Shown one piece after another: positions 1-64,000 of a DNA stretch of 64,000 bases. The notes below the pieces were generated by a model. It was not told the DNA's origin. It made no database searches and saw only the letters and a program-made list of their open reading frames with translations. How positions within the stretch are numbered: the first letter of the stretch is position 1; every line of letters starts with the position of its first letter. A program made the position numbers and the translations under genes. This DNA is from an uncultured virus (IMG/VR IMGVR_UViG_3300032294_002400) (taxonomy: Duplodnaviria; Heunggongvirae; Uroviricota; Caudoviricetes), in the IMG/VR virus record IMGVR_UViG_3300032294_002400; one strand, 5' to 3'.

Positions 1-423
1 CTTTATAATTTCATTCATCTTAAGTATTTTATGCACTGGTATTCCGCCAGGCTCTCCCCACGCATGTACTGTAGTTGTAACTCCATCTGCTAGCAAGTAC
101 GCACCGGAGATTACGTCATATTCCGAGTCGTATATCTTAAAAAAGTCGTCTACCGTCCAGGCTATATCTGAATCAATCCAAAAAATCTTATTATAGGTGA
201 TGTCTTTTCCTGCAGGTGACACCTGCGTCGGGTCAAGGTTAAGATTTTTGGAACCGCTTGCTGTCAACTCTCTTGCATGGTGAACAAGAGATGTGTAGGC
301 ATTAAGCCACTTGTATGAAATTCCGCGCTTATCACACTCAGCTAATGTCTCAACAAGACTGTCTACATATTGAGCCTCGAGCATCGCACCTGGTGTTGCA
401 ATTAGTACATCATAGTGCTTCAT
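1..423 (-). CDS. Glycosyltransferase-like protein (GT-A fold), partial, runs off left edge
   Basis: Manual translation from ATG at 423: MKHYDVLIATPGAMLEAQYVDSLV...NKIFWIDSDIAW; DxD motif; paralog of 26928-27611. Confidence 0.75.
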   Translation of the reverse strand, partial: MKHYDVLIATPGAMLEAQYVDSLVETLAECDKRGISYKWLNAYTSLVHHARELTASGSKNLNLDPTQVSPAGKDITYNKIFWIDSDIAWTVDDFFKIYDSEYDVISGAYLLADGVTTTVHAWGEPGGIPVHKILKMNEIIK

Positions 424-595
424 TATTGTCTATCCTTATCCATTTACCATATGGGTTTTCGCTATTTGAACCAATGTACTTTTGACCTGTTTCCATATCT
501 ATAAGAAGCCATTTTGACGGGCACTTTGTGTGAATGGTTAAATCAACTGCTGATTCAAATTCTTCGACAAGTGTACCATCTTTAAGATGTCTCAC
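410..595 (-). CDS. Hypothetical protein
   Basis: ORF overlapping neighbours in a tightly packed minus-strand operon. Confidence 0.6.
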   Translation of the reverse strand: MRHLKDGTLVEEFESAVDLTIHTKCPSKWLLIDMETGQKYIGSNSENPYGKWIRIDNNEAL

Positions 596-797
596 TGGCT
601 CTTCCCCATTTTATTTTATTCCAAACACGTTCGTGCGCGTAATACAAAATAAAGTTAATTGTATTTGTCAATACCGTGACTTGTAGCGCAGCAATCTCTT
701 CACCAGTGATCCAATATGCAGAAACAAATGTAGTGATTAGCGCAACTACTCTCCATGTTAATGATTTAATTAAGGATCTTGACTTAGAAACGATCAC
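582..797 (-). CDS. DUF2061-like small membrane protein
   Basis: SRSLIKSLTWR...YYAHERVW signature; GTG at 797 overlaps upstream stop (GTGA). Confidence 0.75.
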   Translation of the reverse strand: MIVSKSRSLIKSLTWRVVALITTFVSAYWITGEEIAALQVTVLTNTINFILYYAHERVWNKIKWGRASETS

Positions 798-1069
798 GAA
801 AGTATCTCTGGTCCTGGACCAGTTTGAATTGATGCCCTTGTTCCATGCCAATAAATTTTTCCATCACAGGCAATATTCATCTTTTGATCCCCGTCAACAA
901 AACTTGACTCTCCATATGTGTATCCGTGAATTTCAATATGGCTGGCTAACACTTCTTCTCCATCAACTATAATTCTCCACTTTAGTGGACCACCATTATT
1001 TTTTGTATTGTATCTAATCTGAAAATGTTGATTTGGTTTAAAGAACCAAGACTTAAACTTGTTAATCAT
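794..1069 (-). CDS. Hypothetical protein
   Basis: ORF coupled to neighbours. Confidence 0.6.
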   Translation of the reverse strand: MINKFKSWFFKPNQHFQIRYNTKNNGGPLKWRIIVDGEEVLASHIEIHGYTYGESSFVDGDQKMNIACDGKIYWHGTRASIQTGPGPEILS

Positions 1070-1259
1070 TTTTTCCCTGTCTTTTGTTTGTTCTATTAAG
1101 AATATTTTTTACCATAGTTGATGCTGTTGTTTGAAACAAAAATGGAAAAATTGAATGAATAAAACAGATAAGACCTGCACCAATAAAAGTAATAGCAACT
1201 ATCCATGCTTCAAACATATGCTTAAAGTAGTTCTCATTAACCAACTTTAAGTGTTTCAT
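1062..1259 (-). CDS. Small membrane protein (DUF6356-like)
   Basis: HL..VNENYFKH...IHSIFPFLF..TAS pattern; one or two hydrophobic segments. Confidence 0.6.
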   Translation of the reverse strand: MKHLKLVNENYFKHMFEAWIVAITFIGAGLICFIHSIFPFLFQTTASTMVKNILNRTNKRQGKND

Positions 1260-2011
1260 ATACCCATTTCCTTACGCTTTTGCGTAGCAGAAATAGCATG
1301 AATCTCTGCACCCAAATCTACCTGTTCAATCTTATATCCTACATCACGTCCATAGACGATGTTAGTGATGTTAGGGACTCGAACAACCATCGCATCCTTC
1401 ATTGCAGGGTCCTTGTCGATGTAAAACTTTACCTGGTCAAACGACAGCGGATCTTTCTCACTCGTTCCTTGCGTGTTACGAACTCCTAGAAGAACCTGCG
1501 ATGTTCGTTTACCAGCTTCATTGTAAAGAGCATGATGACCTTCGTGCCATGGTTGGTATCTACCAAGCATCAAAGTCGTCGGCTTCTTCCAGTCGTGAAG
1601 GCCAGTTGCTGTTAAAACAATTTGAACTTCTTCTTCGACAGTACAATCTGCTTCAATACGAACGCTGTACTCCGTAGGGTCTTCCCACATTTTATTAGTG
1701 TCTGCAAAGCGACCTTCTTCAATGCGATCTACCCAGACTAAATAGTCTGGGGTGCCAAATGCCTCGCGCGTCTCAGAAGTAGGGCACACAAAATCAACGA
1801 TAACTAAACGTCCCTGTGCGTGCAATAGACGAGCTAACGCGCCTAAGCGACGTGCCTGCTCGATACGATCTTCAGGAGTAAAACCTAGATCCTTGTTAAG
1901 ATCTGCTCGAACTTCATCGGCGTTGAGATGAATAGCATCTGTGTGCTCCATAAGAGCTTTAGACAGCGTTGTTTTTCCAGAACCTGGAAGACCTATAACT
2001 TGGATGATCAT
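1256..2011 (-). CDS. cysC: Adenylylsulfate (APS) kinase-like domain fused to an HxGH nucleotidyltransferase domain
   Basis: P-loop GLPGSGKTT; DLGFTPEDRIEQARR is APS-kinase-like; C-terminal LGRYQPWHEGH and ISAT motifs. Confidence 0.75.
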   Translation of the reverse strand: MIIQVIGLPGSGKTTLSKALMEHTDAIHLNADEVRADLNKDLGFTPEDRIEQARRLGALARLLHAQGRLVIVDFVCPTSETREAFGTPDYLVWVDRIEEGRFADTNKMWEDPTEYSVRIEADCTVEEEVQIVLTATGLHDWKKPTTLMLGRYQPWHEGHHALYNEAGKRTSQVLLGVRNTQGTSEKDPLSFDQVKFYIDKDPAMKDAMVVRVPNITNIVYGRDVGYKIEQVDLGAEIHAISATQKRKEMGI

Positions 2012-2857
2012 TTATTTCTCCTTAGTAGTTTGTTTCCAGAATTCTAGCCCGGAATACTTTTTAATAGTCTCTGGTAAAAATATTTTTTCAAGGTCATACT
2101 TTTCTTGCTTGATGCTTGACTTTACTTCATGGTGACCTTTAACACCCCAGATATCATTATACGCATGCGGTGTAGACAGGTTGTTTAAGTCATGTTTGTA
2201 AGGCTTGATCTCAAGAAAATCATAGACTGCCTTGATACTAGACGCGGTGTCATGCATAAGAGCCTCGTAGTCGACTAGCATGATGTTATCCTTAAACTGC
2301 GGATACAGGACTCTTTTCATGTTTTCAATACTGTTTAATATTCCATTTTGGGCGTCGCCGTTTGTCCCCATGCGCATGAAATAGTTTGCGCGCTTATCTG
2401 CCATGGGGAGACTAGCTCGGTCAGTTTTTCTAATCTCAACGTCATACGCGTTTTTAGGGTCATTTTCACACAGGCGATTCCAAGATGCAAGAATTTCTAG
2501 CACGTTACGAACTGGGCAGATGACTCTGATGGCATTTTTAAGATGATTTTCTAGTATTACGTAGGGGTGAGGCTCTAGCCAACTAAAGTTCTTATCGACT
2601 ATATATTTCTCAGGACGGTTGCTATAAAACGTAGGAATAATCATTTCCATGACATTAAATATATTTTGGAATTGATCGGAGTCTTTGTTTTCTTTACTTT
2701 GGTATTGGTTGTACGCAGCTCCTAAGGTATTAGGTAGCGTTGACTGCGGCGACACGTAGACATTAGGGTTTTGGTTAAGGATAGAAGACAGCAGCGTGCC
2801 TCCCGAGCGTGGAAGACCTGCCATAAAAAAGAACTGTTTATCCGCCTGTGCAGTCAT
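2012..2857 (-). CDS. Sulfotransferase family protein
   Basis: GLPRSGGTLL PAPS-binding loop; IVDKN, CPVRN..S and VDYEAL motifs. Confidence 0.85.
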   Translation of the reverse strand: MTAQADKQFFFMAGLPRSGGTLLSSILNQNPNVYVSPQSTLPNTLGAAYNQYQSKENKDSDQFQNIFNVMEMIIPTFYSNRPEKYIVDKNFSWLEPHPYVILENHLKNAIRVICPVRNVLEILASWNRLCENDPKNAYDVEIRKTDRASLPMADKRANYFMRMGTNGDAQNGILNSIENMKRVLYPQFKDNIMLVDYEALMHDTASSIKAVYDFLEIKPYKHDLNNLSTPHAYNDIWGVKGHHEVKSSIKQEKYDLEKIFLPETIKKYSGLEFWKQTTKEK

Positions 2858-2880
2858 ACGTCAATAGTAACATATCAAAG

Positions 2881-2916
2881 CAAAAAGCCGCCTAGCTAAA
2901 AACTAGGCGGCTTTTG
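2881..2916. terminator. Intrinsic terminator, probably bidirectional
   Basis: AAAAGCCGCCTAG-loop-CTAGGCGGCTTTT. Confidence 0.8.
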
Positions 2917-2927
2917 TACGTTGAACT

Positions 2928-3269
2928 TTAGTTCATCGACTCGTAGATAGCTCTTAAAGCAGCTCGAGCTTCTTGTTGCTCTTGAGGGGTTGTTGCTGCT
3001 TGTAGAGCAGCCTGCGCCTCCTCGATTTGGGTGAGTTGTTCGGCTGTTGGCTTTGCCTTTCCAGGCTGTCCTGGGCTTGTAGGCGCATACGGTGCATCTT
3101 CATCTTCAATTGAAGCAATATAAAGCTGTGCCCACGCCTCTGCTTCTGCTCGATTCGCCCACGGCGTTGTATCTGGCCAGTCAGGCTGAAACAATGCTGG
3201 CGCATCTGCGTCTGGGTAGAACACGCGTACTGCGTTGGTTCCATCCTCAATCTCATATCTTAGTGCCAT
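2928..3269 (-). CDS. Hypothetical protein (possible fibre assembly/chaperone)
   Basis: Follows the fibre gene; QPDWP..TPW motif. Confidence 0.55.
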   Translation of the reverse strand: MALRYEIEDGTNAVRVFYPDADAPALFQPDWPDTTPWANRAEAEAWAQLYIASIEDEDAPYAPTSPGQPGKAKPTAEQLTQIEEAQAALQAATTPQEQQEARAALRAIYESMN

Positions 3270-3363
3270 TCTTGCTTCTCCTTTTTTTATCTTGCTTAGC
3301 TAGATTATTTTTAATTATACGTCAGCTTTATCTTTATATAGATACTGTAGCGCTTTAGTTAAA

Positions 3364-4734
3364 TCAGTAGTTTCCATGCGTAAGTCCTCGCCAGAGCGCA
3401 GTGCCAGGAAGCGTTCTTTGTGTCCAAGTGATGCCGTTTGTAGATGAGGCAGCTATGTTTGAGTTATACGCAACAGCTGTAAACACTCCATTGCCGTACG
3501 CGGTATTGAACCAGGCTGCGCTTGCAGGCATAGTTCTTTGTGTCCAAGTGACACCGTCTGTAGACGAGGCGGCTGTAGCTGAGTCATAAGCAGTAACTAC
3601 ATACACTCCGTTACCATGTGCACCTGAGAACCATCTTATATCCGCAGGCATAGTTCTTTCTGTCCAGTTAGTGCCGTTCGTAGAAGTATGGATTTTATCG
3701 TAGTTAAATTGAGTTATATCTCCAGAAGCAATAGCCACAAACAGGCCGTCACCGTACAGTAGGTCGGATCCAGTTCTATCTGTAGGAAGATTATTCGTAC
3801 TTCTTGTCCATGTTACAGCGTCTGTAGACGACGCAGTATACTGAGGAGTTCGGCTAGCGTCAGTGTCGTAGCCAAGAGCTATAAATACTCCGTTGCCATA
3901 TGCAATATTGTTGTAAGCATCGCCATCACCAACGCTTATGGTTGATTCTGTCCAGGTAATACCGTTGGTAGAAGCTGAGGCTACGTCTACCTGCGTATTA
4001 TTTGCATTGACACGGTTGGGGGCGACGAACTTTCCATTGGCGAATATAAGTCTGGTCCAATCGCGCTGAGGCGCTGTTCTCATCGTCCAGGTCACACCGT
4101 CTGAGGAAGTTGCGGCAAGATCGTCGATAAAAGCCATAGCTAAAAATACCCCATTGCCATATGCAAGTGAGTACCATCCACCAGCATCAGTAGGCAATGT
4201 TCTTGCCACCCAAGTTACACCGTCTGTAGAGGTTGCAGCGCGGCTAACGCTATTAAAGGTAGCACGTGCGCCAATTGCTGCAAAAATTGGTATTCGAGTC
4301 TCAGTTCCATATACCTCCACCTCGACCTGGTCAACTGCTGAAGGAAAAACGTATATTGTCTTTCTTTCTGTTAAAGGATTGGTTATGCCTGAGGAAACTG
4401 TTACTTTAGTATATGCGGGTATCTGCTCGTCGTACTTTATAGTATTTCCCTGTGTTAACGTAACACCAAAATCAACTATTCCAAGGTCATAGGTTATCGT
4501 GTTTGCAGATAAGTTTTCTACCGTAATTGCAGACACGTTTGCGGTTCTATAATACGGCACTGTGTATACAGGTACCTGACCTAGTGTCTCAACTACCCCT
4601 CCGCCGCCACCGCCATAGTAGTATCCGTATCCTGATCCAGTCCCTGGAACAGATATATAACCTAGAATTTGAGATGCCAACTGGCTTAAAAAATTCTTAA
4701 TGTTCGCCGCGGCACTTATACCTAGTATAGGCAT
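3364..4734 (-). CDS. Virion fibre/adhesin with BNR-like beta-propeller repeats
   Basis: About 7 repeats of S(S/T)DG(V/I)TWT.R.(L/M)P....W....YGNG.F. Confidence 0.7.
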   Translation of the reverse strand: MPILGISAAANIKNFLSQLASQILGYISVPGTGSGYGYYYGGGGGGVVETLGQVPVYTVPYYRTANVSAITVENLSANTITYDLGIVDFGVTLTQGNTIKYDEQIPAYTKVTVSSGITNPLTERKTIYVFPSAVDQVEVEVYGTETRIPIFAAIGARATFNSVSRAATSTDGVTWVARTLPTDAGGWYSLAYGNGVFLAMAFIDDLAATSSDGVTWTMRTAPQRDWTRLIFANGKFVAPNRVNANNTQVDVASASTNGITWTESTISVGDGDAYNNIAYGNGVFIALGYDTDASRTPQYTASSTDAVTWTRSTNNLPTDRTGSDLLYGDGLFVAIASGDITQFNYDKIHTSTNGTNWTERTMPADIRWFSGAHGNGVYVVTAYDSATAASSTDGVTWTQRTMPASAAWFNTAYGNGVFTAVAYNSNIAASSTNGITWTQRTLPGTALWRGLTHGNY

Positions 4735-4898
4735 ACTTTTATCTCCAATGTTTCTAATCTAAGTACACGCCACCAGGACTAGAGGCTAGTTAGATTGGTA
4801 GACATACTACCACACCTTTTTATCTATCATTATGTTTAATAGACAATATAGTCTTATCGTAGTAGCAATGTAGCCCTTTATATAGGGGTTATTCTATA

Positions 4899-5570
4899 CT
4901 ATTTTGAACTGTCTGATTGTTGATCTAATACGTACTTAATGCTAGAGGCAGACCATTTTCCGCCGTAGGCGGTAGGGACACTTTCAACGTCAAGCATGCG
5001 CGCTATAGCGCGAAGAGAAAGACCTTTTTCTCGTTCTTCAACAATACGGTTGCGGATCTCATCGGAGATGAGCTGCTTAGGCCCTAGGTCTACTCCCCAG
5101 ACTTTTCCATTGTCTCGTCTGTATTTATGTACATCTTTTTGACGCTCTGCGATGATGCCACGTTCCATCTCCGCAAGCGCGGACATGACTGTAACTACGA
5201 ATCTTCCTTGATACGTAGAGGTGTCAAGGTTAAGGTCTAGAAGAACAAGACGCCAGTTATTCTTGTGGGCTCTATCAACGATGCTAAGAAAGTCCTGCGT
5301 CGAACGAGCTAGGCGGTCAATACGAGAAACGATAAGAGCTTGCGCGTTACCCTCATCTAGTCTTTGTAAGGCATCTTTTAGAACAGGACGACCCTTAATT
5401 GACTTGCCAGATTTGCCCTCTTCTAAGAGCAACTCCATGCTTGTGAAACCTGCTAACTCGGCCGCGTTGCGCAAAACTCGCTCCTGAGCTTGCAGGGATA
5501 AACCGTCTTGAACCTGCATTTGAGTGCTAACTCTGGCGTATAAAAGCGCATGTACATTCTCTGCAGAAAT
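4899..5570 (-). CDS. Serine recombinase (resolvase/invertase family) with short C-terminal recombinase/HTH domain; probable ATT start
   Basis: YARVSTQ catalytic motif lies upstream of the ATG at 5519; SRIDRLARS and AEMER motifs; GGAG 8 nt before ATT at 5570; in-frame TAG further upstream. Confidence 0.85.
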   Translation of the reverse strand: MSAENVHALLYARVSTQMQVQDGLSLQAQERVLRNAAELAGFTSMELLLEEGKSGKSIKGRPVLKDALQRLDEGNAQALIVSRIDRLARSTQDFLSIVDRAHKNNWRLVLLDLNLDTSTYQGRFVVTVMSALAEMERGIIAERQKDVHKYRRDNGKVWGVDLGPKQLISDEIRNRIVEEREKGLSLRAIARMLDVESVPTAYGGKWSASSIKYVLDQQSDSSK

Positions 5571-5628
5571 GATACTTTCTCCGTTCTAATGTACAATTTT
5601 TCTAACCGAACAAGGAACCATAGATACT

Positions 5629-5654
5629 GTACATCCTTAAAGTTAAGGATGTAC
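5629..5654. promoter_or_regulatory. Candidate serine-recombinase crossover site (12-2-12 inverted repeat)
   Basis: GTACATCCTTAA-AG-TTAAGGATGTAC, about 60 nt upstream of the recombinase start. Confidence 0.6.
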
Positions 5655-5698
5655 GGATTTTAACAGGGTTTAGGCGGTTTGGCAGGGCTTAGAGAGTG

Positions 5699-6336
5699 TT
5701 AAGCAGAGGTGAATCTAAAGGTAAGAGACATGCCTACCGGGCTAGAGCCAAGTTGGTACCAAGTGCTGCTCCAGCAGTAAATTCCTGACCCGATGATAGG
5801 CGCTAAAATTCTATACTGAGTCGCGCTGTAGACCATGGCGTTAATCGTAATAGATCCAGTGCTATTGTTTGTCATGGTGCCAGTAGAAGAAGGGATTGTG
5901 TATCTAAGATGATTCCAGGAGTTAGTTACAACGTTTGAAGTGTAGACTGGCTGCCACGCTTTTGTTGTATCAAACGATAGCCCGTTAGGGAGAGTAAATA
6001 GATAATCGCCAGAGCCGGCAGCTCCTCCAGTGGTAGTAGCGTCGAGCGCCATAACAAGCTCCCACTCTTTAGCTCCAAGCTGTCGATAACTTACGTTGTT
6101 GCGAGTAGACGTTCCAATAGTAGGAGCTGAGGTAGTACCAGTTAGCCCAACGGATTGAATTGTTCCCGCGCTTGTCCACGCAGGGACGGCGCCACCGTCT
6201 GCACCTGTTGCACCAGTTGGACCTGCTCCGGTTGTGCCAGTCGCGCCGGCGCTACCAGTCGGACCAGTCGCTCCAGCCGCACCCACAACTACAGCTTCCC
6301 ACTGGCCTGTCCCTGTGTTGTAATATTTAAGTTGGC

Positions 6337-6340
<4 letters not shown>
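5699..6340 (-). CDS. Short collagen-like fibre protein
   Basis: N-terminal G-X-T repeats followed by a beta-rich globular domain. Confidence 0.7.
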
Positions 6341-8969
<2,629 letters not shown>

Positions 8970-8973
<4 letters not shown>

Positions 8974-9326
8974 AATGTTTCCTCTGGGTCAACTGTAAAC
9001 TTACCCTTAACGAGGCGTGTAACCTCGCCTCCAGCAGATTCAAGCTCTAGGTCGTATGAATACTTGCCTGGTGCAAGCGCCGCGGTCTGAGAGGCAGAGA
9101 TGACGATAGCGATTGTTCCAGCGGTCCCTCCAAGAGTTATTCCGCTAGACGAGGTCAATGACGAGACAAGAATCTTTGTAGGCGTGTTGGTTCTTCCGTT
9201 TGTGCGAACCTTAAGGCGCGCGGAATACCCCGTTAGGTCAACTACGTTCTTATTGATCTTCCATGTCAGAGTACGTCGAAACGTTGCACCCTGCTCAACA
9301 AAGATATTGTAAATGCCTGCTGCCAT
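8970..9326 (-). CDS. Putative virion structural protein (Ig-like, BppU N-terminal-like)
   Basis: EQGATF...DLTGYSARL...YSYDLEL...L.KG.F.V pattern typical upstream of phage fibre genes. Confidence 0.6.
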
Positions 9327-9482
9327 GGGATTATCCTGTCATTATTACGCTAATCCCTATACTTTACCACAAAACGAGACTTCTTAGTATGACTTCTTAG
9401 TACCCCTGTAAGAAGTAAAATAATTTAAAATTCAACTAAACTAAAAGCTATCACCGCAGGTTATTTGAGATACTATTAGACA

Positions 9483-9749
9483 ATGGATTATCCTGACCCA
9501 GACTTTGATAAAGATGACGACGTACTTATGCAGTACCTCGAAGAAGAGGGTCTTGCGCTAGTTCCTATTGAATTCATGCGTGAATTGATGCTTTTAATGG
9601 AGGCTCACATCGTGCAGGTCTGCAGCGTAGACCGCGACGAGCTCAACGACATCATGATTCGTATGGAGGAGCTTCTAGGAGAAGACGCCCTTATGGACCT
9701 ATCTGTCCAGGACATCATCGGCTGGGTAGACACGCTTAAAGACGCCTAG
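9483..9749 (+). CDS. Acidic hypothetical protein (leaderless)
   Basis: TACTAT 6 nt upstream of ATG. Confidence 0.6.
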   Translation: MDYPDPDFDKDDDVLMQYLEEEGLALVPIEFMRELMLLMEAHIVQVCSVDRDELNDIMIRMEELLGEDALMDLSVQDIIGWVDTLKDA

Positions 9750-9769
9750 CCGTCCTGTTATAATTAACT

Positions 9770-9985
9770 ACCCCGTTACTAGAAGCATATAAGTCGAGTA
9801 GTCAGCGCACGTCAGTCTTCGAACACGGAGATCGTCCTGGGTAAGACGTACAACTGCCATCCACTCCAACTTCAGAGTTGAGTGTCTAGCACTGGCTGGG
9901 TAGACATCGAGTGGATAGTCGATTAGCGAGCTATCATCTTGGGTAGCATAAGAAGCGCTGCCAGTGCTAGACTCGATTCTTTTTA
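9770..9985 (+). ncRNA. Putative structured non-coding RNA with pseudoknots
   Basis: Promoter CCTGTTATAAT at 9754-9764; multiple nested stems; U-rich 3' end; no credible ORF. Confidence 0.6.
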
Positions 9986-10007
9986 CTTTTTATGATACAG
10001 TTCATTC

Positions 10008-10355
10008 ATGCTACCAGAGATACATGTTCGCCCTTGGGGCTTCTACGTCATACTTCATACAGAGCAACGCGTACAGGTTAAACGACTACACGTTGAAAGC
10101 GGAAGCCGTCTTAGCAAGCAGTCGCATAAGCACCGTGCAGAGCATTGGTATATTACACAAGGATACGCGAGGGTAGAATTAGGAGACCAGGAACTTCATC
10201 TTGGCCCAGGAGACTACGTGTCAATTGGAGTTGGAGAAGTTCACCGCGTTGAAGCTGAAAGCGAAGAGGACTTAGTCTTCTTTGAAATTCAGACGGGCGA
10301 GTATCTTGGTGAAGATGACATTATTCGATACGAAGATGACTTCGGTCGAATCTAG
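10008..10355 (+). CDS. Cupin, mannose-6-phosphate isomerase type II C-terminal-like
   Basis: RPWG, LS.Q.H.HRAEHW, EIQTGEYLGEDDIIRYEDDFGR. Confidence 0.9.
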   Translation: MLPEIHVRPWGFYVILHTEQRVQVKRLHVESGSRLSKQSHKHRAEHWYITQGYARVELGDQELHLGPGDYVSIGVGEVHRVEAESEEDLVFFEIQTGEYLGEDDIIRYEDDFGRI

Positions 10356-10356
10356 T

Positions 10357-10620
10357 TTATTCTTCTGTCTTACCCGCGGCTGACGTGCCGTTCAGCATAA
10401 AGCCTGAGATAACGCCAACTAAAAACGATACGGTCGTAGATAGCAAGGTAAAGAACGCCTTATCGTTTTCTGACTGCACCTCGCCCAAAGGCTGGGTCAC
10501 AAACGTCACCGCGTAGATAATTGCCATGGTAGAGCCAAAGACTGTAAGCGCGAGCATGATGCCAACGTAAAAGCGTAGGCGTGCGTTGAGCTCATCTGTA
10601 GTGTAGCGCTGCTTATTCAT
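10357..10620 (-). CDS. Two-TM membrane protein
   Basis: Two hydrophobic helices; coupled to the upstream lipoprotein. Confidence 0.6.
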   Translation of the reverse strand: MNKQRYTTDELNARLRFYVGIMLALTVFGSTMAIIYAVTFVTQPLGEVQSENDKAFFTLLSTTVSFLVGVISGFMLNGTSAAGKTEE

Positions 10621-10858
10621 TTGGGGTAATAGCCTCTCCGTTATATTCAGCTTCTTCATCATACAAAGGTGTTCCCTTCATAACGTCCTTAGTGCAAACG
10701 CCAAAGGCTTCACAGTTAGGTGGTTGACAGTCAGGTGATTCCCAGTTGGCTGGGTCCTGACAAGGATAGCGGTATACGTCCTCAAAATTGTACTTGCCGC
10801 AGCCAGTAAGCGTTAAGGCTAAAACTGTCACCGCAAGAAGTGGGAGAAGCTTCTTCAT
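10613..10858 (-). CDS. Lipoprotein
   Basis: Signal peptide with LTGC lipobox; YRYPCQDPANW..CQPP.C. Confidence 0.7.
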   Translation of the reverse strand: MKKLLPLLAVTVLALTLTGCGKYNFEDVYRYPCQDPANWESPDCQPPNCEAFGVCTKDVMKGTPLYDEEAEYNGEAITPNE

Positions 10859-10886
10859 GCGATGATTCTAACGCATTTAGAAAAGG

Positions 10887-11567
10887 CTAATAAGAAGAGT
10901 TTGTTTTAGGTAGGGTTTCAAACCAAGGACGGTACGCGTACCAGTTTTCCCAGGTTGATACGTCCTTGTGAACAATCATGTAATTCATCGCGAACAGGAG
11001 TTTCTTAATCTTCTCCTCTTCAACCGGATTGATATGCTCAACGGTCATGAGGTTGAAGTTGCGCTTAAACGAGTAGTGAGAAAGGATCTCATACTCCGCG
11101 CCCTCCGTATCAATTGATAGGTAGTCAATTTGCTCGGGCGCGTTGTGCTCGTCTAATAAATCGTCAAGGGTAACTGTAGTCACATCGTGCACCTTAGGGT
11201 TTTGGCGATGGTTTTTCCAGACGCTGTCCTGGTCCTTAAGCTTCACCGCAGTTGATAAGGCTGGGAAGTCCTCGACCTCACCGAATTGAATAGTTTCACC
11301 TGAGGCAGAGCTGACACAACGGAAGTCAAGAGACGCGGTGCGATTAGTTTCAAGAGCTTCCTTAAAGCGTGGAAGTGGTTCGGCTAGAATACCTTTCCAT
11401 CCGTGCTCTTTCTCAAGGAGATATGTGTTGCTTGTGTCTACTCCGTCAAGAGCGCCAAACTCAACGAAGTATCCAGGAGTATCTTGGTAATAGTAGAGAA
11501 CAAACAGATCTTGTTTAATTTGCGAATACGTGGTCTGCTCTTTATTTACAAACTCACGCAGATTCAT
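10887..11567 (-). CDS. FkbM family methyltransferase
   Basis: FVEFGALDG..SNT, AEP, IDYLSIDTEGAE. Confidence 0.9.
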   Translation of the reverse strand: MNLREFVNKEQTTYSQIKQDLFVLYYYQDTPGYFVEFGALDGVDTSNTYLLEKEHGWKGILAEPLPRFKEALETNRTASLDFRCVSSASGETIQFGEVEDFPALSTAVKLKDQDSVWKNHRQNPKVHDVTTVTLDDLLDEHNAPEQIDYLSIDTEGAEYEILSHYSFKRNFNLMTVEHINPVEEEKIKKLLFAMNYMIVHKDVSTWENWYAYRPWFETLPKTNSSY

Positions 11568-12231
11568 TTTTCTCCCGGATCTTAGAATATAGATATGTTA
11601 AACCATCAAATGTCCCGGAGTCAATGTACTCACCTGTCATTGCAACAGCCTTGACAGACACTCCGTCCTTAATCCACTTATTAAGATCCTTAAGAACACT
11701 TCCGCCGTTTGGATCAATTCTTTCTAGCCCGTTGCGAAAAAGAATAGCTCCCCACATCTGGTCATACTCACAGGACGGATCCTTATCAAGTACCTCAAGG
11801 ACATTAGAGAACCGATCAACAAGAACCTGGCCAACCTTGCCCTTCATTGTCTTATACTTATAGTCCCACGTAGCAAGAACGATGTCGCCATCTGATTCAA
11901 GCATGTCCTTATAAAAGTTGTTTTCAGAGTTGTGAATGTAAATATCAGGCATTCCTATGATCACCGCGTCGTTACGGTCACGAGACATCTCTAGGACCGC
12001 GTCGGACATAGTTGACGGTTCCTTCATAAATATATCCGCGCCAAGATTAAGAGGTGATACAAGAGGCATCCAACATTCACGAGTTGCAACGCGCACGGAG
12101 TCGCACGCCTGGTTCATTAACTCAACGTGCCACTGTAAAAGAGAGAAGCCTTCCTTAATAGGAAGAATAAACTTAGGGATTCCACCAATACGTGATGCGC
12201 TTCCAGAAGCTGGAAGTAAGCCTAGCGTCAC
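11554..12231 (-). CDS. Sugar-phosphate nucleotidyltransferase-like protein
   Basis: LLPASGSASRIGGIPKFILP; YIDSGT. Confidence 0.8.
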   Translation of the reverse strand: MTLGLLPASGSASRIGGIPKFILPIKEGFSLLQWHVELMNQACDSVRVATRECWMPLVSPLNLGADIFMKEPSTMSDAVLEMSRDRNDAVIIGMPDIYIHNSENNFYKDMLESDGDIVLATWDYKYKTMKGKVGQVLVDRFSNVLEVLDKDPSCEYDQMWGAILFRNGLERIDPNGGSVLKDLNKWIKDGVSVKAVAMTGEYIDSGTFDGLTYLYSKIREKNESA

Positions 12232-12911
12232 TCTGTTTCCAGTGACGCGCGCAGACGAGCAAGATCTCGCGCAAGGGTGTTATCTCTGTAGTCGTTAAAC
12301 GCAGACGAGTCTAAGGAATACATCTGCTGACTATTGATTTGCTTATACGTAGTATCTAACGGAGCTTTCTTATTTACAAAGTGATTATGCTCAAGAATAA
12401 CGTCTTCACAGTACACTAGGGTACCTAGCTCTGTTCCTAACAGTCTCCAGAAGTTATCCATGTAAAGATGAAAGAGCGTTGGTGGAGCTAGGTAACCTAA
12501 TGTCCTTGGAATCCTACTGTCAAAACATGTACCGTTACTTGGAAGATTCTTGCCTTGTAATAAGTCATTTGGATATGAGATACCAAGCGGAATATTTTGG
12601 ATTGCCGCGACGAGACGCGCGTCCCAGCCGTGGGTCTTTGCAACTGTATCGTCCGCGGCCCACATAATATAGTCATACTTATCTACAATTAAAGGCAACA
12701 TTCTATTAAGCTTTTCATTCAAACCGATGCGCGTTGGCTTAGGTCCGACGTGGTACTCAACACCGTCAACGCGATTATAAGAATGGGCGTCGTCCTCATC
12801 GAGACATACGATGATATCCGAAGCAACGGTGTTTTCTAGAAGTGACTCAAGACACTCATCGATACGGTGGGATCTACCTCTTGAAGGCAGGAGGATAACG
12901 GATTTGTTCAT
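12228..12911 (-). CDS. Glycosyltransferase family 2-like protein
   Basis: LLPSRGR, CLDEDD, WAADD, HLYMDN motifs. Confidence 0.8.
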   Translation of the reverse strand: MNKSVILLPSRGRSHRIDECLESLLENTVASDIIVCLDEDDAHSYNRVDGVEYHVGPKPTRIGLNEKLNRMLPLIVDKYDYIMWAADDTVAKTHGWDARLVAAIQNIPLGISYPNDLLQGKNLPSNGTCFDSRIPRTLGYLAPPTLFHLYMDNFWRLLGTELGTLVYCEDVILEHNHFVNKKAPLDTTYKQINSQQMYSLDSSAFNDYRDNTLARDLARLRASLETE

Positions 12912-12976
12912 AGGTCTACTGTATCATAAGGACTTCTATTTTCTGCAAAATTGTTGATAATCTATGGCACAAAAGC

Positions 12977-13162
12977 ATGGAAGAAAGCTATCACCGCGGG
13001 CTAAACCTAATACAATTAAGTATGGAATCATTAAGAGAAGAAATTGCTAAAGAAGTAGAAGACGCCATAAGGCCTTTAATGGAGCAGCCTGGGTTTATGA
13101 ATGCCCTTGGCACGCTAACAATAGCGTTAAAAGTGATTAGAGGAGAAGATAAGAAATTATAG
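12977..13162 (+). CDS. Hypothetical protein
   Basis: ORF with stop overlapping the thioredoxin 5' end. Confidence 0.55.
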   Translation: MEESYHRGLNLIQLSMESLREEIAKEVEDAIRPLMEQPGFMNALGTLTIALKVIRGEDKKL

Positions 13163-13476
13163 AAGTAACAACTTCAACCTTTGATGGCCTAATACAAGAC
13201 AGCAACCTTCCTGTACTTGTAGACTTCTGGGCAGAGTGGTGTGGACCATGTCGGATGTTAGCTCCTATTCTTGAGGAGATATCAGAAGAGCATAAGTCTG
13301 TTTTTATCACCGCAAAGTTGAATAGCGACGATCATCCTGAGATTGCGTTTAAGCATGAGGTTAGATCAATTCCGACGATGATACTTTTTAAGTCAGGAAT
13401 TGAGGTAGCAAGGATGACAGGCGCTAAGCCTAAGCCTGCTGTTCTTGCGTGGTTAAGTGAGCACGTAGAGGTTTAG
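13156..13476 (+). CDS. trxA: Thioredoxin; probable ATT (or ATA) start
   Basis: VLVDFWAEWCGPCRML lies upstream of the first ATG (13255); in-frame TAA at 13150; AGGAG at 13141. Confidence 0.85.
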   Translation: MIEVTTSTFDGLIQDSNLPVLVDFWAEWCGPCRMLAPILEEISEEHKSVFITAKLNSDDHPEIAFKHEVRSIPTMILFKSGIEVARMTGAKPKPAVLAWLSEHVEV

Positions 13477-13853
13477 AGCTCTTTCATCTCGACAATGTTA
13501 AACTCGTTGGCACGTTCATAGACGACGTAGCGGTAGGTGTCAAACTCCATAAACTCGTCGATCATTTTTATCACCGCAGGCACAGGCAATGTGGAGCAGG
13601 TGTAAAGGTCAAACTGTAAGAGCGCAGGAGATTCTTCATCCCAGACGTGAAATGCGATGTGAGATGTCTCAATCATCACCGCAGCGGTTAATCCGCGGTT
13701 TCCTTCCTTTTCTACGTAGGAAGCAAAGGGTCCTTGAACAACCTTCATGCCGATTGATTCAACAAGGTTGCGCAGCCAGTCGATAGTTTCCTGCGTATTA
13801 ACAGGCGGTTTCTTGACCTTGGCGTTTAGTAATAGGTGGTTGTGCAGAGCCAT
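13473..13853 (-). CDS. speD: S-adenosylmethionine decarboxylase proenzyme
   Basis: GLT...IETSHIAFHVW...QFDLYTC. Confidence 0.8.
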   Translation of the reverse strand: MALHNHLLLNAKVKKPPVNTQETIDWLRNLVESIGMKVVQGPFASYVEKEGNRGLTAAVMIETSHIAFHVWDEESPALLQFDLYTCSTLPVPAVIKMIDEFMEFDTYRYVVYERANEFNIVEMKEL

Positions 13854-13909
13854 GAGCTCTCCTCTCATTTAGGTGGACAATATATTAGGAATTTGGTATA
13901 ATTACTGCT

Positions 13910-14137
13910 GTGAGCGACGTAATAATAGAAGTTGATTCTGAAGCAGATGTTCGCATGAGCAATGGGGATCATGACAAGTTTTCACATTATGTTCACCGCG
14001 ATCAGATGATGGGAGCCTTCGTAGAAGGTAAAGCTTGTGTCGCATTATGCGGGAAGATATGGATCCCAACGAGGGATGGAAAGAAGTTTCCTGTCTGTAA
14101 AGTGTGTAAAGAAATCTTTGAGACACTAGGAAATTAA
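13910..14137 (+). CDS. DUF3039 family protein
   Basis: GDHDKFSHYV...ALCGKIWIPTRD..KFPVCKVCKEI. Confidence 0.85.
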   Translation: MSDVIIEVDSEADVRMSNGDHDKFSHYVHRDQMMGAFVEGKACVALCGKIWIPTRDGKKFPVCKVCKEIFETLGN

Positions 14138-14210
14138 CACGCTTGAGCAATAAGACAGTATAATCTGTCATCTAATTTTACGTTAAAAAATTAAACATAT
14201 TCTGGGGGTT

Positions 14211-16253
14211 GTGGTGACTTTTTTCTCTTTTCGACTAAGTGATGATTTTGTACAAGGATACCGTGGAAAGAAAGCACCATTTGGTTATACAGATGCAGCT
14301 GGAAACTCCGTAGGTGAAATTACTTTTCTTCGTACATACTCGCGTCTTAAAGAGGACGGCACCAAAGAAACTTGGGCTGACGTCTGTGAGCGTGTTATCA
14401 ACGGCATGTATTCAATTCAGAAAGATCACTGCAAGGGGCAACGCTTACCTTGGAATGATTCCAAGGCACAGGCTTCTGCTAAGGAAGCATTTGACCGTTT
14501 GTTTAATTTAAAGTGGACTCCGCCAGGGCGTGGACTTTGGGTTATGGGCACCCCACTTGTCAACGTTGAAAAAAACTCTGCTGCACTGCAAAACTGTGCG
14601 TTTGTTTCGACAGCTGAAATGACAAAGCAAAACCCAGCAAAGCCTTTCGCGTTTCTTATGGAAGCATCAATGCTCGGTGTTGGTGTAGGATTTGACGACA
14701 AAGGTGCAGACAAAGATTTTACTATTTATCAACCAGCAGGAGAGGAGACCTACGTTGTCCCAGACACCAGAGAAGGATGGGTCGAGTCACTCTCGCTCAT
14801 CCTCAATGCTTACCTACGAGCAGATCAGAAGACTCCAGTCTTTGATTACAGCCAAGTCCGCCCAGCAGGCACGCCAATCAAAACGTTCGGTGGAACAGCC
14901 GCGGGACACGAACCGCTAGAGCGTTTACATAACTACATTCATAAACTGTTTAAAGGACGTAAAGGTGAAAAGCTTAATCGCGTGGATATTGCTGATATCG
15001 GTAATCTTATCGGTGTATGCGTCGTTAGTGGCAACGTTCGTCGCTCTGCTGAACTCTTAATTGGTCGCCTTGATGACGATGAGTTCTTAAACCTTAAGAA
15101 CGCAGAGCGTTATCCAGAGCGCAACTCATACGACCCGGCTGCGCCAGGTTGGGGTTGGATGTCAAACAACTCTATTGAAACAACCGTAGGACAAAACTTA
15201 GATAAGATCGTTCCAGGAATTGCGCGCAACGGCGAGCCTGGCGTAGTCTGGATGGACGTATCGCGTAAGTATGGTCGTTTAGCAGATCCAGTCAATAACA
15301 AGGACTGGCGTATTGCAGGCTATAACCCATGCGCAGAGCAGTCACTAGAATCATACGAGTGCTGCACACTAGTTGAAACATATCTAGGACGTCACGATTC
15401 ACTAGAAGATTATAAGCGCACGTTAAAGTTTGCATACTTATACGCAAAAACCGTAACGCTACTTCCTACACACTGGGAGGAAACAAACGCAATTATGCAA
15501 CGTAACCGTCGCATCGGAACTTCGATGTCAGGTGTTGCTAACTTTGCAGATAACGTAGGACTTCCAGTTTTGCGCGAGTGGATGGACGAGGGATATAAGC
15601 ACATTAAGGCGTATGACAATACGTATTCAGAGTGGCTTGGTATTCGCGAGTCTATTAAGATGACAACCGTTAAGCCTTCAGGTACAGTTTCTATCTTAGC
15701 GGGCGAGTCACCAGGAGTTCACTGGACACCAGGCGGAAAGTACTTCCTTCGCGCTATTCGTTTCTCAAACGAAGATCCAATGCTTCCACTTTTCAAGATG
15801 GCTAACTACCGTATTGAGCCTGCGTCAGAGTCACCAGACTCTACAAGCGTAGTGTTCTTCCCTATTGAGTCAAACGCAGTTCGCTCTGAGAAAAGTGTAT
15901 CTATCTTTGAAAAGACAGCTATCGCCGCAACCGCGCAACGTTACTGGTCGGATAACTCTGTATCGGTAACCGTATCGTTTGATGCAGAGAAGGAAGCAGA
16001 GCACGTAGGAACTGTCCTTCACATGTATGACGGTCAGTTGAAGACTGTTTCATTCTTGCCGATGGGTAACTTTACATATCCGCAGATGCCATATACTCAA
16101 ATCACCAAGGAAGAATACGAAGAGAGCAAGATGCAGCTCTTCCCTATTGACTTCACAGGTGTTTATGCAGGTATGGCCTCGGACGCAATTGGAGACGCGT
16201 ATTGCACAACAGACGCATGCGAGGTCAAGTTGATTGTAGAAAATCTTAAGTAG
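14211..16253 (+). CDS. nrdJ: Class II (adenosylcobalamin-dependent) ribonucleoside-triphosphate reductase
   Basis: PPGRGLW, ALQNCAF, NPCAEQ, TTVKPSGTVS, C-terminal CxxxxC. Confidence 0.95.
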   Translation: MVTFFSFRLSDDFVQGYRGKKAPFGYTDAAGNSVGEITFLRTYSRLKEDGTKETWADVCERVINGMYSIQKDHCKGQRLPWNDSKAQASAKEAFDRLFNLKWTPPGRGLWVMGTPLVNVEKNSAALQNCAFVSTAEMTKQNPAKPFAFLMEASMLGVGVGFDDKGADKDFTIYQPAGEETYVVPDTREGWVESLSLILNAYLRADQKTPVFDYSQVRPAGTPIKTFGGTAAGHEPLERLHNYIHKLFKGRKGEKLNRVDIADIGNLIGVCVVSGNVRRSAELLIGRLDDDEFLNLKNAERYPERNSYDPAAPGWGWMSNNSIETTVGQNLDKIVPGIARNGEPGVVWMDVSRKYGRLADPVNNKDWRIAGYNPCAEQSLESYECCTLVETYLGRHDSLEDYKRTLKFAYLYAKTVTLLPTHWEETNAIMQRNRRIGTSMSGVANFADNVGLPVLREWMDEGYKHIKAYDNTYSEWLGIRESIKMTTVKPSGTVSILAGESPGVHWTPGGKYFLRAIRFSNEDPMLPLFKMANYRIEPASESPDSTSVVFFPIESNAVRSEKSVSIFEKTAIAATAQRYWSDNSVSVTVSFDAEKEAEHVGTVLHMYDGQLKTVSFLPMGNFTYPQMPYTQITKEEYEESKMQLFPIDFTGVYAGMASDAIGDAYCTTDACEVKLIVENLK

Positions 16254-16255
16254 TC

Positions 16256-16435
16256 GTGGCAACGTACGAATACATATGCGTTAGGGGTCATGAGAACCTC
16301 ATAGAGCGTCCGATGTCTGAGCCGGAGGGTAATCCAACCTGCTCAGCACCGGAGTGCTCTGAGAGTCTTAAGAGGGTTTGGAGTACACCTTCAATATCAT
16401 TTAAGGGTAGAGGTTTTTATTCAACAGGAGGGTAG
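16256..16435 (+). CDS. FmdB family zinc-ribbon protein (missed by ORF track)
   Basis: Manual translation MATYEYICVRGH...PTCSAPEC...SISFKGRGFYSTGG. Confidence 0.85.
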   Translation: MATYEYICVRGHENLIERPMSEPEGNPTCSAPECSESLKRVWSTPSISFKGRGFYSTGG

Positions 16436-16470
16436 TTTGCTTTTCTTAAATTCAGTATACTATTTCACCA

Positions 16471-16773
16471 ATGTCAAAACCAAATCCGCAGGTACAAAAC
16501 TTAAGGCCCATCTATGATGAGTGGGCTTGGCAAGAACAGTCTAATTGTAAAGATGCTGACTCTGAGTTATTCTTTCTTGAACCACTACTTCGCGGAAAGC
16601 AAAAACGAGAAAAGGAAAGAAAAGCAAAGGCGATCTGCAAAGGATGCCCAGTAGTAAACGAATGTTTGCAACATGCAATGAGAACTCCAGAGTACTTTGG
16701 CGTTTGGGGTGGAATGACGGCAGATGAAAGAAATGCGCTACTGCGCAAGCAAGGTGTAAGAATAATCAGATAA
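16471..16773 (+). CDS. whiB: WhiB family transcriptional regulator
   Basis: Four Cys (C..., CxxCPV..C) and GVWGG. Confidence 0.95.
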   Translation: MSKPNPQVQNLRPIYDEWAWQEQSNCKDADSELFFLEPLLRGKQKREKERKAKAICKGCPVVNECLQHAMRTPEYFGVWGGMTADERNALLRKQGVRIIR

Positions 16774-16829
16774 GCGTAAACTAATAATTTACAGTTTACA
16801 AACAAGACAAATATGTATATGGTCCGTCT

Positions 16830-17126
16830 ATGGCACTAGACATAGAGATATCTAGAAACTATCCAATCTTTAAAGACCATGGAACTCCGGTATGCGCGAC
16901 TACAGATCCTGAAATCTTTTTTCCAGAAAAAGGAGCTAAGGGTCAATCAATATATATTATACAGGCAGCGCGACGTATGTGCGAAAATTGTCCATATAAG
17001 CAACCATGTCTTGAGTGGGCCGTTGAGCATGATGAAATGGGGATCTGGGGCGGCACAACCGCAAAAGAACGACGTGTTCACCGCAGAGCGTTAAAAAGTC
17101 GCAAGGAGCAAAAAGCGATAGAATAG
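16830..17126 (+). CDS. whiB: WhiB family transcriptional regulator (second copy)
   Basis: C..TDPEIFFP...CxxCP...C...GIWGG. Confidence 0.95.
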   Translation: MALDIEISRNYPIFKDHGTPVCATTDPEIFFPEKGAKGQSIYIIQAARRMCENCPYKQPCLEWAVEHDEMGIWGGTTAKERRVHRRALKSRKEQKAIE

Positions 17127-17185
17127 TTAAGCTTTCTTGGGAGAGGTAAGCATACCTTACTAACCTCTACCCTAGGGAGACTTAA

Positions 17186-17482
17186 ATGGCAAAGAAAAAG
17201 GCTTCAGCTTTAGAAGCAGACGTATCAACAGGCGCAGGTCCTGTAACAGCAGTAAAGAATATCCTTCTACGCATTATTGCAGTATTTGCTGCATCTGGTC
17301 TTAGCGTAATTGGTGCTGGTTCGCTTGTTGGAATTGACACGATGAAGGCAGTAATTCTTGCAGGCACACTTGGTGTTGCTAGCGTTGTAGAAAAGCTTGC
17401 ACGCGGATTTATCAATGATGGATCACTATCTCTTGACGAGATCAATCAAGCATTCAACTCGGTAGATAAGCGAGCTGAATAA
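17186..17482 (+). CDS. Membrane protein (holin-like)
   Basis: Two hydrophobic segments; DG.LS.DEIN tail. Confidence 0.55.
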   Translation: MAKKKASALEADVSTGAGPVTAVKNILLRIIAVFAASGLSVIGAGSLVGIDTMKAVILAGTLGVASVVEKLARGFINDGSLSLDEINQAFNSVDKRAE

Positions 17483-17659
17483 CACGTTCTAACCGTGTCT
17501 AGGCTAAGTAACCCTTACGGGTCTATGAGTGACGCTCAACGCCTATCTCAGTGGACATGCGCCATCTGCGATAGAGTATACGCTGTCCCCATGTTAGCAA
17601 GAGACTGTGAGGACAAACATCTGGCTACAGAAAAGTAGTCAAAAACCTATAGGAGAATA

Positions 17660-18793
17660 ATGAAGTTAATTCGTAATGTAGCGATGGCTTCTGTCGCTGT
17701 GCTTGGCTTTGGAGTGTTTTCAGCACTCCCGGCAAGCGCTTCAGACATGACGCTATCAGTAAAGGTAGGAGCTGGAGTTGCTGCGCCTAACGCAACAACA
17801 CTTGCAGTTCCTGCGGCAGTTACGGTTCCAGCTGACAACACAATCGACGAAGCAGACACAGTCCGTCTTGTCGCAACTGTTGCCACAGGCACCAACGTAT
17901 CATTCGTAGCAACAGGAGCTATTAAGCTCGTTGCAGCTCTCGACAATCCAGCGGCAGTACGTGTACGCTCGACTGACGGAGTTTCATCAGTTGTTGTAGC
18001 AACAGGCACAGGTAACACTGCAACTGTTTTTGCCTACACAACAAGCGTTGCTGCAGGTACAGTCGTTGTTTCTAACGGCGGCGTTACCAACACAATTTAC
18101 ATGAGAGGCACAGCAGGAGCTGCAAACGCAATTTCTGTAGTAGCTCCTTCAGCTGTAGCTTCTGGCACAGTAGCAACATATACATTTATGGCTGCAGACG
18201 TTTTCGGCAACAAGGTATCCGGCCTTGCGATTAACGCTACAGTTGCAGGTGCAACAGTTGCAACAACTGGCCTTAACACAGCAACACTAACAACAGCAGT
18301 TGAGACCTCAACAGTAGGTCTTGGAAACGCAGAGCTTAGGGTTCTTGCACCTGCTGGTGGATCAATCGTGGTTGTGGCAACAGCGGCGACAGCTGCTGCA
18401 GTAGCAGGTCTTGCTACTCCAGTATCTACCGTTGCAGCTACAACAACAATCAGCGACCTTGCAGCAGAGCTTGCAAGAGTACGTGCTGAGCTTGCTGCTG
18501 AGAAGGCTGGACGCGTTGCCGATAAGGCAGCAGCGGATAAGGCAATGGCTGACGCTAAGGCTGCAGCTGATAAGTCTTTAGCAGACGCTAAGGCAGAGGC
18601 TGCAGCTGCAAAGGCTGCGGCGGACGCTGCAATGGCTAAGGTAGTTGCGGACAACGCAGCTGCTAAGGCTATTACAGACAAGGCAGTAGCTGATCTTACA
18701 GCCGCAGTTGCTAAGCTCAACAGCGACATGGCTAAGATGAAGGCTCGCTATAACGCTATGGCAAAGAAGCACAAGTTCGCTGCAATTAAGTAA
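17660..18793 (+). CDS. Secreted Ala/Thr/Val-rich Ig-like protein with C-terminal coiled coil
   Basis: Signal peptide ending ASA; DVFGN Ig-like motif; AKAAADK repeats. Confidence 0.7.
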   Translation: MKLIRNVAMASVAVLGFGVFSALPASASDMTLSVKVGAGVAAPNATTLAVPAAVTVPADNTIDEADTVRLVATVATGTNVSFVATGAIKLVAALDNPAAVRVRSTDGVSSVVVATGTGNTATVFAYTTSVAAGTVVVSNGGVTNTIYMRGTAGAANAISVVAPSAVASGTVATYTFMAADVFGNKVSGLAINATVAGATVATTGLNTATLTTAVETSTVGLGNAELRVLAPAGGSIVVVATAATAAAVAGLATPVSTVAATTTISDLAAELARVRAELAAEKAGRVADKAAADKAMADAKAAADKSLADAKAEAAAAKAAADAAMAKVVADNAAAKAITDKAVADLTAAVAKLNSDMAKMKARYNAMAKKHKFAAIK

Positions 18794-18813
18794 ATAACAA
18801 CTTAATACAGATA

Positions 18814-18849
18814 AAGGGGCGGGTCCGAGAAATCGGGCCCGCTTTCCTT
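18814..18849. terminator. Terminator hairpin between convergent genes
   Basis: GGGGCGGGTCCGA-GAAA-TCGGGCCCGCTTT. Confidence 0.75.
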
Positions 18850-18862
18850 ATATAAATTTGAT

Positions 18863-19066
18863 TTAAGGTTTAGGTGGAAGAATATCTAACCTGTCATAGA
18901 CGGCAGTTGCTGCTTCCCAGATTACATCGCTATTGACAAACGCATGGATGTCGCATAGGAAAATAATCTTGTTTTTGATCTCTGCTTTCACCGCAGCGAA
19001 AGACGGGCAGAGATCACAGATATCTCCAGATTCAATAGGGGATATAAGACCGTATGTTAAAGGCAC
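18863..19066 (-). CDS. Small zinc-binding protein
   Basis: CxxC...LCxxH. Confidence 0.55.
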   Translation of the reverse strand: MPLTYGLISPIESGDICDLCPSFAAVKAEIKNKIIFLCDIHAFVNSDVIWEAATAVYDRLDILPPKP

Positions 19067-19088
19067 ATTTAACCATATCGTGAATCAG

Positions 19089-19161
19089 AGCGGACGACCG
19101 GGTTCGAACCGGCGACCTGAACCTTGGCAAGGTTCCGCGCTACCAACTGCGCTACGTCCGC
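19089..19161 (-). tRNA. tRNA-Gly (GCC), no encoded CCA
   Basis: GCGGACGTAGCGCAGTTGGTAGCGCGGAACCTTGCCAAGGTTCAGGTCGCCGGTTCGAACCCGGTCGTCCGCT cloverleaf. Confidence 0.95.
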
Positions 19162-19301
19162 GTTTTATCTATTAACTATAACCTTTTCCCACTCGGAGTT
19201 GCAATCATAGCAGGTGTCATCACCTTCAATGACGAGCGCATCTGACACGACTCCATAGGCTTTACCTTTACAGTTCGGACAAAAGAATGTGAACTGAACT
19301 G

Positions 19302-19571
19302 TCACTCTTCATCCTCTACAATCAACTCCTCGTGTGGAACGTAAACAATACAGGGAAGTCTTTCATCTCCAAGAACTGGTTGCCACTCCTGTGTTGGATA
19401 GTACATATCTTCATATAGCTCTTTTACAAGAGTTGACCAGCTGTATTTCCAAGATCCATCCGAGCCAACCATGCCCCAGCCTTTAGGGTCTTTTTGCCAG
19501 GCAGATCCGTTTTTACCGATAACTACCGAGCCTAGCGGTGGCTCCTTCATTTTCTTCTTACTGTTCATCAC
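19302..19571 (-). CDS. Hypothetical protein
   Basis: ORF in coupled operon. Confidence 0.55.
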   Translation of the reverse strand: MMNSKKKMKEPPLGSVVIGKNGSAWQKDPKGWGMVGSDGSWKYSWSTLVKELYEDMYYPTQEWQPVLGDERLPCIVYVPHEELIVEDEE

Positions 19572-19770
19572 TGCCTCTGAAAATATTGCGCTTGCGCTTC
19601 CATAAGTTCATACTGCATATAACTCTACCGCGTATTACGAATTCAAGCATAAGTTGAGTGCCGCTTGATGGAGGCTGAAGTATTTTGTACATACGAAATA
19701 TTCCTGTGCGCTTAAAGTATTTAGCCAAGGACTTATATTCTTCTGGACTTATGTCATCATCGTATGTCAT
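19558..19770 (-). CDS. Hypothetical protein
   Basis: ORF in coupled operon. Confidence 0.5.
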   Translation of the reverse strand: MTYDDDISPEEYKSLAKYFKRTGIFRMYKILQPPSSGTQLMLEFVIRGRVICSMNLWKRKRNIFRGSDEQ

Positions 19771-19982
19771 AAGTCCTCACGTCTCCAAAGTAAATAGGAT
19801 TTAATATAAACCGCTGCATACGCGGTAGCCATAAAGATAAATCCGTATTGATCAGTCGCGAGCGCGTAGGCAATCCAGATACACTCGTTGATAAGAAGAA
19901 CAAGCCAACCCCAAATTGTCTTGCGTCCTACAAAAAATATACCTACAACACCGATGCACGCAAGAACCCATGACCATAGCAT
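19767..19982 (-). CDS. Small three-TM membrane protein (PnuC half-repeat-like)
   Basis: Three hydrophobic helices with K..WGW and QYG motifs. Confidence 0.55.
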   Translation of the reverse strand: MLWSWVLACIGVVGIFFVGRKTIWGWLVLLINECIWIAYALATDQYGFIFMATAYAAVYIKSYLLWRREDL

Positions 19983-19985
19983 CTC

Positions 19986-20465
19986 TTATTTGTTTGCTTC
20001 CTGCATACGCATCTCGTGACGTTGGACAGCGTAGTAGAGAGGAGCGGATGATGAAAGGCCTAAGGCTTTAGACACAGTTGCAAGGGAGATGCCTTCGTGG
20101 TAAGCCTTGTGAAGCTCTTGATGGTAATCCTCGGTTGATGTATCTCGTGCCTTAAGAATGGACTCCATGGCCTTTGCGATGGTCTCCTCGGAAGCCTTTG
20201 AGCGATTCTTACGAGCTACAGGGGGAATGGCCGAGGTAAAAACTCGTCGCCGCAAGCCGGAATAAGCAACACCTAATTTATCTGCGAGAGCAACGAGGGA
20301 GCCGCCTTTTGCGTAATACTCTTTCACAAGCTCGGTGTACTTAGCACTTGCCCTATGGGCAGGGGTTGCCTGTCCGCGCAAGCCATAAGCCTTCTTTGCA
20401 AGATCAAGGTGAGGCGCAATTTTAGCTGCATACTTTTCGGTAATCTCTTCAAAGTCTTTTTTCAT
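19986..20465 (-). CDS. Double helix-turn-helix DNA-binding protein
   Basis: GGSLVALADKLGVAYSGL and GISLATVSKALGLS. Confidence 0.65.
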   Translation of the reverse strand: MKKDFEEITEKYAAKIAPHLDLAKKAYGLRGQATPAHRASAKYTELVKEYYAKGGSLVALADKLGVAYSGLRRRVFTSAIPPVARKNRSKASEETIAKAMESILKARDTSTEDYHQELHKAYHEGISLATVSKALGLSSSAPLYYAVQRHEMRMQEANK

Positions 20466-20776
20466 TGTGGGGTTCCTGATTCTGTCATTACGCGGACTGC
20501 AGAAATATTCCACAGGTTGGATTTAATAATAGTCTGAATTACTTCATGCACTGCAACAGACGCCTTTTTTAGGTTGGCGTTGTCAGGATCTGAGATTGTA
20601 AGCTCGTAATCAAAGTGCGCGATGATTCCACGGTAGTCATCATGCGGCTCAACGTTAATTGTCTTTTTCTTTATGTCTACAAAAGGCAAAAGAGAAGTAG
20701 CCTCGATTGCATTATTAAATGCTTTCTCGGCTACATCTTCGTCAACGTTAACAACATAAACAACAAGTCTTTTCAT
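20462..20776 (-). CDS. Hypothetical protein
   Basis: GGGAGAG leader; coupled to the next gene. Confidence 0.6.
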   Translation of the reverse strand: MKRLVVYVVNVDEDVAEKAFNNAIEATSLLPFVDIKKKTINVEPHDDYRGIIAHFDYELTISDPDNANLKKASVAVHEVIQTIIKSNLWNISAVRVMTESGTPQ

Positions 20777-20865
20777 CTTTAATCTCTCCCGTTGGGTAAA
20801 ACTACTTAACGGGTTTGATTATATACACAAAATGCGTGTATTATAAAATTAAAAGAGGGAAGATT

Positions 20866-21045
20866 TTATTCTTCCTCGTCATCCTTAGGGTTACGAATTG
20901 GATAGGTGATAGCCCAAAACGCTGTGCAAAGGATGATAGCGTATCCTGTAACAGTCTTTGCAGATCCGTCAAGGACTAGCCAAGCGACGAACATACCCAA
21001 AAGGGTAAATGTTTGGTCAACCATGTCGCGAATAAAGTTCATCAT
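20866..21045 (-). CDS. Small two-TM membrane protein (missed by ORF track)
   Basis: MMNFIRDMVDQTFTLLGMFVAWLVLDGSAK...; coupled to the upstream large gene. Confidence 0.7.
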   Translation of the reverse strand: MMNFIRDMVDQTFTLLGMFVAWLVLDGSAKTVTGYAIILCTAFWAITYPIRNPKDDEEE

Positions 21046-24000
21046 TATTTTAGTCTCCTTAGACGAATACGACGTATTCTACCCGATTTTTGAGCGGGCT
21101 TCTTTGTTTTTGTTGGTGCTTTTCTACGTGTTGTACCGTTTTCACGGCCAACGGGTGCTCCTCCATCTCCTCCTGTGCGAGGAGTTGAAGATGAAGGGGC
21201 GCTAGGTGCAGAGGTTGTTGTCGCTGCTGCAACTGCCGCAGAGGCTGCTGCTTGCACCGCAACGCCTGCAGCAATAACTCCTGCAACAATAGCCTTTTCA
21301 GATTCCTCGCGTTCTTCGGCAGACATGTCCGCACCTAAGCTTCCAAGAGCCGCAAGCGCTGCTCCCGGATCTGTTAGGAGTGCAGCCGCGAGAGCTCCTG
21401 GGTCTGTTACAAGCTCGATGTTAGCTGCAACCTCGGCGGTAATAACAATTGAATTTCCGTTTTCATCAGTGCGAACGTCAACCGGAGCTTCAGGAGGTAG
21501 ATCCTTATACTCGATTCCAGCTGCTGCCATCGCAGACGCAGGGATTGCCTCGCCGTTATTGACGAACGCGGCAACAAGAACAGTTGCAACCGCTGCACGC
21601 TCAGATGAAGATAATTCTCCACCGCCGGAGATTTGAGCTACAACGTCACGAATCTCTGCGGAAGAAACTTTTCCGTCAGCCGCAAGTGATGCGCCAACTT
21701 CCTTTGCCTCGGCAGTAGAAACTTTACCGTCTGCAAGAGCTTCTGTCGTAGTTTCCTCAGCAGATGGTGTAGGATCTGTTTCAGGTTCGGTTTCAGCTTC
21801 TGGTTCTGGTTCTGGTTCAGGTTCAGGAGCTGGCTCTTCTTCTACAGGAGGTTCAGATGGTTCTTCTTCTTCGACGGGTTCTTGCTCTTCTGGGGCTTCT
21901 GGTTCTTCTGGTTCTGGGGCTTCCTCTTCTGGTGCTGGCTCTTCTTCTGGCTGCTCTGGGTTATCTGGGTCGGTTGGTTGTTCTTCTTCTGGAGAAGTCT
22001 CTTCAGGGTCTTCAGGCTCTGGCTCAGACTCCTCTTCGTCAGGAGGAGTAGTTGGCTCTTCTTCGGGAGTTGGAGCTTCTTCTTCAGGAGTTGGAACTGG
22101 GAGTTCTGGTTCTTGAGGAGCGGGAGTTGGATCTGGTGAAGGGGATTCTGGAACTACAACTACAGATGGAGGGGCGACGTAAGGGTCTGTAGGAGTTACA
22201 GTTGTTTCAACGAACGAGCTTACGGATCCATTCCAGTGCGCAACGCGAATTAAATAATCCGCGCCATTTGTTAATCCTGTAATCGTAAATGAATCAGGTG
22301 CGCCGTCTGTATTTAATGTTTGACCCTCATAAGGATTTGCAGCGTCAGGGTCTAACGCAACTACTTGATAAAACCAAGTGTTTGGTGTTTCACCGACGGG
22401 CGCTACAAGCTCGATAACAACTGCACGATCTCCAACGCCAACAGAGGTAATCGTAGGTGTTAGGTTTGCGTGAATACCTGCAGGCATATTATCAACAGCA
22501 ACCTCTGCCTCGTTAATTGCGTTAATCGCAGCGGTAACAGACGCAGACGCTAAGCTAACAGCTTCATCTGCTTGCTGCGCGAGTAGAAGATTCTGTTGCG
22601 CCTGTGTAAGATGTGTTTGCGCTGTCTGCAATGTTGACGTTGCAGTTGCAAGTTGCTGTGTTTCAATAGACAGAATACTTTGCGCATTAGTCAACGCGGT
22701 AACCTGCTCAAGTGTTGCGGACGAACGAGTAAACGCGCTGGTAGGAATTACCTGCCAGCCGTTTCCAAGGTTCCACATGAGGGTAACGCTTGCGCCACCA
22801 CCGTTCTCATAGAACCAAAACGTCATATCCATAGGATCACCCTGGACAACGTTATAGGTGCGGACGGATCCTCCGCCACCCTTATCAACCCAGTCGTTAA
22901 TGACAGTGTTGCCATCGAGCTGGAGGATGGTTCCATCATCCGCAGGAGCGTAGAAGTAAATGGTTCCGGAGACAGGAGCGGTTAGTTGAGATGTAAACTT
23001 AACCGCAACGTCCTCGGAGTAGGTGTTAAGAACTTGTCCACCGCCCCATTGGAAGTCAATGTTATTAACTGTAGTTGTAGAGATAAGACGGTTCTCTCCA
23101 GGAAGAGGAGGAGCTGCGTTATATCCGTTGTTGGTGTAAACCTTAGCTTCAATGCCTGAAGATGTTTGTGCGTTAACAACTGCCTGCGCTGCATCTAACG
23201 CTGCTTGCGCGTCAACAACTTGTTGAGTCTCGGCTGCAACTGCTGCTGTCGCAGAAGCTACAACCGCTGTCTTATCTTCGACAACCTCTTGAACAACTGC
23301 AACCGCAGGAGCTGATGTATTAGCAGAGACTGCAAGATCGACTGCCTGTGAAGCTGCAACCGCAATTGAGCGTGCATCATCAACTGCTGTTTGAGCTGCA
23401 GCAATTGCAGGAGCTGCTTCAACTACAATATTATTTGCAACTGCTTGAGCTGCCTGCGTGTTAACTGCTGTTTGCGCAACATCTACGTCAACGTGAATAT
23501 CTGCAACGGTAACTGCTGCCTGTGCAATGATAACCTTTTCTTGCATGTCTGCAACTGCGTTGGTAGCTGTTACCTGTGCAACGGCTGCAACCTCTGCTGC
23601 CTGTTGGGCTTCAACCTGTGCGGTAGCAACTGCTGCTTGAGCTACAACCACCGCTGTCTGCGCTTGTTGAACTTCCTGGGTCTTTTGAGCTTCAACAACT
23701 GTTAACTGGTTAAGTGTTTGAGTTTCAGCAGTTAGCGTTGCCTGCTTGTTTGAAAGATCAGTTGCAGCTGCTGTCTCTGTTGCCTGCAAAGTTGTAAGCG
23801 TTTGAGTCTCTGTAACTACGACTGCCTGTGCTTGTTGAGCTGCAGCGGTAAGGGCTGGGTCAGACGCGGAGGTAGTTGTTGTTACCTTAATATTGTCAAT
23901 GATGTAGTAGTCCCAGTCTGGGGCAATAACGATCTCGTGGATCTTCTTGCCTTCAGGAGCTACAACAGTTTCAACGTGAGTATAGGTAGTATTGGATACA

Positions 24001-25178
24001 CCGTTTTGAGATCCAACGTTATTTTCAATTGCAAAGGTAGATGTTGTTCCATCTGTAAATCGTGTGGTGGCTGTGCCATCGCCGTTCTTTGCAAATACAC
24101 CGAACTCTACCTTTGAGACGGTAGTGTTTGAAGTATTAAGGAACTGCATAGTTACCGTTGAAGTTGTTCCCTGCAAAACAAGTGCATTGCCAGATACAAC
24201 GTTTGGATCTCCTGTACTCCAGTTTCCGGAGATGTAGACACCGTTTTGATTTGTCGAGCTAACGGGACTTCCATTAGCAGTAATCAAAACTGCGCCTGTA
24301 CCTGAAGTATTGTTAACTTGATTATTAGCAAAGGTTTCAGTGCGTGTAGTTGAGCTAGACGTGTTTGCTGCATCCGCTGCTTGCTGTGCAACGGTTGCCT
24401 CGGCGGTAACCTGAGTTACAACTGTTTGTTGGGTGTTAACCGCGGTTGTAGCCGCTTGAAGGGTTGTTTCAGCGGTTGTTACCTGGGTTTGTGCCTGTGC
24501 AACAACAACTTCCTGTGCGTCAACTGCCGCGGTCGCTGTCGCAAGCTCAGCGGTCTTAGTTACAACTGCTTCCTGCGCAGGAGCGAGTTGAGTCTCTGTA
24601 ACGGTAGTAACCGCGGTAGCTGCCGTATCGGCTGCTGCCTGGGTGGTGGCTGCAGTTTCGACCGCGGTAGTCGCAGTTGCTATTGCAGTGGACGCGGTTG
24701 TGAGCGCGGTCTCAGCGGTTGCTATTGCGGTCGTAGTTGTTTCAGGAGCAGGAGTTGGTTGCGCCTCGGATACTGTTTTAACCTCTTCAAGAGCTGCGGT
24801 TGCGGCGGCAACTGTTGTGGTTGCCTGCGTAATTAGCTCTGCGTTTGTAGGAGGTGGAGGAGAAGAAGACTCGGGAGTCGTAGCAGGAGGAGCAGGTATA
24901 AGATTTATAGATGAAGAAGGTGATGGTTCTTGCGGCTGCTCTACTGGCGGCGGTGTTGTTGGCTGTGGCGTTTGTGTCACAGTTGTCTCAGTTGCTGGAG
25001 TCGGGTTCGGACTCGTTTGATTTGGGTCCGGATTGGGAGTGACTACGACATCTTCTGCGTAGGCAGAAGACGGAGTCATAAAGATATATCCTGCTAGTAG
25101 ACTCGTATAGAGTACTGCCTTGGACAGGTCAGGTGTATGTGTCTCGTGCTCTCCCCCACGGTGAGCTTTACGGGGCAC
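21045..25178 (-). CDS. Large surface protein: signal peptide, Ala/Thr/Gln coiled coils, PA14 domain, FN3-like domain, Pro/Glu linker, C-terminal membrane anchor
   Basis: IDFQWGGG...ADDG..L.LDG..VINDW...FYENGGGA (PA14); FTITGLTNG.DY..RVA (FN3); hydrophobic segment plus basic tail. Confidence 0.8.
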   Translation of the reverse strand: MPRKAHRGGEHETHTPDLSKAVLYTSLLAGYIFMTPSSAYAEDVVVTPNPDPNQTSPNPTPATETTVTQTPQPTTPPPVEQPQEPSPSSSINLIPAPPATTPESSSPPPPTNAELITQATTTVAAATAALEEVKTVSEAQPTPAPETTTTAIATAETALTTASTAIATATTAVETAATTQAAADTAATAVTTVTETQLAPAQEAVVTKTAELATATAAVDAQEVVVAQAQTQVTTAETTLQAATTAVNTQQTVVTQVTAEATVAQQAADAANTSSSTTRTETFANNQVNNTSGTGAVLITANGSPVSSTNQNGVYISGNWSTGDPNVVSGNALVLQGTTSTVTMQFLNTSNTTVSKVEFGVFAKNGDGTATTRFTDGTTSTFAIENNVGSQNGVSNTTYTHVETVVAPEGKKIHEIVIAPDWDYYIIDNIKVTTTTSASDPALTAAAQQAQAVVVTETQTLTTLQATETAAATDLSNKQATLTAETQTLNQLTVVEAQKTQEVQQAQTAVVVAQAAVATAQVEAQQAAEVAAVAQVTATNAVADMQEKVIIAQAAVTVADIHVDVDVAQTAVNTQAAQAVANNIVVEAAPAIAAAQTAVDDARSIAVAASQAVDLAVSANTSAPAVAVVQEVVEDKTAVVASATAAVAAETQQVVDAQAALDAAQAVVNAQTSSGIEAKVYTNNGYNAAPPLPGENRLISTTTVNNIDFQWGGGQVLNTYSEDVAVKFTSQLTAPVSGTIYFYAPADDGTILQLDGNTVINDWVDKGGGGSVRTYNVVQGDPMDMTFWFYENGGGASVTLMWNLGNGWQVIPTSAFTRSSATLEQVTALTNAQSILSIETQQLATATSTLQTAQTHLTQAQQNLLLAQQADEAVSLASASVTAAINAINEAEVAVDNMPAGIHANLTPTITSVGVGDRAVVIELVAPVGETPNTWFYQVVALDPDAANPYEGQTLNTDGAPDSFTITGLTNGADYLIRVAHWNGSVSSFVETTVTPTDPYVAPPSVVVVPESPSPDPTPAPQEPELPVPTPEEEAPTPEEEPTTPPDEEESEPEPEDPEETSPEEEQPTDPDNPEQPEEEPAPEEEAPEPEEPEAPEEQEPVEEEEPSEPPVEEEPAPEPEPEPEPEAETEPETDPTPSAEETTTEALADGKVSTAEAKEVGASLAADGKVSSAEIRDVVAQISGGGELSSSERAAVATVLVAAFVNNGEAIPASAMAAAGIEYKDLPPEAPVDVRTDENGNSIVITAEVAANIELVTDPGALAAALLTDPGAALAALGSLGADMSAEEREESEKAIVAGVIAAGVAVQAAASAAVAAATTTSAPSAPSSSTPRTGGDGGAPVGRENGTTRRKAPTKTKKPAQKSGRIRRIRLRRLK

Positions 25179-25193
25179 TTTTTTCCTTTATAT

Positions 25194-25427
25194 TTAGTTG
25201 TTAGACGGATGCGCCTTTTGGTCGAGTTCCTGCCAGGTCATCTTCGAGATCATATTGTTAAGTACTATAACCTCGTTAAGAAGCTCTTCTACCTGGATAA
25301 GAAGATCCGCCCTGGAGTCAAGATCCTGTGGATCTTCAATATCCTTTATAGTCTGGCGGACGGTAAACGTGCATGCCTGTAGACGATTCATGGCGCGGAT
25401 GTGCGCTGGCGAATTGCCGATAAACAT
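25194..25427 (-). CDS. Hypothetical protein (leaderless)
   Basis: TACAAT 6 nt upstream of ATG 25427. Confidence 0.55.
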   Translation of the reverse strand: MFIGNSPAHIRAMNRLQACTFTVRQTIKDIEDPQDLDSRADLLIQVEELLNEVIVLNNMISKMTWQELDQKAHPSNN

Positions 25428-25475
25428 AGGTATATTGTAACCTAAAATCTTCACCGCGAGCGTGAATAAGGACAA

Positions 25476-25900
25476 GAAGAAGAGATGAAAAGAGGAAGAG
25501 AAGAGCGCTTGGAGAGGTCTTAAGAGAGAAAAGAGAGAGTGGTTGCTATGTTAAATATAGTTGAAGTAGGGTTGCATGGAAAAAGCTGGTAAAAATAGAT
25601 ACTAAGTGAAAGTGATAGAGCTGGAGATACATTGTTGCTTAGTAAGCACTTGGTGCCTTACTAAGGCAGAAAAGTAGTTCGAAATGTTTATATTCGCTTA
25701 GTAAGTGTCTTAAAAACTATATAAACTATATTTACAATATAACAATGAAGACTATATTTAGTTTACGTGTATAGAGTTCTCCCTAGGGGCTTTAGTTTTT
25801 ATAGTTTACCTTGTTATATTGTTAAAAAATAATGACTAATAGTCTGCCGGTGTTGGCGCATGTTAAGTAGTTTTCGTGATACTATTGTTCTACGTCTCAG
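25476..25900. other. AT-rich non-coding gap at gene-orientation switch; candidate replication origin
   Basis: Polypurine tract, CTTAGTAAG repeats, ACAATATAACAA/TTGTTATATTGT inverted repeat. Confidence 0.4.
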
Positions 25901-25924
25901 ATAGAGACGAGTTATGGAGAGACG

Positions 25925-26107
25925 ATGCTATTGAAAAGTGATTGGTTTGCAATTGCTATTGCCATGCTTGGCGTAGCGGTAGTTGTTTGGCACGGATGGA
26001 ACGCTAGAGACGAGTACCCAGCAATGAAAAAGATTGTCTACGGTCTACTTGGGTTGACGGTTGCCTTGTGGATAATGATTATCTACGTTACGGTTGGTGC
26101 TAAGTAA
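25925..26107 (+). CDS. Two-TM membrane protein
   Basis: Two hydrophobic helices. Confidence 0.6.
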   Translation: MLLKSDWFAIAIAMLGVAVVVWHGWNARDEYPAMKKIVYGLLGLTVALWIMIIYVTVGAK

Positions 26108-26574
26108 TGCCTGAACTCAATGCGTTGGAGATGATGGGTATCTCAGTTGAGGAAGCCCTAGAGGTAGATAACAAGCTGACCGAGCAAAACAGATCAAGGA
26201 AGAAAGATTCTCGTATCTGTATCTGCGGTCACGCGGTAGTCAAGCATACGGTCTACGCAGGAGTGGTTGCGTGTAAGCCATCTGCCTTGACGTGCCCATG
26301 CAAGAAGATGAGACCAGTATTGGATGCGGAGGATACTCGATACTTCCTACGCAAGACAGCGGGTGCAGGAGCCATGCATGCTCTAAGCCGTGGAATCATC
26401 AACAGTATTAAAACTCACAAGAAGGTTGAGTGGATTATCCCGCTTGCCTGCGATAGGTGCGGTAGCGACAAGAATAACGTTGTTCCCGTTCCAGTTACGC
26501 AATCAGGATACGCGACGGATGAAGCAACTGGATATGACGCGTTGCTGTGTCCTGACTGCCGAATGGACGTGTGA
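26107..26574 (+). CDS. Cys-rich zinc-binding hypothetical protein
   Basis: CICGH...C...CPC and CxxC pairs. Confidence 0.65.
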   Translation: MPELNALEMMGISVEEALEVDNKLTEQNRSRKKDSRICICGHAVVKHTVYAGVVACKPSALTCPCKKMRPVLDAEDTRYFLRKTAGAGAMHALSRGIINSIKTHKKVEWIIPLACDRCGSDKNNVVPVPVTQSGYATDEATGYDALLCPDCRMDV

Positions 26575-26798
26575 TGGCTAAGAAAAAGAAAGATCTTCCT
26601 GTATTCGTAGTAGTTGACATGGCAAACTGGAAAAGTAGGATACTTGACTTTATGTTGAAGATCTTACGTGTACCAGGCAAAGCTTGGGTTATCGGTGTTG
26701 AGGACACTGGACTTACGTATGACGGTGACTATTACGAAGATAAGAAAACTGGATTGAAGATTAACAAGAAGGTGATTGATGGTGCACAAAGAGATTAA
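26571..26798 (+). CDS. Hypothetical protein
   Basis: Coupled ORF. Confidence 0.55.
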   Translation: MMAKKKKDLPVFVVVDMANWKSRILDFMLKILRVPGKAWVIGVEDTGLTYDGDYYEDKKTGLKINKKVIDGAQRD

Positions 26799-26927
26799 GG
26801 TTGGGAAGAAGGGTAACCGTTGGTTTCATTATGGGTATTCGCATAAGAGGTTTGCGCTTGGTGTAGTTATCAGTCCTAACAACTTTGACGTAGACCTATG
26901 CTTCTTTTGGATTGGACTCGAATGGTG

Positions 26928-27611
26928 ATGCAAGAACTGCCTATAGTGAAAGCGGACATAAAACATTATGACGTTTTGATTGCGACCCCTGGACCAAGCA
27001 TGAAACCAGAGTACGTGATGAGTCTGATGAAAACAACCCAGGCTCTCAATGCTAGAGGGATAAGCTATCACTTCCTCAATAAGTATTCCTCCTTCGTGCC
27101 TAGTGCTCGTGAGCTTACCGCCACCGACACGTATGCCCACAACTGGATGACGAATCGGGTAGGGTCAGGAAGATTCACGTATAACAAGATCTTTTGGATT
27201 GACTCCGACATAGAGTGGACTCCGGAAGACTTCCTTAAACTCTACGACTCCGAGCTAGAAGTCATCTCCGGTCTATACGCCACGACCCACGAAGGTGTGG
27301 TTGCGGTGAACATGCCAGATCCAAAGGGAAGACCTACCAAGGTTGACAAGACGATGTTCATGCTCGACATTGACCCCATGAAGGTTGGCGGTGTCGGTTT
27401 TGGATTCGTAGCTATGAAGGAAGGTGTCTTTGAAAACATTCCTCGACCATGGTTCAAGATCCGTCATGTTAAATGGGACGAGGTTGACTTTGAGGTTAAC
27501 ATGGGTGAGGACTACTCCTGGTGCGAGAACGCCAAGGACCAAGGATACGAAATCTGGGTAGATCCCACAGTACGAGTAAAGCATCATAAGGAGACTATCT
27601 TTTGTCTATAA
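26928..27611 (+). CDS. Glycosyltransferase-like protein (GT-A fold)
   Basis: FWIDSDI, VGFGFVAMK.GVFE.IPRPWF, GEDYSWC. Confidence 0.8.
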   Translation: MQELPIVKADIKHYDVLIATPGPSMKPEYVMSLMKTTQALNARGISYHFLNKYSSFVPSARELTATDTYAHNWMTNRVGSGRFTYNKIFWIDSDIEWTPEDFLKLYDSELEVISGLYATTHEGVVAVNMPDPKGRPTKVDKTMFMLDIDPMKVGGVGFGFVAMKEGVFENIPRPWFKIRHVKWDEVDFEVNMGEDYSWCENAKDQGYEIWVDPTVRVKHHKETIFCL

Positions 27612-27814
27612 GAGATATGCACCCAGACGATTGGACTGGGACAAGGACGGTGAGCAAGAATACCACTTGTGGTTTTTGTCGTGACACCTTCCATGATAAG
27701 TGCGCTCATGAAATCGCTTGGTATGACAAGCTATGGGTCTGTGCTTGTAAGTGTAATGCGTCTTGGATCCCCAAGAACGTGACGGTCAGTAAAAAATCAA
27801 AGGACGTGAAATGA
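27602..27814 (+). CDS. Small Cys-rich protein
   Basis: CGFC...H..C...CxCxC. Confidence 0.55.
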   Translation: MSIRDMHPDDWTGTRTVSKNTTCGFCRDTFHDKCAHEIAWYDKLWVCACKCNASWIPKNVTVSKKSKDVK

Positions 27815-28056
27815 ATAACGAAATCGCAATGAACTTCTACAAAGAGCTACTTGACATCATTGCCCACCCAGGATACCGTCAGGAAGATCTCTACCTCGCA
27901 GTCATGAAAAAGCTACAACGGATTGAAGACGATTTGGTTGATGAGCTAACGAAGATGATTAAGGACTGGGAGACTGAGGTCCCTGATGACTCAACTCTCT
28001 ACACCCTTGGGCTACGACGGGCGATTGATCTCATCCAAGGAAACCCGCCCCTGTAG
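27811..28056 (+). CDS. Hypothetical protein
   Basis: LYTLGLRRAID motif. Confidence 0.6.
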   Translation: MNNEIAMNFYKELLDIIAHPGYRQEDLYLAVMKKLQRIEDDLVDELTKMIKDWETEVPDDSTLYTLGLRRAIDLIQGNPPL

Positions 28057-28196
28057 AGAAGCAGTTTACCCGTACACTTACTTTCTGTTTCTACACAAAG
28101 CAGAAGCGAGGTCGTTTCTCTCCACTTTCCTACACAACCTTTCCAACCTACGGTAGAATTTCCCTTAGAGTCAACCCCGACTCGTAAGGAGAAAAT

Positions 28197-28382
28197 ATGA
28201 CAAACGAACTAAAAGCTATGGCAGCTTCCTGGGCACGTTCATTTCTTGCCGCAGGAATCGCGGTTTACATGGCAGGCGTGACAGACCCAGCGGACATCGC
28301 AAAAGCTGGTCTAGCAGCAGTCCTCCCAGTAATCTTGCGCTACCTCAACCCTAACGACACAGCATTCGGAAAGAAGAAGTAA
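28197..28382 (+). CDS. Putative holin
   Basis: Two short TMs; LRYLNPNDTAFG tail; strong SD. Confidence 0.6.
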   Translation: MTNELKAMAASWARSFLAAGIAVYMAGVTDPADIAKAGLAAVLPVILRYLNPNDTAFGKKK

Positions 28383-28408
28383 GCTTCTTCTAGACCCCGA
28401 AAAAGAAC

Positions 28409-28462
28409 GAGGCAGACTCCGTAACTAGACCTCTCCCCATGTTGCGGAGTCTGTCTCCTTTT
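28409..28462 (+). terminator. Long hairpin with 15-nt pyrimidine-rich loop, U-tail
   Basis: GAGGCAGACTCCGTAAC / GTTGCGGAGTCTGTCTC then CTTTT. Confidence 0.7.
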
Positions 28463-28485
28463 AGAGACGTATGTACAATTGAACA

Positions 28486-29418
28486 ATGACGATAGCAAAT
28501 CTTTTCCCGGTCTCCGATGAAGATGACGACAATGATGTAACTCCCATCATTGAAGATCCCACCAACATCCGGCCAGATCTTGGCAGCCTGGGCATCCTAG
28601 AACATTCCCGCGGTATCTGCGAAGACACCTACGAGAATCGAAGCATCCTGCGCTCAGCCCAGATGGGTTGGGACACGGTCTACGCTTCCAACGGCGTGCC
28701 GACCGGTCTCATCCAGGCGCGGTCAAAAGACATGGTCACACAGCGCCGGATCCTCTCACTAGCTGAGAAGAAGCCGATCCTCGTAGATCCCAAGAACATG
28801 AACAGCGATTACCTGACCGGATTAGATCTCGTAGCCGAGGCAGCCTCGGATAACATCGTTCCTCCCTGGGTCATCGGCGCGACACGGATGTGGATTAACG
28901 AGCAGGACAACCCGATTGCAACCGAGAAGAGAAAGCCGACGGCCCTCCCTCATCGTTGCAGGCAGGTGAAGGATGACGGCATCCGCTGTATGCTCTGGTC
29001 ATCGGGCCGGATCAAGGATGACGGACTATGCCGTGTTCACCTAAGGCATGTCAAGAAGAATCCAAGTGACGACATCGAGCGGGCACGCAAGAAGCTTGTT
29101 CAGGCAGCTCCCTATGCGGTTGATGTCTTAGAAGATCTCATGAACTCCGCGGTTTCAGAGCCTGTAAGATTAAAAGCATCTACGGAGATTCTAGATCGCG
29201 CGGGAGTAAGAGGCGGTATAGAGTTAGACGGTAACATCAACGTGACGGACACACGTCCTGCAGCGGAGATTATTTCAGAGAGACTACAACGGCTTGCCTC
29301 CGGCGCGGTAAACGCGGCGGCTGCGCTTTCAGCAGCGGGCATAGCCATTGAAACAAATGACGTTGTTGACGCAGAAGAAACTCCACAGACGGGTACGGAC
29401 ACAACTGATGAATCTTGA
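28486..29418 (+). CDS. Putative terminase small subunit-like protein
   Basis: C-x9-C...CxxH knuckle followed by A.DVL.DL...VRLKAS.EILDRAG, a pattern seen in TerS-like proteins. Confidence 0.5.
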   Translation: MTIANLFPVSDEDDDNDVTPIIEDPTNIRPDLGSLGILEHSRGICEDTYENRSILRSAQMGWDTVYASNGVPTGLIQARSKDMVTQRRILSLAEKKPILVDPKNMNSDYLTGLDLVAEAASDNIVPPWVIGATRMWINEQDNPIATEKRKPTALPHRCRQVKDDGIRCMLWSSGRIKDDGLCRVHLRHVKKNPSDDIERARKKLVQAAPYAVDVLEDLMNSAVSEPVRLKASTEILDRAGVRGGIELDGNINVTDTRPAAEIISERLQRLASGAVNAAAALSAAGIAIETNDVVDAEETPQTGTDTTDES

Positions 29419-29584
29419 AGATATTCTTTACGCGGCGCGTGAACACGCAGCCTCACTTCTTAACGACGTAGAGCTAGCCTCGAATCGTGAAGAGCATATT
29501 CGATTGACGGCGCGGGCAAACGAAGCCGAGTCGCTTGTCACCGATCTCCAATCTTTGTACCTCGCCGAGGTTACCGACAAGTAA
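29408..29584 (+). CDS. Hypothetical protein
   Basis: Coupled ORF MNLEDILYAAREH... Confidence 0.55.
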   Translation: MNLEDILYAAREHAASLLNDVELASNREEHIRLTARANEAESLVTDLQSLYLAEVTDK

Positions 29585-29585
29585 C

Positions 29586-30341
29586 ATGCAGCCTGACACG
29601 GTTATTAAATCTGCCGAGGCCTGGCTTGGTTTTACTACCGCCGGGCTCAACGGGCGCACTCCCTTTGGAGAGAAGTCTGGGTATGACGTAAACTGGGCGG
29701 GCGCGTTTATTGACACGATCTTTCACGACGCAGGCATGCGCATTCCTAGTTGCGTTTATTCTTCATCAGGCCTGGCGGAGTTTATAAAACAAGGACGGGT
29801 GAAAAATAAACCCCAGCCTGGCGACATAGTTTTCTTTGCGTTCCCAACGGGCGATAATTTTGGCGTTGGACATGTCGGCTTGGTAGCTGACACGTCACGG
29901 TACAAGACGGACGGCCTGGTAGGAACGATCGAAGCCCAGGTAAACAGCGGCCTGCCTAAGTCGGATCCCCACGTACGCGGTGTGTTTCGTAGAATTCGTA
30001 GCGGGCATGAGATCATCGCGTTTGCGAGACCAGACTTCAAAAAGAAAGGCCAGCCTGGAGCGCGTAAATTAGAAACGGATCAACGGGCAGGCTTGACGCT
30101 GATCAACATCAGGCCTGGCCGTCGAAATAAAAGCATAGGCCTGGTACAGGTTGCGCTCATGAAGGTGACGGGTAGCCTGGGGAAAATTACCGTAGACATG
30201 TTTGACGGGCAGACCCAGCACGCGTACGCGAGATGGCAACGCCAAATCGGGTACGCCAGCGATAGAGCTACAGGCGTGCCTGACGCAATTAGCTTACAAC
30301 TTCTTGGTGAGATTACGGGCGTCTTCAAGCTCGATGCCTAG
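29586..30341 (+). CDS. Endolysin-like protein: CHAP-like domain lacking catalytic Cys plus peptidoglycan-binding domain
   Basis: NWAGAF (cf. PWCAxF), PQPGDIVFF, GHVGLV, TIE; C-terminal VQ.AL...D..FD.QT..A...WQ. Confidence 0.7.
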   Translation: MQPDTVIKSAEAWLGFTTAGLNGRTPFGEKSGYDVNWAGAFIDTIFHDAGMRIPSCVYSSSGLAEFIKQGRVKNKPQPGDIVFFAFPTGDNFGVGHVGLVADTSRYKTDGLVGTIEAQVNSGLPKSDPHVRGVFRRIRSGHEIIAFARPDFKKKGQPGARKLETDQRAGLTLINIRPGRRNKSIGLVQVALMKVTGSLGKITVDMFDGQTQHAYARWQRQIGYASDRATGVPDAISLQLLGEITGVFKLDA

Positions 30342-30471
30342 GGGCATCCCACTTCCTAACGGGACCAGTACTAAGAAGTTAGCTGGCTAAAACTTTTTTC
30401 GATCTGCCTGACCAAAACGAAAGTTTCCTGTTATAATTGATTCAGCAGGACAAAAGGACGAAAGGAATTAC

Positions 30472-31122
30472 ATGCCGCAGTTGAAACACTTGGCTAGGTT
30501 TACAACTCCTGTAAACCTAAACGTAAACGACACTAAGGACACTCCCATCAATACTAAACAATACATAAGCGTTAACACCGCTGTCTATCACGTGTTAACT
30601 CATTCAACACAACCATTAAGCGTTATTGAAATTGCTGAGGCAGCCTCGCGACATGCAGGACGAGCCTTTGGTGAAATGCATGTACGCACTGAATTAAAAA
30701 CTCTTATGGATAAGAGACTTGTCTCCGCACGTAAGGAGACTCGTGAAGAGCAGCTCGTCCGTTCGGACGGCGGAAGGATGTCGTGGAACCCAGCAACTTT
30801 ATACTGGGCTCCTGCGGGTCCGGTTCCAACTCGTACGGTTGCCGAGGCAGTTGAAGGCGTGCGCCTTTTCTCTGACACAATTACTCCATCTCGCAAGATC
30901 TACAAGTACCCAACCAAGAAGGTTCAACGTGAACACCTTCAGGCCCAGCTTGTCGAGACCCAGCTTGTTGACGTAACCCCTATGCCTACAAGCTCGAATT
31001 CGGTAGTAGACTACCTAATCGAGAAGATGGTAGCGGAGCGCACGGCGGACATCCAAGCTCAATTGGATGCGGCCAACGCGAAGCTTGCCAAACTCCAGGA
31101 ACTTCTTAAGTCAGCTCTTTAA
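30472..31122 (+). CDS. Hypothetical protein, possible winged-helix
   Basis: PLSVIEIAE...VRTELKTL...LV; C-terminal coiled coil. Confidence 0.55.
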   Translation: MPQLKHLARFTTPVNLNVNDTKDTPINTKQYISVNTAVYHVLTHSTQPLSVIEIAEAASRHAGRAFGEMHVRTELKTLMDKRLVSARKETREEQLVRSDGGRMSWNPATLYWAPAGPVPTRTVAEAVEGVRLFSDTITPSRKIYKYPTKKVQREHLQAQLVETQLVDVTPMPTSSNSVVDYLIEKMVAERTADIQAQLDAANAKLAKLQELLKSAL

Positions 31123-31143
31123 CATCCGTTTATTGTCTCACCC

Positions 31144-31371
31144 ATGGTGAGCATTCAACTGTATGTGGTAGAGACCGCCGAACAGGCAAAGCAAGCTGAG
31201 TCCTTGGATCTCGCAGAATTCTTTGCGGATGATACGGTGTGTGAGAACTGTGATGTAGCTATAGGCTTCATCAACAACCGGTTCTCTCCCTGTGTCATCT
31301 GCGTCGAAGAAGAGGACGACATCTGGCTTGTCTGCATCGAATGTGCCGGTGGTGTTTTACTTACCGAATAA
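31144..31371 (+). CDS. Small Cys-rich protein
   Basis: Three CxxC motifs. Confidence 0.55.
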   Translation: MVSIQLYVVETAEQAKQAESLDLAEFFADDTVCENCDVAIGFINNRFSPCVICVEEEDDIWLVCIECAGGVLLTE

Positions 31372-31440
31372 ACCTGATATAATTAAACCATCATCGCAAC
31401 CGCGGTGGTAATGACAGAATGACGAAAGGGAAGTAACCAC

Positions 31441-31785
31441 ATGGTTAGCACCGTAATCACAGAGACGAAAGTCTCCACTGTAAAAAAGGTTACCGATAAG
31501 GTAGACCTTACCAACCAGGCTGCAGCCGCCGAAAAGGCATTGGCAGCATTCACATTCGCAAAGGATGCGATTAAGGCGTACGAAGAGAAGAAGGCGGAAG
31601 CAGAAGCTATCCTCCGCGAACTTCTAGGTGACGCGGATGTCGCAATCATTGGTGGTGTAGAGCGTTTCAAGCTTGCGCACTCAACTAATTCCAAGATCGA
31701 CCGTAAGGTCCTGCAGGAGCTCTTCCCAGAAGCTTTCGAAGCAACACTGGTCAAGACTCCATACACCTTCATCAAAACTATCTAA
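31441..31785 (+). CDS. Hypothetical protein
   Basis: Own promoter, leader and terminator. Confidence 0.7.
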   Translation: MVSTVITETKVSTVKKVTDKVDLTNQAAAAEKALAAFTFAKDAIKAYEEKKAEAEAILRELLGDADVAIIGGVERFKLAHSTNSKIDRKVLQELFPEAFEATLVKTPYTFIKTI

Positions 31786-31793
31786 TAGTTTAT

Positions 31794-31828
31794 AAAAGGA
31801 CCCCTGGCAAACGCCAGGGGTCTTTTTG
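31794..31828 (+). terminator. Intrinsic terminator
   Basis: GGACCCCTGGC-AAAC-GCCAGGGGTCTTTTT. Confidence 0.85.
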
Positions 31829-31899
31829 TTTGTTAGCCTGTTGTACTTTATAATAGAACCATGATACAATTGTACTATCAACACGACGGAAGGATTCAA

Positions 31900-32193
31900 A
31901 TGAACACCTGGCTTATCCAAACACAAAGCGTCTCACTAGACGCGGCAGTAAATACAGGGTCCGAATGGACCATCGCTGAGATTCGTAAGATGGAAGTTAT
32001 GAAAGCTTCCGGTAAGTCTATCAAGGACATTGCTAATGCCCTTGGTCGCTCATACTATTCAGTATCCACAAAGCTATTCAACTCTGGACTATCAAGTCAC
32101 AGAGTTACCAACAAGCCTGTTCAGACCCTCCACCCCGTGGTCTGTGGAAATTGTTTTACAATTCCATCAAAAACAGGTACATGTTACTGCTAA
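31900..32193 (+). CDS. HTH protein with C-terminal Zn ribbon
   Basis: WT..E.......GKSIKDIANALGRS; CxxC...CxC. Confidence 0.65.
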   Translation: MNTWLIQTQSVSLDAAVNTGSEWTIAEIRKMEVMKASGKSIKDIANALGRSYYSVSTKLFNSGLSSHRVTNKPVQTLHPVVCGNCFTIPSKTGTCYC

Positions 32194-32327
32194 ACCTGAT
32201 ATAATAGTACCATAACGATGAAGGGGCAGCCGCTGGTCACCTGAACGGCTTCAACTTGCAAGGGTCGGAAACAATACGGCGCCTTCATCGTTCTAAATTT
32301 AAAGACAAACGACGGAAGGACAGTTAA

Positions 32328-32573
32328 ATGGAAAAGCTTACATACGGCGACTACGTTAACTGGGTAGAGCCTAAGCAACCTGGCAACCACCGTTCTTGCG
32401 TCCAGTGCGGACGTAAGGTAGGAAAGAATTCCTACATGGTACCTATATCAAACTCAGGAGCTATCCTACGTTCAGAGAACGACGAAAACTCTCAAGGGCT
32501 TTGGCCGGTTGGCCGCGAGTGCGCGAAAGCTTTCGCACCTGATGTACTTTTTATCTCAAACATGATACTATAG
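32328..32573 (+). CDS. Small Zn-binding protein
   Basis: CxxCGR...PVGRECA. Confidence 0.6.
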   Translation: MEKLTYGDYVNWVEPKQPGNHRSCVQCGRKVGKNSYMVPISNSGAILRSENDENSQGLWPVGRECAKAFAPDVLFISNMIL

Positions 32574-32993
32574 TCCTATACACAATGACGGAAGGAAAAC
32601 ACATGAGTTCACTGCATAAGCTCAAGGTCGCAGACCTAGAGACCATAGACCACCTACGCGAGTGGGTTGACGAGCGACTGTACGGTTCAGTCGTAGTTAT
32701 CGATACGAATGGCGAGGTTGTCATTCGCACTGGACTAGGCATTGACCTGGGCAACTACCTCTACCCGCTGGATGAGGAGGAATGATGACTACCATCGACC
32801 AAACAGAGTTTTATTTCATCGAGGATGCACTGTTCGTGTGCTGCGATGAACATCAGTTCAAGTACCGTTGCAAGCGCCATGACGAGATGATGGGATGCCA
32901 GTTCTGTTCATTCGACCCTTATGGTCCCTGCGATTGTCCAGAATAACATCTACCTGATATAATAGTATTATACACAACGACGGAAGGAAACAC

Positions 32994-33227
32994 ATGAGTA
33001 CCAAAGCTGACATTCTAAAGCGCCTTGCAGAGCTTGGCGACAATGACATTGTTGCAGTTCCAGTTATTCGTACCAAAGCTGAGGCTGAGGATATCTACGA
33101 GTACTCTGAGAACAAATCAATTATTCTTACAGATTACGAGTGGCGTGATGTCGTAGCTGACTACGAGAACGCCGAATATTATGATGACGAAGCATTGGTT
33201 GAGTCTATCAAGATGGTTACGCAATAA
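32994..33227 (+). CDS. Hypothetical protein
   Basis: Own promoter and leader. Confidence 0.65.
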   Translation: MSTKADILKRLAELGDNDIVAVPVIRTKAEAEDIYEYSENKSIILTDYEWRDVVADYENAEYYDDEALVESIKMVTQ

Positions 33228-33275
33228 ACCTGATATAATAGTACTATACACACCCAAACGACGAAAGGATACACA

Positions 33276-33731
33276 ATGGCTGACAAAGACAAGGTTGTAG
33301 GCAAAGCCCTATACCTAGAATTCCGCGCAGGTATTTCAACATACCAGCTGCTGCTTACACCGGATGGAATCTCTTCCAATGGTCGCGCAGTACCCGCAAC
33401 AGTATACCGCCGACAGATTTCTAAATTGAAGCCTCGACGCGCATGGAAGACCTATTCTCTTCCTTCACTGCCAATCAACGCCTTCGGAACGTACGAAGTA
33501 GCTGACAAGGACAAGGCACTACAAACTGCTGACTCTCGAGTTGGCTACCTAGCAACTACGCTTTCACAGCTCAAGTCCTATAGCTACACGCTCTACAAGC
33601 AACCTCTTCTCATTGAGGTATCGCAAGAAGATCTTGAGTCAATTCGTCTATCAAAGACTCCTTACAAGATTCTTGGACGTATCACCAGAGTGCGCCGCAC
33701 TCTTGGTTTCGGCGAATTCATCGTAGACTAA
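33276..33731 (+). CDS. Hypothetical protein
   Basis: Own promoter and leader. Confidence 0.7.
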   Translation: MADKDKVVGKALYLEFRAGISTYQLLLTPDGISSNGRAVPATVYRRQISKLKPRRAWKTYSLPSLPINAFGTYEVADKDKALQTADSRVGYLATTLSQLKSYSYTLYKQPLLIEVSQEDLESIRLSKTPYKILGRITRVRRTLGFGEFIVD

Positions 33732-33762
33732 TACCCACACCCAAACGACAAAGGACAAACAA

Positions 33763-34764
33763 ATGACTGCAACAATTGAAACAATGAAGGAAACCTTCGA
33801 GGCTCTGTCTCCAGACCTTGTTATTTCCACTACACTAGTTGATGCTCTTATCCAGAGCATTCATCCAGAGACATCTTCATCTCTAGACTCACAGGTTCTC
33901 GCTCAGGGTAAAGTAAACGCACGACCAACCCCTAAAGCAAAGGTTATCCCTGTGGTATCAGCAGATGCACTTGTAGGCGACACCGTCTACACTCGTCCTA
34001 ATGGCGAGCAATACCATTCACGCAAGTGGGGAGAGCATGACGATGTTATGGTTCTTCGCAAGGCGCGTATGGACCAGCAATTCATTCTTCTCTATGGAGC
34101 TCCAGGTTGCGGAAAGACTGCACTTGTAGAAGCTGCATTCGAAAAGCTCTACACAATCATGGGAACAGGCGATACAGAACTTGCCGACTTCATTGGTGGC
34201 TACGTACAAACTCCAACAGGAGGATTCGTCTGGGAAGATGGTCCACTTGTAAAAGCTGCAGAGCAGGGTGTACCTCTACTAATCGATGAGATTGGTCTTA
34301 TTGATCCTAAGGTTCTTTCAGGAGTCTACGGACTTATGGATGGACGTAAGGAACTAACAATCACTGCAAACCCAGAGCGCGGAACTGTAAAAGCAAAAGA
34401 TGGGTTCTACGTCATTGCTGCTACTAATCCAAATGCACCTGGAGTTCGCTTATCAGAAGCGTTGCTATCTCGCTTCATCGTTCAAACAGAGATGACCACA
34501 GACTGGTCACTCGCTAAAAAGCTTGGCGCATCTACACAGATCGTCACAGTTGCACAGAACATCAATCGTCGCCAGGCATCTGGCGAGTGTGGTTGGTGCC
34601 CACAGATGCGTGAACTCTTAGCGTTCCGCGACATCTCTAAATCGTTCGGCACAAAGTTCGCTATCGCGAACTTAATCGCTTGCGCTCCAGAGCTCGACCG
34701 CCCCGTCGTTGCGGACGTCCTCACACGAGTGTACGGCGAGGAATGCCGACCAGCCAAGATCTAA
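33763..34764 (+). CDS. MoxR/CbbQ/CobS-like AAA+ ATPase
   Basis: GAPGCGKT, LLIDEI, AATNP, ALLSRF. Confidence 0.9.
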   Translation: MTATIETMKETFEALSPDLVISTTLVDALIQSIHPETSSSLDSQVLAQGKVNARPTPKAKVIPVVSADALVGDTVYTRPNGEQYHSRKWGEHDDVMVLRKARMDQQFILLYGAPGCGKTALVEAAFEKLYTIMGTGDTELADFIGGYVQTPTGGFVWEDGPLVKAAEQGVPLLIDEIGLIDPKVLSGVYGLMDGRKELTITANPERGTVKAKDGFYVIAATNPNAPGVRLSEALLSRFIVQTEMTTDWSLAKKLGASTQIVTVAQNINRRQASGECGWCPQMRELLAFRDISKSFGTKFAIANLIACAPELDRPVVADVLTRVYGEECRPAKI

Positions 34765-34781
34765 TTCCCCTTGGCGTAGGG

Positions 34782-34817
34782 AAGGGAACTCCAGATGGGT
34801 GTCTGGAGTTTCCTTTT
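34782..34817 (+). terminator. Intrinsic terminator
   Basis: GGGAACTCCAGAT-GGGT-GTCTGGAGTTTCCTTTT. Confidence 0.75.
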
Positions 34818-34867
34818 CCCCACTTACCTGATATAATAGTACTATTCAAATGACGGAAGGATAGAAC

Positions 34868-36661
34868 ATGGCACACCTAAAGGTTTCAAAGACTCGTGCG
34901 GAGCAGACTCCAACCGAGTGGCTAAAGGTCGGAGCTCAGCTCGGCGAGCTAGTCAACACCTGGGCAGGACGCTCAGACATCGTTGCCTACGTTGGCCCAG
35001 GCGCTGGCAGCTCAGCACCTGCTTGTTTCAACCCACCAATGGCTGAGGTTGAGGTAGACGTTGCTATTGCGTTCGGCGCAGGAGTAACTCCAGAGACGAT
35101 TGGCGACATTCGCAATCGCACAACACAATTCGATTTCCCACGAGCATCCGGTGCAATCTTCCACGAGGCACTCCATGCTCGTTACTCACGCTACGACTTA
35201 CTAAAAGCTATCGAAGATCTTTCAAAGAACGAGATGATGGCGCTTACGATTCTTGAAGAGACTCGTATCGAAGCTCTCGGTGTAGAAAACTTCCCAGCCA
35301 ATCGAGTATTCCTACGCGCTTGCGCAATGGACATCATCCTTGATGATATTCGTGAAAACTTGGAAAAGAACACCACAACTCGCGCAATGGCGCAGTTGGC
35401 AGCTCTAGTCTGTGCTCGCATTGATGCGGGGTCTCTAGACCCAGAAGATGCTCTAGACGTTCAAGGTATGGTTTCAGATTGGTTCGGCGCAGAACGCTAC
35501 GCACAACTTCGTGACATCTGGCTTCGATTCCAAAAGTACGAAGGTCACTTTAATGCTCTACCACTCTATGATCTTGCTCGCGAGTGGGAAGCAGTCATCA
35601 AGGACGTTTCAGACGAGAATGGCGAGACTGAAGGTGAAGAGATGATGGCTGCCGCTATGGCAGGTATCATTGCAGACATCATCGAGTCTCTCGAAGAAGC
35701 CGCGGAAGACATTGCAATTGCAATTGGCGACGAAGCTCAAGAACAAGAGCAAAAAGAAGAGTGGAAAGAAGTTGTCGACATTCGTGGGAAAGCTGCCAAG
35801 CAGCAAAAAGACCATGAAAAGATTTCCGAGGAAGTCTTTAACAAGTCTACAGGCGAAGCAGGCAATGGCAGCTACTCACGCATCAAGGAGACTCGTGCAC
35901 CATCTGGCCCAGAGCGTGCGGCAGCAGTCAAGATTGCAAACATGCTTGAGCGCGCAAAGTATCGTGAGCGCGATGAGAAGGAAGTAACTTCAATTCTTCC
36001 TCCAGGACGTCTACGTACTCGCGCGATGCTTCAAGAAGCTGCGTATCAAGCAAGAGGTTCGATGATGCACGCAGAGCCATGGAAGCGTACAGTGCGCAAG
36101 CACACCGACGACCCAACGCTCAACGTTGGAGTTATGGTTGACATCTCTGGCTCAATGGCAGATGCAATGCAGCCAATGGCAGTTACCGCTTGGGCAATGT
36201 CAGAAGCTGTGCGACGTGTTCAAGGACGTTGCGCCATGGTCTACTACGGTTCAGGTGTATTCCCTACACTCAAGCCAGGTCAGCATCTTTCAGAGGTCAA
36301 CGTATACTCTGCTCCTGATGGAACTGAAAAGTTCGATAAGGCATTCAAGGCACTCGATGGTTCTCTAAATCTTCTTAATGGAACTGGCGCTCGTCTACTC
36401 GTAGTTGTTAGCGATGGTTGCTACACTCCAGAAGAGACTGAGAAAGCTAAAAAGTGGATTCAGGAATGTGAAAAGAACGGAGTCGCAGTCTTGTGGATTC
36501 CTTTCGCTCACTCTTATCAACTTGCGTACGTTCGCGAGATTGTTAAGGGAACATCAGTTGCTCTTCTACAAGATGTAACAGATCCAGCAGACGCTGCTCT
36601 TCAAATCGGAAAAGCTGCGGCAGACGCTCTAACAAAGATTGGCGCACGTAACGCTGCGTAA
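34868..36661 (+). CDS. CobT-like protein: HExxH metallopeptidase-like domain plus vWA domain
   Basis: FHEALH...LEETRIE; MIDAS DISGSM, T, VSDG. Confidence 0.85.
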   Translation: MAHLKVSKTRAEQTPTEWLKVGAQLGELVNTWAGRSDIVAYVGPGAGSSAPACFNPPMAEVEVDVAIAFGAGVTPETIGDIRNRTTQFDFPRASGAIFHEALHARYSRYDLLKAIEDLSKNEMMALTILEETRIEALGVENFPANRVFLRACAMDIILDDIRENLEKNTTTRAMAQLAALVCARIDAGSLDPEDALDVQGMVSDWFGAERYAQLRDIWLRFQKYEGHFNALPLYDLAREWEAVIKDVSDENGETEGEEMMAAAMAGIIADIIESLEEAAEDIAIAIGDEAQEQEQKEEWKEVVDIRGKAAKQQKDHEKISEEVFNKSTGEAGNGSYSRIKETRAPSGPERAAAVKIANMLERAKYRERDEKEVTSILPPGRLRTRAMLQEAAYQARGSMMHAEPWKRTVRKHTDDPTLNVGVMVDISGSMADAMQPMAVTAWAMSEAVRRVQGRCAMVYYGSGVFPTLKPGQHLSEVNVYSAPDGTEKFDKAFKALDGSLNLLNGTGARLLVVVSDGCYTPEETEKAKKWIQECEKNGVAVLWIPFAHSYQLAYVREIVKGTSVALLQDVTDPADAALQIGKAAADALTKIGARNAA

Positions 36662-36667
36662 CAAGCT

Positions 36668-36719
36668 CCGGTGTGGGTAGACCTTCCGTCAGATTACTCT
36701 ACCTGCACCGGTTATTCTT
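36668..36719 (+). terminator. 14-bp hairpin with 16-nt loop (terminator and/or regulatory RNA)
   Basis: CCGGTGTGGGTAGA / TCTACCTGCACCGG followed by TTATTCTT. Confidence 0.65.
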
Positions 36720-36750
36720 AATCAATCAACGAACGACGAAAGAGGAAAAG

Positions 36751-37668
36751 ATGAAAACCAAAGTACTACTGATTGCGGCAGCCTTAGGGTTATCGCTACT
36801 TACAACTCCGGCGCATGCGACAGGCGACAAAACTCTTGTCATCATCGACTCCGGTATCAACACAAAACTCGATTGGGCTAAGGCTGCAATCGTAGAGGAA
36901 GCTTGCTTCATCGAGTTCGGCAGATGTCCTAATGGACAAGCAAGCATGGTCGGTCCTGGTGCGGCTCACCTAGACCCAGCGCTTGTCAAAGACAGAGCAC
37001 TCAGCCACGGAACACAGATGGCTTCAGTGGCGGTAGCTACTAATCCAAATGTAAAGATTGTGTTCGTTCGTATCGTTGGCATGTCTGCTAAAGGCTTTGC
37101 CAATTCATACACAACTCGCGGTCTTGCAACAGCAATGGACTGGGTTTCAGCTAACGCGCAACGACTTAACGTTGGTGCGGTTTCGATTTCCTTAGGACGA
37201 GCGTATTCAGAAGCTTCGTGTCCGATTGCGGCAGAGCCTCGACTACAATCTCAAATCGTTGGGCTTGCCTCAATGAACGTAGCAACAGTAATTGCTGCGG
37301 GCAATAACTCTAATCAAACTAAGATTAACTATCCAGCCTGCATCCCTCAAGCGATTTCGGTAGGAGCTACGGATCGTCCGTACACGGTCAAGCAAGTTCA
37401 AGGCACGGTCTATCCCATCATGTTGATTTCCAACGGTGGACCTGACCTCGACCTCGTAGCCTTAGGGCGTTACACCGTAACGGACCTTAACGGCGTCAGA
37501 GCAGTCAGCCTTGGTACATCCAACGCGAACACTGCGGTGGCAACCAGACTGGCTCAGAGCCTCTCAGACGGGTCAACCCTGGCGTCGGTAATGGAAAGGG
37601 TTAACGGGTCTCTCCAGAACGCGTACCGAACCGTGACCGATTTCGTAAAAAAGTTCTACCAAACCTGA
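36751..37668 (+). CDS. Secreted subtilisin-like serine protease (S8)
   Basis: Signal peptide; IIDSG, SHGT, AAGN, GTS catalytic motifs. Confidence 0.85.
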   Translation: MKTKVLLIAAALGLSLLTTPAHATGDKTLVIIDSGINTKLDWAKAAIVEEACFIEFGRCPNGQASMVGPGAAHLDPALVKDRALSHGTQMASVAVATNPNVKIVFVRIVGMSAKGFANSYTTRGLATAMDWVSANAQRLNVGAVSISLGRAYSEASCPIAAEPRLQSQIVGLASMNVATVIAAGNNSNQTKINYPACIPQAISVGATDRPYTVKQVQGTVYPIMLISNGGPDLDLVALGRYTVTDLNGVRAVSLGTSNANTAVATRLAQSLSDGSTLASVMERVNGSLQNAYRTVTDFVKKFYQT

Positions 37669-37765
37669 TATAATAGTACTACGCAGCCAGCGGACATGAA
37701 ACCGTAGGCGAGAGTCTACCAGACTTTCTTCCGCTGGCTGCCCACCAAATGACGAAAGGACGAGC

Positions 37766-38002
37766 ATGAAAGACATCTACGTAGCCCATGAAGGCATGGA
37801 CACGTTTTTTACCATGTCCGATACGGGATACATCTTCTCAGGCGCGGACGTCGAACAAGACCCAGAGCTAACCGAGGACTTAGAGAACGGATACTGTCGT
37901 TCGTCTTGCGAACAGGTTGGGTATGTGATTACCCCAGGACTGGCGCAGATGTTTTATGAGCTGGCCAAAAGCTACTGGGACTATGAGAATTCTAAAGGGT
38001 AG
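37766..38002 (+). CDS. Hypothetical protein
   Basis: Leader motif upstream. Confidence 0.6.
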   Translation: MKDIYVAHEGMDTFFTMSDTGYIFSGADVEQDPELTEDLENGYCRSSCEQVGYVITPGLAQMFYELAKSYWDYENSKG

Positions 38003-38065
38003 TTTACTTTATAATAGAACCATGATACAATTATCTTATTAACACACTAACAGATTGGAAATCAA

Positions 38066-38287
38066 ATGGCTAACAAGAACAACGCAGTTGCGAACGAGAT
38101 CGTTGAATGGTTCGAAAACTACGCATCAGTATACGAGTTTGATACTCGAATTCAATTCGAGGACTTCTCACTCGAGGACATGAAGTCATGTGACCTCGAG
38201 TCAGTATGGGCAATCGTTGGCCCAAAGGTTAAGGAACTGGTTGGCCAGTACCTTGAAGGTGGAATAGAAGACCACGACGACGAATAA
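38066..38287 (+). CDS. Acidic hypothetical protein
   Basis: Own promoter, AGATTGGAA leader, terminator 38297-38325. Confidence 0.65.
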   Translation: MANKNNAVANEIVEWFENYASVYEFDTRIQFEDFSLEDMKSCDLESVWAIVGPKVKELVGQYLEGGIEDHDDE

Positions 38288-38399
38288 GAGTGATTCAGGG
38301 TGGGCGCTAATAAAGCGTCCACCTTGTTTACTTTCTATTATAAACATGATACAATTATACTATTAACCACAAGGGTTAGTATTTAGATTGGAACCTTAA

Positions 38400-38828
38400 A
38401 TGTACCCAACATATGAAGAAATCAAGAAGGTCTCTCAAGACACCACTCTCACACCTTCTCAAAAGATGCATGAAATCTTCAAAAACTCAAAGACAGAACC
38501 ACTAAGCAAGTGGCTAGAGCAGAGCATCTTCAAAACCCACCCAATTGATCCATCACTTAAGATAGACCAAGCAGAGGTTGTTGAAGTAAATGCAGATGGT
38601 CAGACTTTAGTATTCAGATACCCAGATAACACCTACTACTATGTTGATGCGGGTATGTACACTAAGATTGATGATGTAGACCACATAGCATATGATCTTA
38701 TTCAAGGTAATGATAGTTATTTTGAAGACCTCTTGATGACAGATGACTCTCCTCTAGTTTTCTATAGAGGATTCTGGGTTGATGAAGACCTTCAAAAGTT
38801 CTTCATCAACTCATACCCAGAAGAATAA
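38400..38828 (+). CDS. Hypothetical protein (CpG-depleted)
   Basis: Own promoter, AGATTGGAA leader, hairpin 38839-38865. Confidence 0.7.
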   Translation: MYPTYEEIKKVSQDTTLTPSQKMHEIFKNSKTEPLSKWLEQSIFKTHPIDPSLKIDQAEVVEVNADGQTLVFRYPDNTYYYVDAGMYTKIDDVDHIAYDLIQGNDSYFEDLLMTDDSPLVFYRGFWVDEDLQKFFINSYPEE

Positions 38829-38933
38829 TTTCAGTTGCGGTAACCCTCTCCCCCTAGAGGGTTACCTTCAATTGTTTACTTTATAATAGATTCATGTTAT
38901 AATTAAACCATACCAACGACGGAAGGATAGAAC

Positions 38934-39134
38934 ATGTCAAACGAAGAAGACGTAGTTATCTACGACTCAAGCCTAACCCTTGAGCAACTCAAAGGTTATT
39001 GGAACTACATGCGGGACGAAGAAGTAGACGAAGAGATTACCTTCACCCAAGAAGAAATTGATCAACTTGCCAATGACGTGAATGATGCGATTCAAGCAGT
39101 CATTGAAGACTTTCTAAATCACAGGGACAACTAA
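38934..39134 (+). CDS. Acidic hypothetical protein
   Basis: Promoter and leader cassette. Confidence 0.65.
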   Translation: MSNEEDVVIYDSSLTLEQLKGYWNYMRDEEVDEEITFTQEEIDQLANDVNDAIQAVIEDFLNHRDN

Positions 39135-39319
39135 TGAGCGTCGAAGTTACGGATGGAAACGCTTACTCATTCATTGGAGCTGGACGCAAAGCATTGTTGC
39201 GGCAAGGACGTCATGAACAGGTTCAACAGTTCACCGAAGAGATGACCTCAGGAGACTACGACCATCTCATTCAAACATTCCTTAAGTGGTTTCCAGATGC
39301 GGAGATACATACATCATGA
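39134..39319 (+). CDS. Hypothetical phage protein
   Basis: DGNAYS.IG....AL...G......F..E..SGDYDHL motif. Confidence 0.7.
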   Translation: MSVEVTDGNAYSFIGAGRKALLRQGRHEQVQQFTEEMTSGDYDHLIQTFLKWFPDAEIHTS

Positions 39320-39681
39320 TAGCAGCATTGCGAATTAACACAGACTTCACGACAGAAGTCTTAGATCTTGAAGAGGACACTCTTGGAAAGCTACAAGATG
39401 CGGTAGGTGGTTGGGTACAAGCAATTGACCTACAGGAGAACTTAACTCTCTGGTGTAACGAAGAAGGGAAGCTCGCTGGCTTACCGACTAACGTAATTGG
39501 AACTCATCTATGGGAAAAGTCATTTGGTATGACAGACATCATTATGGGTGACATCGTCTTCACCGGTGGTACAGGCGACCAAGGTGAGAACCTGCCTTTA
39601 CCTCACGCATGGCAAGTACAACTCGAAGAACTTGCGAAGAAGCTTCGCAGTGCTTACGAGGGACAGGTTACGGTCATCTAA
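39316..39681 (+). CDS. DUF3846 family protein
   Basis: LQ.AVGGW......LWCNEEGKL.GLP.N...D.I.G.IVFTG. Confidence 0.8.
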   Translation: MIAALRINTDFTTEVLDLEEDTLGKLQDAVGGWVQAIDLQENLTLWCNEEGKLAGLPTNVIGTHLWEKSFGMTDIIMGDIVFTGGTGDQGENLPLPHAWQVQLEELAKKLRSAYEGQVTVI

Positions 39682-39879
39682 TGGCGAGAAATGAAGCTGC
39701 GGGCATCTGGGAAATCCGTGATGTTCATACAGGAGAACGCATCTCTAAGTTTCGTGCCCGTAAACGCGCGGACGTTACTAGATACCTGGAGATGGCGCGG
39801 ATTGGTCTAAAACGACCAATAGAAGATTTCGAGGCAGTATTTATTACCGAATGGGAATAAACATGTTATAATAGCACTA

Positions 39880-40168
39880 ACAACTTAATACTTAGGTTTG
39901 GACTTACTGAATCTTGGAGCGTAAGGGTATCCCATGGGGACACTACTCCCGATAAGCTGACACGGCGCCGCGGGTAGGGGCAGCTTGGTTCAGGACAAAG
40001 ACCGGAACAAAACTAACTTAGGAAAGTTCGGAGTAAAACCTGATAGCAAGATCTACATCAGGTACTGCGCAAAAAGTGAGGCGCGACTCAAAGCCTTCGT
40101 GCGTGAAAGTCTGTCCACATGTTTGAGGCTGGTCGTATCCCGGAATGGTGCGGCCAGCTTCATTCTTT
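39880..40168 (+). ncRNA. Putative structured non-coding RNA
   Basis: Cassette promoter at 39862-39872, no leader or credible ORF, many stems, 15-bp terminal hairpin 40125-40161. Confidence 0.6.
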
Positions 40169-40392
40169 ACGGTGTTGTACTTTTTATTATAACCATGTTA
40201 TAATTAGACTATCAACCACCGAACAAGGGAGAATGATTAAATGAATAGCCTTATACTTACAGTAGTTGGAAAAGACGGAAAGACATCACAACCCGTTTAT
40301 GAAGTACACTCGTACGAAAAGGCAATTGAAATTATCAATGCCACATGGAGAATTGACCATGTTACCGACATTATAAAAGTAGAAATCGTGTA

Positions 40393-40632
40393 ATGACAAG
40401 TAACTACCCGCCAGGCGTCTCTGGATTTGAACCACAGATTGCTGGAGCTCATGAAAGCGAGAGCCTTCAAGAACTTGACTGCGGCAACGACGAGTGTGAC
40501 GCATGCTACGAGGTTCCAAGCTTTGAAGAGTATTCCCATGATACGGTCACATGGACTGCTGAATGGGTCTGTAACCAGTGCGGTGAGGAAAACTCCCGCG
40601 AAGGTTGGTACGACACAAACAATAGTTTCTAA
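40393..40632 (+). CDS. Small acidic Zn-binding protein
   Basis: SNYPPGV; Cys pairs. Confidence 0.6.
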   Translation: MTSNYPPGVSGFEPQIAGAHESESLQELDCGNDECDACYEVPSFEEYSHDTVTWTAEWVCNQCGEENSREGWYDTNNSF

Positions 40633-40666
40633 ACTGAGTATGATTAACTTAACCAAAGGAGAGAAC

Positions 40667-40882
40667 GTGGAGTCTACCATTACTGAAGAAGTAGTAGAAG
40701 AGACAGTTCAAGAGTCATACGGCTGGGTTCCTTGTGACTCCTGCCAGACAGCCCAGGCAATCTGGAAGGTTACCGGGAACTCCGGAGAGCTATTCTTTTG
40801 CGGCCATCACAAAAACAAGATGGAAGCTGGACTTACCGGTTGGGCAAAGGAATTTACCGAGATTGTTTACTTTGACAAGTAA
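40667..40882 (+). CDS. Small Zn-binding protein
   Basis: CDSC...ELFFCGHH. Confidence 0.6.
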   Translation: MESTITEEVVEETVQESYGWVPCDSCQTAQAIWKVTGNSGELFFCGHHKNKMEAGLTGWAKEFTEIVYFDK

Positions 40883-40929
40883 ACATGTTATAATTAAACC
40901 ATAACGACGCAACGACGAAAGGAACTACA

Positions 40930-41220
40930 ATGGGTATCGCTTCAGTAGGAACATCATTACAAGGACACATCACCACCACAATGCGCGAACTGAACTCAGT
41001 GTTCGGCGAACCAACTTTTTACTACCCAGGTGACAAGGTTACCGTCGAATGGGAACATACATTTGACGATGGAACAGTAGTCACAATCTATGATTGGAAG
41101 CGTTACGACGCTGGAGTCCCAGACATGGATGAAATCATGGAGTACAACATCGGTGGATTTAACAGAGATGCGGCAGAAAAAGTCAAGATGGCTGTACTTC
41201 TTGGAACAAATAAGATATAA
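40930..41220 (+). CDS. Hypothetical phage protein
   Basis: GTSLQG.I..T..EL..VFG.P...KV..EW...TIYDWK motif. Confidence 0.7.
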   Translation: MGIASVGTSLQGHITTTMRELNSVFGEPTFYYPGDKVTVEWEHTFDDGTVVTIYDWKRYDAGVPDMDEIMEYNIGGFNRDAAEKVKMAVLLGTNKI

Positions 41221-41617
41221 TTATCTTATCAACGACGAAAGGACAATCACATGAATATCGAACTTACCGACAAGGACATCGAGCTAATCCTCCGCGCGCT
41301 TGGCAAGGAAAAGAAATTCTGCCAGGACTCAGGATTTTACGGACTGTCACACATGAACTCAGATTTGATGGCTCGCATTAAGAGTCAGATCCCGGTAGTC
41401 GCGTAATGCTGAAGGAGTATTGCGATACATGCGGTGACCTTGAGTCCAACCACCAAGCTAACCAGGCAGAGAGCGAAAGATTTATCTCCACAGTGAGGGA
41501 AGTCATTTCCATGGGAATGCCAGAAAGACAAGCGCAGGTGCTTGACCAAATTTTATATGACTGGCGAACACACACGCTCCCAGCATGCGACCCACTTTCA
41601 ATAGATTAGGAACACAA

Positions 41618-42217
41618 ATGGAAAAACGACCCAGAATTAAAAAGCAGGTGCCAGTAACGCAACATCAAACGTTGCCGTTTATCGCTACTGCCGCTGTAAA
41701 CATCATAGAGGACGCACCAACCCGTGCGGCGTACGTAAAAGCTCTTCGCATGAAGGGTTGGACGCTCCAAGCGATTGCAAGTGCATTAGGAGTTACACGC
41801 GAGCGTGTTCGTCAAATCGAAAACACCGCTTCGCCATCTCTTCTTGTTCACGTATTATCTAACCCTGGCAACTTCCCAGTTCCGGAGCTAGAAATGCGTG
41901 AAGTCGAGATAGCAGACCCTACACTCATCGTCCCAAGTGAAGCTACACTAAAACGATTACTAGAACTTAAGCCATTTGCGCAGAAAGTTCGCTGGGACCA
42001 ACCAGAGCATCGTGCGGCTGCAGAAGAGTACACAGCTTTGCTATGGCACGCTCATTCGGTTGAAGGTGTAACCGTCTACCGATTAGCCAAGTGTTTAGGG
42101 GTTACCCACGGAGCTATTCGGTTCCGTTTAGCTCGCTACGGATACATTCAGCCTATAACTGGAAAAAGTAAAGCCTATACTCCAATCAAGGACAAGAACC
42201 GAGCGAGTTTACTATGA
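41618..42217 (+). CDS. Double HTH (sigma70 region 4-like) DNA-binding protein
   Basis: GWTLQAIASALGVTRERVRQI; GVTVYRLAKCLGVT. Confidence 0.75.
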   Translation: MEKRPRIKKQVPVTQHQTLPFIATAAVNIIEDAPTRAAYVKALRMKGWTLQAIASALGVTRERVRQIENTASPSLLVHVLSNPGNFPVPELEMREVEIADPTLIVPSEATLKRLLELKPFAQKVRWDQPEHRAAAEEYTALLWHAHSVEGVTVYRLAKCLGVTHGAIRFRLARYGYIQPITGKSKAYTPIKDKNRASLL

Positions 42218-42371
42218 GCGACTTGTATGATTTAGTTAACGTATTCGATGAGGCTGGAACCTGGATGGGACAGTTCATTGATGAAGATACTGCAAAGGAT
42301 TGGCTTAAGAAGCACGAGCTAGATTCTTCGAAGTACGAGATTTCGAAGAGACGACCAGAATGGGAGAGAAA

Positions 42372-42632
42372 GAAGTGAACGCGGACAAACTACAAATAAT
42401 CGACTCTTCCTATCACCGTAATGGCGTAGCTGGTATGCCGTTCACTGTAGCTCTCGTCGACGACCCTGAACAGGCAGACGTAAAACTTGTCATCATGTTC
42501 GAGACTGAAGGACATACCGCTGTCCTAAGCTTGGATAAGCTTGTCGAGGAAGATATTCATTTCGGATCTAACTCGTGGCGCGGTGACCAGTATGAAGAAG
42601 CTCTTCGCTCAAAGTTGTTCGAAGACGCTTAA
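42372..42632 (+). CDS. Hypothetical phage protein
   Basis: YHRNGV.G.PF...NSWRGD.YE..LR motif; exact start uncertain. Confidence 0.65.
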   Translation, partial: EVNADKLQIIDSSYHRNGVAGMPFTVALVDDPEQADVKLVIMFETEGHTAVLSLDKLVEEDIHFGSNSWRGDQYEEALRSKLFEDA

Positions 42633-42719
42633 TAGATTTCTGTAGTGTATTCCAATCCGCTACAGAACGACCTGGGTACGTCATTAAACTGCCTACCTAA
42701 CAATGTCGAAAGGACACCA

Positions 42720-42962
42720 ATGATAGTAGCAACATTACATAAGAGCAAGGCACCAAACGCTGCCTGGCTAGTAGAGGTTAAGGACCTTGCGACTGGTGAA
42801 TCACGCCGCGGAGCATTTAAGTCTCTTGGACCTGCTAAGCGCGAGGCAGTGATTTATGCCAGCGCATTTCTAGATACCGAGCGAAAGCGTCTACCTTGGG
42901 TAGAAGACCTAGCTCAAGCTGAGCAGGGTATCGGTTACTTCCGTGCCGAGGTAGATGCGTAA
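42720..42962 (+). CDS. Hypothetical protein
   Basis: GAAAGGA leader. Confidence 0.6.
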   Translation: MIVATLHKSKAPNAAWLVEVKDLATGESRRGAFKSLGPAKREAVIYASAFLDTERKRLPWVEDLAQAEQGIGYFRAEVDA

Positions 42963-43210
42963 TGGACCAAATTGCCGAGCAGACAAGAGCCGTAGAAGAA
43001 CTGTCTACGTCTCCTTGTCAATGCATCGTCTATCACCCTAAGGCTTCTTCCGATGAGTGGAAGCGAGTTTATAAGGACTGGGAGGATACGGGTAGAACCA
43101 GCATGCAGATGCTGGTACAGCTCTTCGAGCGTTGCCCTAACCAAGCCTAATTTTACTTTCCTGACCGAACCTGATATAATAGTACTATAACAACGACGGA
43201 AAGGATAAAC

Positions 43211-43546
43211 ATGGGTATAGAGACACTAGTTTCCGAGATTACCTTGGGAGCACATGATTCTGACTTAATCAGACTAAAGGACGCGATTGACGCACGCCTA
43301 AAGGCTTCACGTTCTTCACGGACACTTGCAGACTTTAACATCGGTGATACGGTAGTCTTCAATGATCTAACTGCAACTCGTTACATGGTTGGCCAAAAGG
43401 CAACCGTGACAGGGATGAAGCAGAAGAAGGTCACTGTAAGACTGGAGACACCCGTTGGAAGGTTTGCCCACGTAAACCCAGTGACAGGTAGAGTTGAATC
43501 TGCCAACATTACGGTTCCAGTGGCTATAATTGATCTCGTAAAGTAA
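43211..43546 (+). CDS. Hypothetical protein (SH3/KOW-like)
   Basis: FNIGDTVVF; promoter and leader cassette. Confidence 0.65.
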   Translation: MGIETLVSEITLGAHDSDLIRLKDAIDARLKASRSSRTLADFNIGDTVVFNDLTATRYMVGQKATVTGMKQKKVTVRLETPVGRFAHVNPVTGRVESANITVPVAIIDLVK

Positions 43547-43615
43547 GACGTAGTCCAGGCGCTTAGGATACAGTTTACCTAGCGCCTGGAGGCGTCTTAT
43601 TGGGAGAGGAATACC

Positions 43616-44182
43616 GTGACTACTCTTGCGGCGATTCAAGGCGACGGCTGGTCAGTCATCGGTTGTGATTCACGAGCATCTGATGAAGATGGTCGTTTCA
43701 TGGTACTTGCGACTCATAAGATAGTAGACAACAATGGAGTTCTCATTGCGGTGTCTGGTGCTTCGCGAGGTGGCAACATTGCGCAGTTCGGTTGGAAACC
43801 TCCAGTCCCTACTCGTAGCGAAGACCTCGACGTTTTTATGACAAAGAAGTTTATACCGTCACTTCGTAAAGCTTTCGTTGATGCGGGCTTTGAAGGAAAA
43901 GAAGATGGTGATGCTGCTTGGCACGATTCGAACTTAATTGTTTCGGTACGCGGAGTAATATACCCAATATTCAATGACTACAGCTGGGACAGAGAAGCTA
44001 GGAACGTCTACTACGCAGGTAGCGGTGGTGACATAGCTCTTGGCGCTTTAGAAGCTCTTGACTTTCAAAAGGTTAAGACTCCTGAAGCTGCAGAGAAAAT
44101 ATTACGGCGAGCTATACAAGCAGCTTGCAAACATGACATCTACTCCGGTGGAGAGATTCATACATACATACAAGAAGAGTAA
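43616..44182 (+). CDS. Ntn-hydrolase (proteasome beta/HslV-like) protease
   Basis: N-terminal (M)TT, DSR, K, YAGSGG..ALGAL, DIYSGG. Confidence 0.85.
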   Translation: MTTLAAIQGDGWSVIGCDSRASDEDGRFMVLATHKIVDNNGVLIAVSGASRGGNIAQFGWKPPVPTRSEDLDVFMTKKFIPSLRKAFVDAGFEGKEDGDAAWHDSNLIVSVRGVIYPIFNDYSWDREARNVYYAGSGGDIALGALEALDFQKVKTPEAAEKILRRAIQAACKHDIYSGGEIHTYIQEE

Positions 44183-44222
44183 GTTACCGACAGGTAACTT
44201 ATCCTGATATAATAGTACTATA

Positions 44223-44777
44223 ATGACAAATGACAAAGAGACGAGAAAAGACATGGCAAAGGTAATTAACATCGAAACAGGATACGCACCAGCTCACGAA
44301 ATTGTTGACTGGGATTTCCCACTGTGGAGTGAGATCATGCCTAACCTATGGGTTGGCGGTACGGATGACGATGACACAATTGAAGACTCTGTAAACCTCC
44401 ACGCAACTCGTAAAATCACTAAAGAAGATTTTGACGCGGTAGTCACACTTTATGCATGGGCACAGCCAGTCGACTGGATGGTCGAGGAACTACGGTTCGG
44501 ATTTTATGACTCCGGAATTGCTCACATTGACATGGAAGCATTACATCGCGCAGCTTCATTTGCGGTTGACCACGTTCGTGATGGCAATAAGGTTTTAATT
44601 CGTTGCCAGGCTGGGTTGAATCGCTCTGGTCTTACCGCTGCTCTAGCTCTAATCCAAATGGGCTACAAGCCAGACGAGGCAATTGATCTCTTGCGAGCAA
44701 AGCGTAGTCGCTATGTCTTGATTAACAAAGAGTTCGAAGAGTTCTTATTGGCGTTAGAAGATGATAACGATGAGTAA
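44223..44777 (+). CDS. Dual-specificity protein phosphatase
   Basis: VLIRCQAGLNRSG (CX5R). Confidence 0.9.
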   Translation: MTNDKETRKDMAKVINIETGYAPAHEIVDWDFPLWSEIMPNLWVGGTDDDDTIEDSVNLHATRKITKEDFDAVVTLYAWAQPVDWMVEELRFGFYDSGIAHIDMEALHRAASFAVDHVRDGNKVLIRCQAGLNRSGLTAALALIQMGYKPDEAIDLLRAKRSRYVLINKEFEEFLLALEDDNDE

Positions 44778-45693
44778 GCTTCACATCGCTTACGATGACA
44801 TTTACCTGGACTGGCAATTAGGAAGCGGTGATGGCAGTCACCCAACAAATCCTATGCGAGCTAAGCTTGCGGTAGAGCTCCTTGAAGGTTTAGATCCAGT
44901 AATGGTAAACCCTGCTGCGTCTGAATCTGATAGAGATCTATTGAGTCATGTTCATAGTGATGGTTACATTTCTAAGGTGCTTGACAAAGGTCATTGCGGT
45001 GAATGGTATCCAGACCAGACACATCTTGGCAAGGTAGCTCTTGAAATGGCTGCGGGAACTATTCGTCTATACGAAAAGATCCTTAGCGGTGAAGCAAAGG
45101 TTGCGTTTAATCCTCAGGGAGCTAAGCACCATGCGCAGTACGACCACTCATCTGGTTTTTGCGTATTCAATGACATGGCGCTAGTCGCTAAGCTGTTTTC
45201 AGCTGTGGGGCTTAAGCCTATGTACATCGACTGGGATGCACATCACGGTGATGGCGTTGAAAACATCCTACGGGCATACCCCAATATAGTTACGGCAAGT
45301 ATTCACGAGGATGGAATCTTTCCTGGCACTGGTCTTGCAAGCGAGCCAGAAAACGGAGCTTACAATTGGCCGTTGAACAGTGAAGCTGGAGACGTAGATT
45401 TCTTAGACGCTATGAAGGAGATAGAAATCCTAGCTGATGAGATTCAGCCAGACGTAATCCTTCTAGCTACCGGAGCTGACGCACATCATTCAGATCCGTT
45501 ATCGTCTTTGACGTTTGATTACCCTGGCTATCGTGCAGCAGCTCGCATTATTGCGGACATTGCTAACAAGCATGCAAAGGGTCGAGTGCTTATTGGTGGA
45601 GCTGGAGGCTATCAGCCTCTTACCCATACTCCAAGAGTCTGGGCTGCGGTTGTATCTGAGATCTACAAGCATACTACTCACGTCGCCGTATAA
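44770..45693 (+). CDS. Zn-dependent histone deacetylase family protein (AcuC-like)
   Basis: GAKHHA, SGFCVFND, DWDAHHGDG, GADAH.SDPL, GAGGY. Confidence 0.9.
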   Translation: MSKLHIAYDDIYLDWQLGSGDGSHPTNPMRAKLAVELLEGLDPVMVNPAASESDRDLLSHVHSDGYISKVLDKGHCGEWYPDQTHLGKVALEMAAGTIRLYEKILSGEAKVAFNPQGAKHHAQYDHSSGFCVFNDMALVAKLFSAVGLKPMYIDWDAHHGDGVENILRAYPNIVTASIHEDGIFPGTGLASEPENGAYNWPLNSEAGDVDFLDAMKEIEILADEIQPDVILLATGADAHHSDPLSSLTFDYPGYRAAARIIADIANKHAKGRVLIGGAGGYQPLTHTPRVWAAVVSEIYKHTTHVAV

Positions 45694-45723
45694 CATTTCC
45701 TTTTATAAGGTACTATAGTACAC

Positions 45724-47115
45724 ATGGGAAAAAGTCTAGCACAGCTCATTGCGGCCATGTCCGACGAAGAGAAGGCTCAGGTTCTAGCAGGTCTAGACCC
45801 TGAGGCTCTTCAATGGGACTGGTCGTTTTGGGGTCGTCCCGAGCAGCAACGCCCTGAAGGTGATGAGTGGAATATCTGGATGTACCTTGCAGGTCGCGGT
45901 GCTGGTAAAACTCGCACGGCAGCTGAGTGGGTGCGTGAAGAAGCCAAGCACACAAATCAAGGGCAACGCCGTTTCGCGCTGGTAGCTCGTACAGCTGCTG
46001 ACGTACGTGACGTTATCGTTGAAGGTGAATCAGGAATCATTAACGTTACGCCTCCAAGCGAGCGACCTTTATACGAGCCGTCAAAGCGAAGACTAACTTG
46101 GCCAAATGGAAATACGGCAACATGCTTTACAGCCGACGAGCCAGATTCTCTTCGTGGACCTCAGTTCACACACGCTTGGGGAGATGAGGTTGCCGCTTGG
46201 CGTCAGACTCCAGATGGAGCTGGGCTTACCGCGTTTGAGAACTTACGTATTGGTACTCGTCTTGGTAAGAATCCAAAAATCATGATTACAACTACACCGA
46301 AGCGCGTACCGCTTCTTTATGAGCTACTTCGCGAAGCTGAGAAGAATCCTGAAAAGGTAATCATCACAAAAGGTTCGACGATGGATAACACAGGAAACCT
46401 TTCACAAGCTTACATGGACGGTATCCTCGGTGTGTACGAAGGAACTCGTCTAGCTGCACAAGAGCTTTACGGTGAGATGCTTTCAGATGTTGAAGGAGCT
46501 CTTTGGACTGTAGAGCTTATCGACAGGACTCGTCAGATGTCAGCGATGAACGCGCCATTGCGCGTAATCGGCGTCGACCCATCGGTAGCCGAGAATCCTC
46601 GCGATGAATGCGGCATCGTTGTTGTTTCGTCGACAGCCGAGCGAGATCTTTACAAGCGGCAGAGCTGGGTGCTTGAGGATGCTTCAATCTTAGGCTCACC
46701 CGATGTGTGGGCTAACCGTGTTGTTGCCATGGCTCGTAAATGGGGCTGCCCTGTGGTCGCGGAAGTAAACCAAGGCGGTGCGTTGGTGCGCAACGCCATT
46801 AACACAATTGACCCAACTGTAAAGGTTCTTGAAGTCCACTCCAAATACGGCAAGGCACTTCGCGCTGAGCCTATTACCTTGGCTTACGAACAGGACCGCG
46901 TTCACCACGTTGGCTATCTAGCTGACCTAGAGTCCCAGATGACCGCGTGGATTCCAGGCGAAGGCAAATCCCCTGACCGAGTCGATGCCCTGGTCCATGC
47001 CCTTACCGCGTTACTCATCAAGCCACCTGCGGGATTCGTGGGAGGGCGGATTACCGCCAAGTCCCCTGCGGGTAGGAAGATTCCTAATATTAGAAACACC
47101 TTTAAGGTCAGATAG
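45724..47115 (+). CDS. terL: Terminase large subunit
   Basis: AGRGAGKT, LRGPQF..AW.DE, ITTTP, IGVDP, SPDRVDA. Confidence 0.95.
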   Translation: MGKSLAQLIAAMSDEEKAQVLAGLDPEALQWDWSFWGRPEQQRPEGDEWNIWMYLAGRGAGKTRTAAEWVREEAKHTNQGQRRFALVARTAADVRDVIVEGESGIINVTPPSERPLYEPSKRRLTWPNGNTATCFTADEPDSLRGPQFTHAWGDEVAAWRQTPDGAGLTAFENLRIGTRLGKNPKIMITTTPKRVPLLYELLREAEKNPEKVIITKGSTMDNTGNLSQAYMDGILGVYEGTRLAAQELYGEMLSDVEGALWTVELIDRTRQMSAMNAPLRVIGVDPSVAENPRDECGIVVVSSTAERDLYKRQSWVLEDASILGSPDVWANRVVAMARKWGCPVVAEVNQGGALVRNAINTIDPTVKVLEVHSKYGKALRAEPITLAYEQDRVHHVGYLADLESQMTAWIPGEGKSPDRVDALVHALTALLIKPPAGFVGGRITAKSPAGRKIPNIRNTFKVR

Positions 47116-47476
47116 TTACATTTTCCCAACCTTCCTGATATAATTATCCTAACAACGACGGAAGGAAAGAAAAAATGTCATCAACAACAACAGCTCTCGT
47201 AGCATACTTCGCAGGAGTACTACTAATCGCGGCTCCATTCATCATCGACTCCATCAAGCACGAGCGTCGCATGAAGAAGGGTCGTCGCTAATCATGAACC
47301 CATTCACAGCGGTAATCGATTGGCTTGACGAGTACGCAGACGTTGCGGCACCAGTTGGTGCCTTCGTAGGTGTGGCAATTGCAGTCGCACTTATGTTTAT
47401 CTTCGGATAACCCTACATCTTCCTGATTTACCTGTTATAATTATCTTGTACAGCCCAATGACGAAAGGACAAGAAC

Positions 47477-47758
47477 ATGTCAACAGTAAAAGAGTATCGC
47501 CGTAAGGGATTCCAAGCTCGCCGAGTCTCATTCGCGCTCAAAGTAATTGCGGGTCTATGGACGATTGCCATGATTGGTATCTTCGTAACCTCACCTACGC
47601 TAATAGGATTTCTAGCGATGATTGCTGGTTCAGTTTCTTTCATTATCCCTTCACTGCTCATCGCGTCTGTCTACGATGACCGTGCAGAGCGCTTCTTCAA
47701 CCTTGCGGCTGCCCACAAGCAGGTAGCTCTTCTTGGAGTAGTTCAACCTAGAAAGTAA
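47477..47758 (+). CDS. Two-TM membrane protein
   Basis: Promoter and leader cassette; two hydrophobic helices. Confidence 0.6.
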   Translation: MSTVKEYRRKGFQARRVSFALKVIAGLWTIAMIGIFVTSPTLIGFLAMIAGSVSFIIPSLLIASVYDDRAERFFNLAAAHKQVALLGVVQPRK

Positions 47759-47815
47759 GTGTACAAGTAAAGGAAAAAGGGTTATAGTTCTACCAACGAC
47801 AAATACGGAGGAATA

Positions 47816-48268
47816 ATGACGCAAGGTACTAGCCAACGAGAACAGATCTATGTCTATGACACTTGTTCTGCATGTCAAGAATCCAACGTACTTGTATATG
47901 AACTAAACAACAGCCTTCTCTGTGCTGAGCACTATAGAGATAAGACAAGACTAATAAAAAGAGCTACACCCTGCGACAAGTGCGGAGCTGACAATGCCGT
48001 CAGAGATCCGTCACATCGTAGGAACGAGTATCTCTGCTGGTCATGTCATCAGGAAAATGGATTCGTGGTCAATGACTCTGTAATCAAGCGAGCTATCGTT
48101 TCACTTGTCAACAACTTCACTCGAGGAACTAAGATTAAGTGCGACGCAGCTGGTTACGGTAGTGACTGCGATAACAACGTAAAACCTCGTGGTCCATGGG
48201 GCGGAAGAGCTCTTTGCGATACTCATGGAAAAACCCCACCGAAGCCACAAAAAGGCACAAAATCTTGA
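47816..48268 (+). CDS. Multi zinc-finger protein
   Basis: Repeated CxxC and CxxH motifs. Confidence 0.65.
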   Translation: MTQGTSQREQIYVYDTCSACQESNVLVYELNNSLLCAEHYRDKTRLIKRATPCDKCGADNAVRDPSHRRNEYLCWSCHQENGFVVNDSVIKRAIVSLVNNFTRGTKIKCDAAGYGSDCDNNVKPRGPWGGRALCDTHGKTPPKPQKGTKS

Positions 48269-48310
48269 GCAGTCGTATTTTGCTCAAAGTAAACCTACGA
48301 AAGGAAAGCA

Positions 48311-48496
48311 ATGACAACATCAACTGTAACTCCAAACCAGGCAGCTCAGCTTTACTCAGAAGGAAAGTCCGTGGTTGAGGTAGCTCAGGCACTGGGCATT
48401 ACCTACGGCAAGGCTCGCAAGCTCATCGCCGAGTCTGGAACAGACATCCGCAACACGTCAGATCGACTCAAGGGCAAGACCCGAAAGACTAAGTAA
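48311..48496 (+). CDS. Small HTH protein
   Basis: LYSEGKSVVEVAQALGITYGKARKLI.ESG..IR. Confidence 0.75.
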   Translation: MTTSTVTPNQAAQLYSEGKSVVEVAQALGITYGKARKLIAESGTDIRNTSDRLKGKTRKTK

Positions 48497-49190
48497 TGCT
48501 GGATAGACTCATGCTGAGGCTGCAAAGCCTCATTTGGCCAGCTGTTATTTCGGCTGCCCTATCCTTCATTGCCGTCCTCGTAAGCCTTCTAACCCCGGAT
48601 AGAGGCACTTTGGTCCTAGCCCTAGGGTTATCAGCCGTGGCATGGGCATGCCTAGCTCAGACGGTCTAAACGTAATCCCTCCCTGGGTTCGCCCTGGGGA
48701 GGGGTTTACTTTCCCTCAAAATGGCGATATAATTAAGCCATCAAGAGGAAAGGAGGTAGATGAAATGGCGTTCCATGGGTTAATAAAAGACAGCCCACTA
48801 ATTACTGCTGTGCAACAGTCTACTCGTAGAGGGCGTAAGCATGCTAAGTACGAAGCTGAAATGGAAGAAATTTCAGCCTTACTACTACCTATGATAAATA
48901 AGCTAGAGGCATGGTTTGATTCACGTAAGAAAACTAAGGAGTAACTTAGTTAATAGGGCAAGCTGGTATCTAAAGGTGCCAGCTTTCCTAGTTTATGTGA
49001 TAAAGTAATACCTGCAAGAAACCAATTACGGAGAGACGAAAGGATACGACTATGTCATCCCTTCTTATCTCCGGCCATACGCAAGCGGTAGAGGACAAGC
49101 GAAAGCTTGAGGAGCGTATCGGTAGCAAGAAGCTCAGTGAGCAGTTATCACTGGGTTGTCCCATCCCCGACCTAAGGAGGCGAACTAGCG

Positions 49191-49775
49191 TTGCTTACAC
49201 TACGTGGAATTGCAATGTCGACCGTAGCCTATATTACGGCAATAACAATTGGACTCTTCTCAGTATCGATGCTGTCAAGCAATGCTGCGTCAAGTCCAAT
49301 CATTACAGAGGTACCAGCTCATATCAAACAGATTGAGCAAACAAACCCGCTGGTAGTACTAGAGGGTGCAAAGCAACTAACTCAGCATGAGCTCGTAGAG
49401 CTACTTGCGGCAGTGGGTTTTGAGGGCAAGGCTCTTAAAACTGCATGGTCCGTTGTCATGCGCGAGTCTCGTGGGCGCCCTGTTGCCCACAACAAAAACG
49501 CCAGCACTGGCGATAACTCATACGGCCTATTCCAAATCAACATGATTGGTAGCTTAGGCGTTGACCGATTAGCTAAGTTCCAGGACAAGATTGGTATCAC
49601 TAAGGTGACTGATTTATTTGACCCTGTAGCAAATGCTAAGGCTGCCTACTACATGACAGCGGGTGGCAAGGACTGGGCCTCATGGGGTCTAGGCCCTAAT
49701 GCATACGACGGCGATTCGATTGAACCTGCGGTGACCAGGTGGTACACCGAATTCCCAACAAAGTCAAAGTCCTAG
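49191..49775 (+). CDS. Secreted/membrane lytic transglycosylase (lysozyme-like)
   Basis: N-terminal TM; RESRG...GDNSYGLFQIN...LFDPVANA. Confidence 0.85.
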   Translation: MLTLRGIAMSTVAYITAITIGLFSVSMLSSNAASSPIITEVPAHIKQIEQTNPLVVLEGAKQLTQHELVELLAAVGFEGKALKTAWSVVMRESRGRPVAHNKNASTGDNSYGLFQINMIGSLGVDRLAKFQDKIGITKVTDLFDPVANAKAAYYMTAGGKDWASWGLGPNAYDGDSIEPAVTRWYTEFPTKSKS

Positions 49776-49795
49776 GACAGGAATACTATTACACC

Positions 49796-50290
49796 ATGGA
49801 CGAACTAAATACTGAACATATCGAACCTGCGGCTGTCGCAGACGAGGTCCCTGCTGTAGAAGCAGAGGCTGTCATCGAGGCGCCTGCAGTTGTAGACGAA
49901 CCTGCACCTACACCTGAGCCTGAGGTAATCCCTGAGGTAATCCCTGAGGTTGTACCTGAACCTGTAAAGGTTGAGGAGCCTAAGGCACACAAGCCTGAGG
50001 CTGTATACTCTGTCAGTGGCAATGGCATAGACGAAGTGCTTCTAGCAAATTGCATCTACAAAAATGTATATGCTCGCAAGTCTCTATCTGTTCATCATCT
50101 ACAACGTCGTCTAGCTGAACTTGGTTTCAATGACGCTAGCTCTGATAAAGATGGTTGGCTAGGAGATGAGACTGTGTCTGCTATTAAAAAGTTTCAAGCA
50201 AGCAAAGGCTTAGAAGAAACTGGGTCTATTGATGCTACAACATTGACTAAGATCTTTGAAGGAGATCACAATGTCAAGGTAGTACTCTAA
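49796..50290 (+). CDS. Pro/Glu-rich protein with peptidoglycan-binding domain
   Basis: V..LQRRL.ELGF...DG.LG.ET..AIKKFQ..GL..TG.ID. Confidence 0.8.
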   Translation: MDELNTEHIEPAAVADEVPAVEAEAVIEAPAVVDEPAPTPEPEVIPEVIPEVVPEPVKVEEPKAHKPEAVYSVSGNGIDEVLLANCIYKNVYARKSLSVHHLQRRLAELGFNDASSDKDGWLGDETVSAIKKFQASKGLEETGSIDATTLTKIFEGDHNVKVVL

Positions 50291-50315
50291 GCCTAATAAA
50301 CAAAAGCTTAAACAA

Positions 50316-50358
50316 AGGAAGACTGGTTGGTGCTAAGGCATCAGCCAGTCTTCTTTTA
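50316..50358 (+). terminator. Intrinsic terminator
   Basis: GAAGACTGGTTGGTGC-TAAG-GCATCAGCCAGTCTTCTTTT. Confidence 0.85.
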
Positions 50359-50615
50359 TATTGCAACAGACATAGGCTATAGGCTGCAACAAATAAAATA
50401 AAACAATTTCTTCTAAATTATTTCTTAAAGATTGTTTCTCGCTCGTAAAATGAAAAAAATAGTTGGAGACGTTTTTGAAAGTGTCTCAAAGTATACGAAT
50501 CCCTTTCTCACGCCAAAGCCATTTTAACCAAAAGGTACTGTTTCTGCTCCGTTTGTACACAATACTATAAGCGCAATTTGTACACATTTGTCCTCGAAGG
50601 TGATACAGTATTCTC

Positions 50616-51107
50616 ATGGCGCACACACCCGACCTCCCAAAGAGCGAGGCCGAATTCCTAGCCTCCCTTTCCAAGGAGCAACTATGGCGTCGTGTAAAAG
50701 ACCTCAATGATGCAGGCTGGACCCTTCAGTCTATTGCGGACGCCTTTGACCCTCCGCGCCGTCGCTCAACAATCCGCAGCTGGGTTATCAAGGACACCCC
50801 TGAGTTCGAGTTTATCACCGCGACCCCTACGCCACCAAAGCCTAAGCAAAAGTTAAGACGTAAACGTCCACCGTCACCTGGGATTCCTGTAGATCAGCAA
50901 CTTCAAATCGCGAGACTATCACCGCTGGCACGACGCTATCGCGCTCGCACAAACCCAGGGTCTGCTTCTTTCACCGCGAATACCCAGCTAACCGTCATCG
51001 CAGGAGAACTTTATCTAAAAGGTGTAACAGTTTCAGAGCTTGCCCGCGCGTCAGGAGTTACCTATCGCGCGATGAAACGTAGAGTAGATAAGGCCAATAC
51101 ACAATGA
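50616..51107 (+). CDS. Double HTH DNA-binding protein
   Basis: GWTLQSIADAF; GVTVSELARASGVTYRAM. Confidence 0.7.
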   Translation: MAHTPDLPKSEAEFLASLSKEQLWRRVKDLNDAGWTLQSIADAFDPPRRRSTIRSWVIKDTPEFEFITATPTPPKPKQKLRRKRPPSPGIPVDQQLQIARLSPLARRYRARTNPGSASFTANTQLTVIAGELYLKGVTVSELARASGVTYRAMKRRVDKANTQ

Positions 51108-52084
51108 ATGATAAAAGCAAAGACGGTATTTCTGCTGCTCCATGGCCAGAAGGTCTCTATCCTATTTCAGTAAGAGGAAAAGACAAAGACGGCGAGTGGC
51201 TTCATGGAGCTACCATGACTATTACTCCTTGCCCAAAGAATGCAGTCTTCTACGAATCGCGTCTACCTGTGCCTTCAGGAGAAATTACACTTGACAAATA
51301 CGCGGTTCGTTTCGACGCGCTCGTTCCGCCAGGCGATTACACGATAGCTTTTTCGCATGACCGTGAAAGTCCAGTAGTTAAGGTGACAGTTTCAGATCCT
51401 GTTGCTCAGACGGTTCAATCACCGGGCGCGGATAAACTTCCGGTGCACTACCGTGACTCCCGTTGGGATAAGTACATCATGAAGGAGAACTCCTATGGCC
51501 CTCTCGACATGAACGAGACGGATACGGTAATTGACATCGGCGCTCACATTGGAATCTTTTCTCGTAAGGCTTTAGCCAAGGGCGCTCGAGTTTTGAAGGC
51601 GTATGAACCGGAGTCCGATAACTGCAGACTTCTTGATCTTAACTTATCAGAATACGACTCCTCACTATGGAACATCCAACGGGCTGCGGTTGTAGCTGAC
51701 GACTTCCCGTTTGTAGAAGAGCGTTACGCCAAGCTATGGATTGACGCGGCAGGTGACGGAGATGCATCTCGCACCGCCCTTCACTCGCTATATCGCAAGC
51801 GCGGTGCGCGAGTGCCAGTTCTTGTTCCTGTAGTTACGTGGTCAAGTGTACTTGCGCTCAACCCTACGGTTCTCAAGGTAGACGTTGAAGGCGCGGAGCT
51901 TACGTATGACTGGTCACTTTTATCAAAGAATACATCTATCCGCAGCCTTGCCTTAGAGTTGGAAAATGTAAAAAGCAAGACAGGCACAAAAGGCAACGTC
52001 GTAGAGGATATTAAGAAAGCAGGCTTTGTCTTGACTAACGAGTCATCAGGCTGGTCAACAGTTCAGATTTGGACACGTAAATAA
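51104..52084 (+). CDS. FkbM family methyltransferase with N-terminal extension
   Basis: VIDIGAHIG.FS, YEP, LKVDVEGAE. Confidence 0.85.
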   Translation: MNDKSKDGISAAPWPEGLYPISVRGKDKDGEWLHGATMTITPCPKNAVFYESRLPVPSGEITLDKYAVRFDALVPPGDYTIAFSHDRESPVVKVTVSDPVAQTVQSPGADKLPVHYRDSRWDKYIMKENSYGPLDMNETDTVIDIGAHIGIFSRKALAKGARVLKAYEPESDNCRLLDLNLSEYDSSLWNIQRAAVVADDFPFVEERYAKLWIDAAGDGDASRTALHSLYRKRGARVPVLVPVVTWSSVLALNPTVLKVDVEGAELTYDWSLLSKNTSIRSLALELENVKSKTGTKGNVVEDIKKAGFVLTNESSGWSTVQIWTRK

Positions 52085-52476
52085 TGAAGGTAAAACACGA
52101 TTTCTTCCCCGCGACGATAGTTGCGGTTGCGCCAGATATTGTCGAGGACTACACAACCGTGACGACTAACCTTGCGGATGTGCCTAGCGGCAACAAGTTC
52201 CTCGAGCGCGTCCGCGTCGTGATTATGACCAAGGACGACGGTACGGATATCATTATGGTCGCAGGTGATCATCACTCAGGACCGCGACTTATCTTCTCCG
52301 AGCGCTTAACCAGCCTAAACTGGTCTGGCGACAAAACAAAGGATTCCCAGGCACTAACAGAGTCAGGGAAAATCATCGCGTTTCGTAAGACCCAAGGTTG
52401 CTCAACCTGCGGCAGCAGATTAAGATCTTGGAGTCCTTATAAAACCATGGACTCAGTAAAGGACCCAACCGAATGA
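52084..52476 (+). CDS. Hypothetical protein
   Basis: GCxxCGSRLRSW.P motif; coupled. Confidence 0.65.
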   Translation: MKVKHDFFPATIVAVAPDIVEDYTTVTTNLADVPSGNKFLERVRVVIMTKDDGTDIIMVAGDHHSGPRLIFSERLTSLNWSGDKTKDSQALTESGKIIAFRKTQGCSTCGSRLRSWSPYKTMDSVKDPTE

Positions 52477-52787
52477 ACCTAGACACATACATGATTGAAC
52501 GCATGCCCGTCGCGCACGTAATTATCCTTGCGCTCTTCGTCTATCGCGTTACACGCCTAATTACCATCGACGAGATCTTTGAACCCGTCCGCACCTTTGT
52601 CTGGGACAAGACAAAAACAGGCTCCCACCTAGCATACCTCGTAACCTGCCCGTGGTGCATCTCGTTGTGGGTTGCCCTCCCGGTTGTGTTCTCATATGCA
52701 TTTTTTCCAAGTATAACTATCCTAATTGGGTGTATATTTGCCCTGTCCGCTTTAGCTGGACTTATAACTGCGCGCCTGGATTCATAG
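52473..52787 (+). CDS. DUF1360-like membrane protein
   Basis: YR.TRLI..D.IF.P.R...LVTCPWC.S.W. Confidence 0.8.
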   Translation: MNLDTYMIERMPVAHVIILALFVYRVTRLITIDEIFEPVRTFVWDKTKTGSHLAYLVTCPWCISLWVALPVVFSYAFFPSITILIGCIFALSALAGLITARLDS

Positions 52788-52827
52788 TCCATGCACTCCG
52801 TTAGCCAACGACGAGGAGTAATTTAGA

Positions 52828-54564
52828 GTGGCACTTTTCTCTAAGGACAACAACACTAACAACCGTCCTGTCTCTAAGTCTCGCCGTATCACCGCGAGCG
52901 CTCCTCGTAATCCAAAGAAGAACTCTGCAGTTACACCTACGCCTATTCCTGGCGCTTACACAGCAGCGCCGTACTCTGCACCTCGTCCTATTACAGCCGC
53001 GGCTGTTCAAATGAAGTTAGACGATAAAGGTGAAGTTGAAAAGTTTAAGCAACGCCGTAAGGGCGGATCTACCGACTGGCAACATGAAGCCTGGGAGTAC
53101 TACGACGCCATCGGCGAAGTTAAGTACGCGTTTAATCTTGTCGCGTCCGTCGTATCGCGTATTCGTTTATACGCTGCGGCTGTTGACAATCCTGCGGAGA
53201 ATCCAGTAGCTGCTCGGGACAGTGATGTCATTGACCCAAATCTTGCGGCCGCCGCAGAACGCGCATTAGCACGCTTAGACTCCGCGTACGGCGGACAAGC
53301 TGGGCTTTTGCGGGACGCGGCATTGAACTTATCCGTTACAGGTGAATGCTATCTCGTTCAATTCCCAGAGCGTAAAGGCACAGGTGTTAAAGAGTCATGG
53401 GACATTCGCTCAACTGATGAATTGCAACTTGACGCAAAGAACCAATACACAATTGTTCCGCGCCGTGACGTTTTAGCGTCTGGCTCATCAGGCCCTTCAC
53501 AGGGATACAGACTCCCTAACACGGCGTTCGTTGGACGCATCTGGAGAGCTCACCCACGCTACTCCGAAGAGGCTGACTCTTCAATTAAGGGCATCCTTGA
53601 TCTTTGCTCTGAACTTCTTCTCCTCAACAGAACGTTTCGCGCAACCGCGCGCTCACGTCTGAACGCTGGAGCGTTGTACTTACCAGACGGACTTTCTGTT
53701 GCCGCTAGCGCAGACCCAGACTATCCATATGATGACGAGAACGAGTTAAACCCTGGCATCACCGCCGAGGAAGCCGCGGACGAGTTTGAGGATCAGCTCA
53801 TGGACGCGATGACGACTCCTATTCGTGACGAGGACTCAGCATCCGCGGTTGTGCCACTTATTATTCGTGGACCTGCGGAACTTGGCGACAAAATTAAGCA
53901 GTTTAAGTTTGAACGCTCGTTTGACCCTGCACTTGCACAACGCGCAGATCGCGTCCTCGAGCGTATCCTCCAGGGACTTGACGTTCCTAAGGATGTCGTA
54001 ACTGGTCTAGCAAACGTTAAGTACTCCAACGCGCTGCAAATTGACGAAGCTTTGTACAAGGCACACATCGAGCCGTTAATGCTTCTCATCGCAGACGCAC
54101 TAACTGTCGTCTACCTACGACCAGCGCTCATCGCTGCAGGCTTTGACGAGGCCGAGGTTAAGCGCATCGTTGTTTGGTATGACCCATCACAGGTTGCTAC
54201 ACGTAATGACCGTGCAGCAGATGCTGATTCAGGATTTGACCGCATGGCAGTTTCCTACGAGACATGGCGACGCGCTCACGGCTTCTCAGCTGCCGACGCA
54301 CCGGACGCAAAGGAAATCGCAATTCGTCTCTTAGCAGACAAGGGAACGATCTCTCCGGAGTTTACCCAGGCTATGCTCGACGCAATCGCGCCTGAGGTTA
54401 TGAACGCGGTTCGCACCGCGCAGCAGGCAAGTTCCGTAGCGCCTGTACCTCCTGAGATTCAACAGGTACTAGAGCAGGCCGCAGGAACTCCTGCTCCAGA
54501 AGCAACACCTGCAGAAGAAGAATTACCACCAGCATTACAAGAGCCGCAAGAAGGAGCACAGTAA
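52828..54564 (+). CDS. Portal protein
   Basis: WQ.EAWEYYDAIGEVKYA, RIWR.HPR...ADS, SRL.AG.L, VVP.I; size and position. Confidence 0.85.
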   Translation: MALFSKDNNTNNRPVSKSRRITASAPRNPKKNSAVTPTPIPGAYTAAPYSAPRPITAAAVQMKLDDKGEVEKFKQRRKGGSTDWQHEAWEYYDAIGEVKYAFNLVASVVSRIRLYAAAVDNPAENPVAARDSDVIDPNLAAAAERALARLDSAYGGQAGLLRDAALNLSVTGECYLVQFPERKGTGVKESWDIRSTDELQLDAKNQYTIVPRRDVLASGSSGPSQGYRLPNTAFVGRIWRAHPRYSEEADSSIKGILDLCSELLLLNRTFRATARSRLNAGALYLPDGLSVAASADPDYPYDDENELNPGITAEEAADEFEDQLMDAMTTPIRDEDSASAVVPLIIRGPAELGDKIKQFKFERSFDPALAQRADRVLERILQGLDVPKDVVTGLANVKYSNALQIDEALYKAHIEPLMLLIADALTVVYLRPALIAAGFDEAEVKRIVVWYDPSQVATRNDRAADADSGFDRMAVSYETWRRAHGFSAADAPDAKEIAIRLLADKGTISPEFTQAMLDAIAPEVMNAVRTAQQASSVAPVPPEIQQVLEQAAGTPAPEATPAEEELPPALQEPQEGAQ

Positions 54565-56766
54565 ATGAACCACGCCAACGTGCGCGTAGAAAAGCCTGAG
54601 GTTGTAGAGTGCCTTGCCAATACACTAGGCAACGCAGTCCACATGTACTTCAAGGCACAGGGACATCACTGGAACGTTACAGGACGCGACTTCTCACAGT
54701 TCCATGACTTCTTTGAAGAGATCTACGAGGACATTTACTCTATGTTTGATCCTGTAGCAGAGAACATGCGTAAGCTTGGAGCGATGGCTCCTTATCGTCT
54801 TGAGGATCTTATGAACCTCAGTCAAATAGACGACATGGACTGCGGCGCAGACGCGATGATGATGGTTCAAGATCTTTACGCAGCAAACAACGTAATGATC
54901 ATGTCTCTTGATAATTGCTTTCAGGTTGCAACAGCTGCAAACGAGCAAGGCATTGTAGACTACATCGCCGGACGAATTGATATGCACAAGAAGTGGCGTT
55001 GGCAGCTAGCCGCGTTCCTATCACCAACTGAAGCAGATATGTTGGGAAAATCTAAAGCTGTTCAACCTATAGAAGCAGACATGCCTTATAAGGATATGCC
55101 TGTAGTTGAGCAGCTTATGCATGACCATAACGGTTGCCCTCTATGTGGCCCTGTTGGCTGCGTATGCCCCGGCTGTGACGGTGGATACTGTCTATGCGGT
55201 GAAGATTGCCCATGCCCACAGTGCCACATCTCCATGGACATGCGAGACGAAGAGTACGACCTAATGTTTTCATACCAAGAAGAGCGTGACGAGGCAATGA
55301 CAGCCGCAGGCATCATCGTTGCAGAAGAGCAAGACCTTGCAGCAGCTCTTTTAGAGATTGCCCAGAAGCACGGAAAGTTTAACGAGGACCGCACAGGTAT
55401 CTGGGCAGGATACACATCTGCTGCAGAGAACGAATACAAGGAAATTGGTGTTAAGTGCATCAACTGCGTTTTGTACGAAGGTCCTGGAGTTTGCAAGATT
55501 ATTGCACAGCCAATTGAAGACGACGGCAAGTGCCGTTTTGCAGTTATCCCTGACGGAGTTGTTAAGGTTGAAGACGACCAGATCACCGCTTCAATTGATC
55601 TTTTAGATTCTTACGACTCTTCTGAGTTTGCAGACAAGAGCCCATGCTGGGACGGATACAAGCAAGTGGGAATGAAAAAGGGCAAGAACGGAAAAATGGT
55701 TCCTAACTGCGTTCCTGTAGATGCATCCGATGACTCGGAGTTTGCAGCTAACGACGGTGAAGACGAGTGCCCACCTGCAACACAGGATATTCAATTAAAT
55801 CTAAAGAATCGTCAAAACGCAATTGACAACGTTGGCTATGGCCCGTTGAATCCTAAAGAGCCTAACGAAGAATTTTGGCAGGAAAAAGCTGACAAGTGGG
55901 ATACGACTCCTGAAGAAGCAAAGACAAGCGTCTGCGGAAACTGTGTCTTCTTTGTTCGCACTCCAAAGATGCTTGAGTGCATTTCATCTGGATTAGAGCA
56001 AGGTGACTCAAGCCAGGTAGACGCTGACTCAGCAATTGACCAGGCAGAGCTTGGATACTGCGAGGCACTTGATTTCAAATGTGCTGCATCTCGTACATGC
56101 AACGCGTGGGCAGTCGGTGGACCTATCACTGCAGCAAGCTCACGCCGCGCTCCAAAGAAAGACCGCATCTACGGCTCAAAGAAAAACAAGCCAGGATCTG
56201 CTGACGGATCTAAGAAGATTGTTTTCTCTGCAAAGACAGAAACAGCTTTACGCAACAAGGTAGAAGAGCACAACAAGAACGCAAAGCCTGGACGTAAGGC
56301 AACGCTTCCAATGTTAAAGGCTGTCTACCGTAGAGGCTCAGGCGCGTTCTCATCAAGCCACCGTCCAGGTAAGACTCGTGACCAGTGGGCAATGGCTCGC
56401 GTTAACGCGTTCCTAAAGCTTTTGCGCTCAGGATCTCCTGCAAATCCAAACTACAAGCAGGACAACGATCTTTTGCCTAAGGCGCATCCGAAGTCAAGTC
56501 GTGGTGAGGCATCTGTCCTACAACACGAACTTCTACAGATCGCGCTTAAGTCCGCAGACGAGTATGGCTCGCCGGAGCACGCTATCTACTCTATGGCCGA
56601 GTATTCAGGTCTTGGGTATGAGGCAATCCCTGCATTACGCGGCGCATGGCTACGCGCTGTTCGTGATGGCGAGATTCCTTTTGAGCGAGCATACTCACTT
56701 GCGACAAAGTTATATGAATCAAAGGATGCAGATTTACTTCCAAAGAAGCGTAAGGGACAGGCCTAA
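54565..56766 (+). CDS. Multidomain head-region protein: Dps/ferritin domain, Cys-rich segment, HiPIP-like and other phage head-associated domains
   Basis: HHWNVTG.DF..FH..FEE.Y......D.VAE; Cys clusters; CWDGYKQVG...VPNCVP; KAVYRRG.GAF...WAMARVN. Confidence 0.75.
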   Translation: MNHANVRVEKPEVVECLANTLGNAVHMYFKAQGHHWNVTGRDFSQFHDFFEEIYEDIYSMFDPVAENMRKLGAMAPYRLEDLMNLSQIDDMDCGADAMMMVQDLYAANNVMIMSLDNCFQVATAANEQGIVDYIAGRIDMHKKWRWQLAAFLSPTEADMLGKSKAVQPIEADMPYKDMPVVEQLMHDHNGCPLCGPVGCVCPGCDGGYCLCGEDCPCPQCHISMDMRDEEYDLMFSYQEERDEAMTAAGIIVAEEQDLAAALLEIAQKHGKFNEDRTGIWAGYTSAAENEYKEIGVKCINCVLYEGPGVCKIIAQPIEDDGKCRFAVIPDGVVKVEDDQITASIDLLDSYDSSEFADKSPCWDGYKQVGMKKGKNGKMVPNCVPVDASDDSEFAANDGEDECPPATQDIQLNLKNRQNAIDNVGYGPLNPKEPNEEFWQEKADKWDTTPEEAKTSVCGNCVFFVRTPKMLECISSGLEQGDSSQVDADSAIDQAELGYCEALDFKCAASRTCNAWAVGGPITAASSRRAPKKDRIYGSKKNKPGSADGSKKIVFSAKTETALRNKVEEHNKNAKPGRKATLPMLKAVYRRGSGAFSSSHRPGKTRDQWAMARVNAFLKLLRSGSPANPNYKQDNDLLPKAHPKSSRGEASVLQHELLQIALKSADEYGSPEHAIYSMAEYSGLGYEAIPALRGAWLRAVRDGEIPFERAYSLATKLYESKDADLLPKKRKGQA

Positions 56767-59700
56767 TGGAATCTCCACTCAATAAGAAGATCCAGCGTTC
56801 ACTAGAGCGTGTAGCAGCTAAGAAGAAAAAGGACAGTAACTACATTCCTGTTCTTACTCTTCGCGAACGTGTTCTATCTCTCGTGACCGAGGCAAATGCA
56901 AACGCGCTACAGGAACGTCACATCACTCCACGCTCCGCGCTTACAGTTATGGACCGCTCTATCGAGCGCCTGTCTGCACTTAAGGGAGACGCTAAGGACT
57001 TTGCTGTTTTGCGTGAGGTTGCATCTTACATCTCAACCGCACAAAAAACATTTGTAGCTAGCGCATCAACTCATACAGACCTATTGCCTCAGGGTCACCC
57101 TTTGTCAAGTCTCAATGCGTCACTCACACCTGAAGAATACCGCTTCAAGTACGCACAGTGGTTGGCAGCTGACCCAGACGTTTCACATAACGCACGTCCA
57201 CTTGTTGCTGCGGCGTTCTCTGCGCAGCCAGGCTCACTTGAGCGAGAGCACGCGTTCATGCGCCTTAGTGTTACTAGCGAAAAAGTTCCTGGATACTTTA
57301 AGCTTGATCCAGCTCCAATCGTTGCAGCTTTCTCGTCCGGTAACTCTTCTGCGGCTCGCAGAGCTCGCGTAGCTTTACAGTGGCGTGACAAGAAAGGCCG
57401 CTGGGTTGAAATGGGACGCGGTGCAAACTTCCGCTACCGTACATCAAGCGGATCTGTCGCGGCAGCGTCTGGTGTCTACGTTGGCGTAAGCTCGCCAAAA
57501 CCAGGAGCTGCAAATCAGAGTTCAGCTGGTCTTATCCAAGTCACAGGTGATAAGAATCTTCCAGATGGCATCTATGCAGTTCAACCAAATAACGCAGAAA
57601 CCTACTCTGCGCGTATTCCAGCAGAGGCATTAAAGAAAGCTGGAGTAACTCCAGGCTTGCGACCAGACCAATCTGCATTAGGAATTCCAACTCAAGAAGA
57701 AATTATGGCTTCTCGCCAGGACGCTCCTACAGGTTGGACAAAGAAAGACGACAATACATTTACATCTGATGATAACTACACCGTAAAGGTAACGGACGGC
57801 GAATATACTCTCTTCCGTCAAAACGCAGACGGCTCACTTGGCGACAAGGTTGGCGAAGGTGCAAACTGGGCTGACGTTAACGATCTTGCAAATAACGACG
57901 AAGAAGCGTATGATGCAGTTAAAGGCCAGGACAACTCAGCAGGTAGAGAAGAAGTTAAGGCTCGCATCCAAGGCCGCACTAAGTACAACGAAGAATTTGA
58001 TCGTCTTGAAGAGCTTGTTAAAAGCGGCGTAGACCAAAACGGAAATACAGTTCCTGCAGGCTGGGAAGCAGATATCAAGCGCGGCGCGATGCCTGAGGTT
58101 GAGCGCAGAGCTATTGGCCGTGACAGAGTCTTTGGTGAAGAAGGTCTTCCTTACCTAGAGTACAGCAAGACATACGCTGATGATAACGGAAACCCTGTTA
58201 CAGCTAAAGCTATGTTTATGCGTGACGGTAAGTTTTACGCTAACGATAAAGAATATGATTCATGGGACGCAGCCGAGGCTGATATTCCAAACTGGATTAA
58301 GGCAGAAGAAGATAAGCGTGATCGCAAGCTAACTCCTGTTAAGCCAGAAGAAATCAAGCTGCCTGCATTTGAAGATGGTCCATCTGATATTGTTAACCCT
58401 TTTGAGCCAGAGCCTGCACGAGACGACAGAGCAGGTTTCTTTGATAAGGACGGAAATAGACTTGCTGGACCTCCAAGTGGAGACAGCGAAGATCGTCCTC
58501 TTACTCCTGAGCAACTTAAAAGAATATCAGACGACATTCAGATACCTGCGCTAGATAGACTAGATAAGTCTGCTAATCCTTTTGCTCCTTCAGAAATACC
58601 AGACTATCGAGCTGGGTATTTTGATAAGGACGGCAACAGACTTATAGCACCAGACAATGTAATAAAGCCTCCGCAAGATCTTAAGGTAGGAGATGAAGTA
58701 TACATCCCTAACGTTGGCTGGAGAAAAGTAAAGAATGTTTCTAAAGATGAAAGACGTGCTGAAGGCCGCAGAAAACCAGTTTCTCTTTATAAAGTTGAAT
58801 ACGAAGATGAAGAAGGCAAAACTGGCACATGGAAGTGGACTCCATTTTCAGAGGATGACCAAGGCAACAAGATTAAGGGGCTCGAAACTCGCACTCCTAT
58901 AGAGGAGCGACTATCGTCTTTGACAGAAGAGCAAAACAAAAAGATTGATGCCGAGATTAGAGATCTTATTAAGAACCCTCCTGCTCCAACAGAGATGGAC
59001 AAGCGAGTTGAAAAGCTTCTCCAGGAACAAAGAGCAGAGTGGGACAAGGCTAATGAAGAAAACTACGCTAGAGTCTTTGACGGGCGCATTGGAGGCGAAT
59101 ATGACTTCCTTGGGCCAGAAAAGACTAGAAAAGCTAAGGAAGAGTTCCGCAAGAACCTTGAAAAGAATAAAAAGCCAGACGGTAGCACTCCAACTGGCTC
59201 GATAAGCCAGCAAATTCTTGCCTTGCGAGAGTCTGACTCTGATGCTAAAATCGAAGGAACTCTTGACAATGGAGTTAAGTACACTATTTACAAGAAAAAT
59301 GTGCAAGCTACTTGGCGTGGAGAAACTACGACTGTTCCTGATGTTATAACTGTCGATCTTTCTGGTAGAACTTTTGATGCTAGACAAGCTATTAAGCAAG
59401 AGATGTTTAGATGGAATGCGACTGATAAAGTATGGCGTCGCACTCACTTAGGCATAGGTCCTTACCAATACTCTGACCCTATGGCAATTCAAGCTACTCT
59501 TGAGAAGCTTAACGGTGGAAACAAGCTCGCTGGAAAAGAAGCTATCTTGCCATCCGCTGCAGAGATGCGTCAGCAGATGGAAAGGAATAGCTGGACTCCA
59601 GAAATTCTTGCTAGAAGAAATGGCGTATCTGTAGAAGAGATTAACGCAATTCTAGACGGCGACGCTACAGGCAAACCGTCAGGCGCAACTGGTAAAGAAA

Positions 59701-62700
59701 TCTACGAGCGTCGTATCGCAACAGGTGATTCACTTGACAAGGTCGCAAAAGATCTCGGAATTCCTCGTGAAGAAGTTCGTCGCCTAGAAGCAGAGTACGG
59801 ACGCACCCTTGACGGCGGCACCCCTGGCGAGCCTACAACTCCTCCAACTGGCGAAGGAGACTCTAGAAAGTCTTACACAGTTGATTTTGCATTAGACTCA
59901 GATAGTTACGATGAAATTGGTCTTGACCCCGAGAAAGACTACACTGATGAAGAAGTTGCAAATGCCTGGATTAAGTCAAAAGGTCTTGACGGTAAGGTAG
60001 AGTTTGTAAAAGCAGACAACCCTTCAGGTCAATGGCCAGAGTTTACATTTAAGATTGATGAAAACAGCAAGGACGCTTTTGCTGAAGCTTATGGATACGA
60101 TTCATGGAGTGACCTCAATGAAGACCAGCAGTTTGATGAAGGTGATGGCGACGGCCCAAATGAGCCTACAACTCCTCCAACTGGCGGAGGAGAAGGAGAT
60201 AACACTCCTGGTGCAGGGTTCGTAGACTACGTTATTGATCTTGCAGAAGATAATCGTGATCTAGGCAAAGACCTAGAAGAAAAACTAGACGATGATGCTG
60301 AAGAAGCTGGCATCGACCTTATGGATCAAATCTACGAGGATGCGTCAGACCGTTTTGATCTGTCACAAGATATTGCAGACAATAAGCCAGATGACATGTC
60401 TGATGATGAATTTGTCGAAGACGCAGTTGCTAAGATGCGCGAGCAGCTTTCAGACATTGTAGACGCGGCAATTGAAGAGCGTCGTTCATTAGAAGACGAC
60501 GAAGAGCTTGAAGTTGATTTTGATAGAGATGCGTTTATCGACGCTGCAGCAAATCGCTTTGAAGAGCTTCTTCGTAATGAGCTAGATGGCATGGGTGATG
60601 AAGACGGCGAAGGCCCAGGCGAACCACCTGCTCCACCATCAGGCGGAACTCCACCAAAGACTCCAAGCCCAAGTACACCTTCTGCTCCTGGACTCTTCTC
60701 CGAGTTTGAAGCACCAGATGGCGCTTTCAAGTTGCGCACAGCTGACTACGACCCAGAAGGTCGCGTAGACGAGCGAAGCACAGACTTTACAGATGACCCA
60801 GAGCGTCTTGCAACTAAGTTTACAGTTCAAGATCTTATTGCCGCGTTCTCTGAGGCAATCATTGGAAACTCTTCAGACGCTGCTGTTGCTGAGATTCTTA
60901 ACGTAAACGTTGATGATGATAACGAGCTAGACGCTCCATCAGAGGTCGACCTTGACGCGGACATTCCTCAGGTATCTTTAGGAACTCCTTCTGGCGCTGG
61001 ACGTCTAGAGTTTAATGCAGGTGAAGAGTTCGTACCCGCCGAGGCATTGTTTAATGCGCTATGGCATGCAGGAGTCGACCCTAACCGCGTTCTAGCGAAC
61101 GTATATGACTCTGTAACTGGAGACAACAAGAACCTAGCAAAGCTTATCGACGCGCAGGGTGGAACACCTTCAGCAGAAGAAGCTCAACTAGTAGATGACA
61201 TCACCGCCGAGATTCGTCAAATCAAGGACGCTACTCCAGACGATGAGCCTTCAATTGCAAATCAAAAGGATGAGCCTTCTGAGGAACTTACAGGTTCACT
61301 TCTTGAAAACCTTCCAATTGACTTTGAGAATCCTGACTACTACATCCCAGATTCAAGCTCATATGTCCCATCTCAAGAAGAACCAGATGAGAATGGCTAC
61401 ACTGATAACCCAGAGATTCTTGCAACTGATTATGAAGAAGCAGATCTCATCATGCAGATGCTTGAAGGAATTACAGACGGCTCAGGTGCTGCGCTTCTAA
61501 ACTTTGGTGACATTACGACCGAGGTCCCCGTCGAGGCTATACGTGACGCACTTCAACTGCAAGGTATCAATACAAACGACATCCTCGTAGATCTCAAGCG
61601 TGAATCAAACGACATGTCTGAACCAGAGTCTGATGCACCAACTCTTCAGTTGCACTCACGGATAATTAAGGATCTTGTAGAGCAAACTGGAAACACGCTT
61701 GACGATGACACTGCTGATAACATTCGCGACGCTATCAACGAGCAAGGACTTATTGATTGGTCAGAGGCAGACGAAGCAGAGATCATTGAAGCAATCATTG
61801 ATGTCGCAGGACCTGGCATATTTACTCGTGAAGACAGAAATCCACGCAGATTTGGTCCTACAGCAGGAGAGCAAGCAAGCTTCTCTCCTTTCGCCGATGC
61901 ACTTGAAGGAGAAGAAGACAGTATATCTCCTGAGCAAGCAGAACAACTAGACTCTTCAGCAGAAGCACTTGTTAACTTCTTTACCGGAGGGCTTAACGGA
62001 GCTCGCGTCATTGCATATAACCCTCAAGCTGGCTTGATCGCAGCTAGCACTAAAGAGACTGATCTTGAAGGCAGCCAAATTATTTTGGCGACTGCAGAAG
62101 GAAATGTACAAACCAGCGCGATTGTTGACGAGGAATGGTTTGCGCAAGACGGCGCTCGGCTTGGCTGGGAGCCTGTGTCACAAGAAGTTGTTAACGCTAT
62201 CTATAAAGAAAATGGACGCCTCTTCCCAGATACTGCAATGAGCGCTCCAATTGTGCCAGACGTAGTAGAGACAGAGCCTCAGTCAAATGAAGTTGAAATC
62301 GACTCTCCTGAAAACGTAACTCCACAGTTTAACTACCCAGGTCCTCGTGAAGCTGGGTATACTCCTAATAACGTTGTTCGTGATTCTAATGGAGTTGCAG
62401 TTGGTGCTGGTGCACGCGTGAAAGCACTAGGCGATGGGCGCACAGGAACTATTTTGGCAGTGCAAAATATCGACACCAGAACAGGGCGCGATGCAGACTA
62501 CGTTCGCGTACGGTTTGACGACGGTAAAGTTGCAGTTCGCTCTGCACGTCAGATCTTTGGAATTGAGGGCGGCTCTCCAGTAGCTGAAGGAGAAGGACCA
62601 GGACAACTTCCTCCTGCGCGACGCAACCCAATTGTACAAGATCCTGTGCAAAGATTTAACGAGCCTCCTGCCGCTGGAACTCCTGTTATCGCAGGTGACG

Positions 62701-64000
62701 GAAGTATTCCTGGAGTTAAGTTAGTAGATACTCCTGACGATATTGCAGAGCTTGCTAACCCCGACGCTAAGCAATCAGACTTCGTTGCATGGGGGCTTCG
62801 CGCTCCTGAAATCGCACGAGCTGGACGTGACAGAGCTGCTATCGAGAACATCGTAGACCTTGTAGACAAGGAAAAAGAAGCTAAAATCTTAGCAAATGAC
62901 ACCTCTGCCTCTCCTGAAGAACGAGATAAGGCTAGAAATGATCAAGCAGCATTAGATGCTCAGATTCAAAGGCTTATTAGAGACGCTTTTGGAATTCGTC
63001 CAGGTGTGCAATTTGGAAAAAATAACTACACCATTGGACAATTCGCTAGAGTTAGCTATGATAAATATGCATCTGGTGACATAGAACTTTCTATAGGTTT
63101 TAGAATCCTAAATGAAAACGGCGACGACGTTGGAGAAGGTAGTCGCACTCTTAACGGCAGCGTTGTTCGAAATGCTGATGGCACTTCTACTATTAAGTGG
63201 ACTGCAGTAAACAACCTTCTTAAAATTCCAAACGCAAGAGATAAGAAATCTGGGTTTGTTAATGCCTACAACAGATACATGGAAGACTGGTATATCGCAA
63301 ACGGCTTTGAGAAAGTAAAGGTATACGCCGCAGGTAATGGGCGTGAATGGCAAGGCGGACTTGTCTGGGCTCTTAACGGATTTAACTGGCAAGACAATCA
63401 GGCAAGTGAAGTTCCTACTATTCTTCGCCGTATGGCAAACAAGCCAGGTATTACAGATGAAGAAAAGCAGATTATTAAAAGAATGCAAGATCGCGTTGCA
63501 AAAGATAATCCAACTGGAAACTACACAGCAGACACCGTGCCTACTCCATTAGAAATTGCTCTTATCGGATGGTACCCTGGTGCAACAAGCTGGGCAGGTG
63601 CTAAGTATATGATTGGCACAAGTTGGTATGGACAAAAACGTCTTGACCCACAAGCTATTGAACAGCGTCAAGCTATTAACTACAACCAGTCACGAGAAGC
63701 TCGTAAGCGTATCGATGGTAAGTTAAATCAAGCAGGGATTAGCCGCGAGTTAGTTCTAAAGATGAACAGTAACGAGTTTGCAGATGCTAACCCGGAGCTT
63801 GTTCCGTATCTCGATCAAATTAGAGATGTATTGAGAAATAATCGCTCGCTAGCAGTTCTTTCTCCAGCGGCTAAGACAGCTCTTAACCGATACACTGCAG
63901 GCCAGCTTCTTAAGGGCGAAGGTCGTGAAGCGTCGTTGCAGGATATCTTCAAGCTGCGCACAGCGCTTGACGCAGAGTTTAAAGCTGACAACCCATTGGC
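56766..64000 (+). CDS. Giant (>2400 aa) polyvalent head-associated protein, incomplete at right edge
   Basis: ATG overlaps upstream TAA; sampled positions stay in frame to window end; QWRDKKGRWVEMG motif, HTHs, acidic repeats, GNAT-like segment near 63.1-63.4 kb. Confidence 0.85.
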   Translation, partial: MESPLNKKIQRSLERVAAKKKKDSNYIPVLTLRERVLSLVTEANANALQERHITPRSALTVMDRSIERLSALKGDAKDFAVLREVASYISTAQKTFVASASTHTDLLPQGHPLSSLNASLTPEEYRFKYAQWLAADPDVSHNARPLVAAAFSAQPGSLEREHAFMRLSVTSEKVPGYFKLDPAPIVAAFSSGNSSAARRARVALQWRDKKGRWVEMGRGANFRYRTSSGSVAAASGVYVGVSSPKPGAANQSSAGLIQVTGDKNLPDGIYAVQPNNAETYSARIPAEALKKAGVTPGLRPDQSALGIPTQEEIMASRQDAPTGWTKKDDNTFTSDDNYTVKVTDGEYTLFRQNADGSLGDKVGEGANWADVNDLANNDEEAYDAVKGQDNSAGREEVKARIQGRTKYNEEFDRLEELVKSGVDQNGNTVPAGWEADIKRGAMPEVERRAIGRDRVFGEEGLPYLEYSKTYADDNGNPVTAKAMFMRDGKFYANDKEYDSWDAAEADIPNWIKAEEDKRDRKLTPVKPEEIKLPAFEDGPSDIVNPFEPEPARDDRAGFFDKDGNRLAGPPSGDSEDRPLTPEQLKRISDDIQIPALDRLDKSANPFAPSEIPDYRAGYFDKDGNRLIAPDNVIKPPQDLKVGDEVYIPNVGWRKVKNVSKDERRAEGRRKPVSLYKVEYEDEEGKTGTWKWTPFSEDDQGNKIKGLETRTPIEERLSSLTEEQNKKIDAEIRDLIKNPPAPTEMDKRVEKLLQEQRAEWDKANEENYARVFDGRIGGEYDFLGPEKTRKAKEEFRKNLEKNKKPDGSTPTGSISQQILALRESDSDAKIEGTLDNGVKYTIYKKNVQATWRGETTTVPDVITVDLSGRTFDARQAIKQEMFRWNATDKVWRRTHLGIGPYQYSDPMAIQATLEKLNGGNKLAGKEAILPSAAEMRQQMERNSWTPEILARRNGVSVEEINAILDGDATGKPSGATGKEIYERRIATGDSLDKVAKDLGIPREEVRRLEAEYGRTLDGGTPGEPTTPPTGEGDSRKSYTVDFALDSDSYDEIGLDPEKDYTDEEVANAWIKSKGLDGKVEFVKADNPSGQWPEFTFKIDENSKDAFAEAYGYDSWSDLNEDQQFDEGDGDGPNEPTTPPTGGGEGDNTPGAGFVDYVIDLAEDNRDLGKDLEEKLDDDAEEAGIDLMDQIYEDASDRFDLSQDIADNKPDDMSDDEFVEDAVAKMREQLSDIVDAAIEERRSLEDDEELEVDFDRDAFIDAAANRFEELLRNELDGMGDEDGEGPGEPPAPPSGGTPPKTPSPSTPSAPGLFSEFEAPDGAFKLRTADYDPEGRVDERSTDFTDDPERLATKFTVQDLIAAFSEAIIGNSSDAAVAEILNVNVDDDNELDAPSEVDLDADIPQVSLGTPSGAGRLEFNAGEEFVPAEALFNALWHAGVDPNRVLANVYDSVTGDNKNLAKLIDAQGGTPSAEEAQLVDDITAEIRQIKDATPDDEPSIANQKDEPSEELTGSLLENLPIDFENPDYYIPDSSSYVPSQEEPDENGYTDNPEILATDYEEADLIMQMLEGITDGSGAALLNFGDITTEVPVEAIRDALQLQGINTNDILVDLKRESNDMSEPESDAPTLQLHSRIIKDLVEQTGNTLDDDTADNIRDAINEQGLIDWSEADEAEIIEAIIDVAGPGIFTREDRNPRRFGPTAGEQASFSPFADALEGEEDSISPEQAEQLDSSAEALVNFFTGGLNGARVIAYNPQAGLIAASTKETDLEGSQIILATAEGNVQTSAIVDEEWFAQDGARLGWEPVSQEVVNAIYKENGRLFPDTAMSAPIVPDVVETEPQSNEVEIDSPENVTPQFNYPGPREAGYTPNNVVRDSNGVAVGAGARVKALGDGRTGTILAVQNIDTRTGRDADYVRVRFDDGKVAVRSARQIFGIEGGSPVAEGEGPGQLPPARRNPIVQDPVQRFNEPPAAGTPVIAGDGSIPGVKLVDTPDDIAELANPDAKQSDFVAWGLRAPEIARAGRDRAAIENIVDLVDKEKEAKILANDTSASPEERDKARNDQAALDAQIQRLIRDAFGIRPGVQFGKNNYTIGQFARVSYDKYASGDIELSIGFRILNENGDDVGEGSRTLNGSVVRNADGTSTIKWTAVNNLLKIPNARDKKSGFVNAYNRYMEDWYIANGFEKVKVYAAGNGREWQGGLVWALNGFNWQDNQASEVPTILRRMANKPGITDEEKQIIKRMQDRVAKDNPTGNYTADTVPTPLEIALIGWYPGATSWAGAKYMIGTSWYGQKRLDPQAIEQRQAINYNQSREARKRIDGKLNQAGISRELVLKMNSNEFADANPELVPYLDQIRDVLRNNRSLAVLSPAAKTALNRYTAGQLLKGEGREASLQDIFKLRTALDAEFKADNPL

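Follow-up and report, generated by a model that had tools for sequence, protein, structure and literature searches.

The stretch of DNA analysed here, which we call the window, is 64,000 nt long and is part of a complete phage genome of 129,276 bp with terminal repeats. The genome carries three WhiB-like genes (window 16471-17126 and G000:C1:37364-37894), the first of which belongs to PF02467, and all 80 loci kept in a WhiB alignment are Actinomycetota by title. WhiB serves as a freshwater marker for actinobacterial phages, according to PMC6802176. The host of this 129-kb phage is therefore likely an actinobacterium. The feature described here is an RNA gene that occupies one of 19 small cassettes in a row (30429-47441), and the terminase gene lies 5.6 kb further on. 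Every cassette of this array has a TG-n-TAYAAT promoter element, many also have TTTACT at -35 and a common leader motif, and relatives show the cassettes in shuffled order. ARAGORN made no tRNA or tmRNA call on the RNA, its sole call being a tRNA-Gly at 19088-19161. Features of the locus are collected in the table.

Table. Features of the RNA cassette and its immediate surroundings (window coordinates)
Feature	Position	Strand	Remark
59-aa basic protein gene, usual upstream neighbour	39681-39860	+	linked, not obligate
Extended -10 (TG-n-TATAAT) of the cassette promoter, in the phage's cassette-promoter family	39864-39872	+	overlaps end of upstream gene region; -35 poor
Variable 5' leader	39879-39898	+	missing from many homologues; start site probably ~7 nt past the -10
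Conserved core RNA, 219 nt	39899-40117	+	P1 39899-39903/40113-40117 closes three-way junction
Arm A	39907-39993	+	P2 39907-39913/39987-39993; optional hairpin 39964-39984
Most conserved sub-core of arm A	39918-39961	+	P2a 39918-20/39956-58, P2b 39925-27/39948-50, P2c 39930-33/39937-40
72-codon ORF	39985-40203	+	not a gene
Arm B	39994-40112	+	purine-rich junction, P3 39999-40002/40109-12, P3b, P4 40017-22/40094-99
Arm B, continued	within 39994-40112	+	P5 40031-34/40086-89, P6 40038-44/40057-63, P7 40066-70/40081-85
Intrinsic-terminator-like hairpin, 16 pairs, with T-rich tail	40124-40168	+	exchangeable module, outside conserved core
Next-cassette promoter	40178-40204	+	-10 behind the RNA in 35/35

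Several other features of the array were recorded. A protein with a sigma70-r4 HTH (41585-42217) could regulate the cassette-promoter array. Just 5' of the terminase, 43616-45693 encodes a proteasome-subunit-like protein, a dual-specificity phosphatase and a histone-deacetylase-family protein. At 31441-31785 lies an early gene of 114 aa followed by a terminator-like hairpin; contigs cover this gene in 4/4 RNA runs examined. A small stem-clamped structured element precedes a gene start at 32211-32292 and is 94% identical in L005, L008 and L009; it lies 3' of the RNA in L005 and L008, seemingly 5' of it in L083, and replaces it in L009. A second stem-clamped leader, between a promoter and a gene at 37682-37750, is 91-96% conserved in six loci.

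Homologues of the RNA were found in 16 of 80 terminase-linked loci, with 74-97% identity in thirteen and a distant match in the other three. Pattern scans yielded 28 IMG/VR contigs (26/26 in one scan and 2 more among 25 in a relaxed scan) and 28 of 34 metagenome matches. The final set comprises 35 distinct sequences, divided into subfamily A (25, including the window), subfamily B (7) and subfamily C (3). Duplicates were left out, as were the partial sequences L098, L118 and L124 and the chance pattern hits L087, L107, L112, L122, L129, L132, L133 and L170. With another relaxed IMG/VR pattern, 21 of 43 matches were due to chance, mostly from one protein-coding family, and none of these was scored by the family model; the 64 matches of a further relaxed pattern, judged by inspection without model scoring, contained no new member.

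The cassette has its own signals on both sides. The sequence-only reading had placed a cassette promoter ahead of the RNA, and its extended -10 is present on the + strand, but the -35 is poor and a sigma-70 scan did not list the site. Across the family, a -10 element lies at most 60 nt upstream in 33 of the 35 members, 6-30 nt ahead of P1; of the two members without it, one sits at a contig end and the other is preceded by a different small element. A hairpin of -20 to -33 kcal/mol stands 3' of the RNA in all 35 members and is of several unrelated sequence types. That of the window, also proposed from the sequence, holds, with 16 pairs and a T-rich tail at 40124-40162. The promoter of the next cassette sets the RNA apart from the downstream genes, whose proteins fall, by eye, into more than ten different kinds across the family. 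Given a promoter of its own in most members, a fresh promoter behind it in all, and this variety of downstream proteins, we conclude that the RNA is not a cis-leader. Consistent with this, no same-class downstream gene on the same transcript was found among the 35 members, and a riboswitch or cis-leader was rejected.

Neither neighbouring reading frame accounts for the cassette. The 59-aa gene stands directly upstream in 25 of the 35 members and is absent in 5, and it occurs without the RNA in L009, L035 and L048. Each is thus found without the other, and an obligate partnership between RNA and protein was rejected. The 59-aa protein has no Pfam match and no Atlas match above 0.80, and belongs to no known family. 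Conservation of the 72-codon frame that runs through arm B and the terminator was named in the sequence-only reading as evidence that would speak against a non-coding RNA; the frame is intact in 6/35 members, all near-identical to the window, and lost in the other 29, and its product has no Pfam match.

We also noted a hairpin that recurs with a constant loop, GTAYTCCAATCC, while its stems covary freely (window 42638-42668). It forms the terminator of the RNA in many subfamily A members (e.g. L139 and L140), and it is also intergenic, about 100 nt 5' of the terminase in L030, L033, L035, L037, L040 and L050. The fixed loop on changing stems looks like a candidate protein-binding or processing site.

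The fold was derived by comparison within subfamilies. In 24 sequences of subfamily A, double changes occur in 20/60 pairs and 92.8% of cells are paired, a level reached in 0/500 shuffles, whereas slid registers are only 26-42% paired. Since the structure was derived from the same sequences and the shuffle ignores relatedness, 0/500 is not a p-value, and many of the double changes are inherited within clades. The 7 sequences of subfamily B have the same layout in other letters, with double changes in 9/42 pairs and 99% pairing. Cells with G-U outnumber those with A-C by 84 to 29 on the + strand, which speaks for that strand. Pairing in P4 is imperfect, at 70.8%, and an AACTT/AAGTT hairpin is a competing fold. 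Arm B contains two hairpins, and its P6 loop of 12 nt is partly conserved; in the 3 sequences of subfamily C this arm has no confident fold. The optional hairpin of arm A is shorter or missing in subfamilies B and C. None of the pseudoknots considered finds support throughout the three subfamilies: candidates from single subfamilies, which have one double change in A and one in C, clash with better helices or fail in B. Folding energy gave z -1.33 for 39862-40168, z -0.15 for the 219-nt core and +0.73 to -2.86 over 14 members. By themselves these energies do not exceed chance, and the evidence comes from comparing sequences.

The comparison sharpens what had been seen in the window alone. Every motif quoted in the sequence-only reading was located where it had been placed, and the central proposal, a non-coding structured RNA with a cassette of its own, is borne out by covariation, by the conserved promoter and terminator and by loss of the long frame. 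The length proposed for it, about 290 nt, has to be reduced to a conserved RNA of about 220 nt (39899-40117), since the 5' leader and terminator vary. Two of the stems it named, those opening at 39907/39987 and 40038/40057, stand, with double changes in 3/7 pairs each over the 24 sequences. Its five other stems (GGAG/CTCC, AAGCTG/CAGCTT, AACTT/AAGTT, GCGC/GTGC and GAGGC/GCCTT) do not: a double change occurs in 1/24 pairs, pairing is 83.5% against 83.2% in shuffles, and covariation favours other partners. Taken together, the comparisons argue that 39899-40117 is a real conserved structured RNA gene, with a two-armed fold and no conserved frame.

Contigs from RNA libraries cover this gene. Small parts of the window occur in thirteen runs, ten of them recorded as RNA, and we examined four of the thirteen, from four freshwater studies, in the form of contigs without strand, ends or level. 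Because these are contigs and not reads, depth was not used as an expression level. The RNA is covered in all runs with listed pieces or joints (X1, X3 and X5). One contig corresponds to 39922-40132 and ends inside a terminator variant; another corresponds to 39897-40113 and starts upstream of the promoter; and one joint runs through the terminator into the next promoter, the neighbouring genes being covered too.

The RNA is an accessory cassette that is gained, lost and shuffled among related phages. It is present in 3/4 complete genomes and absent from the other. In L009, whose terminase is 97% identical to that of the window, it is cleanly absent at the same site, where the same upstream gene is followed by another cassette. 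Subfamily is independent of terminase identity: a subfamily C member adjoins a 92% terminase, and subfamily A members adjoin terminases of 82-98%. The arms also recombine across lineages, as in the chimeras L108, L126, L160 and L082; in L108, arm A is 99% identical to the window, while arm B is 76% identical to the window and 95% identical to L085. Outside these phages, BLAST against cultured phages and plasmids returned short chance matches only. Cellular homologues were found in 0/151 genomes of the order of G007 (two models), in 0/151 of its class, and in 0/5 further records, all from sampled actinobacterial genomes. These cellular searches were samples in which part of the candidates were scored, the large ones having no positive control; we therefore speak of homologues as not found rather than absent. 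In the collections searched, no member lies outside one phage clade.

Conservation across the three subfamilies is concentrated in arm A. Between A and B its 43-nt sub-core has 70-97% identity, and 65-75% in comparison with C; for arm B, which differs between subfamilies, identity between A and B is 50-63%. The sub-core consists of an A-rich 4x5 internal loop (39921-24/39951-55) between P2a and P2b, an asymmetric loop, and an RUG triloop that caps P2c; the peaks of conservation are short helices and internal loops, with no long open seed. The A-rich loop combines RUAA with a GANAA-type strand in 33 of 35 members and RUAC with AAUAA in the other two, L160 (A) and L010 (C). Neither side is altered singly. 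Because both sides change together and never alone, albeit in two events only, the covariation suggests that the RUAA/GANAA loop contains a non-canonical pair under selection. The UAA/GAN sequence signature is present in the same 33 members, the loop here having one extra purine pair. In PMC2615604, the UAA/GAN motif is described as a GNRA-like loop that makes A-minor contacts, an A-minor module. By its signature, the loop of arm A may thus adopt the UAA/GAN geometry in three dimensions and dock through A-minor contacts.

What such an RNA does for the phage can be approached through these features. We tentatively favour, with a probability of about 0.45, a stand-alone folded non-coding RNA of about 220 bases that is made early and acts in trans, as a decoy or scaffold to which a protein of the host or phage binds. 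Early timing would follow from the type of promoter. The host polymerase would make a discrete free RNA early in infection; this RNA could pack compactly in three dimensions through the A-rich loop of arm A; the near-invariant core would then offer a binding surface for a host or phage protein; and the RNA might serve host takeover or counter-defence, like the small accessory genes around it. Against a protein decoy, single sequences fold no better than shuffles, and a tertiary module would suit a ribozyme or a ligand-binding RNA just as well.

We regard it as unlikely that the RNA is catalytic or the relic of a catalytic RNA, be it part of domain I of a group II intron acting in trans or a relative of RNase P RNA. 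In addition to a ribozyme-like size and tertiary-type loops, arm A mirrors, by eye, the layout of subdomain Ic in nine fetched group II introns, with short helices and loops in much the same succession and with two short motifs at matching places (AAGGGU, a hairpin, then AAGC), and P6 of subfamily A has a helix sequence in common with the intron Id region. However, arm A ends in a triloop where the intron has a GNRA loop, and neither domains II-VI nor an adjoining intron protein was seen. Homology between arm A and subdomain Ic failed in four model-based tests, including an HMM and a covariance model. Family models likewise gave no match to group II introns or to four RNase P RNAs, the best HMM E value over both being 0.054; the P4 pseudoknot expected of an RNase P RNA was not found. 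A ribozyme match in Rfam and a pseudoknot common to the three subfamilies are both lacking.

Quite unlikely, too, is the boldest form of the decoy, a phage-made mimic of ribosomal RNA, in which arm A would copy the base of helix 41 of 16S rRNA and draw a ribosome-binding host protein off ribosomes, while arm B would be an exchangeable domain that stabilises the RNA; the target could be a ribosomal protein, a hibernation factor, or a defence nuclease or sensor. When compared with 16S and 23S rRNA, the arm A profile matched best, locally, at 16S 1235-1267 of G204, which we take to be the base of helix 41 (7.0 bits, E 0.047, equalled in 2/300 shuffles, in one of five families tried). This region folds with a like layout of stem, A-rich loop, GGG/CCC, asymmetric loop and hairpin. 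The loop is 4x5 in the phage RNA versus 5x5 in 16S, and arm B has no counterpart in the helix that follows; the sub-core profile alone was equalled in 19/300 shuffles, likeness over the whole length was within the null for 14/14 members, and the covariance model found no match. RNase I of E. coli binds helix 41, as stated in bioRxiv 10.1101/2024.07.29.605612. An RNase T2 was considered as a partner for the mimic and rejected: the family was not found in 61/61 genomes of the order sampled, and the nucleotides contacted by RNase I, according to the same preprint, sit higher in the helix.

A decoy for RNA polymerase in the manner of 6S RNA or Ms1, as suggested from the window sequence, now seems improbable. 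Its sole argument was the octamer ACCTGATA at 40038, read as a match to the phage promoter; the octamer lacks the promoter's TATAAT, is kept in 7/35 members and forms one strand of the covarying stem P6, so that the argument falls. Like 6S and Ms1, the RNA is stand-alone, 200-300 nt long, paired at its ends and in an actinobacterial setting. According to PMC9130861, Ms1 is a rod of about 300 nt with a central bubble and end hairpins, and its homologues are known to be missed by searches on sequence and structure. About seven letters of the P7 loop of subfamily A recur, by eye, in one fetched Ms1, but this loop is different in subfamilies B and C. In contrast to the Ms1 rod, the present RNA has a closed three-way junction with two branched arms. 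RF02566 found nothing in the phage genome, although the same model finds the real Ms1 in G009, and the family models did not match fetched Ms1.

Equally doubtful is a sponge of the aptamer type that would bind a small molecule, such as a nucleotide that signals in anti-phage defence. Riboswitch aptamers have a short near-invariant core and a variable periphery. The phage RNA resembles them in its near-invariant core of loops and three-pair helices within a variable periphery, and it has no expression platform. No riboswitch family matched, the neighbours give no ligand clue, and we know of no natural RNA sponge for defence nucleotide signals. A small RNA acting by base pairing with mRNAs of the host or phage to regulate them is very unlikely: the stand-alone layout of promoter, RNA and terminator and the partly conserved P6 loop would suit it, yet there is no long conserved open stretch, the best reverse-strand match in the phage genome has E 1.7, and 37 conserved 9-mers have 35 occurrences elsewhere, where chance would give 36.5. 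Just as improbable is a cis element for the neighbours (an attenuator, or a processing or stability signal) or a small-peptide gene, because, although no terminator is listed between the upstream operon and the RNA, which could therefore also form the 3' end of the upstream message, and although the triloop reads AUG or GUG, promoters stand on both sides, the upstream neighbour differs in 5/35 members, the triloop frames differ between subfamilies and the long frame is mostly lost.

To our knowledge, the role of a phage RNA of such size has been established in few cases. In this phage an entire early cassette appears to be spent on an RNA in a region otherwise made up of small accessory protein genes, and the RNA fold, together with one non-canonical loop, seems to be under selection across three subfamilies. 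A small invariant core with a swappable second arm makes a clean object for probing, structure determination and pull-down. If the RNA is a decoy for a host protein, phages that infect very abundant lake bacteria would have a further means of host takeover, one based on RNA.

Among known RNAs, the raiA motif RNA (RF03072) is similar in its 210-250 nt, paired ends and multi-branched form, and exceeds the cut-off in 30/61 genomes of the class sampled; raiA and the phage RNA did not match in either direction, and the latter has no supported pseudoknots. Rfam 15, searched at the gathering cut-off and at E<=10, gave sub-threshold matches only, none over the core, and no ribozyme or riboswitch family. 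No description of the RNA was found in the literature searched. Fremin et al. (2023) screened IMG/VR and obtained 10,006 structured RNA candidates (PMC10690425); the RNA was not found in three of the six text supplements of that article, and the family may be among its unnamed candidates. The comparative evidence argues for a real structured RNA family, new in fold and without a match in Rfam.

GOLLD, ROOL and T4 RNA C and D are orphan structured RNAs of phages and prophages. The lake-phage RNA differs from them in its own sequence and fold, and it is much shorter than GOLLD or ROOL. With all of these and the Fremin candidates, it has in common that it is phage-borne, non-coding and an orphan, and its fold is held by covariation.
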